A DNA stretch of 64,000 bases from an uncultured bacterium (lineage in GTDB: Bacteria > Omnitrophota > Omnitrophia > Omnitrophales > Abzuiibacteriaceae): the NCBI GenBank assembly GCA_964387845.1, contig CAYLXA010000003.1, positions 96,001-160,000 of the forward strand. The letters run 5' to 3'. Of the stretch, positions 1 through 64,000 are shown piece after piece; the first letter of the stretch is position 1; every line of letters begins with the position of its first letter. The notes beneath the pieces were generated by a model. It saw only the letters and a list, made by a program, of their open reading frames with translations. It did not search any database and was not told where the DNA came from. The position numbers and the translations under genes were made by a program.

Positions 1-147
1 AAGTCCGGCTTCGCCGTCGTTGGCGGTAATGAATTCGCAGTTTTCCTTTTCAAACCGATAACGCAACAACTCTAAAAAATCTTTGTCATCATCAATGGCC
101 AAAACGCGGGAACGTTTTTTCTGCCCTTGCGGCGCGCCTGCTTCCAT
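1..147 (-). CDS. Response regulator receiver domain protein (N-terminal part only; gene continues beyond window start)
   Basis: Reverse-strand translation from the ATG at 147 gives MEAGAPQGQKKRSRVLAIDDDKDFLELLRYRFEKENCEFITANDGEAGL, a typical CheY-like receiver N-terminus. A GGAGG RBS lies just upstream. Confidence 0.6.
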   Translation of the reverse strand, partial: MEAGAPQGQKKRSRVLAIDDDKDFLELLRYRFEKENCEFITANDGEAGL

Positions 148-258
148 GTAGATTCCTCCGGAAATATGGTTTAGTAACTACTTATGTATCGACTACGCGC
201 GGAAAATCATTTACTCCAGATTTGAATTTGATACTTAACGGGGAGTATAGTATAGTAC

Positions 259-1236
259 TTGACCAATTTCAATAAGGAGATCGGCCGCGTGGTTACACAG
301 CAAAAAACGGGTTCGGTTTTTGACTTACTGGTTAAGAAAATCATGGGTCAATTGATTCAATCGAACTTTCTTAAAAAGCAATCGGTGATCTTGGTTAACG
401 GGCTTGCCGAACAATACGAAAGCTGGTTTTTCAATGTTGGGCCTCTCGGAAAAGATTTTGTCGTTCATTGGCCGAATTTGTATTGGTACCAGAATGAGGC
501 TTTTCATCAAGAGATCCGGCAAGTATCTGTCCCGTGGGTCGCTAAAAAACTCGAAAATTATTTAAACAATTACGTACAAACACCTCCTTACAATCTCGTC
601 GGAAGTTCGAGCGGCTGTCAAACCATCGTTACTTACACGTCTCAAAACCCCCAGTTGGTTTCCAAGCTGATTTTAATATGCCCTTCGGGTTTAGGCGGTG
701 AGGAAAATCTTCCGATGGTAGACGGTGTCGGCCGGCGCGATCTAGCAGCGCTGATTGGAGCCATTTTTTACGACAAAAAGTTTTATGTTCTGGATGAGAT
801 CGTTCAGATTTTGAAGGAACGGTTTGACAATCGGAAATGGCGGCAGGGGTTCGTCCGGATGGCGCAAGTCACCAAGCGGAATTCTATTTTAGACAACCTT
901 GTTCGATTAAAATGCCCGGTTTTATTTATTTGCGGTGAGGAAGACGAAATTGTGCCGACGTGGCAGGCTTACCGGGCCGTAAAAGCAATGCGCGATAACG
1001 GCTGCAATGTGCAAATGATCACATTCCCTAAATGCGGCCACGCACCGCAGATTGAGCGCGCGCAACTGACGAATAAATATATTGCCGATTTCTTGAGGGA
1101 TAAACTTCCAAAGCCGGGTGGGTTCTGGCGTCATCAAGCTGGCGGCCTTCGTCCGTTTGATTTGGATAAAATTGCTCGACAGCATTCCGAAAAACCCACA
1201 AAAACTGGTAAGTCCGCGCTGCCTGTTTTGGTTTAA
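259..1236 (+). CDS. Alpha/beta-fold hydrolase
   Basis: GSSSGCQ nucleophile elbow (G-x-S-x-G) and a C-terminal GHAPQIERA motif are typical of alpha/beta hydrolases. The real start is probably the in-frame GTG at 289, downstream of an AAGGAG RBS. Confidence 0.7.
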   Translation: MTNFNKEIGRVVTQQKTGSVFDLLVKKIMGQLIQSNFLKKQSVILVNGLAEQYESWFFNVGPLGKDFVVHWPNLYWYQNEAFHQEIRQVSVPWVAKKLENYLNNYVQTPPYNLVGSSSGCQTIVTYTSQNPQLVSKLILICPSGLGGEENLPMVDGVGRRDLAALIGAIFYDKKFYVLDEIVQILKERFDNRKWRQGFVRMAQVTKRNSILDNLVRLKCPVLFICGEEDEIVPTWQAYRAVKAMRDNGCNVQMITFPKCGHAPQIERAQLTNKYIADFLRDKLPKPGGFWRHQAGGLRPFDLDKIARQHSEKPTKTGKSALPVLV

Positions 1237-1246
1237 CTTTCCCGCA

Positions 1247-2833
1247 CTACTTCTCAAGAACAGAAAAGCTGCTCAACATATCGGAAATCACTTCGCGGCT
1301 CGCGGAAATCCGCGGAACTTTATACTGTCCGCCGAGTTTTCCTTTTTTGCGCATCCATTCCTTAAAAAATCCGCTCTGTACCGCAATAATTTCCGGCTCA
1401 TCCATTCCAAAACCGCCCGAACGGTGCTGGGCGTAATCCTCGTTTAATCTTTGAAGCTCGGCGTCAAATTTCCCCGAAAATTCTTTTAAATTCTGCGGTT
1501 GTTTCGTGAATTCAATCAAATATTGATGTTTCCCTTTCGGATGGACGGAATCCGGGAAAATAGGCGCCGCGTGATAATCCGTATAGCCCGTACCAAACGC
1601 GAGGCACGTCTCGTGAAGCGCTTTTTCGATTTCTTCCTGGATTAAATGCTCGCCGAACGCGGACAAACAGTATTTCGTCCGGCCCGTGATTTTCAGAAGG
1701 AGCGGTTCCTTCGAAACAAACCGTACCGTGTCGCCCAAAATATAACTCCAGAGGCCGCCGTTCGTGGTTAAGACAATCGCATAATTTTTCCCGACTTCGA
1801 CATCGCGAACGGTGAGACGTGTCGGTGCTTTTGAGGAAATTTCTTCGACCGGCACAAATTCGTAAAACGTGCCGTAATCGGTCATGAGCCGGAGTTCGTT
1901 TTCGCGCGGGTCTTCAATTGCGATAAATGCCTCGGACGCCGGATAGACTTCAAGATAATCCGCATCCGGTCCCAACCATTCTTCGAATTGTTTTTGATAC
2001 GGCTCAAACGGAATGCCGCCGTGAACAAAGAGTTCGAAGTTGGGCCACAAGCTTTTAATATTGCCTTTGATTTTTTTCTTTTCGTTTAATTTTTCCAAAA
2101 ACAAAATCATCCAGGTCGGCACACCGCTCAAGATCGAAAGATTCTGGCTGAGCGCCGCTTCGGCGATGCGGTCGATTTTTTCTTCCCACTGCGGAATAGA
2201 CGCAAGTGCCATGCCCGGGAAATAAGAAGTACAGAAAAGAAACGGAAGGTGATGAATGATGACACCGCTTAAGTCACCGCTTTTGACGCTGCCTTTCCAG
2301 TCTTCCCTTAGAATTGGATTTCCGCCTAGAAGCAGTGTCCGGCCGGCCAGTATTTTGCTGTCGGCTTTTTGAATATAATGAAAAAGCGCGGCATCGACAG
2401 ATGCTTTCCGGTTGGATCTCAACAGTTCGCGCGTCATCGGGATAAATTTCGTGGTACCGCTCGTAGTCCCCGATGAAAGCGAAAAATAACGGATGAGGCC
2501 CGGCCAAATAATGTTGTCGAGATGAGGGCTGTTTAACTTCGGGTCATAATCCGACTTAACTTTCTTTGCGGCTTCAATACTTGAAGGCAAAAAATAATCG
2601 TTAAAAAAATCTTCGTAAGTCCTGAGTTTGACCCGTTTTTGATAGTCGGCGGCTCCGCGAATTTCGGAAAAACCGTGATCAACGCCGAATTTGGTTTTCC
2701 TGGCAGATTGAAGAAGAGAACTTAGCGTTTTTTCCTGCTCCCGCATGCTCTCATCGATATTCTTTAATCGATCGATCGCGGGCTTCCGGAATTTTTCAAG
2801 CGATGATTTGGCAATAGAATTAAAAAGACTCAT
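1247..2833 (-). CDS. GH3-family acyl-acid amido synthetase-like adenylating enzyme
   Basis: LSSGTTSGTTKFIPMTRE matches the SSGTT...K-x-IP AMP-binding motif of the GH3 family. Start chosen at the internal Met (MSLFNSIAK), 8 nt after the upstream gene's stop; the ORF-track 5' extension overlaps the neighbouring gene. Confidence 0.6.
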   Translation of the reverse strand: MSLFNSIAKSSLEKFRKPAIDRLKNIDESMREQEKTLSSLLQSARKTKFGVDHGFSEIRGAADYQKRVKLRTYEDFFNDYFLPSSIEAAKKVKSDYDPKLNSPHLDNIIWPGLIRYFSLSSGTTSGTTKFIPMTRELLRSNRKASVDAALFHYIQKADSKILAGRTLLLGGNPILREDWKGSVKSGDLSGVIIHHLPFLFCTSYFPGMALASIPQWEEKIDRIAEAALSQNLSILSGVPTWMILFLEKLNEKKKIKGNIKSLWPNFELFVHGGIPFEPYQKQFEEWLGPDADYLEVYPASEAFIAIEDPRENELRLMTDYGTFYEFVPVEEISSKAPTRLTVRDVEVGKNYAIVLTTNGGLWSYILGDTVRFVSKEPLLLKITGRTKYCLSAFGEHLIQEEIEKALHETCLAFGTGYTDYHAAPIFPDSVHPKGKHQYLIEFTKQPQNLKEFSGKFDAELQRLNEDYAQHRSGGFGMDEPEIIAVQSGFFKEWMRKKGKLGGQYKVPRISASREVISDMLSSFSVLEK

Positions 2834-2840
2834 GGCTCGA

Positions 2841-3818
2841 TTAAGCCGGAAATTTGATCCAGCCCTTCTCTTTTGCTTGCTTAAGCATAGCGTCTGTTTC
2901 TTTAAAAATGGTCTTACTGTCTTCGGCTGTGAGTTGATGCACCCATTGATTGCGCCATCTGGCATCCGCCGTTGCTTTCATTAAACCGGCAGTAGATTGA
3001 AATGCATCTTCCAAAATTGATTTTGAGATGACATCAAAAAAGTGAGTGCGCACATCAAGAACTTCCAGCTTCGATTTCACAAAACTCAAACCGTTTGTAA
3101 GCAAATTTCCCTTTTCGTCTTTCTTTTCTTCCTCTACCGGCGCTTTGATCGGAATAATTCCCGTGTTCGGCAAAGTAAACATACCGCCGACATAAAGCGT
3201 TTTTCCGTCATCAAGGCTTTGAATATATTCAAAACCTTCCATTTCCTGCATGATATCGCGAGCGCCGGCTTTTCCGCCATCGAGCATCAGACTGGAACGG
3301 GTTAACAGATATTTGCCGTCCTTGATTGTTATCTCGCTGCGGATTTTATAATCGGCATCTTTTAATCCGGCAAGAAGCGGCGGCATTTGGCGCTTTCGGT
3401 TAATGATGAGGGTCGATTTTTCGGGTGTTAGGCGTTTTCGCTCGATTATCTTCGTTTCAAGAAGGCCGGGCGTAAATTTTGAAGTGTCCTGGTAAGCCGA
3501 GAGCGCTTGTTGAACCCGGAAAAAAGGCGCATCTACCCGTACAAACGTGAAAAATCCGATATAGCTGGTGATTTTCGAAATGTCTGTATCTTTTACCCAC
3601 TGTTTCGGATCCAGCCACACAACTCTGACTTCGCGGTCCGGCGTTTTGGATATTGGAAACGAGAAAATTTTATCCGGATTTTCGCCGGATACCAATTCAT
3701 GCGTGATTTGATCAACTGTTTTGACGAGCGGCGATGCAGGTTCGGTGAAAGAATTCAAAGAAATAAAAAAATTGAATATAACAAAAAAGGATGTGATTCG
3801 GATAAAACGGGACGTCAT
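2841..3818 (-). CDS. Hypothetical exported protein
   Basis: N-terminal hydrophobic signal-like segment (FFVIFNFFISLNSF); no recognisable catalytic motif. Confidence 0.4.
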   Translation of the reverse strand: MTSRFIRITSFFVIFNFFISLNSFTEPASPLVKTVDQITHELVSGENPDKIFSFPISKTPDREVRVVWLDPKQWVKDTDISKITSYIGFFTFVRVDAPFFRVQQALSAYQDTSKFTPGLLETKIIERKRLTPEKSTLIINRKRQMPPLLAGLKDADYKIRSEITIKDGKYLLTRSSLMLDGGKAGARDIMQEMEGFEYIQSLDDGKTLYVGGMFTLPNTGIIPIKAPVEEEKKDEKGNLLTNGLSFVKSKLEVLDVRTHFFDVISKSILEDAFQSTAGLMKATADARWRNQWVHQLTAEDSKTIFKETDAMLKQAKEKGWIKFPA

Positions 3819-4939
3819 GACAATGTGCCGGATTCGCTCTCGATCGATTCTCTTTGCGCGGTTTCGCCTTTTTTGTAGCGTTCGATTTTATCGATTTTCG
3901 AGCTTATTTTCTGATAACTTGTTTTCGCAATTTTCTCGTAAGCTGTTTTTAAATGATCGATTGATTCGCCGAATTCTTCGAACCGCTCTTTAAAACGGAC
4001 CAGGTCTTCATCTAATTTTTCGATCAGCGCCACGATTTCCTGAATTTTTTCTTCAAAATGAAAATAACGGAACGACTGATAAATCACTTTCAAAATCGCA
4101 ATGAGGGAAAACGGCGCTGCTAAAACGACTTTTTTGGATTCCGCAATTTCAAAAAGTCGGCGGCAGTGCGTGAAGATAAGCGCATAAACGCTTTCGCTCG
4201 GCACAAACAAAATGGCGTAATCAAGCGTGTTTTCATCCGGATTGATATAATCCCGGCCCGCGACTTCATCAATGCGCCGCTTCACATCCTGCTCAAAATC
4301 AGTTAGAAATCTCTTTTGTTCTGCCTGATCCTGAGAATCCTGCGCTTTCATTAAATTTGCAATAGGAAATTTGACATCGAGACTGACTTTGTGCTGATCG
4401 GGAAGAAAGATCGTAAAGTCCGGGCGGTTGGCGCTCGTTTCCATTTGCTTGTTCTTTTGATAATGAAGCCCTTCGATCAGCCCGGAAGCTTTCAAAATAT
4501 CATCCGCGATCCGCTCGCCCCACTGTCCGCGCAGATTGTTGGTGTGAAGCACCTGATTTAATTTAGTTGCCGAATTGGTAAGGTTTGATACGGCTTGTTT
4601 TTGTTCGTTCAGAAGCGTTGAAAGTTCGCTGAACTTTCCGACCCGGTCTTTCTCGGTGGCTTTGATTTCCTGTTGATAAGTTTTGACGAGTGATTCAACG
4701 TTTGAGATCAGGGACTTAAAGGATTGTTCCTTGTCATTTAATGTTTCGTGAATTCGCGTGGTTTTCTCTTCAAGCGATTTCCCCGCGAGCGTCAGGATTG
4801 ACTCGAGGTTGTCTTTGACCATCTTCGCACTTGCCTGCTCCAGTTTTTGAGCCATCATGCGCTCAAAGGACTTTTGCAGCCAAAAACCGAAAATAACCAG
4901 GAATAAAAGCCCGATTAACAGATAAATAAGGGTTGCCAT
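3815..4939 (-). CDS. rmuC: DNA recombination protein RmuC
   Basis: N-terminal TM helix, long coiled-coil, and a conserved RmuC C-terminal region (FLPDQHKVSLDVKFPIANL, DYAILFVPSESVYA). Confidence 0.7.
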   Translation of the reverse strand: MATLIYLLIGLLFLVIFGFWLQKSFERMMAQKLEQASAKMVKDNLESILTLAGKSLEEKTTRIHETLNDKEQSFKSLISNVESLVKTYQQEIKATEKDRVGKFSELSTLLNEQKQAVSNLTNSATKLNQVLHTNNLRGQWGERIADDILKASGLIEGLHYQKNKQMETSANRPDFTIFLPDQHKVSLDVKFPIANLMKAQDSQDQAEQKRFLTDFEQDVKRRIDEVAGRDYINPDENTLDYAILFVPSESVYALIFTHCRRLFEIAESKKVVLAAPFSLIAILKVIYQSFRYFHFEEKIQEIVALIEKLDEDLVRFKERFEEFGESIDHLKTAYEKIAKTSYQKISSKIDKIERYKKGETAQRESIESESGTLS

Positions 4940-4999
4940 AGCACAAAAGTTTCTAACTTTTGAGTTCGAATGTCAAGAGCACTATGATAAAATTCCGCC

Positions 5000-5833
5000 A
5001 TGAGAAGTTCCTCTTTCGACTCGGTTATTTTTGATATCGATAACGTTTTAATCGATACACGCGCCTCTTACACCGACTGCATCCGCGAAACCGTCCGGCG
5101 CTATCTGGGCAAACACCTTAAGTTAAAGAATCAAAAGGACTTACTGCTTTCACGCGCGGATGTGGAGCAATTTAAACTCTTGGGCGGATTTAACGACGAT
5201 TGGGACACCTGTTACGGATTATTACTTTTTCTTTCTAGTTCAAAAGTAAAAACTAAAAATTTGAAAGCTTTTTCAAAAAAAGTCGGGAAACCTTTATTTG
5301 TGAAAGGGATTGAACGAATTTGCGGGAAAAATTCAAAAATAAACATGAAAAAAGTTGCCGCGATTTTTCAAAAACTTTATTGGACAAAATATATCAAGCG
5401 CGAAAAATTAATTGTTCCAAAAAATGTAATCCGGGATTTGGCGGAGTCAGGCATCAAAATCGGGATCGCAACAGGCCGAAACCGGAAAGAAGCTTACTAT
5501 GCGCTTAGAAAAGCCGGGATTTCGAAATATATGTCCAAAGTGATGACTTTGAACGATTTGCCGTCCGCGAAATTCAAAAAGCCGCATCCCTATTTGCTTG
5601 AGAAAATTTCTGAAAAATTCGGAAAGGATCTTCGGTATCTTTACGTCGGTGATTTGCCGGATGATATTCAAATGGCGCGGAATTTAGATTCCCGAATTAA
5701 AATATCCACGATCGGATTTTCTTACTCGGCTGTTTCGGAAAAGGATGCGAGGCGCGCTCTTTTAAAATCCGGCGCCGTTTGCGTGATACGCTCCGCCAAA
5801 TCACTTTCCACCTTCCTCCGTCATAATTTGTGA
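5000..5833 (+). CDS. HAD-superfamily hydrolase
   Basis: DIDNVLIDT (DxDx[TV]) motif I, and VGDLPDDIQMA matching HAD motif IV. Confidence 0.65.
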   Translation: MRSSSFDSVIFDIDNVLIDTRASYTDCIRETVRRYLGKHLKLKNQKDLLLSRADVEQFKLLGGFNDDWDTCYGLLLFLSSSKVKTKNLKAFSKKVGKPLFVKGIERICGKNSKINMKKVAAIFQKLYWTKYIKREKLIVPKNVIRDLAESGIKIGIATGRNRKEAYYALRKAGISKYMSKVMTLNDLPSAKFKKPHPYLLEKISEKFGKDLRYLYVGDLPDDIQMARNLDSRIKISTIGFSYSAVSEKDARRALLKSGAVCVIRSAKSLSTFLRHNL

Positions 5834-5842
5834 CGGAAGATA

Positions 5843-5872
5843 CCGTCATTCTGCCTCCGGCCTTTCAGGCCG
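5843..5872. repeat. GC-rich palindromic element, copy 1 (CCTCCGGCCTTTCAGGCCGATAGGCCCGGAG)
   Basis: About 31 bp imperfect direct repeat of the element at 7601-7630. The two copies flank a lower-GC island. Confidence 0.45.
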
Positions 5873-6084
5873 ATAGGCCCGGAGAGAGCGAAGCGAAGAA
5901 TCTCAGCTCAATTTATTTCTCTCCGCTTCCCTGCGCGCGTTGATTTTTAGCCGAGTGGGCTAAACAAAAATCATCGTGCTCGGCCCACGTCAAAAATTTG
6001 AGCCATTCAAATTTTTGCCGTGATGGCGCTCCGAGAAACAAATTGATCTTCGATTCTTCGTCAGTCTGACACCTTGTTATAGTG

Positions 6085-6627
6085 TTAATCGGTGTTTTTC
6101 AACTGAACAAATTCTTTCAAAAAGTCGGCAAGTTCGGCGTAAAAATCGGAAAAAAGCCCCGAGTATAACATGATGATTCTAACGTCCATGCCATCGTGAT
6201 TACCGAAAGCGCCAATCGATGCCTTTTTGCTTATGCAATATAAAGGGTTATTTAATGTAGATTTATCATTAACTTCTTTTGACCTCTTGAGTGAGTCATT
6301 CCATACCTCCATGTATTCAATCATTCTTATGTGATGCACGGCTATCGCGGCTGGAAATTGTTCCTTGGCAAATCTCTGATTTCTTAACCTACTATTTAAA
6401 TTGGAGCGAAATGTCTTAATAACAGATTCAAACTGACTTGGGAAAATCTCTTTAATAGCTAAATAAATTCCATACACATACAGGTGCGATAACTCTTCAA
6501 AGAATCTTCTCTTATCTATTTCAAAATCAATTTTAATAGATTTCTGCTCTTTAATTCGGCTTAGTAATGCTTCTATTAGGAAGTCAACTAATTCTGGTTT
6601 TGAATATTTATCACTGTCATTGGACAT
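6085..6627 (-). CDS. Hypothetical protein (AT-rich island)
   Basis: 180 aa ORF, distinctly AT-rich relative to its neighbours. No recognisable motifs. Confidence 0.4.
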   Translation of the reverse strand: MSNDSDKYSKPELVDFLIEALLSRIKEQKSIKIDFEIDKRRFFEELSHLYVYGIYLAIKEIFPSQFESVIKTFRSNLNSRLRNQRFAKEQFPAAIAVHHIRMIEYMEVWNDSLKRSKEVNDKSTLNNPLYCISKKASIGAFGNHDGMDVRIIMLYSGLFSDFYAELADFLKEFVQLKNTD

Positions 6628-6751
6628 GATGATTAGCCATGATTTTACGCTTTGTTTACCGGATACCCTCCGGTTGGGAGAGATTAGCTCCTTAAAAATG
6701 ATGCATTTTATGCCTCAAATAAGGAAGTGTCTAGGGGAACGAAATTTGAAT

Positions 6752-7030
6752 TTAGAAGTTCTTAAGAAAGCGCTTCACGTCGTCGTGATTGCCGGCGAGG
6801 ACAAACTCGACCAAGTCGCCTGTCCATCTAAACAAAATGCGGGCTTTAATTCCCTTCCGGACTTCCCACAAATCTCCCGCGAGGCGCTTGAGGCCCAGGC
6901 CTTGGTAGATTTGTCTATCTTTAGAAAGTACATCGATCAATTGAGAAGCCGCATGCTTCACTTCGGATTTTTCAGATAGCGGCAACGACTTAATGGAACG
7001 TTCAAAGGATGGCTTGAATTCAAACCGCAT
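6752..7030 (-). CDS. Type II toxin, RelE/ParE superfamily
   Basis: 92 aa protein; FKPSFERSIKSL, LWEVRKGI and ARILFR...FVLAGNHDDVKRFLKN resemble RelE/ParE/HigB-type mRNA-interferase toxins. Confidence 0.65.
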   Translation of the reverse strand: MRFEFKPSFERSIKSLPLSEKSEVKHAASQLIDVLSKDRQIYQGLGLKRLAGDLWEVRKGIKARILFRWTGDLVEFVLAGNHDDVKRFLKNF

Positions 7031-7080
7031 GAAAATACTTTCTAGTGGTAACCCCGCGTCGCCAAAAAGCGGCTCATGGG

Positions 7081-7138
7081 GCGACTATCTCCCTAGATAA
7101 ATAGCAACTTGAGTCTTCATAGGTAGGAGATAGTCGTC
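7081..7138. promoter_or_regulatory. 12 bp inverted repeat (GCGACTATCTCC ... GGAGATAGTCGTC) between antitoxin and toxin genes
   Basis: 11/12 bp inverted repeat with a 33 nt spacer, ending right at the antitoxin stop codon. Candidate operator or RNA structure. Confidence 0.35.
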
Positions 7139-7408
7139 TCATAATCCGGCAAGGTGCTTTTTAGCAGCGACCTCGTCGGTGAAAGTTTTTCCTTTTTCAG
7201 ACGCCAGCTTCTCAATTTTTTTCCATTGTTTCGGGCTGTAAGGCAAACGGGCGGTCATTTCGCACGGCAAAAGAAGGATGCCTTCTTTGGTAACGCCGAA
7301 AGCGACAGCGGAGCCCGCTTCCAGATGAAGGAGCTTTCTCACACGATTTGGAATGGTCACTTGTCCTTTAGATGTCATTTTGGTTGTTTCAATAATGGTC
7401 ATGGCCAA
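7139..7408 (-). CDS. AbrB/MazE (SpoVT-AbrB) family antitoxin
   Basis: MTSKGQVTIPNRVRKLLHLEAGSAVAF is a swapped-hairpin AbrB/MazE DNA-binding domain. It sits upstream of the toxin on the same strand. The true start may be the internal MTSKGQ. Confidence 0.6.
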   Translation of the reverse strand: MAMTIIETTKMTSKGQVTIPNRVRKLLHLEAGSAVAFGVTKEGILLLPCEMTARLPYSPKQWKKIEKLASEKGKTFTDEVAAKKHLAGL

Positions 7409-7600
7409 TCTCCTTTTGTATGCATTCCTTACTTCCTTACAAAAGGATAGCAGACGTACTACCAGAAATCAAGATTCAAGATAGGTTTTATCTGTTCATG
7501 AGCCGGTTACTAACGTGGAAGGCTTGGGTGGAGATTTGTATGACGATTATGATATTGGATTATTATTTTATGTCAATATAAATTATCCCCCCTCACCCCC

Positions 7601-7630
7601 TCCGGGCCTAAGGCCCGATAGGGCCGGAGC
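7601..7630. repeat. GC-rich palindromic element, copy 2 (CCTCCGGGCCTAAGGCCCGATAGGGCCGGAG), followed by hairpin CCCTCTCCCAAAGGGAGAGGG
   Basis: Direct repeat of 5843-5872. Confidence 0.45.
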
Positions 7631-7914
7631 CTGCCCTCTCCCAAAGGGAGAGGGGAAAAGCTTTGAAGAAGCACCGAAGCGAATTGGATTCGCATATGAG
7701 AAATCATGTGCGGAAGCATTGGAAAGCCGATGGCCTGCAGCGATTTGTAGGGCAGGAACAGCGGAAGGTGTTCCAATGCCGGAGCGAATAGATTTCTTAC
7801 AATGAATCCACTGAGCGGAGGGCTTCTTCAAAGCTTTAAACGGAGATTGCTTCGACGACAAATAATGCGTCTTCCGCCAAAAAGCGCGGCGGACAGGCGC
7901 AATGACGGTAAATG

Positions 7915-8361
7915 TTAGTCCGCTAATTTGCCGTTTATTTTGACGCGCATCATCTGTCGCCCCCACCGGAGCGCGGCCTTGTGGCCGCCCATGGAATCGG
8001 GAATAAATAAATCAATGTGCCGGCCGCGGATTTTCCCGCCGCGGTCTTTGACCGTAAATTCCGTCCGGTTTTTTAGGATGCTATAAACTTTCCAGAATTC
8101 CCACGGCCACACGCGCATCAACTTGACTTCGGACCCGAACGGCACATTTTTGGAAGCTGCAATGCCGCCCCAGCTTACTTTTTCGCCGTTTGCAAATTTT
8201 CCGTCTCGAAATTCAGGCACATTAATGCAAATCGGGCAATTGCAATACGCTGTCACAATATAAAGATGTTTGCCCCAAAGTTCGTGATAAGAAACAGCGC
8301 CTACCAAAAAAATCAAAAGCCAAGTGATGATTTTGGCTTTCCACTTTTTAATAATGCCCAC
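7915..8361 (-). CDS. 3D (Asp-Asp-Asp) domain protein, MltA-like cell-wall associated
   Basis: N-terminal TM/signal segment; C-terminal DRGGKIRGRHIDLFIPD matches the 3D-domain aspartate signature. Confidence 0.5.
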   Translation of the reverse strand: MGIIKKWKAKIITWLLIFLVGAVSYHELWGKHLYIVTAYCNCPICINVPEFRDGKFANGEKVSWGGIAASKNVPFGSEVKLMRVWPWEFWKVYSILKNRTEFTVKDRGGKIRGRHIDLFIPDSMGGHKAALRWGRQMMRVKINGKLAD

Positions 8362-8369
8362 GCTTTGCC

Positions 8370-8573
8370 CTATCCGCCGCGTTCTTCAAGCCACGCCATT
8401 TGGATGGCTTCCAGGATCTTTTCGTTGGAGTTTTTGGGATCATCTGAAAAATCGGCAAGCTCGGTGATCCATTTGTGCAAATCGGTAAAACGAACGGTTA
8501 GAGGGTCAATCTCCGGAAATTTCTCTGCCAGCTGGATGCCGATCTCTTCCGTGTCGGTCCATTTAAGTTTCAT
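8370..8573 (-). CDS. iscX: Fe-S assembly protein IscX
   Basis: [12 protein letters not shown]...[10 protein letters not shown]...[14 protein letters not shown] closely resembles E. coli IscX (YfhJ). It is the last gene of the isc operon. Confidence 0.7.
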
Positions 8574-8938
8574 CAGTGCGACCCCGAAATTTGGTTGATT
8601 GTATATTTCGGAATTTCGACGATAATTTCACCGCCCTTAACGACCGACTGGCATGCAAGACGCGAAGACAGCGTGGCACCGGATGCTTTATCAACCAAAT
8701 CCGCTTCACGGTCTTCCATTTCGGTCAAATTCTCCATGCCTTTTTTGATAATGATGTGGCATGTGGTACAGGCACAATTGCCGCCGCAGGCGTGTTCTAA
8801 ATCGATGCCGTTTGCAAGCGCGATAGACAAAATGGAACCCGGCTCGCCATCGTGGCCTGTTACGGGGGTGTTGGAATCTACCTCGACGGTTTTATTGAGA
8901 GGAAGAAAAGTAACTTTTGCTTTAGCCATTTTGGTCAA
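8573..8938 (-). CDS. fdx: [2Fe-2S] ferredoxin Fdx of the ISC system
   Basis: [11 protein letters not shown] cysteine motif and an EIPKYTIN C-terminus like E. coli Fdx. Located in the isc operon. Confidence 0.8.
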
Positions 8939-10742
8939 TCCGTTTTCCGACGACCGACTTTTTCAATACGTCATTCATCACAATTTCGGCCAAATGTTCG
9001 GTAGTTTTATTTAAAATTTCGGTCGCGTCTTTGATTTTTTTCCGGTCATTGCCGGAAAGCTCTGTTTTTAAGACCTGAAGTGCATCTTCGATCTTTTTCT
9101 TTTCTTCTTTTGAAACTGCACTACCAGCCTGCACGAGTCCCTTTTCCGTCGCGCGGATAATCAAATCTGCTTCATTCTTAGCATCGATTAAAAGATGCGC
9201 GTCGAAATCTTCTTTGGCTTTCGAGTAAGATTCCTGAACGATATTCTGAATTTCCTGTTCTGTCAATCCATAGGTGGGTTTCACCTCGATCGACTGCTCC
9301 TTACCGTTTCGTTGGTCTTTTGCCTTCACCTGCAAAATTCCGTTTTCATCAATTAAAAACGTAACCTCAATGCGCGGCATACCGGCCTGCATCGGCTCAA
9401 TTCCCTTTAATTGAAACCGCGCAAGACTCCGGCAGTCCTTCGCCAGTTCGCGCTCGCCCTGAACAATGTGAATATCGACCGAAGTTTGGCCGTCTACGAA
9501 AGTTGTGAACACATCGTTGGCACGTGCCGGGATCGTTGAATTCCGCTCGATGATCCTTGCTACCGCACCGCCGTAAGTTTCGATTCCAAGACTGAGCGGG
9601 GTAACATCCAGCAGCAGCATGTCTTTCAGCTGCCCCGTTAAAATATGAGCTTGCACGGCAGCGCCCAAAGCCACAACTTCATCGGGATTCAAGTCGCAGT
9701 GCGGCTCTTTTTCGAATATTCCCTTTACGATTTCTCTGACGATCGGCATGCGCGTCGAGCCGCCGACTAAAATCACTTCATCAATGTCGCTTGCGGAAAG
9801 TTCGGCGTCTTTGAGCGCCTGCTTGCACGGCTTGACGGTCCGTTCCACAATCGGCCTGATGATGGTTTCGAATTCTTTGCGTGTGAGAAAATACTCAAAG
9901 CTCATTTCGGAATTTTTGATTTGAATCGTGGCTTTTTCTTTTATCGAAAGCTCTATTTTTGCCTTCTCGGCCGTTTCGACAATAAGTTGTGTTAACTCCG
10001 GGTTGCCGGCAGCTTTGCTTCCGATTTTTTCGATCAGCATTTGCGCAAGCTTCCAATCCACATCGTCACCGCCCAAATGCGTATCGCCTGCGGTGGCAAG
10101 GACTTCGAAAATTCCGTCATGCAGGTTTAAAATCGAAATATCAAACGTGCCACCGCCCAAATCGTAAACCGCGATTTTGCCGCGGTCTTTTTTATGAAGC
10201 CCGTAAGCAAGGCTCGCCGCGGTCGGTTCGTTAATGATCCGCATCACGTGAAACCCGGCAATTTTCCCCGCGTCTTTTGTGGCTTGCCGCTCTGAATCAT
10301 TAAAATAGGCCGGAACCGTAATGACGGCAGATTTAACGGGTGATTTGAAGAAGGTTTCTGCGCGGGTTTTCAAATTTTTAAGCACAAGCGCCGAAATTTC
10401 CGGAGGTGTTAAAAGCTGATCACCCAATTTGATTCGAATAATTTTTTCATCCGAAAGATCGACGGGATACGGAATGTATTCGGATTTCAAATCGACTTCG
10501 CGCGAGCCTTTTCCCATGAGACGTTTAACGCTCGAAATGGTTAAAGCCGGCTTCGAAACACGCTGATGTTTGGCTTCGTTACCAACCAAAATTTCGCCTT
10601 TCGCGCCGATCGAAACAACGGACGGCAGCAGGATGGTTTTCTTTGAATCCGGAATCGCTTTCGGTTTTCCGGATTCATCCACATAAGCTGCAACGCTAAA
10701 TGTTGTTCCTAAATCAATGCCGATGACTGGTTCCATAATCAA
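8922..10742 (-). CDS. hscA: Fe-S cluster assembly chaperone HscA (Hsp70 family)
   Basis: [11 protein letters not shown]-terminus and DLGGGTFD actin-like ATPase motifs of Hsp70. Located between hscB and fdx. Confidence 0.9.
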
Positions 10743-11311
10743 CTTTCAAGCGCGGTTTCAACCGTTTGGCGCGCCGTTTCTAAATATTTTCGCTCGTGAA
10801 TCAATTTTTGAATTTCTAACGCAAGATTTTCATGCTTCGACCCGCCGGAGTCCCATTCGCGGAATATATCCTGAAGTCTTTCTTCAACGTTTTTGATTTT
10901 ACCCTGCACGGTTTTAAGCGACTCGTTCAGTCCTTGCTCAATCGCTTTCAATTCCTCGGCAGAAACGTTGGATTGCTTTGCTTGCTTCAAGTTATCCACA
11001 TGCTCTTGAATTTCAAACATCTCCGCCAAAAGCTCGGGGGGTGTTTTTTGATCCGTATTCTTTTTGGAAAAACCCTCAATATCCATCATATAACCCGCAC
11101 GAAGCCAAGGATCTTTGATGGTTTCGTAGGCTTTGTTAAGGACGGATGACTGTTCAAGCGCGTTTTGCTTTTCCTGCGGCGTTGCCTGCTGATGATAATC
11201 GGGGTGAAGTTTTTTGGACAGTTCGTAGAATTTTTTTTCGAGCGATTTGGTATCGACCGTTAATTTTTTAGGAAAGCCGAAAAAAGTGAAATAATCCAAA
11301 GTTTTATCCAT
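10739..11311 (-). CDS. hscB: Co-chaperone HscB (J-domain)
   Basis: J domain with HPD tripeptide (KLHPDYHQ); isc operon context. Confidence 0.8.
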
Positions 11312-11338
11312 GCGAATATCATAGAAAATTTGGGCAGA

Positions 11339-11686
11339 TTAAACCGAAAAGGACTCGCCGCAGCCGCAGCTTTTGGAGGCGTTTGGATTGACGAATTTAA
11401 ATCCGCGGCCTTCAAGGCCGTCTACGAAATCAAGATGAGTGCCGTTCAAATATAAATAGCTCTTAGGATCGACAAACACTTTGACGCCGTTGAAATCAAA
11501 TTCGTTATCGCCCTGCTGTTTCTTATCGAATGCCATATTGTAGGACAAGCCCGAACAGCCGCCGCCCTTGACGCCGAGTCTTAAGCCTAATTCGGCGTTA
11601 TTTTGCTTTTCGAGCAGCCGTTTTACTTCTGCTTGGGCAGATTCGGTGAGAACAACACTGCCCGATGTTTTTTCTGTTTTATCCAT
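11339..11686 (-). CDS. iscA: Iron-sulfur cluster insertion protein IscA (HesB/A-type carrier)
   Basis: C-terminal CGCGESF motif. Start taken at the internal Met (MDKTEK), which overlaps the iscU stop by 8 nt. Confidence 0.8.
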   Translation of the reverse strand: MDKTEKTSGSVVLTESAQAEVKRLLEKQNNAELGLRLGVKGGGCSGLSYNMAFDKKQQGDNEFDFNGVKVFVDPKSYLYLNGTHLDFVDGLEGRGFKFVNPNASKSCGCGESFSV

Positions 11687-12089
11687 GAGACACCTTACTT
11701 TCCGCCTGCAAATCTGATTTCTTTTTATAGTCTGAAATGGCTGCTTTGATCGCATCTTCGGCCAAAACCGAACAATGGATCTTAATCGGAGGAAGCGACA
11801 ATTCCTTCACGATATCCGTATTCTTAATCTTGAGCGCATCCTCTACGGTTTTGCCCTTGATCCATTCCGTTGCAAGACTTGATGATGCGATCGCGGAACC
11901 GCAGCCGAACGTTTTGAACTTCGCATCTTCTATAATTCCCTTTTCGTTGACGCGGATCTGCAGTTTCATCACGTCACCGCACTCCGGAGCGCCAACCACA
12001 CCAGTGCCGACATCCTTCGACGTTTTTTCGAAACTCCCGACATTTCGCGGGTTATTGTAGTGATCTAAAACTTTGTCTGAATAAGCCAT
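11679..12089 (-). CDS. iscU: Fe-S cluster scaffold IscU
   Basis: MAYSDKVLDHYNNPRNVGSF..., GAPECGDVMKLQI and GCGSAIASSS are the canonical IscU/NifU motifs. Confidence 0.9.
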   Translation of the reverse strand: MAYSDKVLDHYNNPRNVGSFEKTSKDVGTGVVGAPECGDVMKLQIRVNEKGIIEDAKFKTFGCGSAIASSSLATEWIKGKTVEDALKIKNTDIVKELSLPPIKIHCSVLAEDAIKAAISDYKKKSDLQAESKVSHG

Positions 12090-12100
12090 TTTATTCTCCC

Positions 12101-13327
12101 TTAATGCGACCCGGTCCACTGGACCGATTTAATGTCTACGCCTTCTTTAAACATTTCATACAGCGGTGATAATTCGCGAAGCCGCGAAACCACTTTCACC
12201 ACTTTTTCAATCGTATAATCGACTTCTTCCTGAGTATTAAACCGGCCCAAGCCGAAACGAATCGATGTGTGCGCCAAATCTTCGCCGACACCGAGCGCTT
12301 TCAATACATAAGAAGGCTCGAGACTTGCTGATGTGCAAGCAGAGCCCGATGAAACCGCGATTTCTTCGTTGATGCCCATCAAGAGCGATTCGCCTTCCAC
12401 AAATGCGAAACTGATATTCAGATTTCCGGGAAGCCTTTTCTCTAAACTTCCGTTTAAATAAACTTCTTCCAACTTTGCGTTGATTCCGTTCCGCAAACGC
12501 TCACGCAATTCGAGTAATCTCTTCGATTCTTGCGGCATATCCTGAACCGCAATTTCGATCGCTTTTCCGAATCCGACAATTCCGGGAACATTCAAAGTGC
12601 CTGAGCGCATGCCTCGCTCATGGCCACCGCCGTGAATAATGGGCGACAATCTCACGCGCGGGTTCTTCTTTCTGACGTAAAGCGCCGCGATGCCTTTTGG
12701 GCCGTACATTTTATGCGCCGATACCGACAATAAATCAACGCCCATCGCTTGAACATCCACCGGGATTTTCCCGACGGCTTGCACGGCATCACAGTGAAAC
12801 AGAATTCCTTTTTCCTTCGCGATTTTCCCGATTTCTGCGACCGGCTGCACAACGCCGATTTCATTATTAGCATGCATAATCGAAATCAAAATTGTCTTGT
12901 CGGTAATCGCCGCTTTTAATTCATCCAACCGAATCAAACCGTCTTTTCCGACCGGCAAATAAGTAACCTGAATGCCTTGGCTTTCCAAATATTTACAGGT
13001 ATCAAGAACGCATTTATGTTCGATCACGCTCGTAATAATATGATTGCCGCGCTCCTTGTACATATCCGCGACACCCTTGATTGCAAGGTTGTTGGATTCT
13101 GTAGCGCCGCTCGTGAAAATAATTTCTTTCGCATCGATCGCGTTAATTGTTTTTGCGATTTTCTCGCGCGCAGCTTCAACAGCAGCCTCAGCGTGCCAGC
13201 CGAACGGATGATTGCGGCTTGCCGCATTTCCGAATTCATTTTTCAAATATGGGAGCATGGCTTCGAGCACACGCGGATCGACCGGCGTTGTTGCTTGATT
13301 GTCCATATAAATCGGTAATTTCACCAT
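12101..13327 (-). CDS. iscS: Cysteine desulfurase IscS
   Basis: [21 protein letters not shown]-terminus, PLP-lysine region [12 protein letters not shown], and SSGSACTS catalytic-cysteine loop. Confidence 0.9.
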
Positions 13328-13329
13328 GT

Positions 13330-13851
13330 TTACCCCTTCAAAGATTTTTTGGCCGATTTCACTGCGGTTTTGCTGCGGCCGTTATTTTCAACATCCAATA
13401 AATTAAAAGTTGATAAATTCCATTGCTTTTGCAAGTCATCCTCACCTTCGGCGAGCGACGCGAGCGTTACGCTGCTGCAAAAATCATCGATCAATTGCTT
13501 CAGCTTCCGCCAAAACGGCCGGACGCTACAGCTTGAGAAATGCTGGCAAACAATCCGTTCGCGAAGCCTCGGCGAACAAAACACTTCAAATATGTCGCCT
13601 TCTACCGATTCAATAACTTGCTTCAATGTGATTTGTTCGGGTTCTTTTGCAAGCACAAACCCGCCGTAAATTCCCTTAACACTTTTGATAATGCCGCCCT
13701 TGCGGAGCTTCACGAAAATCTGTTCTACATAATCCTTGGGCAGATGTTCGGCATCGGACACTTCCGAAACCGAAATCGGGTTGCCGTTTGCATGATCGCA
13801 AAGGTACTTTAAACTGACTAATGCGTATTCGCTTTTGGTGGTTAGCTTCAT
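13330..13851 (-). CDS. iscR: Rrf2-family transcriptional regulator IscR
   Basis: [17 protein letters not shown] winged-helix N-terminus; three clustered Cys ([17 protein letters not shown]). It is the first gene of the isc operon. Start taken at the internal Met. Confidence 0.75.
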
Positions 13852-13981
13852 AGATTTATCCTTAAACCCGCAAAACCCACTAAAATTGTACAATATATGA
13901 CTGTTTTAATCAAGATTTATTAAAAAAGTCTCAAAATTTATCTTAAGTTGTTTAATTATAATAATTTATAACTATTACGAA

Positions 13982-14551
13982 TTATTCTAAAGCAGCTTCG
14001 ATTTGACGTTTTACAGAGAGAAAATCAGGATCCGAAATTTTCGCTGCCGGCTCGCGGACTTCTAAAAAACGGTCCAATTCTACCCATGATTTACAGCCGG
14101 CATACTGAGAAGTCATTGAAATAATGTGCGGGTACAAAAGCTCAAAAGTACGGACCAAAATCAGATAAATTCCCTTCTCTTTTCCATAATGAAAACGCTT
14201 TTCAATCTCCCGGTCAGACCAAATGTGAAACGGTGAAATGTGCGGAATTCGTTTTTCGTCCGAAACGCGGAATATTTTTTCAACTTTCACATAATACCGA
14301 AGCGCTGCCTGATCAGGCTCTCCTCGATTTTGGATTACCTGCTTCAAATCTTCATGAAATGCGGATTTCAAATCAGCCGGCTCCTGATGTTCATAAGTGG
14401 GAAACAGGAAAAACTCTTCGTGTTCTACGCGAAATTCTCTATTTTTTTCCTGAATGCCGCCCTTGCGCAAAATAATGCTTTGCTTGCCCTGTGCCAGCGC
14501 GTTGATCACAACGGCCCATTCTTTGAATGCGTTTTTGTTTTCGGCAAGCAT
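13982..14551 (-). CDS. Hypothetical protein (conserved DUF-like, about 189 aa)
   Basis: Clean ORF with no recognisable motif. Confidence 0.4.
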   Translation of the reverse strand: MLAENKNAFKEWAVVINALAQGKQSIILRKGGIQEKNREFRVEHEEFFLFPTYEHQEPADLKSAFHEDLKQVIQNRGEPDQAALRYYVKVEKIFRVSDEKRIPHISPFHIWSDREIEKRFHYGKEKGIYLILVRTFELLYPHIISMTSQYAGCKSWVELDRFLEVREPAAKISDPDFLSVKRQIEAALE

Positions 14552-14555
14552 TGAT

Positions 14556-14918
14556 TTACTTCAAATATTTTTTAATGATTTTCGGAAGAGTTTTTGAAAA
14601 TGCGGATTTGGGAAGCACGGAATCACAGCCTGCGGATTCGGCACGGGCTTTTTCAGCTTCCATGACATGCGGAATAAATGCCACGATCGGAAAACTCGGG
14701 TCGCGGTCTTTGATGTCGCCGATGTGTTTATAAATCCACTCGGAATCGGTCCCCGACAAATCCAAAATCAAAAGGAAAGGTTTAAAATTACGGACAATCT
14801 GCGCCAAATGCTCGCCGCGCGTCACAAACTCGCACCGTGCACCTTCGGCTTTGGCGGCCAGTTCGATTTGGGATTGAAAAAAAAGATCATTGACTGCAAC
14901 CAGAACCAAATCATCCAT
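14556..14918 (-). CDS. Stand-alone CheY-like receiver domain protein
   Basis: About 120 aa with a (beta-alpha)5 receiver pattern and the phospho-acceptor Asp in LLILDLSG. Confidence 0.5.
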   Translation of the reverse strand: MDDLVLVAVNDLFFQSQIELAAKAEGARCEFVTRGEHLAQIVRNFKPFLLILDLSGTDSEWIYKHIGDIKDRDPSFPIVAFIPHVMEAEKARAESAGCDSVLPKSAFSKTLPKIIKKYLK

Positions 14919-14936
14919 CTCGGCACCCGATAAGCG

Positions 14937-15566
14937 TCAAAACAAACTGGTAGGAAATGCGGTTTCTTTCTTGGCCGTTTCAGCTTCCGACCAATTCACG
15001 GGAACTTCATACTTTTGCCAATCGCGCGTCGAAATAAAGTACACTTTGTTTTTCTTTTTCCCGTACTCGTACAAATCTTTTGTGATCCGGACGTCATCCA
15101 GGCAATATTTTTTGAGCAGATCCATCTGACCTCGCTTGTACATTTCAACCGCATCAATACCTTGCCCGCTTTTGCTGATTTCGAGGCTCGCTTGCGCCAA
15201 ACTCTGAAGACTGACGCGATGGCCCCGGACCCGCTCGATCTCATCCAGCAAATCCAAGACCGGAATAGAGTCGGCTTGTGTAAACAGATAAGGCTGCAGG
15301 ACAGGCAAATCAAACCGACGGATATTAAACCCGATAAGAAGGTCGCAAGATTTTAGCCGTTCTTCCAATTGATGAATTTCCCGCTCTTCGTAGCAGACAT
15401 ATTCATCCGTCAGATAATCGTAAGTGCCCACTACCGACACTTTGAGCTTATGAAGATTTTGCCTTCCGACTTCGTCGAAGGTTTTTTGGGTTTCCAGATC
15501 GAGAACTAAAATATTAGGGCGATGTTTAGACATGAATAACGGATAGTGTTGCAAAAAAAATCTCAA
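14937..15566 (-). CDS. RNase H-fold DEDDy-type 3'-5' exonuclease-like protein
   Basis: ILVLDLETQ (Exo I), GFNIRRFDLPVL (Exo II) and YCLDDV (Exo III, Y-x3-D) motifs. Confidence 0.5.
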   Translation of the reverse strand: MRFFLQHYPLFMSKHRPNILVLDLETQKTFDEVGRQNLHKLKVSVVGTYDYLTDEYVCYEEREIHQLEERLKSCDLLIGFNIRRFDLPVLQPYLFTQADSIPVLDLLDEIERVRGHRVSLQSLAQASLEISKSGQGIDAVEMYKRGQMDLLKKYCLDDVRITKDLYEYGKKKNKVYFISTRDWQKYEVPVNWSEAETAKKETAFPTSLF

Positions 15567-15683
15567 AACTCAAGTATAAATTCGGGAAATTACGGCGATT
15601 GACAAAAAAGCTTTGCTTCATTATATTATCCGCTCGTATATCTTCTTATTGCGAGCGGTTGTCTCCATGAAATGCGTGATTTG

Positions 15684-15800
15684 GAGGCATCTTCGCCCAA
15701 AAGGCGGAGAAATTGAGGGACAGGCCCTATGAAACCGCGGCAACCAATTCGCTCAAAAGCAGGCGAATCCGGTGCCAACTCCTGAGAGCTGATGATTACT
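15684..15800 (+). ncRNA. SAM-I (S-box) riboswitch aptamer
   Basis: GAGGGACAGGCCCTATGAAACCGCGGCAACC ... GGTGCCAACTCCTG matches the S-box core (GAGGGAnnGGCCCnaUGAAnCCnGGCAACC ... GGUGCnAAnUCCUG). The P1 strands CATC/GATG close the aptamer. Confidence 0.8.
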
Positions 15801-15841
15801 AGAAGCCCGGCTCTAAAATAAGGGGAGGAAAAGTTTTGATT

Positions 15842-15880
15842 AAACCTCTTCTTGAATGCTCAAGAAAGAGGTTTTTTTAT
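15842..15880 (+). terminator. Intrinsic terminator (riboswitch expression platform)
   Basis: CCTCTTCTTG-aatgct-CAAGAAAGAGG hairpin followed by TTTTTTTATTTTT, immediately before the ThrC-like start codon. Confidence 0.65.
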
Positions 15881-15898
15881 TTTTAGGGGGTTTTACAA

Positions 15899-17128
15899 AT
15901 GAGTTTTGTCAGAGGCCTTAAGTGCCGCGAATGCGGAAAAATTTACCCGAAGCAGGCGCTCTATGTTTGCGAATTTTGCTTTGGTTCTTTGGAAGTTGAC
16001 TACGATTACGACGCGATTAAAAAAGCCGTCACACGTGAAAAAATCGAAAAAGGCCCCAGGAGCCTTTGGCGCTACAAAGCGCTTCTTCCCATAGACAACG
16101 AACCGACGGTCGGATTTCATTCGGGATTTACGCCGCTCGTGAAAGCCAACCAACTTGCCAAAACTTTGGGTGTTTCCGAGCTGTATATTAAAGACGATAC
16201 CGTTTGCCATCCGACATTTTCATTCAAAGACCGCGTCGTATCCGTTGCGCTCTCGAAAGCCCGCGAGCTCGGTTTCGATACGGTTTCCTGCGCTTCGACC
16301 GGAAACTTGGCGAACTCGGTTGCGGCCCACGCCGCCGCCGCAGGATTGAAGCGCTACATCTTTATCCCTCACGATTTGGAATACGCCAAAGTGCTCGGCA
16401 GTTTGATTTATCAGCCCAATTTAATTGCCGTGAAAGGCAATTATGACGACGTGAACCGGCTTTGTTCTGAAATCGCAGGCAAATACAAATGGGCTTTTGT
16501 GAACGTCAATATTCGCCCTTACTACGCGGAAGGTTCCAAAACTTTCGGATATGAAATAGCCGAACAGCTCGGCTGGAAAACGCCGAAGCATTTAGTCTGC
16601 CCGGCCGCAAGCGGTTCGCTGCTCACCAAAATCTGGAAAGCGTTTAAAGAATTTCACAAACTGGGATTCATCGAAAAACCGGAAACGAAGCTTTATTGCG
16701 CGCAGCCCGAAGGCTGTTCGCCGATTTCGGCTGCGATTAAAAATAAATCGGATGCGATCAAGCCTGTCAAGCCGAACACGATCGCCAAGTCGCTTGCGAT
16801 CGGAAATCCGGCGGATGGTTATTATGCCAAAGATGCCGTTTTGGAATCAGGCGGCGCTTCGATGATCGCCACAGACGATGAAATCCGGGAAGCGATTAAA
16901 CTGCTGGCGCAAACCGAAGGCATTTTCACGGAAACCGCGGGCGGCGTTACGGTTGCGTGCGCGAAAAAATTGATCGAACAGGGCGTCATTCCAAAAAATG
17001 AATCCATTGTGATTTCAATCACCGGAAACGGGCTCAAAACACAAGGCGCCATCCGGGATTCTGTCGGAGAGCCATCAATGATCGAGCCGAACTTAAAATC
17101 ATTTGAATCGATTCTGAACAAAAAATAA
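15899..17128 (+). CDS. Threonine synthase-family PLP enzyme with N-terminal Zn-ribbon; candidate MetM-type O-phosphohomoserine-dependent homocysteine synthase
   Basis: FSFKDR PLP-lysine motif and fold-type II PLP layout. CxxC...CxxC sits at the N-terminus. It follows an S-box riboswitch and precedes a ThiS/MoaD-like gene. Confidence 0.75.
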   Translation: MSFVRGLKCRECGKIYPKQALYVCEFCFGSLEVDYDYDAIKKAVTREKIEKGPRSLWRYKALLPIDNEPTVGFHSGFTPLVKANQLAKTLGVSELYIKDDTVCHPTFSFKDRVVSVALSKARELGFDTVSCASTGNLANSVAAHAAAAGLKRYIFIPHDLEYAKVLGSLIYQPNLIAVKGNYDDVNRLCSEIAGKYKWAFVNVNIRPYYAEGSKTFGYEIAEQLGWKTPKHLVCPAASGSLLTKIWKAFKEFHKLGFIEKPETKLYCAQPEGCSPISAAIKNKSDAIKPVKPNTIAKSLAIGNPADGYYAKDAVLESGGASMIATDDEIREAIKLLAQTEGIFTETAGGVTVACAKKLIEQGVIPKNESIVISITGNGLKTQGAIRDSVGEPSMIEPNLKSFESILNKK

Positions 17129-17165
17129 CGTATACTATCCAGACTTCACAAGGAGACAATAAATC

Positions 17166-17447
17166 ATGGCTGTCAAAGTAAGAATCCCGACACCTTTGCA
17201 AAAACTCACCAAAGATCAAGAAGAAGTAGAGTTAAAAGCAGCTTCTATTAAAGAAATGATTAACAGCCTTGAAAAACAATTCCCCGGAATCAAAGACCGG
17301 CTTTGTGATGAATCCGGCAACATCCGCCGCTTCGTCAACATTTTCCTCAACGAAGAAGACATTCGCTTCTTGAATAAAGAAGAAACTGTTTTGAAAGACG
17401 GCGATGAAGTTTCGATTGTCCCCGCAATTGCCGGAGGCGCAAGGTAA
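17166..17447 (+). CDS. MoaD/ThiS-family sulfur-carrier protein; candidate MetO-type
   Basis: 93 aa beta-grasp-like protein ending AIAGG-AR, i.e. a Gly-Gly near the C-terminus. Its stop overlaps the bioB start (TAATG). Confidence 0.6.
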   Translation: MAVKVRIPTPLQKLTKDQEEVELKAASIKEMINSLEKQFPGIKDRLCDESGNIRRFVNIFLNEEDIRFLNKEETVLKDGDEVSIVPAIAGGAR

Positions 17448-18430
17448 TGACGGTCACCACAAGCTTGATCGGTGACTTACGGGACCGCGTGCTGTTGGGC
17501 GGTGAAATTACGCGCGAAGAAGCGTGTTCATTAATTGAAATTCAGGATGAACAGCTTTTAAACGAACTCGTCAACGCCGCTCACGAAATTACGGTTTTCT
17601 TCAATTCCGAGCAGGCTCACCTTTGCTCGCTCATCAACGCAAAAAGCTATCTTTGCAGTGAAGACTGCGGATTTTGTTCCCAATCGACTCATTTTAAAAC
17701 CGAAGCCTCGCGCTACGAATTGCTCTCGGCAGATGAGATCGTCAAATCCGCGAAAAATGTAGAAGCACAAGGGATCGAAAATTTCTGTATCGTGACAAGC
17801 GGCGGTTCTTTAAATGAAAAGGAGTTTGAGCATATCATCGAAGCGGTTAAACGCTTGAAAGCCGAAACCAAACTCAACATTGACGGCTCGCTTGGTTTTC
17901 TGACGCCTGAACGCGTCGAAAAATTGAAAGAAGCCGGTATGCGGCGCTTCAACGATAATTTACAGTCCTCACGCGAATTTTATAACAAGATCGTTTCCAC
18001 ACATTCCTATGATAAACGTCTTGAGACCTTGGATTTCCTGCGCCAGGGTGATATGGATTTGTGTTCGGGCGGTATTTTCGGCATGGGCGAAACACGCGAA
18101 GACCGCGTGAATATGGCATTTGAACTAAAACGTTTTACGCCCGAATGCGTTCCGGTTAATATTTTAAATCCCCGGCCCGGGACACCGCTTGAGAATGCGC
18201 CCAAAATTGACCCGATGGAAGTTGTCAAAGCCATCGCGGTTTACCGCTTCATCCTTCCTAAATCCAATATTAAACTCGCCGGCGGCCGCGAAATTAATTT
18301 GGGTGAATTTCAAAAACTTGCTTTAAAAGCCGGTGCCAATGGCCTTGTCTCGGGCGGTTACCTCACAACAGGCGGAAACTCCTTCGACACCGACAAGGCC
18401 ATGCTCAAAGAAGCCGGTTACGACGTTTAG
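17447..18430 (+). CDS. bioB: Biotin synthase (radical SAM)
   Basis: CSEDCGFCSQ (Cx3Cx2C). FNDNLQSS matches the BioB YNHNLDTS motif, CSGGIFGMGET matches BioB CSGGIVGLGET, and KLAGGRE matches BioB RLSAGRE. Confidence 0.8.
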   Translation: MTVTTSLIGDLRDRVLLGGEITREEACSLIEIQDEQLLNELVNAAHEITVFFNSEQAHLCSLINAKSYLCSEDCGFCSQSTHFKTEASRYELLSADEIVKSAKNVEAQGIENFCIVTSGGSLNEKEFEHIIEAVKRLKAETKLNIDGSLGFLTPERVEKLKEAGMRRFNDNLQSSREFYNKIVSTHSYDKRLETLDFLRQGDMDLCSGGIFGMGETREDRVNMAFELKRFTPECVPVNILNPRPGTPLENAPKIDPMEVVKAIAVYRFILPKSNIKLAGGREINLGEFQKLALKAGANGLVSGGYLTTGGNSFDTDKAMLKEAGYDV

Positions 18431-18441
18431 CTTTCCTTTCG

Positions 18442-19170
18442 ATGGAAGTTTCTCTCGCTGGAAAAACCATTTTAATCACCGGCGGAACAAGCGCGCTGGG
18501 ATCCGAATTCGTTAAACGAGCGCTCAAAGAAAATGCCAAAATTTTCTTCACCTACTACACGAATGAAACCAAAGCCCGCGAACTTTCGGATTTGGGCGCA
18601 ATTGGTTTTAAAATCGACCTGTCAAAAATTGCTGAAATCAAATCTCTGGCTGCACAACTAAAAGCCCATACAAACGCGCTTGATGGCTTAATCAACAATG
18701 CTGCGTCCGTTAAAGACAGGACGGTTCAAAATATGTCGGATGAAGAATGGGATGAAGTGTTAAACACCGATCTAAAAGCAGCTGCTTTTATGGTCAAAGA
18801 AATGCTCCGATTTTTATTTAAAAAGAAACCGAGCAAAATTTTAAATGTGATCAGCCGCGTCGGTGTTCAAGGCGCTTTCGGCCAGGCCAATTACGCGGCG
18901 GCAAAAGGCGGACTGATTTTGCTCACGAAAAGCCTGGCCAAAGAACTCGGGAAAAAGAAAATTCTGATCAATGCTCTCAATCCCGGATTCATGAAATCCA
19001 AAATGACAGACGTGCTGCCTGCTGAGGTTATTGAGCGCAACCGACATGAAAGCGTCTTGGATGAAATCTCGAATCCTGAAGAAGCCGCGGATTTTATGAT
19101 TTATTTAATGTCGGACAAAATGACGCTTGTGAGCGGCCAAATTTTTAACATCGAGTCGAGATTGCGATGA
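18442..19170 (+). CDS. SDR-family oxidoreductase, FabG-like 3-oxoacyl reductase
   Basis: TGGTSALG Rossmann motif and a YAAAKGG (YxxxK) catalytic motif. Confidence 0.75.
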   Translation: MEVSLAGKTILITGGTSALGSEFVKRALKENAKIFFTYYTNETKARELSDLGAIGFKIDLSKIAEIKSLAAQLKAHTNALDGLINNAASVKDRTVQNMSDEEWDEVLNTDLKAAAFMVKEMLRFLFKKKPSKILNVISRVGVQGAFGQANYAAAKGGLILLTKSLAKELGKKKILINALNPGFMKSKMTDVLPAEVIERNRHESVLDEISNPEEAADFMIYLMSDKMTLVSGQIFNIESRLR

Positions 19171-20363
19171 ATCGTGTTGTGGTTACCGGCATCGGCTGCG
19201 TAGCGCCCATCGGAAATAATCAAAAAGAGTTCGCCAAAAACCTGAGCGAAGGAAAATCGGGAGCTGGGCCAATTTCAAAATTTGACACGTCAAACTTCCC
19301 CGTTAAAAAAGCGTTTGAAGTCCGTTCGTTCTCACCTGTGCCCGCTTCTAAAGCGCTCGATCCTTTCATTCAATACGGCCTCACAGCCGCTGAAGAAGCG
19401 ATTCGGGACAGCAAGCTCGATATTCCATCGATGGACCCTTATCGAGTTGGAATCGCGGTTAGTTCCAGCAAAGGCGGCATGACAACGCTCGAAAAATTCC
19501 GTGATCGATTCTTGAAACGGCCAAGCGCGCTTCTCGGAGCCCGGATTTACGCCAATACCGTTCCGAATATTTTGTCGCAGTGGATCGCGAGGCGTTGGGA
19601 ACTCAAAGGCCCCGCAAAACCTGCCGTGGCAGCCTGCGCAACCGGAACTTACGCAATTATTGAGGGCATCCGGATGATCGAGGATGATGAAACGGATGTC
19701 TGCATCGCCGGCGCAAGCGATGCGTCGATCACCAAACTAATGCTTGCCGGATATCACCAAATGGGCGTTCTTTCACCGAACGGTGTTTCTCCGTTTGATA
19801 AAACGCGCGGCGGATTTTTGGTCGGTGAAGGCGCGGGTGTTGTTATTTTAGAAAAGGAAAACCACGCGAAAGCCAGACATGCACAAATTTACGGGCGGAT
19901 TTTGAGCCATACATACGGAAATGAATGCCGGCACTTAATTTCGTTTCCGGTTGAAAGCGACGGCCTTTCATCGACGCTTATGCGGTCTATCAAAAGTGCT
20001 AATATTACGCCTTGTGACATTGATTCGCTTCAACTCCACGGAACCGCAACAGTTTCCGGTGATTTATATGAAACCGCCCAAATTAAAAAAGCATTTGGCA
20101 AGGATGCTTACAAGATTTCGATGAGCGCCATCAAATCCATGATCGGACACACGGCCGGTGCGGCAGGCGCTTTTTCATTTATCGCAAACTTGCTTTCGCT
20201 GCGCGACCAAATCATTCACCCGACGATTAATTTGAATTCGCCGGATGCCGAATGCGATTTAGACTATACGCCTTGTTATTCTAAAAAGAAAAAAATTAAA
20301 GTCGCCGGTTCGATCAGCATGGGTTTCGGCGGCCACATTGGGGCTATTTTGGTGGGAAAATGA
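19167..20363 (+). CDS. Beta-ketoacyl-ACP synthase (KAS I/II family)
   Basis: Active-site Cys in AACATGTYAI; the HGTAT and GHTAGAAG His motifs are typical of FabF/FabB. Confidence 0.8.
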   Translation: MNRVVVTGIGCVAPIGNNQKEFAKNLSEGKSGAGPISKFDTSNFPVKKAFEVRSFSPVPASKALDPFIQYGLTAAEEAIRDSKLDIPSMDPYRVGIAVSSSKGGMTTLEKFRDRFLKRPSALLGARIYANTVPNILSQWIARRWELKGPAKPAVAACATGTYAIIEGIRMIEDDETDVCIAGASDASITKLMLAGYHQMGVLSPNGVSPFDKTRGGFLVGEGAGVVILEKENHAKARHAQIYGRILSHTYGNECRHLISFPVESDGLSSTLMRSIKSANITPCDIDSLQLHGTATVSGDLYETAQIKKAFGKDAYKISMSAIKSMIGHTAGAAGAFSFIANLLSLRDQIIHPTINLNSPDAECDLDYTPCYSKKKKIKVAGSISMGFGGHIGAILVGK

Positions 20364-21508
20364 AAACCGATCAGGAATTTTCCAGTATTTCAGAAGAACT
20401 TCAATTCTTAAAAGATAGTCATCTGTTCCGAAAATTAAGAACCCTGGAAAGCATTGACTCGACTCATGTGTTATTAAATGGGAAAAAGGTTTCTTTGTTT
20501 TGTCATAACGACTACCTGGGCCTAAGCAAACACCCTGATGTTGCAGAAGCCTTCTCACAAGGTGTCCGTGATTTTGGCGCCGGCTCGGGCGCTGCGCGGC
20601 TCATCACCGGCAATACAACCGTATTTGAAAAATTAGAAGAGCGTCTCGCCCAGTTTAAGAAAAAAGAACGCGCACTTCTGTTTTCGACCGGTTATTTGGC
20701 TAATCTCGGCATCATCTCGGCCTTTTGCGAGAAAGAGGATGTTGTGATTGTCGATAAGCTTAATCACGCTTCAATCATTGATGCCTGCAAGCTTTCGGGC
20801 GCAACCATTCGTGTTTATCCGCACAAAGATTTGGATTATTTGGAGAAAATTCTCAAGCAATCTGATCGATTCCGAAGAAAATTAATCGTTACGGATTCTG
20901 TTTTCAGCATGGACGGCGACTTGGCCCCGCTGCCTGAAATTGTAAAGCTTAAGAACCGCTACGGCGCTTATTTAATGATTGATGAAGCGCATGGAACCGG
21001 CGTTTTTGGAAAGTCAGGACGCGGAGCAGCGGAATATTTGAACGTAGAGGATGAAATCGACATTTCGATGGGAACTTTGTCAAAAGCGTTTGGGACGCAC
21101 GGCGGATTTGTGGCGGGGAGTTCTGAGCTCATCGAATTTTTAATCAACCGGAGCCGTAGTTTTATATTCTCAACCGCCCTTCCGCCCGCGGTTTGCGCGG
21201 CAAGCTTGAAATCGTTGGAATTAATCGAACAAAAGCCGGAGCTAAGAGATCGTTTGTGGAAAAATATTAAAAGCACGGTAGACAACCTAAAACTTTCCGG
21301 CACTTCACCGATTATCCCTGTCATGATTGGCGATGAGCAAAAAGCGATGAATTTATCCGAAAAACTACTCGAAAACAGCATTTTGATCCCGGCAGTTCGG
21401 TATCCGACAGTCCCTAAAAAATCCGCGCGTCTTCGCTTAACTGTTTCGGCTGCTCACAGCCAAAGCGACCTGGAAACCCTGATTTCTACACTTAAAAAAC
21501 ACCTTTAA
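20360..21508 (+). CDS. bioF: 8-amino-7-oxononanoate synthase (alpha-oxoamine synthase family)
   Basis: PLP-lysine region TLSKAFGTHGG and DEAHGTG. Biotin-cluster context. Confidence 0.7.
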   Translation: MKTDQEFSSISEELQFLKDSHLFRKLRTLESIDSTHVLLNGKKVSLFCHNDYLGLSKHPDVAEAFSQGVRDFGAGSGAARLITGNTTVFEKLEERLAQFKKKERALLFSTGYLANLGIISAFCEKEDVVIVDKLNHASIIDACKLSGATIRVYPHKDLDYLEKILKQSDRFRRKLIVTDSVFSMDGDLAPLPEIVKLKNRYGAYLMIDEAHGTGVFGKSGRGAAEYLNVEDEIDISMGTLSKAFGTHGGFVAGSSELIEFLINRSRSFIFSTALPPAVCAASLKSLELIEQKPELRDRLWKNIKSTVDNLKLSGTSPIIPVMIGDEQKAMNLSEKLLENSILIPAVRYPTVPKKSARLRLTVSAAHSQSDLETLISTLKKHL

Positions 21509-21606
21509 CCCCTAATTTTCTCGACATTCGTTTTTTGCATCGATATAATGACGTCCTTGCTTCACATAACTCTCAAGAGATTCCACGCAGAAGACGAAAC
21601 TTACTC

Positions 21607-21975
21607 ATGATGACAAAACGATTTTGGATTAGCTTAACTGCATCTATTTTCTTATTCGCAAGCATCCCTGCTTCGGCAAATCCTGTCCTGCAAACCTTAA
21701 GCGGACTTGTGCTTTCGGTCAATTTAAATACCAGCCAGCTTCATGTCAAATTCGAACATCCTGTGACCGGTGAAAGCGAATTGAAAATTTTTGATGTCGA
21801 CAATAGGACCGGATTTAAACATGTGAAGGGTCTTAATCAAATCAAGCCGCAAGATCCGGTGAGTATTGATTACGAAGAAAAAACGCCGGATCAATTAAAA
21901 GCCGTTTACATCGAAGTTGTCCGTCTCAATGATGTTCCTTTTACCAAGGAACAAATTCAAAAAGCAATTCTTTAA
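21607..21975 (+). CDS. Hypothetical secreted protein
   Basis: Signal peptide MMTKRFWISLTASIFLFASIPASA. Confidence 0.4.
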   Translation: MMTKRFWISLTASIFLFASIPASANPVLQTLSGLVLSVNLNTSQLHVKFEHPVTGESELKIFDVDNRTGFKHVKGLNQIKPQDPVSIDYEEKTPDQLKAVYIEVVRLNDVPFTKEQIQKAIL

Positions 21976-21999
21976 TCTTCCGCTGTACTTGAAATATCC

Positions 22000-22863
22000 A
22001 TGAAGTGTTTTCTGGTTTTTTTTCTAGCTTTCCTTCTTCTGAATACACCGCTCGGATTTTCCGAATCAAATCCCGATACCGAAGCCGATGCTTTGATTCA
22101 AGAGGCAAACCGCTTGATGGCTGAGCGGCAATGGGACACTTCGGCTGAAAAATATGAAGAAGCGCTTAAACTGAACCCTGATTTGACCGAAGCGTTGTTT
22201 GGTTTGGGGTTAATTGCCGAAACAGAAAATGATTTCAACGCAGCGCATGATTATTTTCGCTCTGTCATTCAGCGGAATCCAAGGCATGTAGATTCGCTTT
22301 TTCATTTGGGCGCTATCGCTTATTCACGCGAGCAGCCCTCCGAAGCGCGCGATTATTTCCGGCTCGCAGCCGAATCCAGCCCGAATATGATTCCCGCCCA
22401 TTACAATTTGGGCCTTTGTTATACTGAACTTTATGAACTTGAAAAAGCCCGCGAATCTTTTAAGCAGGCTATTATTTTGGACGCTAAAAATCCGTGGCCT
22501 TTTTACCAAATCGGAAGGACTTACGAAATGCAGGGTTTTGCGCGGGAAGCCAGAATGGGATATGAGGAAGCGTTGAAATTAAACCCAAATTTTCCCGAAG
22601 CACGGGAAGGTTTTGAACGGCTCTCCGGCATCAATCCGGCAAGAGGAGAAGATTCAATCGGTGAAATGCGGCAGAAAGCCAATCGGCAGGTTTCATTGAT
22701 CGGCGGGTCTTTCGGAAGCGGGGGTTTTAAACCGGTGACGCCCCTTGATTCATTCCGCGATTTGGCTTACCCGGCTCAATCTACCAACAACAAGGCAATG
22801 CTCATGCAGCTTGGCGCTCAACTTGTCCAAGGATTTGTAAACTCCCGGCGCCAGCAAAGTTAA
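22000..22863 (+). CDS. TPR-repeat protein with signal peptide
   Basis: Several 34-aa TPR-like repeats (A..Y..AL.L.P); N-terminal signal sequence. Confidence 0.6.
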   Translation: MKCFLVFFLAFLLLNTPLGFSESNPDTEADALIQEANRLMAERQWDTSAEKYEEALKLNPDLTEALFGLGLIAETENDFNAAHDYFRSVIQRNPRHVDSLFHLGAIAYSREQPSEARDYFRLAAESSPNMIPAHYNLGLCYTELYELEKARESFKQAIILDAKNPWPFYQIGRTYEMQGFAREARMGYEEALKLNPNFPEAREGFERLSGINPARGEDSIGEMRQKANRQVSLIGGSFGSGGFKPVTPLDSFRDLAYPAQSTNNKAMLMQLGAQLVQGFVNSRRQQS

Positions 22864-22867
22864 ATTT

Positions 22868-22950
22868 CAAATATCAAAATCTAAATATCAAAACAAATTC
22901 AAAAGTTCAATATTAAATACTTTTGAATTTTGATATTTGAGTTTTGAATT
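22868..22950. terminator. Long AT-rich palindrome; bidirectional terminator between convergent genes
   Basis: Left arm aaattcaaatatcaaaatctaaatatcaaaacaaattcaaaagt mirrors right arm acttttgaattttgatatttgagttttgaattt. Confidence 0.5.
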
Positions 22951-22955
22951 TAAAC

Positions 22956-23771
22956 TTACATGCCCATTATTCTATAACCGGCATCCACATAAATAATTTC
23001 GCCGGTAATACCGCTTGAAAGCGGGCTTAGAAGAAAAAGCGCCGTGTTCCCCACTTCTTCGACCTCGATATTCCGGCCAAGCGCAGCTTTTTGGCGGTGA
23101 ATTTCGAGCATTTTCGTAAATCCCGAAATACCGCGCGCCGCCAGCGTATTGACAGGCCCTGCGGAAACTGCATTCACACGGATATTTTTTTTACCAAGCT
23201 CGGAAGCTAAATAACGAACGCCGGATTCGAGGCTTGCTTTTGCCATTCCCATCACGTTGTAATGCGGAACGGCTTTTTCAGAGCCCAAATACGTGAGTGC
23301 TAAAATACTGCCGCCTTCCTTCTCCATCAAAGGCTCAGCTGCCTTTGCAAGCGCCAAAAGCGAATAGGCGCTTACATCTTGCGCAAGATGAAACCCTTCG
23401 CGGGAAGTGTCAATGGTGCGGCCTTCCAAGTCTTCTTTTTTGGCAAACGCGATGCAATGTACCAAAAAATGCAGCGCGCCGAATTCTTCTCCGATGCGGC
23501 CGAAAACATTCTTAATTTCGTCATCTTTTGTCGCATCACAAGGAAGAACCAGCGATTTTTGAGACAAAGTCGCGGTCAACTCTTCGACGCCTTCTTTCAA
23601 GCGCTCGCCCTGGTACGTAAATGCCAATTGTGCGCCGTGATTGGCAAGCGCTTGCGAAATCGCCCACGCGATGCTGCGTTTATTGGCAACGCCGACAACC
23701 AATCCCTTTTTCCCGGCCAAAAGATTGGAGGTGAACGCCGGTTTTTTGTTTTCGGTTTGTGGTAATGACAT
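22956..23771 (-). CDS. fabI: Enoyl-ACP reductase FabI
   Basis: GKKGLVVGVANKRSIAWAI N-terminus, and the Y-x6-K catalytic region typical of FabI. Confidence 0.85.
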   Translation of the reverse strand: MSLPQTENKKPAFTSNLLAGKKGLVVGVANKRSIAWAISQALANHGAQLAFTYQGERLKEGVEELTATLSQKSLVLPCDATKDDEIKNVFGRIGEEFGALHFLVHCIAFAKKEDLEGRTIDTSREGFHLAQDVSAYSLLALAKAAEPLMEKEGGSILALTYLGSEKAVPHYNVMGMAKASLESGVRYLASELGKKNIRVNAVSAGPVNTLAARGISGFTKMLEIHRQKAALGRNIEVEEVGNTALFLLSPLSSGITGEIIYVDAGYRIMGM

Positions 23772-23801
23772 AAATTAATTCCTCCTATTTTATAGATCCT
23801 T

Positions 23802-23848
23802 TCCGCCACAAAACTTTGGCGGACCTGCCGCGATTTATGGCGGGCGCT
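23802..23848. repeat. Paired-hairpin REP-like element (CCGCCA-loop-TGGCGG, twice), copy A
   Basis: Similar copies occur at 38061-38105 and 57850-57885. Confidence 0.45.
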
Positions 23849-23870
23849 ACGCTCTCAGAATGACAGTAAA

Positions 23871-25049
23871 TTACGACGTCACTTTCGACCGCATAGCTTC
23901 GATTAAAATTTCAGCAACTTCGGGCCGCGTGATTTCAATCGGCGGAATTTCACCGTTCCGAAGCATTTCGCGAAGCTTTGTGCCCGAAACGTTAAAAGCA
24001 TCTGCATTCGGCGGCGCGGTTTTAAAACTTACCATTCCGCCTGTCTTTTTATCAAAAAATGTGTGTTCAAATTTGAAAAGCTCGATTCCGATATCCTTCG
24101 GATCAAACTTATCGAAAATAAGCTGCGCATCATAGGAACCATAATAAGACTTTCCGTCCGGTTTGCTTGCGCCTGCGTGGTCACGGCCGACGATAAAATG
24201 CGTGCAGCCGTAGTTTTTACGCACAATCGCGTGCCACACGGCTTCGCGCGGCCCCGCGTAACGCATCGCGGCAGGAAATACGGCTAGTATTGAGCGGTCT
24301 TTCGGATAATATTTGTCGAGAAGCACTTGATAACATTTCATACGCACATCGGCCGGAACATCGTCGCCTTTTGTCTGCCCGACCAGCGGATGAATTAAGA
24401 GGCCGTCTACACATTCAAGCGCCACTTTTGTTAAATATTCATGCGCGCGATGAATCGGATTACGCGTTTGGAAAGCAACAATAGTGCGCCAATTGCGTTT
24501 CTTGAATTCTTCACGGGTTTCGGCGGGGCTTAAACGATATTCCGTAAAATCTTTGTGTTTCGGCTGATTAAATAACGAAACCTTGCCCCCGACAAGCCAG
24601 TTGCCCATGAGCCCGATTTGGACATTGCCGGGATGTGCAGCATCATCCGTTCCGTAGAGCAGCATTGAATGTTTCTGCTTGTCGTGTTTATAAATACCTT
24701 CGATTTCTAAAATCGCAAGCGGGTGGCCTGAAGCATCTTTCAGCGCAACTTCCTTTTGGTTTGCCACTTTTGATTTTTCATCATCCGTCAGAGACTTGAC
24801 GACCGGAATTGTCCAAGGAAGACCGCTTGTTAAAACTAAATTATCCAGACAGGAATTAAAATCATCTTCACTCATGAAGCCATCCAACGGACTCATGGCG
24901 CCGGATGCGATCATTTCAAGATCACAGAGTTCGCGCTCAGATAGCGCAAGCGCAACTAGCTTGCTTGCTTTGCTTTCCGCTTCGTCGCGTTTCTTGCCTT
25001 TTAATTCACGGTTAATTAAGGTTCCGCCGTGTGCTGCAATGCTACTCAT
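23871..25049 (-). CDS. sat: Sulfate adenylyltransferase (ATP sulfurylase)
   Basis: QTRNPIHRAHE and GRDHAG motifs of ATP sulfurylase. Confidence 0.85.
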   Translation of the reverse strand: MSSIAAHGGTLINRELKGKKRDEAESKASKLVALALSERELCDLEMIASGAMSPLDGFMSEDDFNSCLDNLVLTSGLPWTIPVVKSLTDDEKSKVANQKEVALKDASGHPLAILEIEGIYKHDKQKHSMLLYGTDDAAHPGNVQIGLMGNWLVGGKVSLFNQPKHKDFTEYRLSPAETREEFKKRNWRTIVAFQTRNPIHRAHEYLTKVALECVDGLLIHPLVGQTKGDDVPADVRMKCYQVLLDKYYPKDRSILAVFPAAMRYAGPREAVWHAIVRKNYGCTHFIVGRDHAGASKPDGKSYYGSYDAQLIFDKFDPKDIGIELFKFEHTFFDKKTGGMVSFKTAPPNADAFNVSGTKLREMLRNGEIPPIEITRPEVAEILIEAMRSKVTS

Positions 25050-25819
25050 ATATCACTTCCCCCGTCTGTTGATTTGTCTGCTTTTTCTGTTTTTGCCGAA
25101 GGTTTCGGTTTCATGAATGTATGAAGGCCGCATTCGGTTTTATCTTTGCCTGCCCAGCGGCCCGAACGTTCGTCATCGCCCGGCTGAACTGGTTTCGTGC
25201 ACGGCCAGCAGCCGATGCTTAAATATCCTTTTTCAAAAAGCGCGTGAATCGGCAGTTTGTGCTCTTTGATGTACCACCAAATGTCGCCTGAGGTGACATT
25301 GGCAAATGGGTTGATTTTATAAAGACCGCCTTCATATTCTTCAACAATCTGGATTTCTTTGCGTGTCTTGGATTGTGAGCGGCGGATCCCGGAAATCCAG
25401 GCATCGAGGCCCTTCAAAGCTTCCTGCATAGGCTCTACTTTGTTAATTTGGCAGCAAAGATCCGGATTTTTTTCGTAGGGTTTCCCGTCATAATCCTTCA
25501 CCAATTGTTCCCGGCGCTTGGGGTCCGCTCTTAAGTCAACCACGTTGGTCAATTTGAGCCTGTCTGTAACCAATTTTTTGAAATCAAGCGTTTCCTGAAA
25601 ATGAAAACCGGTCTCAAGAAAGAAGATTTTAATCACGGGATCAATTTTGGAAACCATGTCGAGAAGGACGATGCTTTCGGTCTGAAATGAGGAGCTCACG
25701 GCAATCTTTGGGCGAAATTCTTCAATCGCCCAGCGCAGAATCACCTGCGGCTGTTCTTTTTCAAACTTTTCGTTTAATGCCGCTAAATCCAGCTTTTTAC
25801 TCACCAGCATGCCTTTCAA
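25046..25819 (-). CDS. cysH: Phosphoadenosine/adenosine phosphosulfate reductase
   Basis: PAPS-reductase fold; C-terminal ECGLH motif (KDKTECGLH). Confidence 0.8.
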   Translation of the reverse strand: MKGMLVSKKLDLAALNEKFEKEQPQVILRWAIEEFRPKIAVSSSFQTESIVLLDMVSKIDPVIKIFFLETGFHFQETLDFKKLVTDRLKLTNVVDLRADPKRREQLVKDYDGKPYEKNPDLCCQINKVEPMQEALKGLDAWISGIRRSQSKTRKEIQIVEEYEGGLYKINPFANVTSGDIWWYIKEHKLPIHALFEKGYLSIGCWPCTKPVQPGDDERSGRWAGKDKTECGLHTFMKPKPSAKTEKADKSTDGGSDI

Positions 25820-26697
25820 GATTCCTTCGTGTTTAACCGCAAACGCAAACGATCGATCGTGTCATAATACAAACAAGCGCCTTCGCCCATCCAGCCCAAA
25901 TCAACATTGGGCCGGTTATCGCCGTGAAAATCGCTGCCGCCGGTTGTAATGAGACTGAATCGATCCGCTACTTTCTTATAATAAGAAGCTTCTTCCCTGG
26001 ACTGGCAGCTCGAAAATACTTCCATGCCGTCTAGGCCTTGATCGACAAGCTTTGAAATTTCCGTTTCAAATTCCTTTTCGCCTTTTAATTTCAGCTGCTT
26101 CGGATGCGCCAAAGAAGCCACACCGCCTGCCGCATGAATCATCCGGATCGCGGTTTCGCTTGTGATGTTGCGCTTATCCACATAAGCCGGGGCGCCTTTT
26201 GCCAAAAAGCGGTTGAACGCATCCTGCGAATCTTGCGCGTAGCCTTTTTTGACCAGCACGCGCGCAAAATGCGGCCGGCCGATTTGATCACCGCCCGACT
26301 CTGCGGCAACTTCATCCAGCGTGATTTTAACGCCAAGCTTGCCCAATTTTTCAATGATCTGCGGATTGCGCTTTGAGCGCGCATCCTGAACTAATTTCAA
26401 ACCACTCAACAACTCTTGATTCGCCGTGTTGATGAAATAGCCGAGAATATGCATCGTACCCGGCGGAAAAATGACGCTGATCTCAACGCCGGCAATTACT
26501 TCAACGCCCAGCTTTGCGCCGGCGTCTTTCGCTTCGCGCACGCCGCTCACCGTATCATGATCGGTAAGCGCGATGCAATCTACCCGGCGCGACTTTGCAC
26601 GCGCAACCAGCTGTTCGGGCGTTAAGGTGCCGTCTGAATGCGTGGTATGCATATGCAAATCCACGCGCTTCAGAAATTTTTCTTCGGAAGAAATCAC
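25816..26697 (-). CDS. PHP-domain phosphoesterase (TrpH/YciV-like); candidate 3',5'-bisphosphate nucleotidase
   Basis: [16 protein letters not shown] metal-binding N-terminus. Embedded in the cysC-cysH-sat operon with 4-nt overlaps on both sides. Confidence 0.65.
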
Positions 26698-27245
26698 TTT
26701 GCGGCTGCCAATTCGTCCTGTGTCACAAACCCAAGCTCTTCTAACTTCTGGAGAACTCTTTCGGCGGATTGTTCCGGCGTTTCTTTGTGAGTTTCACAAA
26801 CCACTTCGGCACTCAGCGGCTCTTCGTAAGGATCGTCAACACCTGTGAAACCTTTTATTTCTCCGGCCATGGCTTTTTTATAAAGCCCTTTGGTATCGCG
26901 CTCTGCGCAAGTCTCAAGCGGGCATTTCGCGTAAACCTCGATAAAATTTCCGATCAAAGAACGGTTATAATCGCGCACTTCGCGGTACGGCGAAATCGCG
27001 GCCGACAAAACAATGACGTCGTTGCGCGTGAGCAAATCGCAAACAAAACCGATGCGCTTGATATTGGTATCGCGGTCTTCTTTTGAAAACCCGAGCCCTT
27101 TGCTAAGATTGGTACGGACAACATCGCCGTCCAAAATTTCCACTTTACGGCCTGCTTTTTTGAGCCGTTTCTCAACAATTCGAGCGATGGTTGACTTGCC
27201 AGAACCCGATAAACCGGTAAACCATACTGTGACACCTTTTGACAT
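26694..27245 (-). CDS. cysC: Adenylylsulfate kinase
   Basis: Walker [12 protein letters not shown] and APS-kinase layout. Confidence 0.85.
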
Positions 27246-27338
27246 TCTAAAATCCTCCTAACCTTATATTTGACAATTAGTTACATAAAATTTAATTCGG
27301 CGGCGAAATATTGATTATAGCCCTAAAAATTCCGAACG

Positions 27339-28076
27339 TCAATCACGCTTCCGGTCAACCAAACGCGAAACCAGCAAGCTGATTTCAAACAAAATCCATA
27401 GCGGAACCGCAAGCGCGCATTGGCTGAAAGGGTCCGGCGACGGTGTCACCACGGCAGCAAAAATAAAAATGACGACAATGGCATATTTCCGCAATGATTG
27501 AAGCTGACCTGACTTCAGAACACCAAGATGCACCAGACCGACCAAAAGTACCGGCATCTGAAATGCGATGCCAAAACTAAGCGACATCCAGACAACAAAA
27601 TTAAAATATTTTTCGACGGACAAAAGCGGCTGCAAAACAGGGCTCGAAAAACTCAGGAAAAAAGAAAGTGCGGCCGGTACAATCCAAAATAACGAGAGTG
27701 CTACGCCGGTTAAAAAAAGTACAATCACCGGGAATAAAATCATTAAAAAAACGGCTCTTTCCTTTTTATACAGCCCGGGCGCAATAAAAAACCAAAACTC
27801 CGTTAAAAGCAGGGGGCTGGTAATAAAAATCGCGCTCCAAAACGAAACTTGCAGCTTAATCACAAAAGCGTCGTACGGTGAGGTGAAATAAACTTTCTGG
27901 GAAAGCTTTTCGAGAGGACTCGTAATCACCAAAAGAATCGTGTCAGAAAAAAAATAACAGCCGACGGAAGCTGCGATTAAAACAAAAATCGTCAAAAGAA
28001 GCCGGTTCCTGAGCTCATCGACATGATCCCACACCGAAGATCCCTGGTTGTAGAAATCAGAAATTTGTTTAAGCAT
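27339..28076 (-). CDS. tatC: Twin-arginine translocase subunit TatC
   Basis: Six predicted TM segments; N-terminal HVDELRNRLL matches the conserved TatC start. Confidence 0.65.
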   Translation of the reverse strand: MLKQISDFYNQGSSVWDHVDELRNRLLLTIFVLIAASVGCYFFSDTILLVITSPLEKLSQKVYFTSPYDAFVIKLQVSFWSAIFITSPLLLTEFWFFIAPGLYKKERAVFLMILFPVIVLFLTGVALSLFWIVPAALSFFLSFSSPVLQPLLSVEKYFNFVVWMSLSFGIAFQMPVLLVGLVHLGVLKSGQLQSLRKYAIVVIFIFAAVVTPSPDPFSQCALAVPLWILFEISLLVSRLVDRKRD

Positions 28077-28143
28077 GGTTGAATAAAAAAGCCCTCAATC
28101 GTGGCGACTGAGGGCTTTGGTTTGATAAATTAACGAGTTAAAC

Positions 28144-29436
28144 TTACGCTTGCGCAAAAACTTCGCGTGCAACAATGCCGACAACGCCGAGCGCGACCGC
28201 ATTTTCACCGAAAGCAGACGGAATAATCTTCACCTGGCTCGAAGCTTCTTCGACCGACCACTCTTTAACAGATGCCTTAATCGCATCCAAAAGCGGCGCG
28301 CCGCAGTCCTCGATACCGCCGCCGATCACGACAATTTCGGGGTTAAATAAATTGACGAGAAACGCTACTTTTTTCCCAAAAAGATTCGCATGCTCTTCCA
28401 CCAATTTAAGCGCAAGCGGGTCTTTGTCCTTGGTTGCACGAACTACTTCTCTAAATGTAACTTTCGATAAATCTCCCGAAACATAATCCTTAATGAGCGA
28501 TGAAGATCCCTTCTTGATCATTTCAACCGCATGCGCGGTCATGCCGAGGTCCATTTCCCAACGGCCGATCCCAGTCGACATTTCCAGAATTTCTTCTTTA
28601 GACGCTTTCATGCTGGAGATGCCGAGTTCGCCGGCTGCGCCGGTTGCGCCGCGGTAAATTTCGCTGTTAATCAAAATGCCGGAACCGACGCCCGAGAACA
28701 TATAAATCATGTGCCGGACATCGCGGTCAAGGCCGAGCCACTTCTCGCCCAATACGGCTGCGTTCGCATCATTTTCCACAAACGTCGGAATATTAAGGCG
28801 CTTTTCAAAGGTATCTTTAATAGAAAGACAAACTGAAATATCTTTTTCGCCGAGACTTTGCGGCCATCGGATAGTCCTTCCTTTTTCGTCGATAATTCCC
28901 GGCACACCGACGCCTGCGCCTAAAATTTTTGATTTATCAATTTCTGATTTTTCGATAATTTCAACCGCCAAATCCACCATTTTTTGAATCATGGCTTCGG
29001 AGTTTTCAGGGATGCGTTCGCGCTTAATTTCGGAAATCACGTTAATTTCCAAATCTACGAGCACTGCAACCGTGCTGAGCATGTTAAGCCCGACGCCGAC
29101 GATATAACCGGCTTTGGGGTTCAATTCAACCAGGACCGGCTTACGGCCGCCCGTCGATTCATCCAGCTCGCCTTCTACAACCAATCCTTTTTTGATGTAG
29201 TGGCTGACATAGTTGGATACCGTGACAATGTTGAGCTCTGTGATTTTTGAAATATCGGTTCTTGAAATCGGGCCATTTTTCCGGATGACTTCAAGAATCG
29301 CAAGGTTTTTGCGCTCCTTGTCCGTCAAAATCCGATCTTTCAACATCTGCTTAATCACGGTAGCCTCCTTTGCAATAAATTTTTTGACAACATCTGCGTT
29401 CTGTTTTTCCAAACTTTCCACTATCTTCACCCTCAA
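28144..29436 (-). CDS. ROK-family transcriptional regulator (NagC/XylR-like)
   Basis: N-terminal wHTH followed by a ROK sugar-kinase-like domain with glycine-rich ATPase motifs. Confidence 0.75.
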   Translation of the reverse strand: MRVKIVESLEKQNADVVKKFIAKEATVIKQMLKDRILTDKERKNLAILEVIRKNGPISRTDISKITELNIVTVSNYVSHYIKKGLVVEGELDESTGGRKPVLVELNPKAGYIVGVGLNMLSTVAVLVDLEINVISEIKRERIPENSEAMIQKMVDLAVEIIEKSEIDKSKILGAGVGVPGIIDEKGRTIRWPQSLGEKDISVCLSIKDTFEKRLNIPTFVENDANAAVLGEKWLGLDRDVRHMIYMFSGVGSGILINSEIYRGATGAAGELGISSMKASKEEILEMSTGIGRWEMDLGMTAHAVEMIKKGSSSLIKDYVSGDLSKVTFREVVRATKDKDPLALKLVEEHANLFGKKVAFLVNLFNPEIVVIGGGIEDCGAPLLDAIKASVKEWSVEEASSQVKIIPSAFGENAVALGVVGIVAREVFAQA

Positions 29437-29490
29437 AACAAACGCCTAAAGATTTAAGCCGATTAAATCTAGAAGCGCAATGATTCGGTC

Positions 29491-30132
29491 TTATTCCGCA
29501 GAAACGCTGACGTTATCCAAATAAACCGAGCCGGCTTTTGGATTGCTGTTGATGTCGTCAAAAACAAGCACAAACTCTGTAAGCTGTTTCCAGTCACTGA
29601 TTTTTCTAAATTTTTCAAACGGAATCGAAAACTTCTGCCACTGATCCGTAATACCGTTCAAAATGTACGGCGAAGACCCCTTTGAATCTTTCACTTCCAC
29701 TTTTATCCTTTTCGTGAAACCTTTCTCAGCGTCACCTTTCAAATAAAAGTTTAGTGTGTTGTAGGATGTTGCATCCAGATTATTGAAACGCATCCAAAAT
29801 CCGTTGTAAGCCGGATTCGGAGAATCAACGTCATAGTCAAACCGAAGCGCGTATCCTGTCTTATCGCCCAAAGCATCGTCAGATTCAAAACTCATGCGGC
29901 AGCCTTGTGTTTCGTCATTGGGGTCCTTGTCCCATGAGCCAAAATCGCCGCCTAAATTGTTTGGCTTGTCCCCTGTATCAAAATCCGCCACCATCAACTC
30001 ATCGCTTCCTGAAGCAGCTTCTGCTCCGGATCCCGTTGAATCGCCATATTCCACTGCAAAAACAGACGCTGGGCCTGCAATGCAAAACAGAAAAATAAAT
30101 GCCGTAACCATCAACAAAGCTAACTTTTTCAT
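29491..30132 (-). CDS. Secreted carbohydrate-binding-module-like protein
   Basis: Signal peptide; beta-sandwich-like sequence ending VYLDNVSV (CBM-like). Adjacent to GH94. Confidence 0.4.
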   Translation of the reverse strand: MKKLALLMVTAFIFLFCIAGPASVFAVEYGDSTGSGAEAASGSDELMVADFDTGDKPNNLGGDFGSWDKDPNDETQGCRMSFESDDALGDKTGYALRFDYDVDSPNPAYNGFWMRFNNLDATSYNTLNFYLKGDAEKGFTKRIKVEVKDSKGSSPYILNGITDQWQKFSIPFEKFRKISDWKQLTEFVLVFDDINSNPKAGSVYLDNVSVSAE

Positions 30133-30512
30133 ATTGCCTCTCCTTTACGTTATTTGAATGACGCCAGCAAATTTGAAAATGCGACTGACTTCTTCGTTAT
30201 CAAGGTAACGCTTCTATTTAAATTGATGTGTATTAATTGATTAATTGAATGCAGGAATTTTTTGAAATGATTTAATTGGGATAAGGCAACGGAAGCACTC
30301 GAAACTTTTTCCACGGGACTCCAGGACTCACTTGGTTTTTTAGAACACTTGAACAATTTACCGCCCCCAGGTTAAAGCTAAGGAAAATATGCGGTTTAAA
30401 ACCACGTACAATCGGGACCAAAAAAAAGTCTTTAAAAAGCACTAAAAATTATATGCCTCTCAAAATTTGAAGTCAATAGAAAATTGATTAAAAAACTTTC
30501 TTAAAGCTTTTT

Positions 30513-30560
30513 GGGCAAAAAACAACCCAAGGCAAATATTTAAAATTCACCTTGGGTTGT
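30513..30560 (-). terminator. Intrinsic terminator downstream of GH94 gene
   Basis: CAACCCAAGG...CCTTGGGTTG hairpin with an A-run on the plus strand, i.e. a U-tail on the minus strand. Confidence 0.5.
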
Positions 30561-30569
30561 TATAACTGC

Positions 30570-33029
30570 TTAACCTAAAACAACTTCGACAACATGAGGT
30601 CCTTTTCCTTTTTGAGGAGGAATCACATTGCCGTCTATTTTTTTGCCATTTACCTTAAGTACCCGGACTCCCGAAGACACGCCATCAGGGTTCTTGACCT
30701 TAATATCGTAAGTTGCCCCTCTGAAAAGACGGCGCATTCTGAAACCATCCCATTTTCTTGGGATAACCGGGTTAATTTTAAGGCCTTTCACGCTCGGTTG
30801 AACGCCTAAAACATAATTGAGTGCGACCCGGTAATTCCAGCCGGCGGCGCCGGTATACCAAGTCCAAGCAGCACGGCCCGGATGTGGGGATTCGGGGCCG
30901 TCTACGTTGCCGGGAAGTACATAAGGCTCGCCGTAGTAGCTATCGGCATCTTTGCCGCGAATTGCCGGCGAAAAGCTTTGATAGCATTTATGGGCCTTAT
31001 CACCTTCGCCCATAATGGCAAGTGCTTGAATCGCCCAATTGCCTGCATGTGTATACAAACCGCCGTTTTCACGAACCGCCGGCGCGTAGCGCGTAATATA
31101 GCCGATGGTCGGATCTGTTTTTGTGTAAGCCGGCGTTAACAGCAATGGGCCGTACGGCTTAAATAATTTGTGCTCCGCGGACTTCATGCAGATCTTTGCG
31201 CGTTCAGGCGTTGCAACGTCATTGATAACTGCCCAAGTCTGCGTATTCAGGAAGATCTGCCCTTCACCGCTCGTTTTGCTTCCAAGCGGACGGCCGTCGT
31301 CGCGTGTCGCGCCAATGTACCATTCGCCGTCCCAACCGTGCTTGTTGATGGCTTCTTTAAGCGCGGCGGCACGTTTTGCATAATACTTGGTACGCTTCGA
31401 GTCTTTCTTGTTCGGGCAAACCGTATCGGAGAAGCGCATTAAAATTCCGTAAAGGAATTGGCCCAACCAAACTGATTCACCTTTCCATTTAAGACCAACG
31501 TGGCTCAAGCCGTCGTTCCAATCGCCTTCGCCGATCAGCGGCAATCCGCGCTTCGACCAACGAGAGAAAACTTTGTCAATCGCACGGTTGCAATGATCAT
31601 ACAAAGTGCCTTTTGTGACTTTTTTGGTTTTGGGATCCGGCAAAAATTCGACAACTTGATTCAAAATCGAAAAATCGGCCGTTTCATCAATATAGTGGAC
31701 CGTTAAAAACGCAAGCCACAACAAATCGTCCGTCATGTGCGTAATAGCGCCCATGCTGGTTCCCGGATGCCACCAGTGATACACGGTTCCGTCCGGAAAT
31801 TGCTGTGAAGCGTGAAGCAAGATCTGCTTTTTGGTCAGTTCCGGCTTGATCGGTAAGAAAACGTGGCTGTCTTGCAGCTGATCTCTGAATCCGATTCCGC
31901 CTGAGGATTGATAGTAACCGCATTTTGCCCACAACCGGCCCGAAATGGCTTGGTACTTCAGCCAAATATTGGTGAAGAAGTTCATCGCATCGTCCGGCGT
32001 TTCGATAAAAGTAGGGGTTATAAAATCTTCCCATACCTGCTTAGCGCGATCTAATGCTTTCCAAACAGCCCCTTCGGTTTTGAAGTTGCGGATTAACTTT
32101 TCGGCTTCGGCGCGCGTATCCGCTTTTCCGAGTACAAAAATCACGTCTTTTGTCTCGCCCGGTTTTAAATCAACATTGACTTGGAGCGACGCGGTTGCAT
32201 CATAATGCTTTCCGTGTGTGCCTTTGAGCTGCCCTTCTACGACAGACTGAGGAGCGCGAATTCCGCCGTAACGGCCGAAAAACGTTTCTTTGTCGCCGTC
32301 AAATCCCGCAGCCGGCATATTGGTAACCGCATGAAAAGATTGAAGCGGTTTTTCGGAAAGCCCGGAGGAAATAAACCCCGGGACAAGTGCGCGGCGTTTC
32401 CAGCCGTAAATAGCGCCTAGTTTTTCATCGAAATCCGTTTCGATAAACGTTTTTTGGAATTCGCGGTGTGTATCGGCTGCGTTTCCGAGGCACCACTCAA
32501 AATAAGTAAACAAGCTCAGCTTGCGCGGCGAATCTGATTCGTTTGTGATCGAAACATTCCAAACTTCGACAGGATCTTTGGCATCCACAAACACTGTTTT
32601 TTCGATGCGGATTCCTTTGTAGAGACTCTTCAGAACCGAATAACCTTGCCCGTGGCGGACTTCGTAAAAATCATACTCGGTGCAGCAGGGTTTCCAGGTT
32701 GCAGACCAAAATTCTTCCGACTCATTGTCGCGAACATAGATGTATTTGCCCCACTCGTCCTTGATTAAGTCCTGTTCCCAACGTGTGATGCGCGACAAAT
32801 TGGAATTTCCGTACCATGAAAATCCGGAACCGGTCTGTGATTCAATCATCCCGTAATCGGGATTTGCAATTACGTTGACCCACGGACGCGGCGTATCAGG
32901 GCGCGTGATCACATATTCACGGCCGTCCTTTGTGAAGTAGCCGTATTTATTCTCGAATTTTTTTTCTTCTTTTGTTGCACCTGACTTCTGCTTCATTTTT
33001 CTCTCCCCCGCTAATGCTTGAGCGCTCAT
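30570..33029 (-). CDS. GH94 glycoside phosphorylase (cellobiose/cellodextrin/chitobiose phosphorylase family)
   Basis: N-terminal YGYFTKDGREYVITRPDTPRPWVNV resembles the cellobiose phosphorylase N-terminus. About 800 aa, as in GH94. Confidence 0.7.
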   Translation of the reverse strand: MSAQALAGERKMKQKSGATKEEKKFENKYGYFTKDGREYVITRPDTPRPWVNVIANPDYGMIESQTGSGFSWYGNSNLSRITRWEQDLIKDEWGKYIYVRDNESEEFWSATWKPCCTEYDFYEVRHGQGYSVLKSLYKGIRIEKTVFVDAKDPVEVWNVSITNESDSPRKLSLFTYFEWCLGNAADTHREFQKTFIETDFDEKLGAIYGWKRRALVPGFISSGLSEKPLQSFHAVTNMPAAGFDGDKETFFGRYGGIRAPQSVVEGQLKGTHGKHYDATASLQVNVDLKPGETKDVIFVLGKADTRAEAEKLIRNFKTEGAVWKALDRAKQVWEDFITPTFIETPDDAMNFFTNIWLKYQAISGRLWAKCGYYQSSGGIGFRDQLQDSHVFLPIKPELTKKQILLHASQQFPDGTVYHWWHPGTSMGAITHMTDDLLWLAFLTVHYIDETADFSILNQVVEFLPDPKTKKVTKGTLYDHCNRAIDKVFSRWSKRGLPLIGEGDWNDGLSHVGLKWKGESVWLGQFLYGILMRFSDTVCPNKKDSKRTKYYAKRAAALKEAINKHGWDGEWYIGATRDDGRPLGSKTSGEGQIFLNTQTWAVINDVATPERAKICMKSAEHKLFKPYGPLLLTPAYTKTDPTIGYITRYAPAVRENGGLYTHAGNWAIQALAIMGEGDKAHKCYQSFSPAIRGKDADSYYGEPYVLPGNVDGPESPHPGRAAWTWYTGAAGWNYRVALNYVLGVQPSVKGLKINPVIPRKWDGFRMRRLFRGATYDIKVKNPDGVSSGVRVLKVNGKKIDGNVIPPQKGKGPHVVEVVLG

Positions 33030-33050
33030 CTTTCCTGTTCCTTTCTGAAT

Positions 33051-34334
33051 TTAATTTTTCGATTTTAAAAGTTCATTCACCTTTGGTGCAATTTTAGCTG
33101 CAGCTTCTTCGGCGGTTTCTTTTCCGTTAAACAACAAATCAAATTCCGGCTGAATAATTTTTGCTTCTATTTCGCGCCACCTGGGGTGAAAAGGGTCAAA
33201 AACAATATATTTTACTGCTTCGTTAAGCATCGACTTATTTTCCGGAAGGCCGGGATGTGTGGCCCAATGAGGCCCTTTCGAAACCGACTGAAGCGCCGGC
33301 TGCGCAAGGCCGCGTTCGGCGAGCTGAATTTGGCCGGCCGGACCCGTCAGAGCTTTTACAACTTCCCAGGCTTCTTTTTTATGTTTTGATGATTTTAAAA
33401 CACCGTAGCCGGACCCGCCGGTTCCAAATTTCCGAACGCCTTTCGAATTTTTCGGAAACATCGCAACATCCCAATTAAAAGAATAATTCCGGAGGCTCGG
33501 TGTTTCCCAAATGCCCGACATAAGCATCGCAAGCCGGCCGCTTGAAAACATGGTGTCGACCCCCATGCCCAAATTCGCTAAAGCAACCGGCGTCGGCATT
33601 ACGCGGTGAATATTAATCAGATCTGAGAAAAATTGAAGGCCTTCGACTGAAAGCGGGTCATCGATTTTCGTAACGGTCGGATTTTGAACATCGTCCACGA
33701 GCGCGCCGCCGTTTCCGTAAATAAAATTCTGCCAAGCCCAGCCGTAAAAACCGTATTGAACAATGCGCCCCGCTTCATCTTTTTTAGTCAAAGTTTTGGC
33801 TTTTTCCAAAAGATCATCCCAGTTCCAATCATCGCTCGGATATGGGATGCCGGCTTCGTCAAATAAATCCTTATTGTAAAAAACACAGGCAAACGGCGCC
33901 ACGTCGCGCGGAATTGCGTATACGTTTCCTTCTACTGTAAAACGGCTCAAAATCTCCGGGAAAAAATCACTTTTCTGAAAATCAGGATCGGATTCTATAA
34001 AAGGCGCCAGATTCTCAAACACGTTTTTCCCGGCAAACGTAACGAAATAATTCACTTCGGTTGCAATTACATCGGGCGCCGCGCCGCCCGCAATTCTGGT
34101 TAGGATCTTGCTGTCATAGCCGGAATACGGCGTATGTTCCAATCTGACTTTAATATGCGGATTTTTCTCCTGCCAAGGCTCAATGGCGCGCGTAATAATA
34201 TCGATTTCCTGGGGGCTCCCCCAGAATGCAACTTTAATCTCAATAGCACCATTATCGTCTTCGGTCTTTGCACAACCGTTAAAAAAAGCGCCGACTAAAG
34301 TCGATAGAGCGATAGCAAGAATTAATTTTCTCAT
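33051..34334 (-). CDS. ABC transporter sugar-binding lipoprotein (solute-binding family 1)
   Basis: Lipobox FFNGC; periplasmic binding-protein fold. Confidence 0.7.
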   Translation of the reverse strand: MRKLILAIALSTLVGAFFNGCAKTEDDNGAIEIKVAFWGSPQEIDIITRAIEPWQEKNPHIKVRLEHTPYSGYDSKILTRIAGGAAPDVIATEVNYFVTFAGKNVFENLAPFIESDPDFQKSDFFPEILSRFTVEGNVYAIPRDVAPFACVFYNKDLFDEAGIPYPSDDWNWDDLLEKAKTLTKKDEAGRIVQYGFYGWAWQNFIYGNGGALVDDVQNPTVTKIDDPLSVEGLQFFSDLINIHRVMPTPVALANLGMGVDTMFSSGRLAMLMSGIWETPSLRNYSFNWDVAMFPKNSKGVRKFGTGGSGYGVLKSSKHKKEAWEVVKALTGPAGQIQLAERGLAQPALQSVSKGPHWATHPGLPENKSMLNEAVKYIVFDPFHPRWREIEAKIIQPEFDLLFNGKETAEEAAAKIAPKVNELLKSKN

Positions 34335-34337
34335 GAA

Positions 34338-34862
34338 TTAAGCCCAGACCCTTCGTGTGACGGTTTCTTTGACTTCCTTGGTGGGGTAAATATCAAAAAT
34401 GATTTCATCGGGCTGGAACCACAATTTGATTTCACGCTCGGCTTCTTGTTGATTAGAAGAGGTATGGACGACATTCTCATAAACACCTTTTGTCGTAATT
34501 CGCCCGAATTGCCCTCGAATAGAAACCGAGTCAGCTTCTTCCGGATTTGTAGCACCCGAAATATTCCGGCATTTTTGGATAGCGCCTTCACCGGCATACA
34601 CCAGCGCCAGCACCTTTTTGCGGCTATGATATTCGCCCTGCAAATATCCGATCAATTCTTCAAAGAAAGGTTTTTCGCGGAGATGATAATAATGCTCTTC
34701 TGCCAGCTCACGGGAAACACGAATGCATTTGGCAGCAGCAATCTGCAATTTTGTTTCCGAGAGACGTGTTAACACATTCCCTGTTAACGACTTAGCAAGC
34801 CCGTCCGGCTTGATTAAAACCAGCGTTTGTTCCCAACCCATCGGCGTTTTTTCTTTTTCCAT
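34338..34862 (-). CDS. ndk: Nucleoside diphosphate kinase
   Basis: TLVLIKPDG and NVVHTSS (NxxHGSD-like) active-site His motif. Confidence 0.8.
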   Translation of the reverse strand: MEKEKTPMGWEQTLVLIKPDGLAKSLTGNVLTRLSETKLQIAAAKCIRVSRELAEEHYYHLREKPFFEELIGYLQGEYHSRKKVLALVYAGEGAIQKCRNISGATNPEEADSVSIRGQFGRITTKGVYENVVHTSSNQQEAEREIKLWFQPDEIIFDIYPTKEVKETVTRRVWA

Positions 34863-35152
34863 TGAACCAACTTTTTAAAAAGGGTTTCTGAACTCGGCAT
34901 TCAAATCCAAAGATTGAATTTTCCTATTGATGATACGGCGGAAAAACAGCCCCGGAGCAAAATGAAAAGTTCGGGAATTATAGCATAGGAGGGTTGATTG
35001 TCAAATGGGTGTTTTAGATGTATTTTTGACAAAATAAATGGAAAAAATCAAAGTTTCATCTATACTTTTATTCTTTAAAAAATAAGCAATCCAAAATCGC
35101 GATACACGGGCATGTCATATAAAATTAGGCTTGATTTCACAAGCTTTACCTC

Positions 35153-36115
35153 ATGAAAAAAGCTATATCAGCGCTTGTTTTTTCTTTGTTCATTATCGCT
35201 CAGGTATTCGTTCTTTGTGAATTAGGAATCCGCACTTACGAATATTTCGTTTATAAAATCCCTTTCCTAAGGTCTATTAGTACTCATTTTGACCCAAAAT
35301 TTGGGTGGGTTGGTTCGCAAGGCGTCTTTTCTTCTTCCCGGCCTAATTTGACTTTATTCGTTGTCGGCGATTCTTATACAAATGGAGAGGGGGTTTCGAC
35401 CGAACACGTTTATTACAACTACCTTCAGCATTACGCAAAAGCATACGTTTTTGTATACGGCGGGTCGGGTTTCGGAAATTTACAAGAATATTTGGTCATG
35501 GACGAATACCTAGATTTGGTCAATCCGGATTTGATTTTGTGGCAAGTAGACGGAAATGATTTTGAGAACAACACATGGGAAATTGAAAGAAGCACATCAA
35601 GAACCGGCAACATCATGATACGGCCTTACTTAATCAACGGAAAGATAGAATACCGGCATCCCAGGCCTTACGGATTTCTTGCCATTCGTTCAAGGTTTTT
35701 TTATAGAGTTTTGATAGCGATCGAAAAATATCAAAAACTACTCACACAGAAAGGCATTATTCTTAATCACGATTCGGAAATCAAACGCAAATATTTTGAT
35801 GCATCTTATAAAGTTACAGCTGAAATTGTGAAAATGGCAAAACATCGTGCCGGCAAAACCCCCGTGGTCGCTTTTATCTCTGACGGAACTTCTGAACGCA
35901 TTAAATCATTTTCTAAGATTTTTAAGGAGAATGGAATTCCCTTTATCGATCAGGTTCCGCAAGTCATGATTGAAGAAACTCGAAAAAGAAAGAAAGATCT
36001 AAGCGCAGGGCCCGGAGTTGGCCACTGGTCTCCCGAGGGGCATTTGATTGTCGCGCAATTTTTAGTGAAGGAATTGATCGAACTAGGTTATTTCCCGCCA
36101 GAATCTCAAACTTGA
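35153..36115 (+). CDS. SGNH/GDSL-family hydrolase, membrane-anchored
   Basis: N-terminal TM; GDSYT (block I) and VDGNDF (block III). AT-rich. Confidence 0.5.
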   Translation: MKKAISALVFSLFIIAQVFVLCELGIRTYEYFVYKIPFLRSISTHFDPKFGWVGSQGVFSSSRPNLTLFVVGDSYTNGEGVSTEHVYYNYLQHYAKAYVFVYGGSGFGNLQEYLVMDEYLDLVNPDLILWQVDGNDFENNTWEIERSTSRTGNIMIRPYLINGKIEYRHPRPYGFLAIRSRFFYRVLIAIEKYQKLLTQKGIILNHDSEIKRKYFDASYKVTAEIVKMAKHRAGKTPVVAFISDGTSERIKSFSKIFKENGIPFIDQVPQVMIEETRKRKKDLSAGPGVGHWSPEGHLIVAQFLVKELIELGYFPPESQT

Positions 36116-36119
36116 CGGA

Positions 36120-36539
36120 TCATTTCTTAACCAAGCCGTTATAGAAATCGTTTTCCAATTCAGCAATCGTCTTAATTAGGATAGGCAAAATGGTGCTATT
36201 AATGTTCACCATACCGCTTTTCAGTAGTGAATCTACTTTTTTAAGATAAAACTCGGGGGGGTTTAAGATTGCTGTGTTCTGGTTGACGCGGAACCTTTCG
36301 ATAGCCAATTTAACAGCAGTTTTTTTATCGAAATCGGAAAGCTGGTCCCATTGCTTAAGATGTCTTGTTAAAGAATTCATAACAATAATATCCGCTTTCA
36401 AAGAAGATGCTTTTGCGTTTATGCCGTAAGACGCGATGCTTTCCGGATTCATCATAACGGCAAGAGTAATTGCGCTTGTTAAGATAAAAAATGCGGCTGA
36501 AAAAATCGGGATTTTTTGATTTGATTGATTTTGTTTCAC
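36120..36539 (-). CDS. Hypothetical small membrane protein (start uncertain)
   Basis: The ORF-track N-terminus runs into the tRNA-derived repeat; GTG at 36539 is a more plausible start. AT-rich. Confidence 0.3.
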   Translation of the reverse strand: MKQNQSNQKIPIFSAAFFILTSAITLAVMMNPESIASYGINAKASSLKADIIVMNSLTRHLKQWDQLSDFDKKTAVKLAIERFRVNQNTAILNPPEFYLKKVDSLLKSGMVNINSTILPILIKTIAELENDFYNGLVKK

Positions 36540-36567
36540 AATAATTTTAATCCAAAATGCCAAAATG

Positions 36568-36592
36568 GCGGAGAGATAGGGATTCGGCGCCC
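36568..36592 (-). repeat. Duplicate of tRNA-Ser(GGA) 3' end (AAAATGGCGGAGAGATAGGGATTCG)
   Basis: Exact 25-nt direct repeat of 36744-36768; att-like duplication. Confidence 0.55.
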
Positions 36593-36747
36593 TCCGCGCG
36601 CAATCCGCGCTCCGGGTCGGCCACCCGCCCTGCAAACCTGATGCTCAGCTTTACTTCGCATCATGCAGGGCTCCCTTCGAATCCCTCATGCCACACCGTA
36701 GGCGGCTTCCTCAGCCGCCACGGTGCCGTCATTTTTCATCAGAAAAA

Positions 36748-36839
36748 TGGCGGAGAGATAGGGATTCGAACCCTAGAGACCCCGTTAAGGGCCTACGTAC
36801 TTTCCAGGCACGCCCGTTCGACCGCTCCGGCATCTCTCC
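36748..36839 (-). tRNA. tRNA-Ser (anticodon GGA), CCA encoded
   Basis: Reverse complement folds as a class II tRNA: acceptor GGAGAGA/TCTCTCC, anticodon loop CTGGAAA, long variable arm, T-loop GGGTTCGAATCCC. Confidence 0.85.
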
Positions 36840-36909
36840 GTAATTACAAAATATAAACAGGTAAAAAGGCTGGTATTATATCAACCTGCGCGCCAAATGA
36901 AACGGAATA

Positions 36910-37479
36910 TTAATGCTGATGCCCGTCATGATCAGAGTGCGGCGGGGCAGGCTGGTTTGGGTTTGGTTGTAACGGCGGCATTGATGTCTGAAGAAAGCGC
37001 TGCATATTCATGCGCTCATCATTAATCTGTTTAATCACCACATCAAGCTCTTCTTTTGGTGCTTTCTTATCGATCAAATCCTTATAAGCTTTCCCCAATT
37101 CATCCAACTTTGCTTTGTGAGCTAGAAATTCCTGGTCAAAAACTTTTTGAGCGTCTGCCGACATATTTGAAACCAAGGGGGGCCGGCTTGCAAGCGACCG
37201 TGATTTCCCTTGAATTCTTTGGGTGATTTCTTCGATTTCGGCAGGTTTAGCACCGCGGTCTACCATTCCGCGCCGCTCCTCAATCATTACTTTTAACTCT
37301 TGCTGAAGGGCTTGCCTATCTTCCTGGCCGGTTTCCGACATTCCGGCAGCAGAAAATGAAACAAATAAACACACCGATGCAAAGAAAAAACATACTGCTC
37401 GATTGTTAAAAATTTTTTTGCTAATCATTGGATTCTCCACGAATTGAAATAATTTTAGCACTTTGAATGAAAGATGCAA
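36910..37479 (-). CDS. Periplasmic protein with His-rich C-terminus (possible Spy/CpxP/ZraP-like)
   Basis: Signal/TM segment, helical charged repeats, C-terminal HSDHDGHQH. Confidence 0.3.
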   Translation of the reverse strand: MHLSFKVLKLFQFVENPMISKKIFNNRAVCFFFASVCLFVSFSAAGMSETGQEDRQALQQELKVMIEERRGMVDRGAKPAEIEEITQRIQGKSRSLASRPPLVSNMSADAQKVFDQEFLAHKAKLDELGKAYKDLIDKKAPKEELDVVIKQINDERMNMQRFLQTSMPPLQPNPNQPAPPHSDHDGHQH

Positions 37480-37492
37480 TTGCCGTTTCGGG

Positions 37493-37990
37493 TCAGCGTT
37501 TTTCCTTTCGCAGATTCTTAAAGAAGCTTTGCAGCAGCATTTTTGACTCCATCTCTAAAATCCCGCTTGTTACTTTTAATTGATGGTTTAAGCGGTCATC
37601 TTTATGAAGATTGTAAAGCGTGCCGCAGGCGCCGAACTTCGGATCCGGTGCACCGAAAATCAAATTTGCGCAATGTGCAAGCAGCAAAGCGCCCGCGCAC
37701 ATCGGGCACGGTTCGAGTGTCACGTAAAACGATACGCCTTCCAAAGAACCTCGATGCTCAGGGCCGCCCTGTTCATGCAGAAAATCAGACGCCTGTGTGA
37801 TTGCGATCATCTCAGCATGTGCAGTCGGGTCATGCAAAAGTTCGACTTGGTTATAGCCTTTTGCAATGACGCGGTTTTTGTAAACCGCGACAGCACCGAC
37901 AGGGACATCTCCCTTTTCAAATGCGCGCTTGGCTTCTTTTAACGCCTCACGCATGAAAGTTTCATGAATGCTTTTTTGTTCGTTTTCCAT
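37493..37990 (-). CDS. tadA: tRNA-specific adenosine deaminase
   Basis: HAEMIAI and PCPMCAGAL zinc-binding deaminase motifs. Confidence 0.85.
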   Translation of the reverse strand: MENEQKSIHETFMREALKEAKRAFEKGDVPVGAVAVYKNRVIAKGYNQVELLHDPTAHAEMIAITQASDFLHEQGGPEHRGSLEGVSFYVTLEPCPMCAGALLLAHCANLIFGAPDPKFGACGTLYNLHKDDRLNHQLKVTSGILEMESKMLLQSFFKNLRKEKR

Positions 37991-38060
37991 TATAATGCTT
38001 TCTCGCCTTTATTCCTTTTTACCCATCATGCGGCCATAGCTTCCGCCAAACTGCGCGGCG

Positions 38061-38105
38061 GACCCGCCATGCTTTGTGGCGGGCAATTGAATATATTAAG
38101 GCTCT
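38061..38105. repeat. Paired-hairpin REP-like element, copy B
   Basis: CCGCCAAACTGCGCGGCGG-ACC-CGCCATGCTTTGTGGCGGG. Confidence 0.45.
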
Positions 38106-38144
38106 GTTTTTTATATTAACTTTCCGCTACAATATCGACTTCAT

Positions 38145-38221
38145 GCGGCCATAGCTCAATTGGATAGAGCATCAGTCTACGGAACTGAGGGTTGGCGGTT
38201 CAAATCCGTCTGGCCGCACCA
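38145..38221 (+). tRNA. tRNA-Arg (anticodon ACG), CCA encoded
   Basis: GCGGCCA acceptor, anticodon loop CTACGGA, T-loop GGTTCAAATCC. Confidence 0.9.
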
Positions 38222-38315
38222 ATTTACCTTAGAAGCTCCCGCAGTTTATTAATCAAAAATTGGTGCAGCCCTCAGTTACATATAGAAATTTATCTAAGCT
38301 GAGGGCCGCATTACA

Positions 38316-39512
38316 TCAACGCCCGCCTGCCACTTCTCTCAACACTTCTCTGTACTTCCGGATCGCGTTGCCGCGGAAATCCATTTTTTCGGCGTAAGCA
38401 CGCGCATTCTTACCCCACGCGGACAACTGCCCCGGATTCTTCGCTAATTTTTTAACAGCGTCCGCTGCTTCACCTGCCGAAATTGTATCCAACACAACGC
38501 CGCAATTTGCTTCTTGGATCATTCGGGCTACTTCGCTGCTTTGCTCCAACAATCCTACGATCGGACGGCCGCTCGGCAAGAGAGAATACGTTTTGCTGGG
38601 AACTGAGTTACCTGCCAATCCCCGTTTAAGCGAAACCAAATGAAGATCGGCGCTTGCAAGTGTTTCGGCTAACTTTTCGCGCGGTTGGAAATCCAAAAAC
38701 ACAACGTTCGCAAGCTTCATGCCTTTTGCTTTTTCTTGCACAGAACTTCTCAAAGCCCCGCCGCCGACAAAAACCAGCCGGAATTTGTCGTCATCCTGAA
38801 GTTTTTCGGCAAGCTGAAGCATGAAATCAAAATCCTGAACCAAACCGAAATTGCCCGAATGCATCAATACAAAATATCGATCAAGCCAATATTGGCTCGA
38901 CACCGAATTCGACTTCGGAAGCGGTTTGATTTCGCTTGAATCCGCCCAATTCGGAATTACATCAACCCGATCTTCCAAAACACCGTCTTTTGCGAGCAAC
39001 TCTTTCATATCACGGCCGATGGCAATTACGCGTGCCGCTTTTTTTAACGAATATAAATTCAAAGATTTAAAAAGCCGGCTCAAAAAACCTTCTTTCATCC
39101 ATCCGCTCAGAACCGCCGTATTCGGAAAATAATCATTACACAAATAAACATACGGAAACCCGCGAAATGCACAGGCAAATAAAGACACAAACGGCAAAAG
39201 CGGCGGCGATGTGCCTATTAATACCGCATCTGCCTTGGCGTGAAATAAAATGGCAAACGGCGTCATTAATAAAAACGTGGCATAGTTAATGAATCTCCCG
39301 ATTAATGAACTTTGATCTAAAGAAGTAGAAGGAACGGTTGAGACTTTGATGTTCCCAAGTTCTTTGCTGCCTGCACTTTTAAAATCTGAAGCCGGCCCGC
39401 ACAAAACATCGATGTCAAAGTTCTTTGAGAGTTCTTTTGCGATATCCGTCAACAAAACGGAAGTTGCCTGCAAGTCAGGATAAAAATAGCGGTCAACGAT
39501 TAAAAACTTCAT
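38316..39512 (-). CDS. Glycosyltransferase family 4 (GT-B)
   Basis: GT4-like two-Rossmann layout; C-terminal EX7E-like region. Confidence 0.7.
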   Translation of the reverse strand: MKFLIVDRYFYPDLQATSVLLTDIAKELSKNFDIDVLCGPASDFKSAGSKELGNIKVSTVPSTSLDQSSLIGRFINYATFLLMTPFAILFHAKADAVLIGTSPPLLPFVSLFACAFRGFPYVYLCNDYFPNTAVLSGWMKEGFLSRLFKSLNLYSLKKAARVIAIGRDMKELLAKDGVLEDRVDVIPNWADSSEIKPLPKSNSVSSQYWLDRYFVLMHSGNFGLVQDFDFMLQLAEKLQDDDKFRLVFVGGGALRSSVQEKAKGMKLANVVFLDFQPREKLAETLASADLHLVSLKRGLAGNSVPSKTYSLLPSGRPIVGLLEQSSEVARMIQEANCGVVLDTISAGEAADAVKKLAKNPGQLSAWGKNARAYAEKMDFRGNAIRKYREVLREVAGGR

Positions 39513-39514
39513 GA

Positions 39515-40732
39515 TTAATTTGTCCCGCGTAAAAATTGATCAAAAGCGGCTTTGATGTTTCCTTGATAATAAAGCCACGAAAAATGCTGCGCTTTTTTCC
39601 GTGCATTTTCGCCCATTTCCAAGACTTTAACCGGGCTTTCGTAAAAGTACAAAATCTTTTCTTTAAGTGGTTCGACATTTCCAACCGGAATTATAAAACC
39701 TTCCTTGCCGTCTTCAACCACATCTTTGGCCCCGGTATTTTCGGAAACAATCACCGGAATGCCCGACGCCATCGCTTCCAAAACCGGAAGCCCAAAACCT
39801 TCAGCAACAGACGGCAGAACAAGCAAATCTGCTTTTTCATAATAACTTTTCATCATCGAAAAAGGAACTTGGGGCACATGACGGAACCATCCGGCATACG
39901 GTTTGTAAGGCGCGCGCGGCCCGTAAAAATTACCCACCAATGTGAGTTCTATTTTTTTGTTTCCGATTTTTTTGATTGCTTCGAGCAAGTATTTAATTCC
40001 CTTCCGCTGCCCGATCGTGCCCACGAATAAAATCCGGATTACGTTGTCTTTAAAAAATGACTCCCCGTCACGCCTACAGGCGAATGCTTCGGCATTAACT
40101 CCGTAAGTAACGACTCGGATTTTTGCGCTGTCAATTTTTTCTTTCTCTAGAGACTGCTTCACCAAATAAGATCCGCAGACAATTAAGTCCGCAAGCCGGG
40201 CTTCTTCTGCCCGGCTCTCCTGCCAAGCCGGATCTTCAAGGCCTTCGTCTATTGTTGCTGCAAAATCCGGATTAAGTTCGGCTTCGTTTTTTAAAATCTG
40301 GCGGGCGTTTATGGTAAATAATGCTGGCTGATCTAAAACACGGCGGATTTTTTTCTTTTTTGCTTCCTTAAAAGATTCGAGAGTTGAACCTGAAAAACCG
40401 ATGATTGCATCAATATCTTTGACGAAATGTTTACTTACATATAAATCCATAACTCGGCCTGCAAAGAAAGCAGCTTGTTTTTTTAAATAGCCCGGAAAAT
40501 AAGCTTGCGAAAACGCGAAGCGGAAAAGTTCCGGCCAAGGGTAGCGGACTACCAGAGAAGGATCTAATTCAGACAACGAAAAACGGGCTTTTGTAAAATT
40601 TGCCCGGCCGAGTGTTGTGATGTAGTAATTTAAAATTTTGGCTTGCTGAAGAGCAAATGCAAATTCCTGCGAATGCTGAACGCCGGGATGAAAGATGTTG
40701 GCCCTGTGCGAAATTTGAGAAGCATTCATCAA
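39515..40732 (-). CDS. Glycosyltransferase family 4 (GT-B)
   Basis: EGFGLPVLEAMASGIPVI motif of the GT4/RfaG family. Confidence 0.75.
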   Translation of the reverse strand: MMNASQISHRANIFHPGVQHSQEFAFALQQAKILNYYITTLGRANFTKARFSLSELDPSLVVRYPWPELFRFAFSQAYFPGYLKKQAAFFAGRVMDLYVSKHFVKDIDAIIGFSGSTLESFKEAKKKKIRRVLDQPALFTINARQILKNEAELNPDFAATIDEGLEDPAWQESRAEEARLADLIVCGSYLVKQSLEKEKIDSAKIRVVTYGVNAEAFACRRDGESFFKDNVIRILFVGTIGQRKGIKYLLEAIKKIGNKKIELTLVGNFYGPRAPYKPYAGWFRHVPQVPFSMMKSYYEKADLLVLPSVAEGFGLPVLEAMASGIPVIVSENTGAKDVVEDGKEGFIIPVGNVEPLKEKILYFYESPVKVLEMGENARKKAQHFSWLYYQGNIKAAFDQFLRGTN

Positions 40733-40737
40733 ATTTT

Positions 40738-41448
40738 TTACTCTTTATAGGCTTTGCTGAGGCGGATTAAGCTTTCAAACATTCGAATACTATCAGCCAA
40801 TGGGCTTACTTTGCTCTGATGATAATTAACCCATGTGATTGGGATTTCTCGGACAACAAGTCTTGATTTGTGCGCAATCAAAAGTAGCTCAACGTCAAAA
40901 TTGAAGCCGCTTTCTTTGATCTTGGGAAAAACCGTTTGGGCAGCTTCTTTTCTAAATCCTTTAAACCCGCACTGAGTATCTTCGAAACGTAATGGGGTCA
41001 ATATTTTAACGAACAAATTAAACACTCTGCCCATTAATCTGCGATGGCAAGGCTGCGGAATTTTGATCTTTGAGCTACGCACATGCCTTGAACCGATTAA
41101 AATGTCGGATTTCTCCGACTCAAAAATTTCCACAAATTTGAGAATTTCGCGCGGCGGCGTCGACAAATCAGCATCAGTAAAAAAAATAAAATCGCCTTTT
41201 GCGCTTTCAACACCGCATTTGACCGCATAGCCTTTTCCATGATTAACGCGGTTATGAATAACCCGGAGAGCTTGAAATTGTTTGACAAGATTTTGCAATA
41301 TGGGATACGTTTCATCTTGGCTGCCGTCATCCACGACGATGATTTCGTGCGAATAGGGTAGCTTTCTGAGATACGAGGCCAGGCGAGCAATGGCTTTCTT
41401 AATTTGCCGGGCTTCGTTATAGGCAGGGACAATCACAGAAAGTTTCAA
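40738..41448 (-). CDS. Glycosyltransferase family 2 (polyprenyl-phosphate sugar transferase-like)
   Basis: VIVPAYNE, VVDDGSQD and DAD motifs of GT2 DPM1-like enzymes. Confidence 0.8.
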   Translation of the reverse strand: MKLSVIVPAYNEARQIKKAIARLASYLRKLPYSHEIIVVDDGSQDETYPILQNLVKQFQALRVIHNRVNHGKGYAVKCGVESAKGDFIFFTDADLSTPPREILKFVEIFESEKSDILIGSRHVRSSKIKIPQPCHRRLMGRVFNLFVKILTPLRFEDTQCGFKGFRKEAAQTVFPKIKESGFNFDVELLLIAHKSRLVVREIPITWVNYHQSKVSPLADSIRMFESLIRLSKAYKE

Positions 41449-41467
41449 AATGGCCTCTAAGAAAAAC

Positions 41468-41554
41468 CGGAGAGGGTAGGATTCGAACCCACGAGACCCG
41501 TAAGGGCCTAACGGTTTTCAAGACCGCCGCATTCGACCGCTCTGCCACCTCTCC
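41468..41554 (-). tRNA. tRNA-Ser (anticodon TGA)
   Basis: Reverse complement GGAGAGGTGGCAGAGCGGTCGAATGCGGCGGTCTTGAAAACCG...GGGTTCGAATCC...CTCTCC-G; anticodon loop CTTGAAA. Confidence 0.85.
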
Positions 41555-41635
41555 AAGTATCAGTTGTAAGCTGTAAGTGCTAAGAATTCTTTTTTTGACT
41601 TACCACTTACAACTTATCGCTTAACACTAGAAGAA

Positions 41636-41728
41636 CGGAGAGGGGGGGATTTGAACCCCCGGTGGCACTTTTCAATGCCACAGCGGTTTAGCAAACCGCC
41701 GCACTAAACCGGGCTATGCGACCTCTCC
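41636..41728 (-). tRNA. tRNA-Ser (anticodon GCT)
   Basis: Reverse complement GGAGAGGTCGCATAGCCCGGTTTAGTGCGGCGGTTTGCTAAACCGC...GGGGGTTCAAATCCCCC...CTCTCC-G; anticodon loop TTGCTAA. Confidence 0.85.
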
Positions 41729-41810
41729 ACATATCAGTCGTAAGTTATAAGTGTTAAGTGATAAGAAACACCTATTTCTTGGCTTACCACTTACAACTTA
41801 TCACTTACCA

Positions 41811-43067
41811 CTAAGCTAAGTACTGATCTAAAACTTTTGGCAGTTTGATGCTGCCATCTGCTTGCTGACAATTCTCGAGTAAACATAGAAACGTTCTCGC
41901 AAGCGCAACGCCGGAACCATTCAGCGTATGGACAAACTTGGGTTTTCCGCCGTCTGCCGGCTTATATTTCACATTGATCCGCCGCGCCTGAAAATCAAAA
42001 AACGTGCTGCAGCTGGATACTTCAAACCATCTTCCGGTTCCCGGCGCCCATGCTTCGATATCATAACATTTTGCCGCTGCAAAACTCATGTCGCCGCTTG
42101 AAAGCAGCAAAACTCTGTAAGGAATCTCGAGAAGCTGCAAAATTTCCTCGGCATCTTTCACCAATTTTTCAAGTTCATTGAGCGACTCTTCCGGCTTTAC
42201 AAATTTTACCAGCTCAACTTTATCAAATTGATGAACACGCGAAAGCCCTTTTGTATCTTTCCCGTAAGAGCCGGCTTCCCTTCTAAAACATGGTGTGTAG
42301 GCCACATATTTCACGGGTAAATCTTTTTCGCCAAGCACATCATCCCGGTGCATATTGGTCACCGGAACTTCCGCCGTCGGGATCAAAAACAAATCATCAT
42401 CTTTGAGCCGGTACATGTCTTCTTCAAATTTTGGAAGCTGGCCTGTGCCGGTCATGCTTGCACGGTTGACCAAAAGCGGCGGCCAAACCTGTTTGTAACC
42501 ATGCTTTTTGGCATGAAGATCGACCATTAAATTAATGAGCGCCCGCTCGAGCTTGGCGCCATCACCTTTAAAAATAGGAAAAGCACTGCCTGAAATTTTG
42601 GCGCCTGTTTCCATGGATAGCCAGCCAAGCGCATTGGCCAGAGCAACGTGGTCCTTGGTTTTAAAGGAGAATTCGGTCTTTTTACCCCATTCCCGCACAA
42701 CCTGATTAGCTGAAGCGTCTTTCCCGATAGGCACGCTATCATCTATAATATTTGGGATATTAAGTATTAATTTATCAATATGTAATTCTATATGCCCCAC
42801 TTTTGAGTCAATTTCAGCTATTTTTTGGGATAATGTCTTTCCTTCTTCTATTTGCTTAGAAATGTCCTTTTTGTCGTGTTTAAGACGGCTTACTTGATCG
42901 TTTAATTCGTTCCGTTTGGCCTTAAAAACATCGGTTTCCTGGATCAATTTACGCTTTTCGGCATCTAAAGCGACGATTTCATCAATGGTTTTTGGGTCGA
43001 CACGCTTTGCGGACAGTTTTTTCTTGTACAAATCTGGGTTTTCGCGAATGAGTTTAAGGTCAAGCAT
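41811..43067 (-). CDS. serS: Seryl-tRNA synthetase
   Basis: MLDLKLIREN N-terminal coiled-coil arm and class II aaRS motifs. Confidence 0.9.
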   Translation of the reverse strand: MLDLKLIRENPDLYKKKLSAKRVDPKTIDEIVALDAEKRKLIQETDVFKAKRNELNDQVSRLKHDKKDISKQIEEGKTLSQKIAEIDSKVGHIELHIDKLILNIPNIIDDSVPIGKDASANQVVREWGKKTEFSFKTKDHVALANALGWLSMETGAKISGSAFPIFKGDGAKLERALINLMVDLHAKKHGYKQVWPPLLVNRASMTGTGQLPKFEEDMYRLKDDDLFLIPTAEVPVTNMHRDDVLGEKDLPVKYVAYTPCFRREAGSYGKDTKGLSRVHQFDKVELVKFVKPEESLNELEKLVKDAEEILQLLEIPYRVLLLSSGDMSFAAAKCYDIEAWAPGTGRWFEVSSCSTFFDFQARRINVKYKPADGGKPKFVHTLNGSGVALARTFLCLLENCQQADGSIKLPKVLDQYLA

Positions 43068-43112
43068 AGTATTCTCCTAAGTTCCAGAGAGAGGTCATTT
43101 TACTCTCCCTGT

Positions 43113-45638
43113 TTAGGATTTACTACTACTTGATTTGGGTGTTTTTTTTGCGGGGGCTTCGTCTGCAACAGAATCTTCCGCTTCTTTGGAAACCACTCGA
43201 GTTGCGGAAGCTACATGGTCTTTATCTTTTAATTTAATCAGGCGGACGCCCTGGGTGTTGCGGCCGCAGGTGCGGATTTGTTCGCCGGGGCAACGGACAA
43301 CCATTCCGGATGATGTGGCTAAAATAACTTCGTCTTCATCCTGTACGGTCAACACGTTGACGATGTGGCCGTTCTTGTCCGTCACTTTTGTGTTGATGAT
43401 GCCCTTCCCGCCGCGGGATTGCAGCCGGTATTCTTTGTACAGCGTCTTTTTACCGAATCCTTTGCTTGTAACCGTCAGCGCCGTGTCTTTTTCGCTGACG
43501 ATTTCGACTGCGACTACTTCGTCTTTTTTCTCGAGACGGATGCCGCGAACACCCGAAGCCGTGCGGCCCATCTCGCGCGCGTCTTTCTCATTAAAACGGA
43601 TGGCTTTGCCCAATTTGGTCGCGATGAAAATTTCGTTTTTGCCATCCGTGATCTTGCAGCCGATAAGTTCATCTTTGTCGCGAAGCTTGATAGCCTGAAT
43701 ACCGGTTGTTCTGGGGTGTGAATAGGCCTCGAGATTGGTTTTCTTGATCGTTCCATCTTTTGTGACCATCACCAAGAAATTTTTATCGCTATATTCTTTC
43801 ACCTGAATAAAACTCGATACGGTTTCCCCTTGCCCGAGCGCGAGCAAATTGACAATGGCCTTGCCGCGCGCCTGCCTGGAGCCTTGCGGAATTTCGTAAG
43901 CTTTCCGCCAATAACACCGGCCTTTGTTTGTAAAAAACATGATGTGATCGTGCGTCGATGCTAAAAACAAATGCTCGATAAAATCTGTATCTTCATCGCC
44001 GACACCGCCGCCCGTTACGCCGCGGCCTCCGCGCTTTTGAAGCCGGTACATGCTGACCGGAATCCGCTTGATATAACCCTGATGCGAAATGGAGATCAAA
44101 ACATCCTCTTCGGCAATCAAATCTTCGATGTCAATATCGGTTTCCGCTGCAACGATTTGTGTGCGCCGTTCGTCGCCGTATTTCTTCGAGATTTCCTGAG
44201 ATTCTTCTTTAACAATCGCAAGGATTTTTTGCCGGCTCTTTAAAAGCGATTTGTAGTATTCGATTCTTTTGAGGAGCTCTAGATATTCTTCCTCGATTTT
44301 ATCCCGCTCAAGTGCCGTCAAGCGCTGAAGCTGCATTTCGAGAATGGCTTTTGCCTGGATTTCCGAGAGTTTGAAATTTTTAACGAGCGCTTCTTTTGCG
44401 ATCTCCGGATTTTTGGATGCGCGGATGGTTTTGATGACCTTGTCGAGATTGGCAATTGCGATTTTTAAGCCTTCCAAAATATGCGCGCGCTTCTCGGCCT
44501 TATCGAGCTCGAATTTGGTCCTTCGTGTAATGACTTCCGCACGGAACTGAATAAAATATTCGAGCATCTGCTTGATATTGAGCACGCGCGGCTGGCCATC
44601 GACCAGCGCAAGCATGATCACGCCGAATGTTTCCTGCATCTGTGTATGTTTGAAGAGTTGATTCAGAATAATGTTGGCGTTTGCATCGCGTTTTAATTCG
44701 ACTACAACCCGCATGCCATCGCGGTCGGATTCGTCGCGGATGTTGGAAATGCCTTCGACTTTTTTGTTCTCGACAAGCCTCACGATTGATTCGATGAGGT
44801 TTGTTTTGTTAACCTGATAAGGAATTTCGGTGATGATAATCGCGTCTTTCTTGCCTTTTGTTTCCGAAGTCTCGATTAACGCTTTTGCGCGCACCACGAT
44901 GCGGCCGCGGCCGGTTTCCTGGTAATTTTTGATGCCGTCTTTCCCGCAAATAATTCCGGCGGTCGGAAAATCAGGGCCTTTGATTAATTTGGAAATGTCT
45001 TTGATCGAAATGGTTGGATCGTCAATCACGGCACAAATGCCGTCGACGATTTCTTTCAAATTGTGCGGCGGAATGTTGGTTGCCATGCCGACTGCAATGC
45101 CGCTTGAACCATTTACCAAACAATTTGGAATGCGCGTCGGTAAAATCGAAGGTTCTTCAAGCGATTCGTCGAAATTAGGAACAAATTCGACCGTATCTTT
45201 ATCAATGTCACCCAGAAATTCGCTTGAAATCGCAGAAAGCCGGGCTTCCGTATAACGCATCGCTGCTGCGTTGTCGCCGTCGACCGAGCCGAAGTTCCCC
45301 TGGCCGTCAACGAGCGGATAACGAAGCGAAAAATCTTGGACCATGCGGACGAGCGTGTCATAAACTGCTGTGTCGCCGTGCGGGTGGTATTTTCCGAGCA
45401 CTTCTCCGACGATACGCGCGGATTTCTTGTAGGGTTTGTTGTGCGGAAGGCCGAGTTCGTTCATTGCGTGAAGAATGCGGCGATGCACGGGTTTTAAGCC
45501 GTCACGAACGTCCGGCAATGCGCGGCCGACGATGACGCTCATTGCGTAGTCAATATAACTACGCTCCATCTCGTCTTCGATCGGAATCGGAATAATTTTT
45601 TCGTTCATTGCATATATATTTTGCTCATCAGCGGCCAT
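43113..45638 (-). CDS. gyrA: DNA gyrase subunit A
   Basis: [30 protein letters not shown] and [10 protein letters not shown] (active-site Tyr region). Confidence 0.95.
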
Positions 45639-45656
45639 GTTTGCTTTGTTCCTTTA

Positions 45657-48203
<2,547 letters not shown>

Positions 48204-48512
48204 TTACAAATCGCTTACACAAAACCATATTTTTTTAATTCTTTCTTCGCCGAACTCGTTTTGGAGACGTTTTAAAATCGCGGGGCCGTAATTCTGGCTT
48301 AATTCGAACGACAGCGCCGAACTCTCCGTATAAACCTTCACGCCGCCTTGATTTAATGAAGGCTTTGTTTTTGCTGCAATTCTTTCTCCGACAATCTTGG
48401 GCCAACACTCGGCCAAACGCGTATTTTCTTTTTTGGGTTCTTCCGTAAACCCGGCAAATATTCTTTTGATCGCCGCCGCGAGCGGCTTTGTTTCTTGTAG
48501 CGCTGTGTTCAT
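48204..48512 (-). CDS. DUF721/DciA-like protein
   Basis: About 100 aa protein directly between dnaN and gyrB, the usual position of DUF721/DciA. Confidence 0.55.
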   Translation of the reverse strand: MNTALQETKPLAAAIKRIFAGFTEEPKKENTRLAECWPKIVGERIAAKTKPSLNQGGVKVYTESSALSFELSQNYGPAILKRLQNEFGEERIKKIWFCVSDL

Positions 48513-49610
48513 TTAGGCAATCTGCATCGGCATGATGACGTACATGTAATTGTCTTTACCGCGAATCAGGCCCGGTTTATCCGATTTCGACATCGAAATT
48601 TTTACTTCGCCTTCTTCCATGATTTTTAATACATCGATTAAATAGTGCGGGTTAAATCCGATGCTGATCGAGTCGCCATTCACGGAAGCATCCAATTCCT
48701 CTTTCACTTCGCCCAGATTTGCCGAATGAGCCGATACCAGCACTTTCCCGTTCATAAAATCAAGTTTCACGGCTTGTGCATCTTGTGAGGTAAAAAGAGA
48801 TGCGCGCTTAACGGCTGAGAGAAATGTTTGGCGGTCGACAGAACCGATTGTGCTTTCTTCTTTTGGGATCACTTGTTCGTAGTTTGGGAAGCGTCCTTCT
48901 ATTAATCTTGTAATCACGTAGGTGTTGTCGAGATGAAATAAAACTTGGTTTTGCAACTCAGCAATTTTTAAAACACCGTCCGGTTTCAAGATTTTCCCAA
49001 GCTCATGAACCGCTTTCACAGGCACAATCACTTCTAGTGATTTTTTAACAGGCTTGCTTAATTCTTTTTCAACATAAGCCAGCCGCCTGCCGTCGGTCGC
49101 GATAAATCTGATTTTTTTATCGCTCGCTTTAATCAAAACACCGTTCAGCACATAACGAGCTTCATCATGAGAAATAGCAAATGATGTGAGCGATAAACAC
49201 TCTTTGACGATATTTTGATCAATTTCGATCGCGTCATTGAGGTTAAATTCGGGAAGTTTCGGAAAATCTTCCCGCCCTAATCCCATCAACTTACAATATG
49301 TTTTTCCTGTTTTGATATTTACGGCATTGTTCTTATTAACTGTAACCAAAACCTCTCCGGACGGAAGCTCGCGAATCACATCCAGGAACTTACGTGCCGG
49401 CACCGTAATACTACCTTCCGTTATGTTGCGCGATTTCACTTTTGTGCACAGCCCGATTTCTAAATCAGTGCTTGTGAATTGAACCGTATCTTTCCCCACG
49501 GTTTCCACCAAAATATTTCCCAAAATCGGCAATGTCGCACGCGGATTTACACCACCCACTGTGATGCTGAGAGCATTATTAAGATCTTCTTTGTTGATGT
49601 TGAATTCCAT
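48513..49610 (-). CDS. dnaN: DNA polymerase III beta sliding clamp
   Basis: Three-domain clamp of about 365 aa, immediately downstream of dnaA. Confidence 0.9.
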   Translation of the reverse strand: MEFNINKEDLNNALSITVGGVNPRATLPILGNILVETVGKDTVQFTSTDLEIGLCTKVKSRNITEGSITVPARKFLDVIRELPSGEVLVTVNKNNAVNIKTGKTYCKLMGLGREDFPKLPEFNLNDAIEIDQNIVKECLSLTSFAISHDEARYVLNGVLIKASDKKIRFIATDGRRLAYVEKELSKPVKKSLEVIVPVKAVHELGKILKPDGVLKIAELQNQVLFHLDNTYVITRLIEGRFPNYEQVIPKEESTIGSVDRQTFLSAVKRASLFTSQDAQAVKLDFMNGKVLVSAHSANLGEVKEELDASVNGDSISIGFNPHYLIDVLKIMEEGEVKISMSKSDKPGLIRGKDNYMYVIMPMQIA

Positions 49611-49779
49611 GTTTTGCTCCTCTTATACTCTTTTAAATATTAAAAACAGAAGAAAAAGTAGTAGGTGTTCAAAATTATGTTGATAACTATCGTATCCTAT
49701 TTAAAATAAACATCTTACAAATACATAAAGTTGTGAACAACTTAGACATAAACCGCCAAACTCTTATGACAAATGTTAA
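49611..49779. promoter_or_regulatory. AT-rich dnaA-dnaN intergenic region with DnaA-box-like sequences (candidate oriC part)
   Basis: TGTTGATAA (reverse complement TTATCAACA, one mismatch to TTATCCACA) and TTGTGAACA. Confidence 0.35.
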
Positions 49780-51141
49780 TTATTTTCTGATCGCTGCCAA
49801 GAGCTGATCAACTGCCCGTTTTGTTTCAAAATCATGCTTAACCCTGTTTTTGATCTTATTGATGGCGTGAATGACAGTAGCGTGGCCCCGGCCGCCAAAA
49901 AAATCACCGATTTCGGGCAATGACTTAACTGTAAGCTCACGAACCAGATACATCGCAACTTGCCTAGGGAAAACCACCGATTTAGAGCGCCGTTTTGCGC
50001 GCAAATCAGAAACTTTGATTCCGAAATAATCACAAACACAGCGCTGAATGTGTTCGATTGTGATTTTGCTTTCTTCCTCCCGGAAAGAGTCTTTTAAAAC
50101 ATTCTGTGCCGAGTGAATATCGACCGGGATACCGGTTAAGGACGCATACGCAATGACCCTGACAAGCGCACCCTCAAGTTCGCGGATGTTAGACCGGATT
50201 TTATCAGCGATAAAAAACAACACCTCGTTTGATACCGAAACTTTTTGCCGATCGACAATCTTTTTTAAGATGGCAACGCGCGTCTCCAGCTCGGGCGGCT
50301 GGATGTCGGCAACCAGCCCCCAGCCAAATCTCGAAACAAGGCGCTCTTCAAGCCCTGGGATATCTTTGGGCGGCCGGTCGCTTGTGACAACGATTTGTTT
50401 ATGTGCATCGTAGAGCGTATTGAATGTATGGAAAAATTCTTCCTGTGTTGATTCCTTGCCCGCAATGAAGTGAATGTCATCGATCAGCAGCAAATCCGCC
50501 GTTCTGTATCTTTCTCTAAATGCCGCTGTGGTACGGGTTTGTATTGCAGAAATGAGTTGATTTGTGAATTGTTCGCTTGAAATATAAACTACTTTCGAAG
50601 AAGGGTTTTTTGCCATCACTGTTTGGGCAATAGATTGGAGCAAGTGTGTTTTTCCAAGCCCAACACTTCCGTAAATGAACAGCGGGTTGTATTGCTTTGC
50701 CGGGTCTTCAGCGACTGCGAGCGCGGCTGCGTGCGCAAAACGGTTCCCGGGGCCGATTACAAAATCATCAAAAGTATATTTCCGGTTAAGATCAATATCA
50801 GATGGTCTTTTCTTCGTTCCGCTGGGCCGGTCCGGCGTCGGCGCAACCGTTGTTTCAAATTGCGGCTGCTCAACCACGACATAGTGTATTTCCGGCCGAG
50901 CGCCAATCATCTCAGCCGCGGCACTTTTCATAATGTCTTCATAATGTTCATGCAGCCATTCACCATAAAACTGATCCGGAACTGATAAAACCAAAGCCTC
51001 CGTCCCTATGGATTTGCAAGCGACGGGTTTTATCCATGTGTTAAAGCTCTGCTCGCTTAACTCTTTTCTTATTCCTGAGAGGATCTTTTGCCAGATATTA
51101 TTGGCATCAGAAAGAGTTTCTTGAGGGGTCTTATTTTCCAT
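49780..51141 (-). CDS. dnaA: Chromosomal replication initiator DnaA
   Basis: Walker A GSVGLGKTHLL and the C-terminal DNA-binding helix VVFPRQVAMYL. Confidence 0.95.
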   Translation of the reverse strand: MENKTPQETLSDANNIWQKILSGIRKELSEQSFNTWIKPVACKSIGTEALVLSVPDQFYGEWLHEHYEDIMKSAAAEMIGARPEIHYVVVEQPQFETTVAPTPDRPSGTKKRPSDIDLNRKYTFDDFVIGPGNRFAHAAALAVAEDPAKQYNPLFIYGSVGLGKTHLLQSIAQTVMAKNPSSKVVYISSEQFTNQLISAIQTRTTAAFRERYRTADLLLIDDIHFIAGKESTQEEFFHTFNTLYDAHKQIVVTSDRPPKDIPGLEERLVSRFGWGLVADIQPPELETRVAILKKIVDRQKVSVSNEVLFFIADKIRSNIRELEGALVRVIAYASLTGIPVDIHSAQNVLKDSFREEESKITIEHIQRCVCDYFGIKVSDLRAKRRSKSVVFPRQVAMYLVRELTVKSLPEIGDFFGGRGHATVIHAINKIKNRVKHDFETKRAVDQLLAAIRK

Positions 51142-51390
51142 AAATCATTTATTTAAAATAACTTACGAGTATATCAGGAGAGGCATTCACAAGTAACAAA
51201 AGTTATTAACAATTATCAACAATAATTAACAAGTTATAAACAGAATAGAAACAACCGTTATTATCCTCAGAATTCTGAGCAAATCAAGCCAAAAACACCA
51301 AATTTAAAGAGCCGTATTTTAGCCACGAAAAAATGAAAAGTCTATTTTTATTTTGGCCCCATCGGGCGAGTTCTGTTATAATGCGCGGCT
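51142..51390. promoter_or_regulatory. AT-rich region between dnaA and rpmH with DnaA-box-like motifs (candidate oriC / divergent promoters)
   Basis: TTATTAACA, TTATCAACA and TTATCCTCA boxes, plus a TATAAT just before rpmH. Confidence 0.35.
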
Positions 51391-51528
51391 ATGAATCCAA
51401 CATATAATCCATCAAAAAGAAAACGCAAGCGAAAACACGGTTTTTTGAAGCGGTCGAAAACTTCCAAAGGTCGTCAGGTTTTACAGCGCCGTAGACGCAA
51501 GGGCCGGAAGCGTTTAACGACTGTTTAA
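51391..51528 (+). CDS. rpmH: 50S ribosomal protein L34
   Basis: [45 protein letters not shown] (45 aa). Not in the ORF track because it is under 60 aa. Confidence 0.85.
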
Positions 51529-51572
51529 TAAAAGCAGCCAAGCTGTTCATCCTTTCCGCTATTTCAATTTGA

Positions 51573-51923
51573 ATGCGCCAGTCTTTTTCTAAACAGGAAA
51601 AACTTTCTCGGGCTTCGGATATTCGCCGCGTGCTCCGGTCGCATCAAAGCGCAAGAGGCGGCGGTTTTTCCGTTCAGTGGCGGAGGGCGGACGCGGCACA
51701 GGATCATTCGCGCTTCGGCGTTTTGGTTTCGGCGAAATCAATCAAAGGCGCCGCGAAACGAAACCGAATGAAGCGGCTTGTGCGTGAATTTTTCAGGTTG
51801 AACAAACAGAATTTTCGCTTTAAAGGCGATTTTGTAATTCGCGTGAATGATTATAAGCATTTGAAATATAAAGAGTTAGAGCAAATTTTAAAACCAGTTT
51901 TAACACGCGTAGGTTTGTTTTAA
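51573..51923 (+). CDS. rnpA: RNase P protein component
   Basis: Basic protein of about 116 aa directly after rpmH. Confidence 0.8.
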
Positions 51924-52132
51924 TGAAAACAATATTGTTGATCGTTATAGGCTTTTATCAAAAATGGATTTCGCCTTTACTCGGCAATCATTGCCGGTTT
52001 GCACCGAGCTGTTCAGAGTATGCGAAATCGGCGATCGAGCAAAAAGGGATTTTAAAAGGAACCGGCCTCGCTGTTGTGAGAATTTCAAAATGTCATCCGC
52101 TGCACGAAGGCGGCTATGACCCTGTGGTGTAA
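51923..52132 (+). CDS. yidD: Membrane protein insertion efficiency factor YidD
   Basis: [23 protein letters not shown] signature. Confidence 0.8.
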
Positions 52133-52135
52133 ATA

Positions 52136-53749
52136 ATGAGTACGGAAAAACGACTTTTACTTGCGACCGCACTTTCGTTCTTGGTGCTGATGGTTTTTTA
52201 TCCCTGGATGACCAAAAAGCAAACAAGCCAAACACCGCCGCCCGCCGCAGAAACTGTCGAAAACAAAGCTTCCGAGCCGGTACCTGCCGTGGTGAAGGAA
52301 GCAACTGCGCAGAAAGATATTCCGGTCATTGAGCCCGCTGAATTTTATGAACTCACAAACGATATTTATTCCATTAAATTTTCAAACGTAGGTGCAGGAA
52401 TTTCGGAGCTTCTTATTAAACAATGGGGCAAGAAAAAAATCGGACGCACAGAACTGATTCAGCCGGCTGATCCGGTCCCCGCTTTTGCGGTGAGCGTTCT
52501 CAACGATCCCAACATGTCCGGCCTTGCACATTACCGGATGGAACACATCGACCATCAAGCCAAAATCATCAGTTTTGTGCACGATTCTTCGAATGATTTG
52601 CGGATCCGGAAGAAATATCAGCTTTTTGAGGATAAATCCGCTTTTTATTTAACCATTCAAGTCGACAACTTGAGCAGCCAAACCAGACAAGTGCCTCTCC
52701 AAATCCGGAACCAGATCTTTTTTGGAAAACTGCATGACGCAATGGACCGCGACCAAATCGAATCTTTCGTAATTCCCAAAGCCGGAAAAGTTCAGGTTAA
52801 AAAGGAAGGCAAAATCGTTAAAAATCCGTTTCTGGTTGAGGACCGGATTGACTGGCAGGCGCTCACCATTAAATATTTTTCTGTCATCGTGAAGCCCGAA
52901 ACGCTTGTGGCAGAGCGTGCCAAAACAACCGTTTCCGCAAACGGCGAATCGCTGGTTTCAACCCTTGATTTTCCCGCCGAAACACTGGCGCCCGGCGCGC
53001 AATTTGAAACCAAGTTTTTAATTTATGCCGGGCCGGAATATCGGGAAGATTTAAAATCTTTCGGATACGGATTTGAACAAACATTAACGCAAGGTGTTTT
53101 CGGCGCGTTTCGGTATTATTTGTTCGTTCTGCTGATGTATTGCCATCAACTCACGGGCAACTTTGGTTTTGCCATTATTGTGCTTACGATTTTGGTGAAA
53201 GTACTGTTCAGCCCCTTTACACACATGAGTTTTGAATCGATGCGAAAGATGCAGGCGGTCCAACCGAAAATCAAAGCGCTTCAGGAGCAATTCAAAAAAG
53301 ATCCGCAGCGCATGAACAAGGAAATGATGGAGCTTTACCGCCGTCATAAAGTCAATCCGATGGGCGGCTGCCTGCCGATGGTTTTGCAAATTCCTATTTT
53401 CATCGGTTTTTATCAAGTACTCGGGCAAATGGTGGAACTCAAGGGCGAATCCATTTGGTGGGTCAAGGATCTGACACTGCCCGATCAATTGGCCAAGATT
53501 TCCGGCTTCGAATTCAATCTGCTTCCGATTTTGATGGTAGGGTCCATGTGGTGGCAGCAAAAAATGACGCCACAGCCTGCAACATCCACCGACCAGGCAA
53601 AAATCATGCAATGGATGCCGGTCATCATGGGCTTTTTCTTTTACGGGTTGCCCTCAGGGCTTGTGTTGTACTGGACTTTGAGCAATTTGCTCACGGTTGC
53701 GCATCAAATTTTAATTCACCACCGCGCAAAACCAATCGCAATCGATTAG
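52136..53749 (+). CDS. yidC: Membrane protein insertase YidC
   Basis: N-terminal TM, periplasmic domain and a C-terminal five-TM Oxa1-like core. Confidence 0.9.
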   Translation: MSTEKRLLLATALSFLVLMVFYPWMTKKQTSQTPPPAAETVENKASEPVPAVVKEATAQKDIPVIEPAEFYELTNDIYSIKFSNVGAGISELLIKQWGKKKIGRTELIQPADPVPAFAVSVLNDPNMSGLAHYRMEHIDHQAKIISFVHDSSNDLRIRKKYQLFEDKSAFYLTIQVDNLSSQTRQVPLQIRNQIFFGKLHDAMDRDQIESFVIPKAGKVQVKKEGKIVKNPFLVEDRIDWQALTIKYFSVIVKPETLVAERAKTTVSANGESLVSTLDFPAETLAPGAQFETKFLIYAGPEYREDLKSFGYGFEQTLTQGVFGAFRYYLFVLLMYCHQLTGNFGFAIIVLTILVKVLFSPFTHMSFESMRKMQAVQPKIKALQEQFKKDPQRMNKEMMELYRRHKVNPMGGCLPMVLQIPIFIGFYQVLGQMVELKGESIWWVKDLTLPDQLAKISGFEFNLLPILMVGSMWWQQKMTPQPATSTDQAKIMQWMPVIMGFFFYGLPSGLVLYWTLSNLLTVAHQILIHHRAKPIAID

Positions 53750-53859
53750 TTGATATTTTCATTCCGTTTATATTTTGTTGATAAGTTTATCTTTCTAGTC
53801 ATAAGTTATTTTTAATAAATGACTTATGATGTATTAAAAATCCACTCAGGCTGTTCAAA

Positions 53860-55674
53860 ATGTCAGAAAAAATCTACGATTGTATTGTAATCGGCGCCGG
53901 TCATGCCGGCACGGAAGCTGCACTTGCCATTGCCCGCACAAACCACAATGTTCTCTTCCTCACGATGAACATTGATTCAATTTGTCAAATGTCGTGCAAC
54001 CCGGCGATCGGCGGGCTTGCCAAAGGCCATATGGTCCGCGAAATTGATGCGCTTGGCGGCCAAATGGCTCTCACGACGGATCAAACCGGCATTCAATTCC
54101 GCATGCTCAACAAATCCAAAGGCCCTGCCGTGTGGGCGCCGCGCGCTCAGTCGGATAAAAAACAATATCAAATGCTGATGAAAAAAATTGTCGAGGCCGA
54201 GAAAAATATTGATCTCAAACAAGATCAAGCCGTTGAGTTGCTTGTTAAAAACGGAAAAGCGACTGGCGTTAGGACGCAGCTCGGAATTTCTTATTACGCA
54301 CAAACCATCGTGATTTCAAGCGGCACGTTCATGCGCGGCTTAATTCATGTAGGCGATGTGAACTTCCCCGGCGGCCGCGGAGGCGATCCGCCGTCTTTGG
54401 GGCTGTCGGATTCGCTGAAAGCGCACGGAATTGAGCTTATGAGATTTAAAACCGGAACGCCGCCCCGTTTGCGGAAAGGCACAATCGATTTTTCAGTCTG
54501 TGAAGAGCAGCCCGGCGATGAAAACCCATCGCCGTTTTCATTTCAAACCGAGAAAATTTCACAAAAACAGCTTTCCTGTTATCTCACACACACAAATGAG
54601 AAAACGCACACTATTATCAAACAAAATCTCTACCGCTCCCCTCTCTACGGCGGCATTATCCAAGGAACCGGCCCGCGCTACTGCCCTTCGATCGAAGATA
54701 AAGTTGTGAAATTCGGTGATAAAGAGCGCCACCAAATTTATTTAGAGCCGGAGGGTTGGGACACGGAAGAAACTTATGTAAACGGAATTTCAACGAGTCT
54801 TCCGCAAGATGTTCAAATCGAGCTCGTGCGCTCAATCCGCGGACTTGAAAATGCCGAGCTGATGAGGTTTGGTTATGCAATCGAATATGATTGCGCGCAG
54901 CCAACACAGCTTAAACATTCACTCGAAACCAAAAAAATCGAGAACCTATTTTTTGCGGGCCAAATCAATTGCACTTCCGGCTATGAAGAGGCTGCCGCGC
55001 AAGGTTTGATTGCCGGTTTGAACGTTATCCGGAAGCTTCGCAACCAACCCCCCTTCATTTTGAGCCGGTCCGAGGCCTATATCGGCGTTTTAATTGATGA
55101 CCTTGTGACGCGCGGGACAACGGAGCCGTACCGGATGTTTACTTCGAGAGCCGAGTTTCGCCTTTTGCTTCGGCAAGACAACGCAGATGAGCGGCTTATG
55201 AAATATGGCCGTGAGTTTGGTTTGATACCGGAAGCCGTATTTGAAAAGACGGAAAATACGATCCGAAAGGTCCAAGAAACAATCAACCAACTACACAAAA
55301 CTCCAATGGGTAGCATATCGGCAAGACAATTTCTAAGACGTCCAGAAGTTACATTTAACTCATTTAAATATAATAAGTTAGACTTAGAAGAACTTGATAA
55401 AGATATCGTCCAACGCATTGAAAATGAAGTGAAATATGAAGGCTATGTGAAGCGGCAATTAATTGATGTGGAAAAATTCAGCAAATTGGAGCGGCGAAAA
55501 ATTCCGGAAGGAATCAATTATCAAACAATTCATAATTTGAGCCGAGAAGCTCGGGAAAAGCTTTCCAAAGTAAAACCGGTATCAATCGGCCAAGCTTCCC
55601 GGATTCCTGGGATTTCTCCTGCGGATCTTTCTGTATTGTCTATTGTGGTTGAGAAGATTTTACGAAATTCGTGA
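53860..55674 (+). CDS. mnmG: tRNA uridine 5-carboxymethylaminomethyl modification enzyme MnmG (GidA)
   Basis: YDCIVIGAGHAGTEAA FAD-binding N-terminus; about 600 aa. Confidence 0.9.
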   Translation: MSEKIYDCIVIGAGHAGTEAALAIARTNHNVLFLTMNIDSICQMSCNPAIGGLAKGHMVREIDALGGQMALTTDQTGIQFRMLNKSKGPAVWAPRAQSDKKQYQMLMKKIVEAEKNIDLKQDQAVELLVKNGKATGVRTQLGISYYAQTIVISSGTFMRGLIHVGDVNFPGGRGGDPPSLGLSDSLKAHGIELMRFKTGTPPRLRKGTIDFSVCEEQPGDENPSPFSFQTEKISQKQLSCYLTHTNEKTHTIIKQNLYRSPLYGGIIQGTGPRYCPSIEDKVVKFGDKERHQIYLEPEGWDTEETYVNGISTSLPQDVQIELVRSIRGLENAELMRFGYAIEYDCAQPTQLKHSLETKKIENLFFAGQINCTSGYEEAAAQGLIAGLNVIRKLRNQPPFILSRSEAYIGVLIDDLVTRGTTEPYRMFTSRAEFRLLLRQDNADERLMKYGREFGLIPEAVFEKTENTIRKVQETINQLHKTPMGSISARQFLRRPEVTFNSFKYNKLDLEELDKDIVQRIENEVKYEGYVKRQLIDVEKFSKLERRKIPEGINYQTIHNLSREAREKLSKVKPVSIGQASRIPGISPADLSVLSIVVEKILRNS

Positions 55675-55676
55675 TT

Positions 55677-55692
55677 TGTTTCACGTGAAACA
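55677..55692. promoter_or_regulatory. parS site (TGTTTCACGTGAAACA)
   Basis: Perfect match to the ParB/Spo0J parS palindrome, 226 bp upstream of parA. Confidence 0.85.
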
Positions 55693-55822
55693 CAAATTAG
55701 TATTAATTCGTAAGTTGTTATATATAAATTATTTATTTAAATTAAATAGATTGATTGACTAAATATTAAAGATTAGATATAAAGAACGAAATTGTTGTAG
55801 TCGAAACAAAATCTATGAAGAA

Positions 55823-55838
55823 TGTTTCACGTGGAACA
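55823..55838. promoter_or_regulatory. parS site, one mismatch (TGTTTCACGTGGAACA)
   Basis: 15/16 match to the parS consensus, 80 bp upstream of parA. Confidence 0.7.
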
Positions 55839-55917
55839 ATCGGTCTAATGTTTTTTAAAATGCCTCTCAATTTATCAGTGCCTTTCGAAATTAAAAGAAA
55901 TTAACCCGGAGATCACA

Positions 55918-56766
55918 ATGGCAAAAATTATTTCTTTCTCCAATCAAAAAGGCGGCGTCGGGAAAACAACCTCAGCCGTCAATATTGCGTCCATTTGCGC
56001 GCGCGAAAAAGTTCGCACGCTTTTGATTGATTTGGATCCGCAAGGCAATGCAACGAGCGGATTAGGATTTGACAGAAATACATTAGAATCAACAATTTAC
56101 AATTCATTAATCGATCATAGTGATGTTAAAACGTCTATCATTAACACACCCATTGCCAATCTGGATTTAATACCGGCTAACAGCGATTTGGCAGCCGCAG
56201 AATTGGAATTAATTGAAGTCCCAGAACGCGAATTTGTTCTTCGAAAAGTTTTAGAACAAGCGGCGAGTGATTACGATTTGATCATTATAGATTGTCCGCC
56301 GTCGCTAGGGCTTTTGACAATCAACTCGCTAGTCGCAAGCCATCATCTCATGATTCCGCTCCAGTGCGAGTATTATGCGCTTGAGGGATTAACGCAACTC
56401 CTTAATACACATACACTTGTGAAGGAGAAGCTCAATCTGGAGCTTGAAATCGGCGGCGTCATATTAACGATGGCAGATTTCCGAACGAATCTAACGCAGC
56501 AAGTAATTGAAGAAGTGAAAAAATTTTTCGGCGATAAGGTTTTCCAAACCGTGGTGTCGCGTTCTGTGAAAATCAGCGAGGCGCCAAGTTTTGGTAAGCC
56601 GGTAACACTTTACGATCCTTCATCAAAAGGCGCAAAGGCCTATGAAGCGATTGCGATTGAGTTAATCAATAGATTGGGCCTTAAGAAAACAGAAGAACTG
56701 CCAGTTGAAAATTCTCAGCCGACTATTACAGAAGAAACGGTCGGCGCACAAGAACCAAATAATTAA
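55918..56766 (+). CDS. parA: Chromosome partitioning ATPase ParA/Soj
   Basis: Deviant Walker A KGGVGKTT. Confidence 0.9.
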   Translation: MAKIISFSNQKGGVGKTTSAVNIASICAREKVRTLLIDLDPQGNATSGLGFDRNTLESTIYNSLIDHSDVKTSIINTPIANLDLIPANSDLAAAELELIEVPEREFVLRKVLEQAASDYDLIIIDCPPSLGLLTINSLVASHHLMIPLQCEYYALEGLTQLLNTHTLVKEKLNLELEIGGVILTMADFRTNLTQQVIEEVKKFFGDKVFQTVVSRSVKISEAPSFGKPVTLYDPSSKGAKAYEAIAIELINRLGLKKTEELPVENSQPTITEETVGAQEPNN

Positions 56767-56781
56767 TGAAAGGGAAATCAC

Positions 56782-57687
56782 ATGGAAATTAAAAAGAAAG
56801 CATTGGGCAAGGGGTTAAGCGCATTGATTCCGGACAGCTATACAAAAATCATCCAAGAACAGAAAGAGAAAATTGCGCAAGGCGAACAGGCAAAATCCGA
56901 TGCGCCGATCCAGGAGGTTGCGATTGCGGACATTCAGCCGAATCAAGATCAGCCGCGCCGGCATTTTAATGACGAAGCGCTTTCTGAACTGGCAAACTCG
57001 ATTAAAGAGCAGGGAATTTTGCAGCCTGTGATCGTGAAGCGCAAAGGAAACGGATTTGAGCTGATTTGCGGTGAAAGACGTCTTCGCGCTTCAAAATTAG
57101 CAGGGCTTTCGAAAGTTCCGGTCATTATTAAAGATGTCGCGGATCAGAAATTGTTGGAGCTTGCGTTGGTCGAGAACATCCAACGTGAAGATTTAAACGC
57201 GATTGAAGAGGCGCAAGCCTATTTACGTCTTGTCGAAGAACGCGGGCTTTCCCAAGATCAAGTTGCAGACCGTGTCGGGAAAAACAGGACAACGGTTGCG
57301 AATACAATCCGGATTTTGCGGCTCCCGCAGGATGTTTTATCAGAGCTTGCGGCAGACCGGATCACAAACGGCCATGCACGCGCACTTTTATCACTTCCGA
57401 CACCGGAACATCAGCGTCAGGTTTGCAAGCGGATTGTTCAGGACAAATTGTCGGTTCGGCAAGTAGAAGATTTGGTCAATCGCTCGCTTGCGCGTAAACG
57501 GCGTGCGAAACAGGCGCGTCTTTTAAGCCCCGAAATCCAGGATCTTGAACATAAGTTAGAGCGCAAGCTTGGGACCAGCGTTAAAATTTTTGCCCGCAAA
57601 AATAATCAAGGCCGCATTGAAGTTCAGTATTATTCGCTGGACGATCTCGACCGCGTGCTGAACCTGATTGGAATTCCGAGAACCTAA
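56782..57687 (+). CDS. parB: Chromosome partitioning protein ParB/Spo0J
   Basis: GERRLRA ParB box and an HTH. Confidence 0.9.
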   Translation: MEIKKKALGKGLSALIPDSYTKIIQEQKEKIAQGEQAKSDAPIQEVAIADIQPNQDQPRRHFNDEALSELANSIKEQGILQPVIVKRKGNGFELICGERRLRASKLAGLSKVPVIIKDVADQKLLELALVENIQREDLNAIEEAQAYLRLVEERGLSQDQVADRVGKNRTTVANTIRILRLPQDVLSELAADRITNGHARALLSLPTPEHQRQVCKRIVQDKLSVRQVEDLVNRSLARKRRAKQARLLSPEIQDLEHKLERKLGTSVKIFARKNNQGRIEVQYYSLDDLDRVLNLIGIPRT

Positions 57688-57707
57688 CGGTATAATCGCG
57701 AACTCAC

Positions 57708-57893
57708 GGAGAGATGGCAGCCCTTTGCGCTTCCTTATAAACCAATCCACTATTTTTAGTTGAAAGCGCAAGGGCAGCCCTGATTTCTTATAAGAGCCAA
57801 TCATCCTTCAATGAGAATCAGGGCAGAGTGGTCGAATGCGGCGGTCTCGCCCGCCAAAAATCGTGGCGGGTCCGCCTTTGGCGGGAAAACCGG
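57708..57893 (+). pseudogene. Disrupted tRNA-Ser pseudogene interrupted by hairpin and REP-like elements
   Basis: GGAGAGATGGCAG (tRNA-Ser 5' end), about 110 bp hairpin insert, GCAGAGTGGTCGAATGCGGCGGTCTCG (D-arm and anticodon stem), REP-like copy C (57850-57885), AAAACCG. No T-arm or acceptor 3' strand is present. Confidence 0.45.
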
Positions 57894-57906
57894 GCGATAG
57901 AAAATT

Positions 57907-58191
57907 ATGGCGTGTGTTTATGTTATTTATAGTCAGATAAAAGAGAAATTTTACGTAGGTTCGAGCAGAGAAGAAACTGCCACCCAAAGAATTCTATCCC
58001 ACAACGCAGGCAAAACAAGATCAACTAAATCTGGCCGCCCTTGGGTGTTAGTATTTGAAGAACAATTTCTCAACTATACGGAAGCAAGAAAAAGAGAAAA
58101 CTTCTTAAAGTCAGGTGTTGGTAGACAATTTATTAAGCAAAAATGGAGAGGTGCCAGAGCGGTCGAATGGGGCGGTCTCGAAAACCGTTAG
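57907..58191 (+). CDS. GIY-YIG nuclease-superfamily protein (YhbQ-like)
   Basis: VYVIYS...FYVGSS...R...H...NAGKTRST...E layout of a GIY-YIG domain. Its last 47 nt overlap the tRNA-Ser(CGA) gene. Confidence 0.6.
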   Translation: MACVYVIYSQIKEKFYVGSSREETATQRILSHNAGKTRSTKSGRPWVLVFEEQFLNYTEARKRENFLKSGVGRQFIKQKWRGARAVEWGGLENR

Positions 58192-58231
58192 GCTCTTATG
58201 GGTCTCCTGGGTTCGAATCCCAGCCTCTCCG
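58145..58231 (+). tRNA. tRNA-Ser (anticodon CGA)
   Basis: GGAGAGGTGCCAGAGCGGTCGAATGGGGCGGTCTCGAAAACCG...GGGTTCGAATCCC...CTCTCC-G; anticodon loop CTCGAAA. Confidence 0.85.
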
Positions 58232-58240
58232 ATTATTTTT

Positions 58241-58495
58241 ATGAAACCTAAGCAAACCAACATCGAAAAAAGCTGGCATGAACGCGGGTTTTCATGCAGC
58301 CTTTGGACCGATGCGCCGGGAACCCGGTGGGAAGATTATGTCCACGATGTCGACGAATTGCTCGTGGTTTTGGAAGGTGATGTTGAGTTTGAAATGAAAG
58401 GCAAAAAGTCAGTTCTTAGAATCGGCGAAGAAATTTTGATTCCTGCCCGCACAACTCACTCTGTCCGCAATGTCGGTAAAATCACCTCAAAATAG
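58241..58495 (+). CDS. Small cupin-domain protein
   Basis: The ORF-track N-terminus overlaps the tRNA, so ATG at 58241 is the real start. VVLEGDVEFE...HSVRN is a cupin motif. Confidence 0.55.
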   Translation: MKPKQTNIEKSWHERGFSCSLWTDAPGTRWEDYVHDVDELLVVLEGDVEFEMKGKKSVLRIGEEILIPARTTHSVRNVGKITSK

Positions 58496-58619
58496 CTATA
58501 CGGCTATAAGCACCACTAATTAAATATCATAAGTAACTCATTTTAAAGAGTTTACGAATTTGCAAAGTCGCCGTTTAGCGTTTAAGCTATAACTAAAGGC
58601 GAGTGGAGGCCGCCCCGCT

Positions 58620-59558
58620 ATGGTTAAAAGCGCAACCCTCAATCTGATTTTTTTGATAGCCCTGTCAGGTTGCGCGACAACAGTCGATCCTTCACGGCCG
58701 ATTAGCCCCACACTTCCGCTTTCTTTCAACGATCTTGCCGAAATTCGTGATGGCTATGATCAGCATTTAATCATCATGAAGGAACGAAAATTTTTCAATG
58801 AAGCAGATCTTAATCAATACATTCGCACGATCGGGTACCGGCTGACTTCTGCCTCGGATCGCCCCCATCTCCCGTATCAATTTTTTGTTCTGGATGATGA
58901 TTCGGTGGATGTTTTTAGCTACGGCGGCGGTTATATTTATATCACACGCGGACTCCTAAATTTCGTTGATTCCGAGGCGGAGTTAGCTGCTGTACTCGCA
59001 CACGAAGTTGCTCACGTTGCATCCGGAGCTCATACGCAAGGCGGTCAACAAACATCAACCGGCGGTATGATTTTTGATGCGATGCGTTCAGGCGCGGCTG
59101 CGGCAGGCGGTGCGGTCGGCGGGCCGGCCGGATCCGTCGCAAGCTCGGCGCTTGGCAACGGCATGGAAGTTGTGATACCAAAAATTAAACGGCGCTTCGA
59201 GAAAAACGAGGAAATCGAAGCCGATAGAAAAGCGGTGCATATTTTAATGAAGGCTAATTATGATCCTCGAGAACTTGCAAAGTTTCTTGGGAAAATGTCT
59301 AACATCAAAGTCTACGGAATCGTTCCATATCTGAATTACCTGAATTCACACCCGCCTTACGAGGAGCGCCGGGAGGAATTGATCGATCTGCTGGCGGATA
59401 TTAATTTTAAGTCCCGCGAGTTTAACAAAAATGAAGACCGCTATGTCGCGATCCGCTTTATGACCATGCACGCCGATTCGGTCCCTACGGGAAAAGTTCA
59501 GGTCGTGGCCGTGACCTCCGCGCAAAAAACGCCGCTCGAAACCCCTGCAATTTCCTAA
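58620..59558 (+). CDS. M48-like zinc metalloprotease lipoprotein
   Basis: Lipobox LSGCA; HEVAHV (HExxH) zinc site; Gly/Ala-rich linker. Confidence 0.6.
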   Translation: MVKSATLNLIFLIALSGCATTVDPSRPISPTLPLSFNDLAEIRDGYDQHLIIMKERKFFNEADLNQYIRTIGYRLTSASDRPHLPYQFFVLDDDSVDVFSYGGGYIYITRGLLNFVDSEAELAAVLAHEVAHVASGAHTQGGQQTSTGGMIFDAMRSGAAAAGGAVGGPAGSVASSALGNGMEVVIPKIKRRFEKNEEIEADRKAVHILMKANYDPRELAKFLGKMSNIKVYGIVPYLNYLNSHPPYEERREELIDLLADINFKSREFNKNEDRYVAIRFMTMHADSVPTGKVQVVAVTSAQKTPLETPAIS

Positions 59559-59630
59559 TATTTTTGCTTTCCATGCGAAGCAAATTCGGTATGATAATGT
59601 CGTTCTGTTCATCGATAAAGGAAGCAAAAT

Positions 59631-60218
59631 ATGATTTGTCTTGATATGGAAGGCGTTTTGGTCCCCGAGATTTGGATTAATGTCGCCAAGAAAACAAAAA
59701 TCAAAGAATTGCGGCTGACAACGCGCGATATCCCGAATTATGACATCCTCATGAAACGCCGGCTTAAAATCCTGCGTGCCGAGGGAATTAAATTAAAAGA
59801 TATTCAAAAAGTAATCGGCGCAATGGGGCCGCTCCCAGGCGCTAAGCAGTTTTTAGACAAATTGCGTACCCGTGAGCAAGTTTTAATTCTTTCCGACACT
59901 TTCTACGAATTCGCAATGCCGCTCATGAAAAAACTCGGTTACCCGACGCTTTTTTGTAATTGGCTTTCGGTGAACAGCAAAGGGTTTATCAGCGGCTATC
60001 GTCTCCGTCAAAAAAACGGCAAAGAAAAAGCCGTCCGGGCTCTTAAATCCGCCGGTTTTAAGGTGTTTGCAGCGGGGGATTCTTACAATGATATCACCAT
60101 GCTGAAAGCGGCAGACCGGGGGATTCTATTTAATCCGCCGGCCAATATCAAAAAAGAGTTTCCGAAATTCCACGTGGCAAAAAATTATAACGATCTGTTC
60201 CGGCTTCTAACTCAATAA
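59631..60218 (+). CDS. thrH: ThrH-type phosphoserine phosphatase / homoserine phosphotransferase (HAD family)
   Basis: Near full-length collinearity with Pseudomonas ThrH: CLDMEGVLVPEIWI, TTRDIPNYDILMKRRL, ILSDTFYEF, AAGDSYND. Confidence 0.7.
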   Translation: MICLDMEGVLVPEIWINVAKKTKIKELRLTTRDIPNYDILMKRRLKILRAEGIKLKDIQKVIGAMGPLPGAKQFLDKLRTREQVLILSDTFYEFAMPLMKKLGYPTLFCNWLSVNSKGFISGYRLRQKNGKEKAVRALKSAGFKVFAAGDSYNDITMLKAADRGILFNPPANIKKEFPKFHVAKNYNDLFRLLTQ

Positions 60219-60222
60219 CCCC

Positions 60223-60987
60223 ATGAAAATTCTGTGTTGGAATGTCAACGGCGTCCGGGCCGCCCAGAGAAAGGGGTTTCTCAAATGGCTGGCCAAAGAA
60301 AAGCCCGATGCGCTATGCCTTCAAGAGACCAAAGCCCGCCCCGAACAGCTTGATGAAGAGCTTTTAAACCCGCCCGGGTACGAAACTCACTGGAATTGGG
60401 CCGAGAAGCCCGGCTATAGCGGTACCGCCATCTACACAAAGCAAAAGCCGCTATCCGTCTCTCGCGGCATTGGAATTAAAAAGCACGACCAGGAAGGCCG
60501 CGTGCTGACGGCGGAGTATGACGATTTTTCACTGGTCAACGTTTATGTCCCCAATTCAAAGGATGATCTTTCAAGACTCCCATACCGATTCAAGGAATGG
60601 GATGTTGAGTTCCTGTCATTTCTCAAAAAGCTCGAAAAGAAAAAACCGGTCGTTGTATGTGGGGATTTCAACGTAGCGCACAAAGAAATTGACCTTTCTA
60701 GGCCAAAAGAGAACGAATTTACCCACGGATTCACCAAAGAAGAGCGCGCAGGCTTCGATAATTTCGTAAAAGCCGGTTTGATTGATACTTTCCGCGAATT
60801 CTGCACTGATGGCGGCCATTACACCTGGTGGCATCACTTCAACAATTGCAGGGCGCGCAATATTGGATGGCGGATCGATTATTTCCTGATCTCTAAAGCC
60901 CTCCGGCCTAAGCTCAAGGATGCTTTTATCATGCCCGACGTTATGGGCTCCGATCATTGCCCGGTAGGAATAGACTTAAAATTTTAA
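60223..60987 (+). CDS. xth: Exodeoxyribonuclease III
   Basis: MKILCWNVNGVRA N-terminus and the C-terminal SDHCPV motif of EEP-family AP endonucleases. Confidence 0.9.
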   Translation: MKILCWNVNGVRAAQRKGFLKWLAKEKPDALCLQETKARPEQLDEELLNPPGYETHWNWAEKPGYSGTAIYTKQKPLSVSRGIGIKKHDQEGRVLTAEYDDFSLVNVYVPNSKDDLSRLPYRFKEWDVEFLSFLKKLEKKKPVVVCGDFNVAHKEIDLSRPKENEFTHGFTKEERAGFDNFVKAGLIDTFREFCTDGGHYTWWHHFNNCRARNIGWRIDYFLISKALRPKLKDAFIMPDVMGSDHCPVGIDLKF

Positions 60988-61199
60988 CATCCCATATTTT
61001 TAAATTACAATAAGTAATAAGTGGGATATTAAATTTTATAATAAGAAATATGTTTGTATAATATCCTAATAATATAGTTAAATTTATAACGTATTGAATA
61101 CATAAAAAATCGGGTTTTATCTGTTAGTATTTTCACCTAAAATCGGGACTTTTCAAAAGTCCGGCACTTTGCAGGCATATTTGTGATATTATTTCCATC

Positions 61200-61601
61200 A
61201 TGACACCAAAAAAAGGAAAGCTTAGCGTCAAATCCAGAGTGAGCAGCCTGAAACATGCGTTCTCGGGCCTTGTGGATATGCTGCTGACAGAGCCGAATGC
61301 GTGGGTTCACATGATTGCCACGGTTCTTGTTCTATTAATGTCGTGGTGGCTTCAAATCAGTATCGGCGGCTTTGTTGCTATTGTCATTGCCATCGGCGGC
61401 GTCTGGATGGCGGAAGCTTTTAACACCGTTCTTGAGATTGTGGTCGATTTGGTATCCTCCGGCCAATATTCGGACGCGGCAAAGCGTGCTAAGGATATCG
61501 CGGCCGCCGCTGTTCTCATTTGGACCGTTGCCGCCAGCCTGATCGGTTTTATCGTTCTCGGCCCGCCGCTTTATGCGCGCCTCCTCCCCCTCTTCTCTTA
61601 A
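61200..61601 (+). CDS. dgkA: Diacylglycerol/undecaprenol kinase (DgkA family)
   Basis: Three-TM protein of about 130 aa with E...N...D conserved layout and an AAAAVLIWTVAASLIGF helix. Confidence 0.75.
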   Translation: MTPKKGKLSVKSRVSSLKHAFSGLVDMLLTEPNAWVHMIATVLVLLMSWWLQISIGGFVAIVIAIGGVWMAEAFNTVLEIVVDLVSSGQYSDAAKRAKDIAAAAVLIWTVAASLIGFIVLGPPLYARLLPLFS

Positions 61602-62072
61602 ACAACGATTTACCAGCATTTTAACTACGCTCAGGCCCTCGACTCAGCCGACGTTCGGATTTCCCAGCGAGAAATCCTCACTCGACTTCCGGCTGCCCTC
61701 GGCAAGAATAGGCTTCTCAAGAAGCATCTCTCGGAGCTCTTGGGAGCTTGGCTCCCCGCCGTTTTGCTTCGCAAAGCAAAGCAGCGGGGATCCCAAGAGC
61801 GAGAGCGAAGGCACCGAGACGCCGCAGCCCGTCACCCATATTAAATTTTCTATTGAAGGTGAGGGCTGTCCCAATTCTCAAATGAATATACGCCCCAGAC
61901 GCTTTATTGATAATTGGGACAGGAGCGGCTCGAGTGCCGGTGCTGGATGAGAAGTCCATTCTTGCCGCCATGCTCGGGCAGCCTCCAGACGCGTCTTCGC
62001 CGAGGCCTTCGCAGTTAAAAATGCTGAATTGGGCGTTGTGGATTAAAGTAAATCGTTGTACAATTCTTCGCT

Positions 62073-63758
62073 ATGTCATATCAAGTCTTCGCGCGCAAGT
62101 TCAGGCCGCAAACTTTTGATGAAGTCATCGGCCAAGAACACATCACCACAACCCTTAAAAATGCGATTAAAAAGGGCCGAGTTGCGCAAAGCTTCCTATT
62201 TTCGGGCTCCCGCGGCGTCGGGAAAACATCCACAGCCCGGATTTTAGCCAAAGCGCTCAACTGCCAAAAGGGCCCCAGCGAAAATCCGTGCGGGAAATGC
62301 CCGAGCTGTGAAGAAATCACGCGCGGCGCAAGCCTTGATGTGCTCGAAATCGACGGTGCATCAAACCGCGGCATCGATGAAATCCGGAATCTTCGCGACA
62401 ACGTCAAATTTAAGCCTTCCAGCGGGCGTTATAAGATTTACATTATTGACGAAGTCCACATGCTGACGGGAGAAGCGTTTAATGCGCTTCTAAAAACACT
62501 TGAAGAGCCTCCGGAACATGTGAAATTTGTTTTTGCGACAACCGAATCGCACAAAGTTCCCCTGACAATCCTTTCAAGGTGCCAAAGGTTTTCATTCCGC
62601 CGCGTTTCCACTTCATTGATTCACGATAAATTGAAGGAAATCTGCAAAAAAGAAAAAATCAAGGCAGGCGAGAAAACACTTTTCCTGATCGCAAAGTCCG
62701 CAGAAGGAAGTTTGCGTGACGGCGAAGGGCTTCTGGACCAAATGTCGAGTTTCGGCGAAGGCGAAATCAAAGAAGACGATGTTTTGTTTTCACTCGGCCT
62801 GACATCGGATGAAACTTATCTTCAATTAATCCGCGCGGTTGAATCGAGAAAATCAAAAGACGTTTTGTCGCTTGTCAGCGAGTTGGTGGATCAAGGGAAA
62901 GACATCGAGCAATTTACCAAAGGCCTTTTGGAGTATTTCCGTGATCTTTTGGTGCTGAAGCTCGGTGATGTAAAGTCCGAATTCATCGAGCGCGATGAAG
63001 AATCGCTCTCGGAGCTTCTGAAATTTTCAGAAAGTTTCAAACGCGAAGAGCTTTTCTTGATTTTAAGCCTGCTTCAGCAGCTTCTCCGGGAAATTAAATG
63101 GTCAAAAAGCCCGCGTTATCTTTTAGAAATTTGCCTGCTCAAAATCGCAAACCGGGAAGAGCTTTCGGCGATTCAAGATATTTTGTCTGAACTCCGGCAG
63201 ATTTCAAAAACACCGGCGCAGTTTTCACCTTCATCAAGCGGTGTTTCCAATTTTCAAGCGGCCTCGTTTCAGGATAAAAAAAAAGCCGTTGAGCGCCCCG
63301 AAATAAAATTCCAACTCAAACCTGCTTTGAAATCCGAGGCAAAAAATCCGGAAGAAACCGCGGTTTCCGCTTACGGCGTGCGCGATATCGATTTTGAAGA
63401 AATGGAGCGCGCCTGGCCGGAACTTTTGTCGCGCGTAAAAACCACCAGGATGTCGGTCGGCACTTATCTTTCGGAATCGGAACCTTTGGAAGTTGCGGGC
63501 AATAAAATTACATTCGGATTTCCGCCGGAATTTAAATTTCATATGGAAAATCTGGAGCATCAGGGCAATAAGGGCTTTATTCAAAAAACGCTCGAGGATA
63601 TTCTGAAAGCGAAAGTGCAAATTCAGTTTGTTGTGGCAAAAGCGGAAAAAATCGAAAAAGTTGTGCCCAAAACCGAACCCGAAAAAGAAAATAATTCAGA
63701 AGTCATTTTGTCCGCGCTGGATATTTTTCAAGGCAGTAAAGTGATCCGGAAAGCTTAG
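62073..63758 (+). CDS. dnaX: DNA polymerase III subunit tau/gamma
   Basis: Walker A SGSRGVGKTST, Zn module CQKGPSENPCGKCPSC and SRC motif. Confidence 0.9.
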   Translation: MSYQVFARKFRPQTFDEVIGQEHITTTLKNAIKKGRVAQSFLFSGSRGVGKTSTARILAKALNCQKGPSENPCGKCPSCEEITRGASLDVLEIDGASNRGIDEIRNLRDNVKFKPSSGRYKIYIIDEVHMLTGEAFNALLKTLEEPPEHVKFVFATTESHKVPLTILSRCQRFSFRRVSTSLIHDKLKEICKKEKIKAGEKTLFLIAKSAEGSLRDGEGLLDQMSSFGEGEIKEDDVLFSLGLTSDETYLQLIRAVESRKSKDVLSLVSELVDQGKDIEQFTKGLLEYFRDLLVLKLGDVKSEFIERDEESLSELLKFSESFKREELFLILSLLQQLLREIKWSKSPRYLLEICLLKIANREELSAIQDILSELRQISKTPAQFSPSSSGVSNFQAASFQDKKKAVERPEIKFQLKPALKSEAKNPEETAVSAYGVRDIDFEEMERAWPELLSRVKTTRMSVGTYLSESEPLEVAGNKITFGFPPEFKFHMENLEHQGNKGFIQKTLEDILKAKVQIQFVVAKAEKIEKVVPKTEPEKENNSEVILSALDIFQGSKVIRKA

Positions 63759-63763
63759 CCCTC

Positions 63764-64000
63764 ATGAGCGAAGGTTACCCCGAGATTCTTACCCGCTTGA
63801 TGAAAGCATTTACCATGCTCCCCGGCATCGGCCCTAAATCTGCCGAGCGGATTGTGCTTCAATTATTAAAAGAAAGCGACCAGCAAGTCCGCGAACTTTC
63901 AAAACTGCTCGTGGATGCAAAAGAGAAAATTTTCTTCTGTGATCTCTGCCGCAATCTAACCACCGAAAAGCTTTGCGGAATCTGCAAAGACCCGACGCGC
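63764..64000 (+). CDS. recR: Recombination protein RecR (N-terminal part; continues beyond window)
   Basis: HhH motif LPGIGPKSAERI and the C4 zinc finger CDLC...CGIC. Confidence 0.8.
   Translation, partial: MSEGYPEILTRLMKAFTMLPGIGPKSAERIVLQLLKESDQQVRELSKLLVDAKEKIFFCDLCRNLTTEKLCGICKDPTR

Follow-up and report, generated by a model that had tools for sequence, protein, structure and literature searches.

A small conserved structured module beside a serine tRNA gene at a probable recombination hotspot in Omnitrophota

Directly downstream of a serine tRNA gene of an uncultured Omnitrophota bacterium, a displaced copy of the tRNA 3' end closes a short, gene-free interval that carries a conserved structured element, called here the alpha module. 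The DNA analysed is a stretch of 64,000 nucleotides, to which we refer as the window. The locus appears to be a hotspot of recombination in which a small conserved mobile module resides, rather than a plain decayed prophage. The explanation that we prefer, and to which we give about an even chance, is that of a cargo-less, att-flanked mini-element, or the remnant of one, bearing a conserved module of structured RNA or single-stranded DNA. As far as sequence comparison can tell, the insert is a conserved and structured module present in three lineages, and not random scar tissue.

The tRNA-Ser(GGA) gene lies on the minus strand at 36748-36839, is intact and encodes its CCA end. It was called by ARAGORN and, over its full length, by the Rfam tRNA model (RF00005, 50.3 bits), which bears out the tRNA-Ser(GGA) with a repeated 3' end reported in the initial annotation of this DNA. 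The repeat, AAAATGGCGGAGAGATAGGGATTCG, occurs exactly twice in the window, against 0 copies expected from 100 dinucleotide-preserving shuffles. Copy 1 (36744-36768, minus strand), recognised by reading the sequence as an exact 25-mer, is CGAATCCCTATCTCTCCGCCATTTT on the RNA strand and comprises the 3' part of the T-loop, the 3' strands of the T-stem and of the acceptor stem, G73, CCA and TTTT. The repeat begins at the C of the T-loop, between TT and CGAAT, and ends 4 nt beyond the encoded CCA. Copy 2 (36562-36586, minus strand) is a displaced tRNA 3' fragment followed by CCATTTT as in copy 1; together with the preceding AGGG it could form a T-arm-like hairpin, AGGG-CGCCGAAU-CCCU. The two exact copies had been noticed before, but the second had been placed at 36568-36592 and the spacing given as 176 bp; the spacing from copy to copy is 182 bp, with 157 bp between them (36587-36743).

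A block running from the T-loop through the tRNA 3' end is the classic identity block of tRNA-targeted integration. Here, an intact tRNA gene and a cognate fragment stand in direct orientation, both on the minus strand, and the identity extends from the T-stem/loop to the tRNA 3' end (from the T-loop C through G73, CCA and TTTT), which are two of the features by which Islander recognises islands. The reading of tRNA-Ser(GGA) as a 'regenerated' target, in which the repeat looks like a gene that was regenerated next to its displaced 3' fragment, is supported. Islands of the class with a crossover in the T-stem region account for 1836 of the 3919 Islander islands (PMC4383910). Neither ARAGORN nor the Rfam tRNA model calls a second tRNA at 36562-36747. 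The insert was also considered as an intron-bearing tRNA or a tmRNA, a reading that was dropped for lack of an ARAGORN call, and as a group-I intron; the latter is unlikely, since a 5' splice-site U and a terminal G cannot both be had from the shared repeat and the bases that precede its copies (T and C).

The stretch between the copies has a GC content of 63.7%, compared with a window mean of 45.5%, and folds with -95.2 kcal/mol on the minus strand (z -4.6 against shuffles) and -85.8 kcal/mol on the plus strand (z -6.0). The GC-rich, structured insert described previously is therefore real, with a length of 157 bp instead of 150, and the palindrome quoted for it is found at 36694-36725 (minus strand). 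By sequence and folding, it is a GC-rich hairpin, CACCGTGGCGGC-TGAGGAA-GCCGCCTACGGTG, without a U-tract. The hairpin that follows the tRNA differs by lineage, and two relatives, L003 and L046, have unrelated hairpins at the equivalent position. Next to the tRNA, a trailer motif, TTTTTCTGATGAAAAATGACGG (36726-36743, minus strand), runs into the hairpin part; it was delimited by local alignments to flanks in L087 and L088 (z 10-12), and it also occurs 3' of tRNA-Ser 3'-end copies in the P0019 lineage. No terminator is predicted on the minus strand at the hairpin or between the tRNA and the alpha module, and no promoter or terminator is called around the module. A hammerhead reading of the CTGATGA found 3' of the tRNA was abandoned, as the motif is missing from L003 and L046. 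The list of open reading frames has none within the 157-bp interval, and neither this list nor a Pfam search of all neighbouring frames gives a recombinase or integrase in the interval or beside it, so that the integrase which Islander also looks for is missing. With 157 bp, the interval is far below the size of any autonomous element.

The alpha module (36564-36690, minus strand) is a conserved three-way-junction element of about 125 nt, delimited by alignment and by the model CM R1, and it takes in repeat copy 2 as the 3' strand of its helix P1 and as its tail. CM R1 scores 140 bits in the window, 133 bits at 9753-9876 of L003 and 118 bits at 5907-6053 of L046; these are exactly three copies in 329 kb of Omnitrophota loci, with no others. 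In the three-copy alignment, blocks of 16, 20 and 22 nt are essentially invariant. All three copies lie directly downstream of a tRNA and in its orientation. The copy in L046, where SerS has an identity of only 58%, adjoins tRNA-Ser(GCT). The distal tail has the T-stem variant of each genome's own tRNA, CCCTA in the window and CCCTG in L003; in L046 the acceptor-like tail is decayed (CCCACTCTCTATA).

In the RNAalifold consensus, the 5' strand of P1, GGGAUUCG (36678-36685, minus strand), is complementary to CGAAUCCC of either repeat copy and is invariant in all three modules. P2 (36627-36671, minus strand) is a hairpin with an outer stem of 7-8 bp, a 4-nt 3' bulge, an inner stem of 6 bp and a loop of 12-13 nt. 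The window and L003 share 13 pairs in it, 4 of them with compensatory changes of both bases and 0 of them broken, even as the sequences of loop and bulge have diverged; RNAalifold finds 4 covarying pairs in it over the three copies. As there are just three copies, all helices other than P2 (P1, P3 and P4) are invariant and covariation is seen for P2 alone. P3/P4 (36586-36622, minus strand) is predicted as an irregular hairpin, whose internal loop is 3x3 (G.A / variable / A.G) and whose hairpin loop varies in size, with 5 nt in the window and L003 and 13 nt in L046; the sole variable positions within the invariant blocks oppose each other here (G/G, A/C, A/U). Compensatory changes and a G.A-flanked internal loop are expected of an RNA fold, and not of double-stranded recombinase arm sites. 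The suggestion made earlier that the insert might be a small RNA gains from its being a conserved structured module in three lineages, although it matches no Rfam family. It had also been anticipated that a second copy lying within a genuine second RNA gene would count against an insertion, and this is partly the case, since copy 2 is part of a conserved RNA-like element.

Known families and further copies were searched for widely. Rfam 15 (cmscan), applied to the whole window at gathering thresholds and to 36400-36900 at E<=10, returned nothing beyond the tRNA and artefacts of the tRNA tail, so the Rfam comparison proposed at the outset yields no family for the insert; the sub-threshold matches to sX4 (26 bits against 70) and Plastid-psbl-rps4 (22-30 against 68) are due to the tRNA-like tail. 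Exact-word scans with the alpha blocks, from which diverged parent elements could escape, gave 0 matches in IMG/VR, only L046, likewise cargo-less, in 185,579 species genomes (apart from it, the 81 genome matches are chance matches in GC-rich coding sequence), and 0 genuine matches in JGI metagenomes, where all 7 of the 7 matches are chance. An 865-aa chimera of the six frames of the three modules found nothing at E<=10 among 5.8 billion proteins, and blastn against phage records gave no match to the module, the sole match being 23 nt to the tRNA tail (E 0.05). No full-length element with alpha, whether ICE, IME or prophage, appeared in IMG/VR, the species genomes, the JGI metagenomes or the phage records.

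The comparison with related genomes places the module in a hypervariable surrounding. Empty tRNA-Ser sites, whose search in relatives had been recommended, are seen in L001/L002 (Ndk 92% identical) and L004 (80%), where tRNA-Ser(GGA) is present without fragment, module or island before ndk; the site is occupied in L003 (Ndk 85% identical). In L003 and L087 the copy joined to the tRNA is followed by CCA and the distal copy by TAT/TAC, as at the empty site of L001. In the P0019 lineage, with identical Ndk, the DNA upstream depends on the contig: a plain tRNA, an island with an HTH gene, an N6/N4 methylase and ResIII, or an island with a C5-methylase and an 868-aa ATPase. Islands are found in L108/L109. 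Small GIY-YIG genes or pseudogenes are present at the tRNA-Ser hotspot in several relatives, namely L094-97, L117 and L087, and the window has none; in Omnitrophota, their proteins consist of an 85-aa catalytic domain without a recognisable DNA-binding part. Unrelated units of about 130 bp that end in the tRNA tail are present in L087, L086 (the beta unit, twice in tandem) and L090. On the 5' side, units of L003 and L090 consist of a 5' fragment of the tRNA and, after it, a body of two hairpins, and L092 has a simple 27-nt 5' duplicate of the tRNA. Empty sites, varied islands, GIY-YIG genes and ~130-bp units make this locus a hypervariable hotspot, and the gap from tRNA-Ser(GGA) to ndk may fairly be described, on these comparisons, as a recombination or integration hotspot with successive remnants. 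Its proximal edge is the ndk promoter (34977-35004, minus strand; TTGACA-16-TGnTATAAT, a 12/12 consensus match), which is conserved across 5 lineages and where homology to the relatives resumes. Among the P0019 contigs listed, 7 of 10 stop 200-570 bp from ndk; the hotspot is the reason why assemblies of these genomes break just 5' of this gene. Of the integrase-mediated insertion, decayed element or successive remnants first proposed, the empty sites and the variable cargo speak in favour, and the lack of an integrase and the 157-bp interval against.

The hotspot in the window also holds a strain-specific AT-rich island (about 35020-36561), which lies outside the repeat pair. Its GC content, whose check had been called for, is deviant indeed: 38.0%, compared with 45.5 +/- 2.3%, the lowest of all windows of the same size in the 64 kb. 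The island is missing from L001, L003, L004, L087 and L105, closest relatives included. Two convergent genes are found in it. The SGNH/GDSL-like hydrolase gene (35153-36115, plus strand) matches PF13472 (E 6.4e-6) with 27.2 bits, under the Pfam cut-off of 32.9, and its protein has only 8 homologues, at no more than 40% identity, in a search of 5.8 billion clusters. The other gene (36120-36542, minus strand, from the list of open reading frames) encodes a small protein with a hydrophobic N-terminus, of 140 aa if started at a GTG, or of 111 aa in the public call, which has its start at the ATG at 36455. It has no Pfam, PHROG or PADLOC match; its homologues comprise 47 cluster representatives at E<=1e-3, typically of 150-170 aa and some aligned from residues 4-10, and for this reason the small ORF is a real gene. 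The AT-rich stretch with an SGNH hydrolase and a small membrane protein thus stands in composition and in its small gene, with the hydrolase match below cut-off. As neither PHROG nor PADLOC gave a match, a phage or defence identity of the island proteins was dropped. We read the segment as accessory DNA that shares the hotspot with the module but is separate from it, and perhaps as what is left of an earlier insertion that has lost its far end.

In the explanation that we prefer, the 25-nt repeat would go back to an insertion at the tRNA T-loop, by which the incoming DNA gave the gene a new 3' end (encoded CCA plus hairpin) and displaced the old one downstream. The inserted or remaining unit would be cargo-less and about 180 bp long, its distal two thirds being alpha, which would abut the displaced tRNA fragment and recruit it for one side of the closing helix. 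The circle or attP junction would then read ...GGAGGGCGC-CGAATCCC...CCG-CCATTTTTCTGATG... Alpha would be horizontally mobile or repeatedly acquired among Omnitrophota, always with a tRNA-Ser gene, and its patchiness, beside tRNA-Ser(GCT) at 58% SerS identity and missing at 92% Ndk identity, argues for mobility. The most likely vehicle would be a recombinase acting in trans, by which a minimal, CIME-like element flanked by att sites would be moved; alternatively, the module may spread by homologous recombination, in which the tRNA gene and the copy of its tail would provide the homology. Against a T-loop crossover, the trailer motif of the window stays with copy 1 and not with copy 2, so that an insertion downstream of the native trailer would fit at least as well. 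The repeat, the occupied and empty sites, the conservation of alpha with its compensatory changes and the hypervariable cargo are observed; the recombination mechanism, the action of alpha as RNA or as folded DNA, and its role are what we infer from these observations.

Several known systems resemble the locus in part. With the tRNA islands and prophages of the Islander type it shares the intact tRNA with a displaced direct 3' fragment, the identity block from T-loop to 3' end, the regenerated tRNA end, the empty sites in relatives and the alternative cargo at one tDNA across strains (PMC4383910). It differs from them in having no integrase, in an interval of 157 bp instead of kilobases, in that this interval is a conserved structured module, and in that foreign DNA with genes is found only beyond the repeats. 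CIMEs are decayed integrative elements that keep attL and attR and have lost recombination and transfer genes (PMC5704250). Like them, and provided that the repeats acted as att sites, the insert is att-flanked by both repeat copies, free of genes, at a tRNA 3' end and amid other elements or remnants; the tandem beta units of L086 and the islands of L108/L109 recall CIME arrays. However, CIMEs described so far have sizes of kilobases and can be traced to a parent ICE or IME, whereas the insert is about the size of an attP, its sequence evolves so as to preserve structure, and the exact-word scans gave no related full-length ICE, IME or prophage from which to derive it. Guide RNAs located at the very end of an element, next to the target, are known from the omega/reRNA of TnpB and from the delocalised crRNAs of tRNA-homing CRISPR-associated transposons. 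In layout alone, alpha would resemble these, a structured scaffold being directly followed by a stretch identical to the tRNA gene, but no effector gene is nearby and the would-be guide is partly base-paired. Free-standing GIY-YIG homing endonuclease genes, such as SegB of phage T4, occur in tRNA gene clusters, and the small GIY-YIG genes and pseudogenes of L094-97, L117 and L087 in the tRNA-Ser hotspot are similar; the difference is that the window has none and that the relatives' proteins are 85-aa catalytic domains.

Other explanations have to be weighed against a mini-element. The main one of the initial annotation, that repeat pair and AT-rich island are a single decayed genomic island integrated at the tRNA, draws on the lowest-GC 1.5 kb of the window, its absence from relatives, the few homologues of its genes and the CCA after copy 2, which would fit the former regenerated end of an earlier insertion with the island as its body. 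We consider it somewhat unlikely: the AT-rich DNA is found beyond the displaced copy and not within the repeat pair, no third copy was found on its ndk side with up to 5 mismatches in 21 allowed, and the integrase and any PHROG or PADLOC match are lacking. The tie between island and repeats proposed there is therefore not upheld. The main rival of the mini-element, though rather unlikely in our opinion, makes alpha a stand-alone structured ncRNA gene, selfish or host-serving, co-transcribed with tRNA-Ser and with a 3' end that mimics T-arm and acceptor 3' strand; the repeat would then belong to a second RNA gene and be no att scar. All three copies sit co-oriented right behind a tRNA, with no room for a promoter of their own and no predicted terminator in between, and tRNA-grade invariant blocks, the four compensatory P2 pairs, the conserved G.A/A.G internal loop, length variation restricted to the hairpin loop and the folding z of -4.6 are what such a gene would have. 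Yet it has no Rfam match even at E<=10, is as patchy as described above and sits at genes of different tRNA-Ser isoacceptors, and the decay of the tail in L046 means that the tRNA-identical tail is itself not under constraint.

A purely local history, with tandem duplication of tRNA-Ser or its 3' part, decay and gene conversion, by which alpha would be a degenerate second tRNA-Ser, seems improbable to us. The start of alpha, AGGGATTCGAA, does resemble the T-stem 5' strand plus T-loop, its end has the T-arm-like hairpin plus acceptor strand, GTGGCCGACCCG resembles the D-loop GTGGCCGAACGG of the L092 tRNA (p about 0.01-0.02, uncorrected), and duplications are at hand in the 27-nt 5' piece of L092 and the tandem beta unit of L086. 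But the module body aligns to resident tRNA-Ser genes of the same genome with z<1, ARAGORN and the tRNA model recognise no second tRNA, and independent decay would not leave invariant blocks of 16-22 nt across 58% SerS identity. Derivation of the body from tRNA-Ser was rejected after local alignments against 9 tRNA-Ser genes and shuffles, none significant save for the weak D-loop-like match in L092. Very improbable, finally, is a guide-type RNA comparable to the TnpB omega-RNA, in which alpha would be a scaffold whose 3' guide is the tRNA-Ser 3' end, left by or serving an RNA-guided element that homes to tRNA-Ser genes. Its appeal is one of architecture: a structured body of about 105 nt, then 18-21 nt that match the tRNA gene's sense strand exactly, at the boundary of element end and target, with a mirror layout in the 5'-side units of L003 and L090. 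The would-be guide has its first 8 nt paired in P1 and, in L046, 4 mismatches to the local tRNA, and no TnpB, IscB or Cas gene, nor any nuclease gene of the TnpB/IscB kind, flanks any of the three alpha copies.

That tRNA genes are landing pads of islands is textbook knowledge. The case presented here differs in that a gene-free, structure-preserving module of about 125 nt, about the size of an attP, sits beside different serine tRNA genes in distant Omnitrophota. As a speculative idea that we consider distinctly unlikely, alpha and, by analogy, the 5'-side two-hairpin units of L003 and L090 might represent a new class of small structured RNA on minimal mobile units that colonise serine tRNA genes. 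On insertion into the T-loop (or D-loop), such a unit would keep the host gene alive by supplying a substitute for the tRNA end, and it would be expressed from the tRNA promoter; the displaced tRNA piece would join the fold, and the RNA would aid targeting or maintenance as a guide, as a recombination cofactor or as a decoy for a factor that recognises tRNA-Ser. The locus marks a hotspot for defence and accessory genes. If alpha is indeed a mobile unit of minimal size, or else an RNA borne by an element, it would tell how small the selfish elements that target tRNA genes may become, and it would offer a handle on the mobile DNA of a phylum known almost only from metagenomes.

The window has exactly two copies of the 25-mer AAAATGGCGGAGAGATAGGGATTCG from the 3' end of the tRNA-Ser(GGA) gene (36748-36839, minus strand): copy 1, at 36744-36768, is joined to the intact tRNA, and copy 2, at 36562-36586, is a displaced fragment; none was expected from 100 shuffles. 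The repeat reported in the initial annotation is therefore real, with its second copy moved by 6 nt, since it had been placed too far right; the spacing of the copies is 182 bp and the interval between them 157 bp, instead of 176 and 150. On the RNA strand the repeat reads CGAAUCCCUAUCUCUCCGCCAUUUU; it begins within the T-loop, takes in the 3' strands of T-stem and acceptor, G73 and the encoded CCA, and ends with four U. The insert was also rightly described as GC-rich and strongly structured, with 63.7% GC vs. 45.5% for the window, and the 186-nt stretch that starts at the tRNA end and includes copy 2 gives folding z values of -4.6 and -6.0 on the two strands against shuffles.

A scan of the whole window with Rfam at gathering thresholds reported three of the five tRNA genes and missed tRNA-Ser(GGA) (36751-36839) and tRNA-Ser(CGA) (58144-58232). 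In a search limited to a short stretch, the former reaches 50.3 bits with the Rfam tRNA model (cut-off 29), and filtering of class II tRNAs probably explains the misses. Four serine isoacceptor genes (GGA, TGA, GCT, CGA) lie within 22 kb (36748-58232) around serS (41811-43067), and the serS-tRNA-Ser(TGA/GCT) arrangement is common to the window and to loci L001 and L046 from relatives.

The homologues of its Ndk assign the window to Omnitrophota. The contigs of relatives keep the same gene order (glycosyltransferases, tRNA-Arg, tadA, a ~190-aa protein, tRNA-Ser(GGA), ndk, solute-binding protein, GH94), so that the tRNA-to-ndk gap is directly comparable. An empty tRNA-Ser site is seen in L001/L002 (Ndk 92% identical) and L004 (80%), in which ~150-300 bp of unrelated spacer separate the tRNA from the ndk promoter; the second tRNA tail, the insert and the SGNH island are all absent from this gap. 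In L003 (Ndk 85%) the insert is present and the island absent. Homology of the window to all relatives resumes at the ndk promoter (35004-34977, perfect consensus). By this comparison the window has two extras, namely the unit bounded by the repeats and, at ~35020-36561, an AT-rich segment.

The distal ~125 nt of the insert (36564-36690, minus strand) form what we call the alpha module. It is found again after tRNA-Ser(GGA) in L003 (9753-9876) and, in the GTDB Omnitrophota genome of L046, at 5907-6053 after serS, tRNA-Ser(TGA), tRNA-Ser(GCT) and a long hairpin, the SerS of L046 being only 58% identical to that of the window. Alignment of the three copies gives three blocks that are invariant save at marked positions: GGGATTCGAAGGGAGC, GTGGCCGACCCGRAGCGCGG and CGCGCGNAGGGCGCCGAATCCC. 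A covariance model built from these copies scores them at 140, 133 and 118 bits, and in 329 kb of Omnitrophota loci it found no further copy, only weak matches on genuine T-arms. The module body was also considered as tRNA-derived and has no significant tRNA likeness.

The predicted consensus fold is a three-way junction, in which GGGAUUCG and CGAAUCCC, the latter in the tail derived from the tRNA, would form P1, with a bulged hairpin as P2 and an irregular one as P3/P4. Comparison of L003 with the window shows 13 pairs of P2 retained, with four double changes and no broken pair, and divergence in the P2 loop and bulge; the P4 loop measures 13 nt in L046 against 5 nt in the other two copies. 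Within the invariant blocks, the sole variable positions are opposite one another in a 3x3 internal loop with G.A and A.G flanks, and P1, P3 and P4 do not vary among the three copies. In the predicted fold, the compensatory pattern of P2, the variation of the P4 loop and the internal-loop placement are traits of a single strand that folds.

Being absent in a close relative, present in a distant one and placed at two tRNA-Ser genes, the alpha module has, on sequence comparison, evidently moved. The distal tail carries the T-stem variant of its own genome; in L046 the tail is decayed (CCCACTCTCTATA) and the module body intact, so the tRNA-identical tail reflects history and, save for the P1 strand, is not under constraint within the module. 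CCA follows the tRNA-joined copy in L003 and L087, where the distal copy runs on into TAT/TAC, as does the empty L001 site. The trailer motif TTTTTCTGATGAAAAA-TGACGG, which follows tRNA tails in another lineage, stays with copy 1 in the window; a simple T-loop crossover would predict this only for an element with a host-like trailer of its own.

The AT-rich turn beyond copy 2 holds, its 38.0% GC being the minimum for windows of its size across the 64 kb (mean 45.5%, sd 2.3). The segment encodes a GDSL/SGNH-like protein (Pfam match below threshold) with eight homologues, all distant, among 5.8 billion clusters, and a small protein (36120-36542, minus strand) of a real but unnamed ~150-170-aa family with 47 cluster representatives; one match, P0148, is 2696 aa long and matches in five stretches. 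In the public gene call the small protein begins at M30 (111 aa), but with several homologues the alignment begins as early as residues 4-10, which suggests that the longer form with a hydrophobic N-terminus is the real one. Neither protein has a match in phage or defence profile libraries. In Islander logic, an island reaches from the regenerated gene to the displaced fragment (PMC4383910); the segment is distal to copy 2, with no further repeat copy found at its other end, and thus is not an island delimited by the repeat pair. The integration footprint first proposed is right in kind, but it tied the repeat to the wrong DNA, as the AT-rich segment is outside the pair. Since CCA follows copy 2 in the window, as at regenerated ends elsewhere, the segment might be the remains of an earlier insertion, which we regard as rather doubtful.

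Other occupants are found in this gap. Contigs with an identical Ndk (P0019) have three upstream contexts: plain tRNA-Ser and two distinct islands of restriction-modification or defence-like type, just upstream of the beta units described below. These comprise HTH, N6/N4 methylase and ResIII/SWI2-SNF2 helicase genes (L108, 230-5071), and C5 cytosine methylase and 868-aa AAA_21-like ATPase genes (L109, 3-3485). They have a conserved right end in common (...CAAAATCCTGCGGATTTTG...TTCGAACTTCGTCCAA.A.ACACCG); both contigs end before the left ends of the islands, and seven of the ten listed P0019 contigs end 200-570 bp upstream of ndk. In other lineages the occupant is an 85-aa GIY-YIG gene, intact downstream of the tRNA (L094 2806-3063, also L095-L097), as a truncated pseudogene before ndk (L117 119-295) or as a 37-aa remnant with a 5' tRNA fragment on one side and the tRNA on the other (L087 3377-3490). 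The ~130-bp beta unit (L087 3684-3814; L088 3691-3812; two tandem copies in L086 3549-3805), unrelated to alpha, sits behind either the tRNA-Ser tail or the end of an island, starts with the TTTT(G/T)CTGATG(C/A)AAAA trailer also seen at copy 1 of the window, and ends in CCTGTCTCTCCG, with a 12-nt tRNA 3'-end copy (CCTGYCTCTYCG). The ~125-nt gamma unit of L090 ends in a degenerate tail copy (CCGCTCCTTCG), after which the CTTATGAAA flank recurs. The trailer after tRNA-Ser(GGA) in L090 (3653-3690) and L092 (1017-1050) holds GCGGAGAGA, which repeats the acceptor 5' strand and can base-pair with the 3' end of the tRNA itself (CUCUCCGCC). The closest relative, L105 (Ndk 96% identical), has yet another sequence upstream of ndk on a contig that ends 344 bp upstream of this gene; just upstream of the promoter (150-200), TAGGGTTCGCCTACCGTCTAC forms a T-arm-like hairpin, which may be a decayed displaced tRNA fragment.

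Upstream of tRNA-Ser(GGA), L003 (9419-9570) and L090 (3382-3530) carry a duplicated promoter (~50 nt in L003) and the first 13 nt of the tRNA (GGAGAGATGCCGG), then a ~110-nt body of two long hairpins and a D-loop remnant (GGAGCGGTCG / GGAGTGGCCG). In both hairpins the two lineages differ by compensatory changes (CCCCGACT/AGTCGGGG vs. GCCTGACT/AGTCAGGC; GCCCCTGCGCT/AGCGCAGGGGC vs. GCCCCAAAGCT/AGCTTTGGGGC). This unit, absent from the window, is a 5'-side counterpart of the alpha module; 5' tDNA fragments are the rarer known class (159 of 3919 islands; PMC4383910).

The readings of the insert overlap in part. That it is an att-flanked mini-element, or the remnant of one, with a structured module is a view we hold at about even strength. 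No integrase remains, as first noted; no recombinase gene is near any of the three alpha copies, and no cargo-bearing version was found in IMG/VR, 185,579 species genomes, JGI metagenomes (exact-word scans) or phage records (blastn). The earlier suggestion of a small RNA stands in part: the predicted-structured module is conserved in three lineages, but no Rfam family matches it. An independent ncRNA gene mimicking the tRNA tail seems to us unlikely, and we give little weight to an origin by local duplication or to a guide-RNA role.

The best-supported view is that the locus is a hypervariable tRNA-Ser hotspot, in which the two repeat copies enclose a unit without cargo, close to an attP site in size, whose conserved structured module has spread among Omnitrophota, the AT-rich genes being separate accessory DNA. 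The alpha module may act as RNA or as folded DNA in recombination, or may be only the well-preserved arm of an unseen element.
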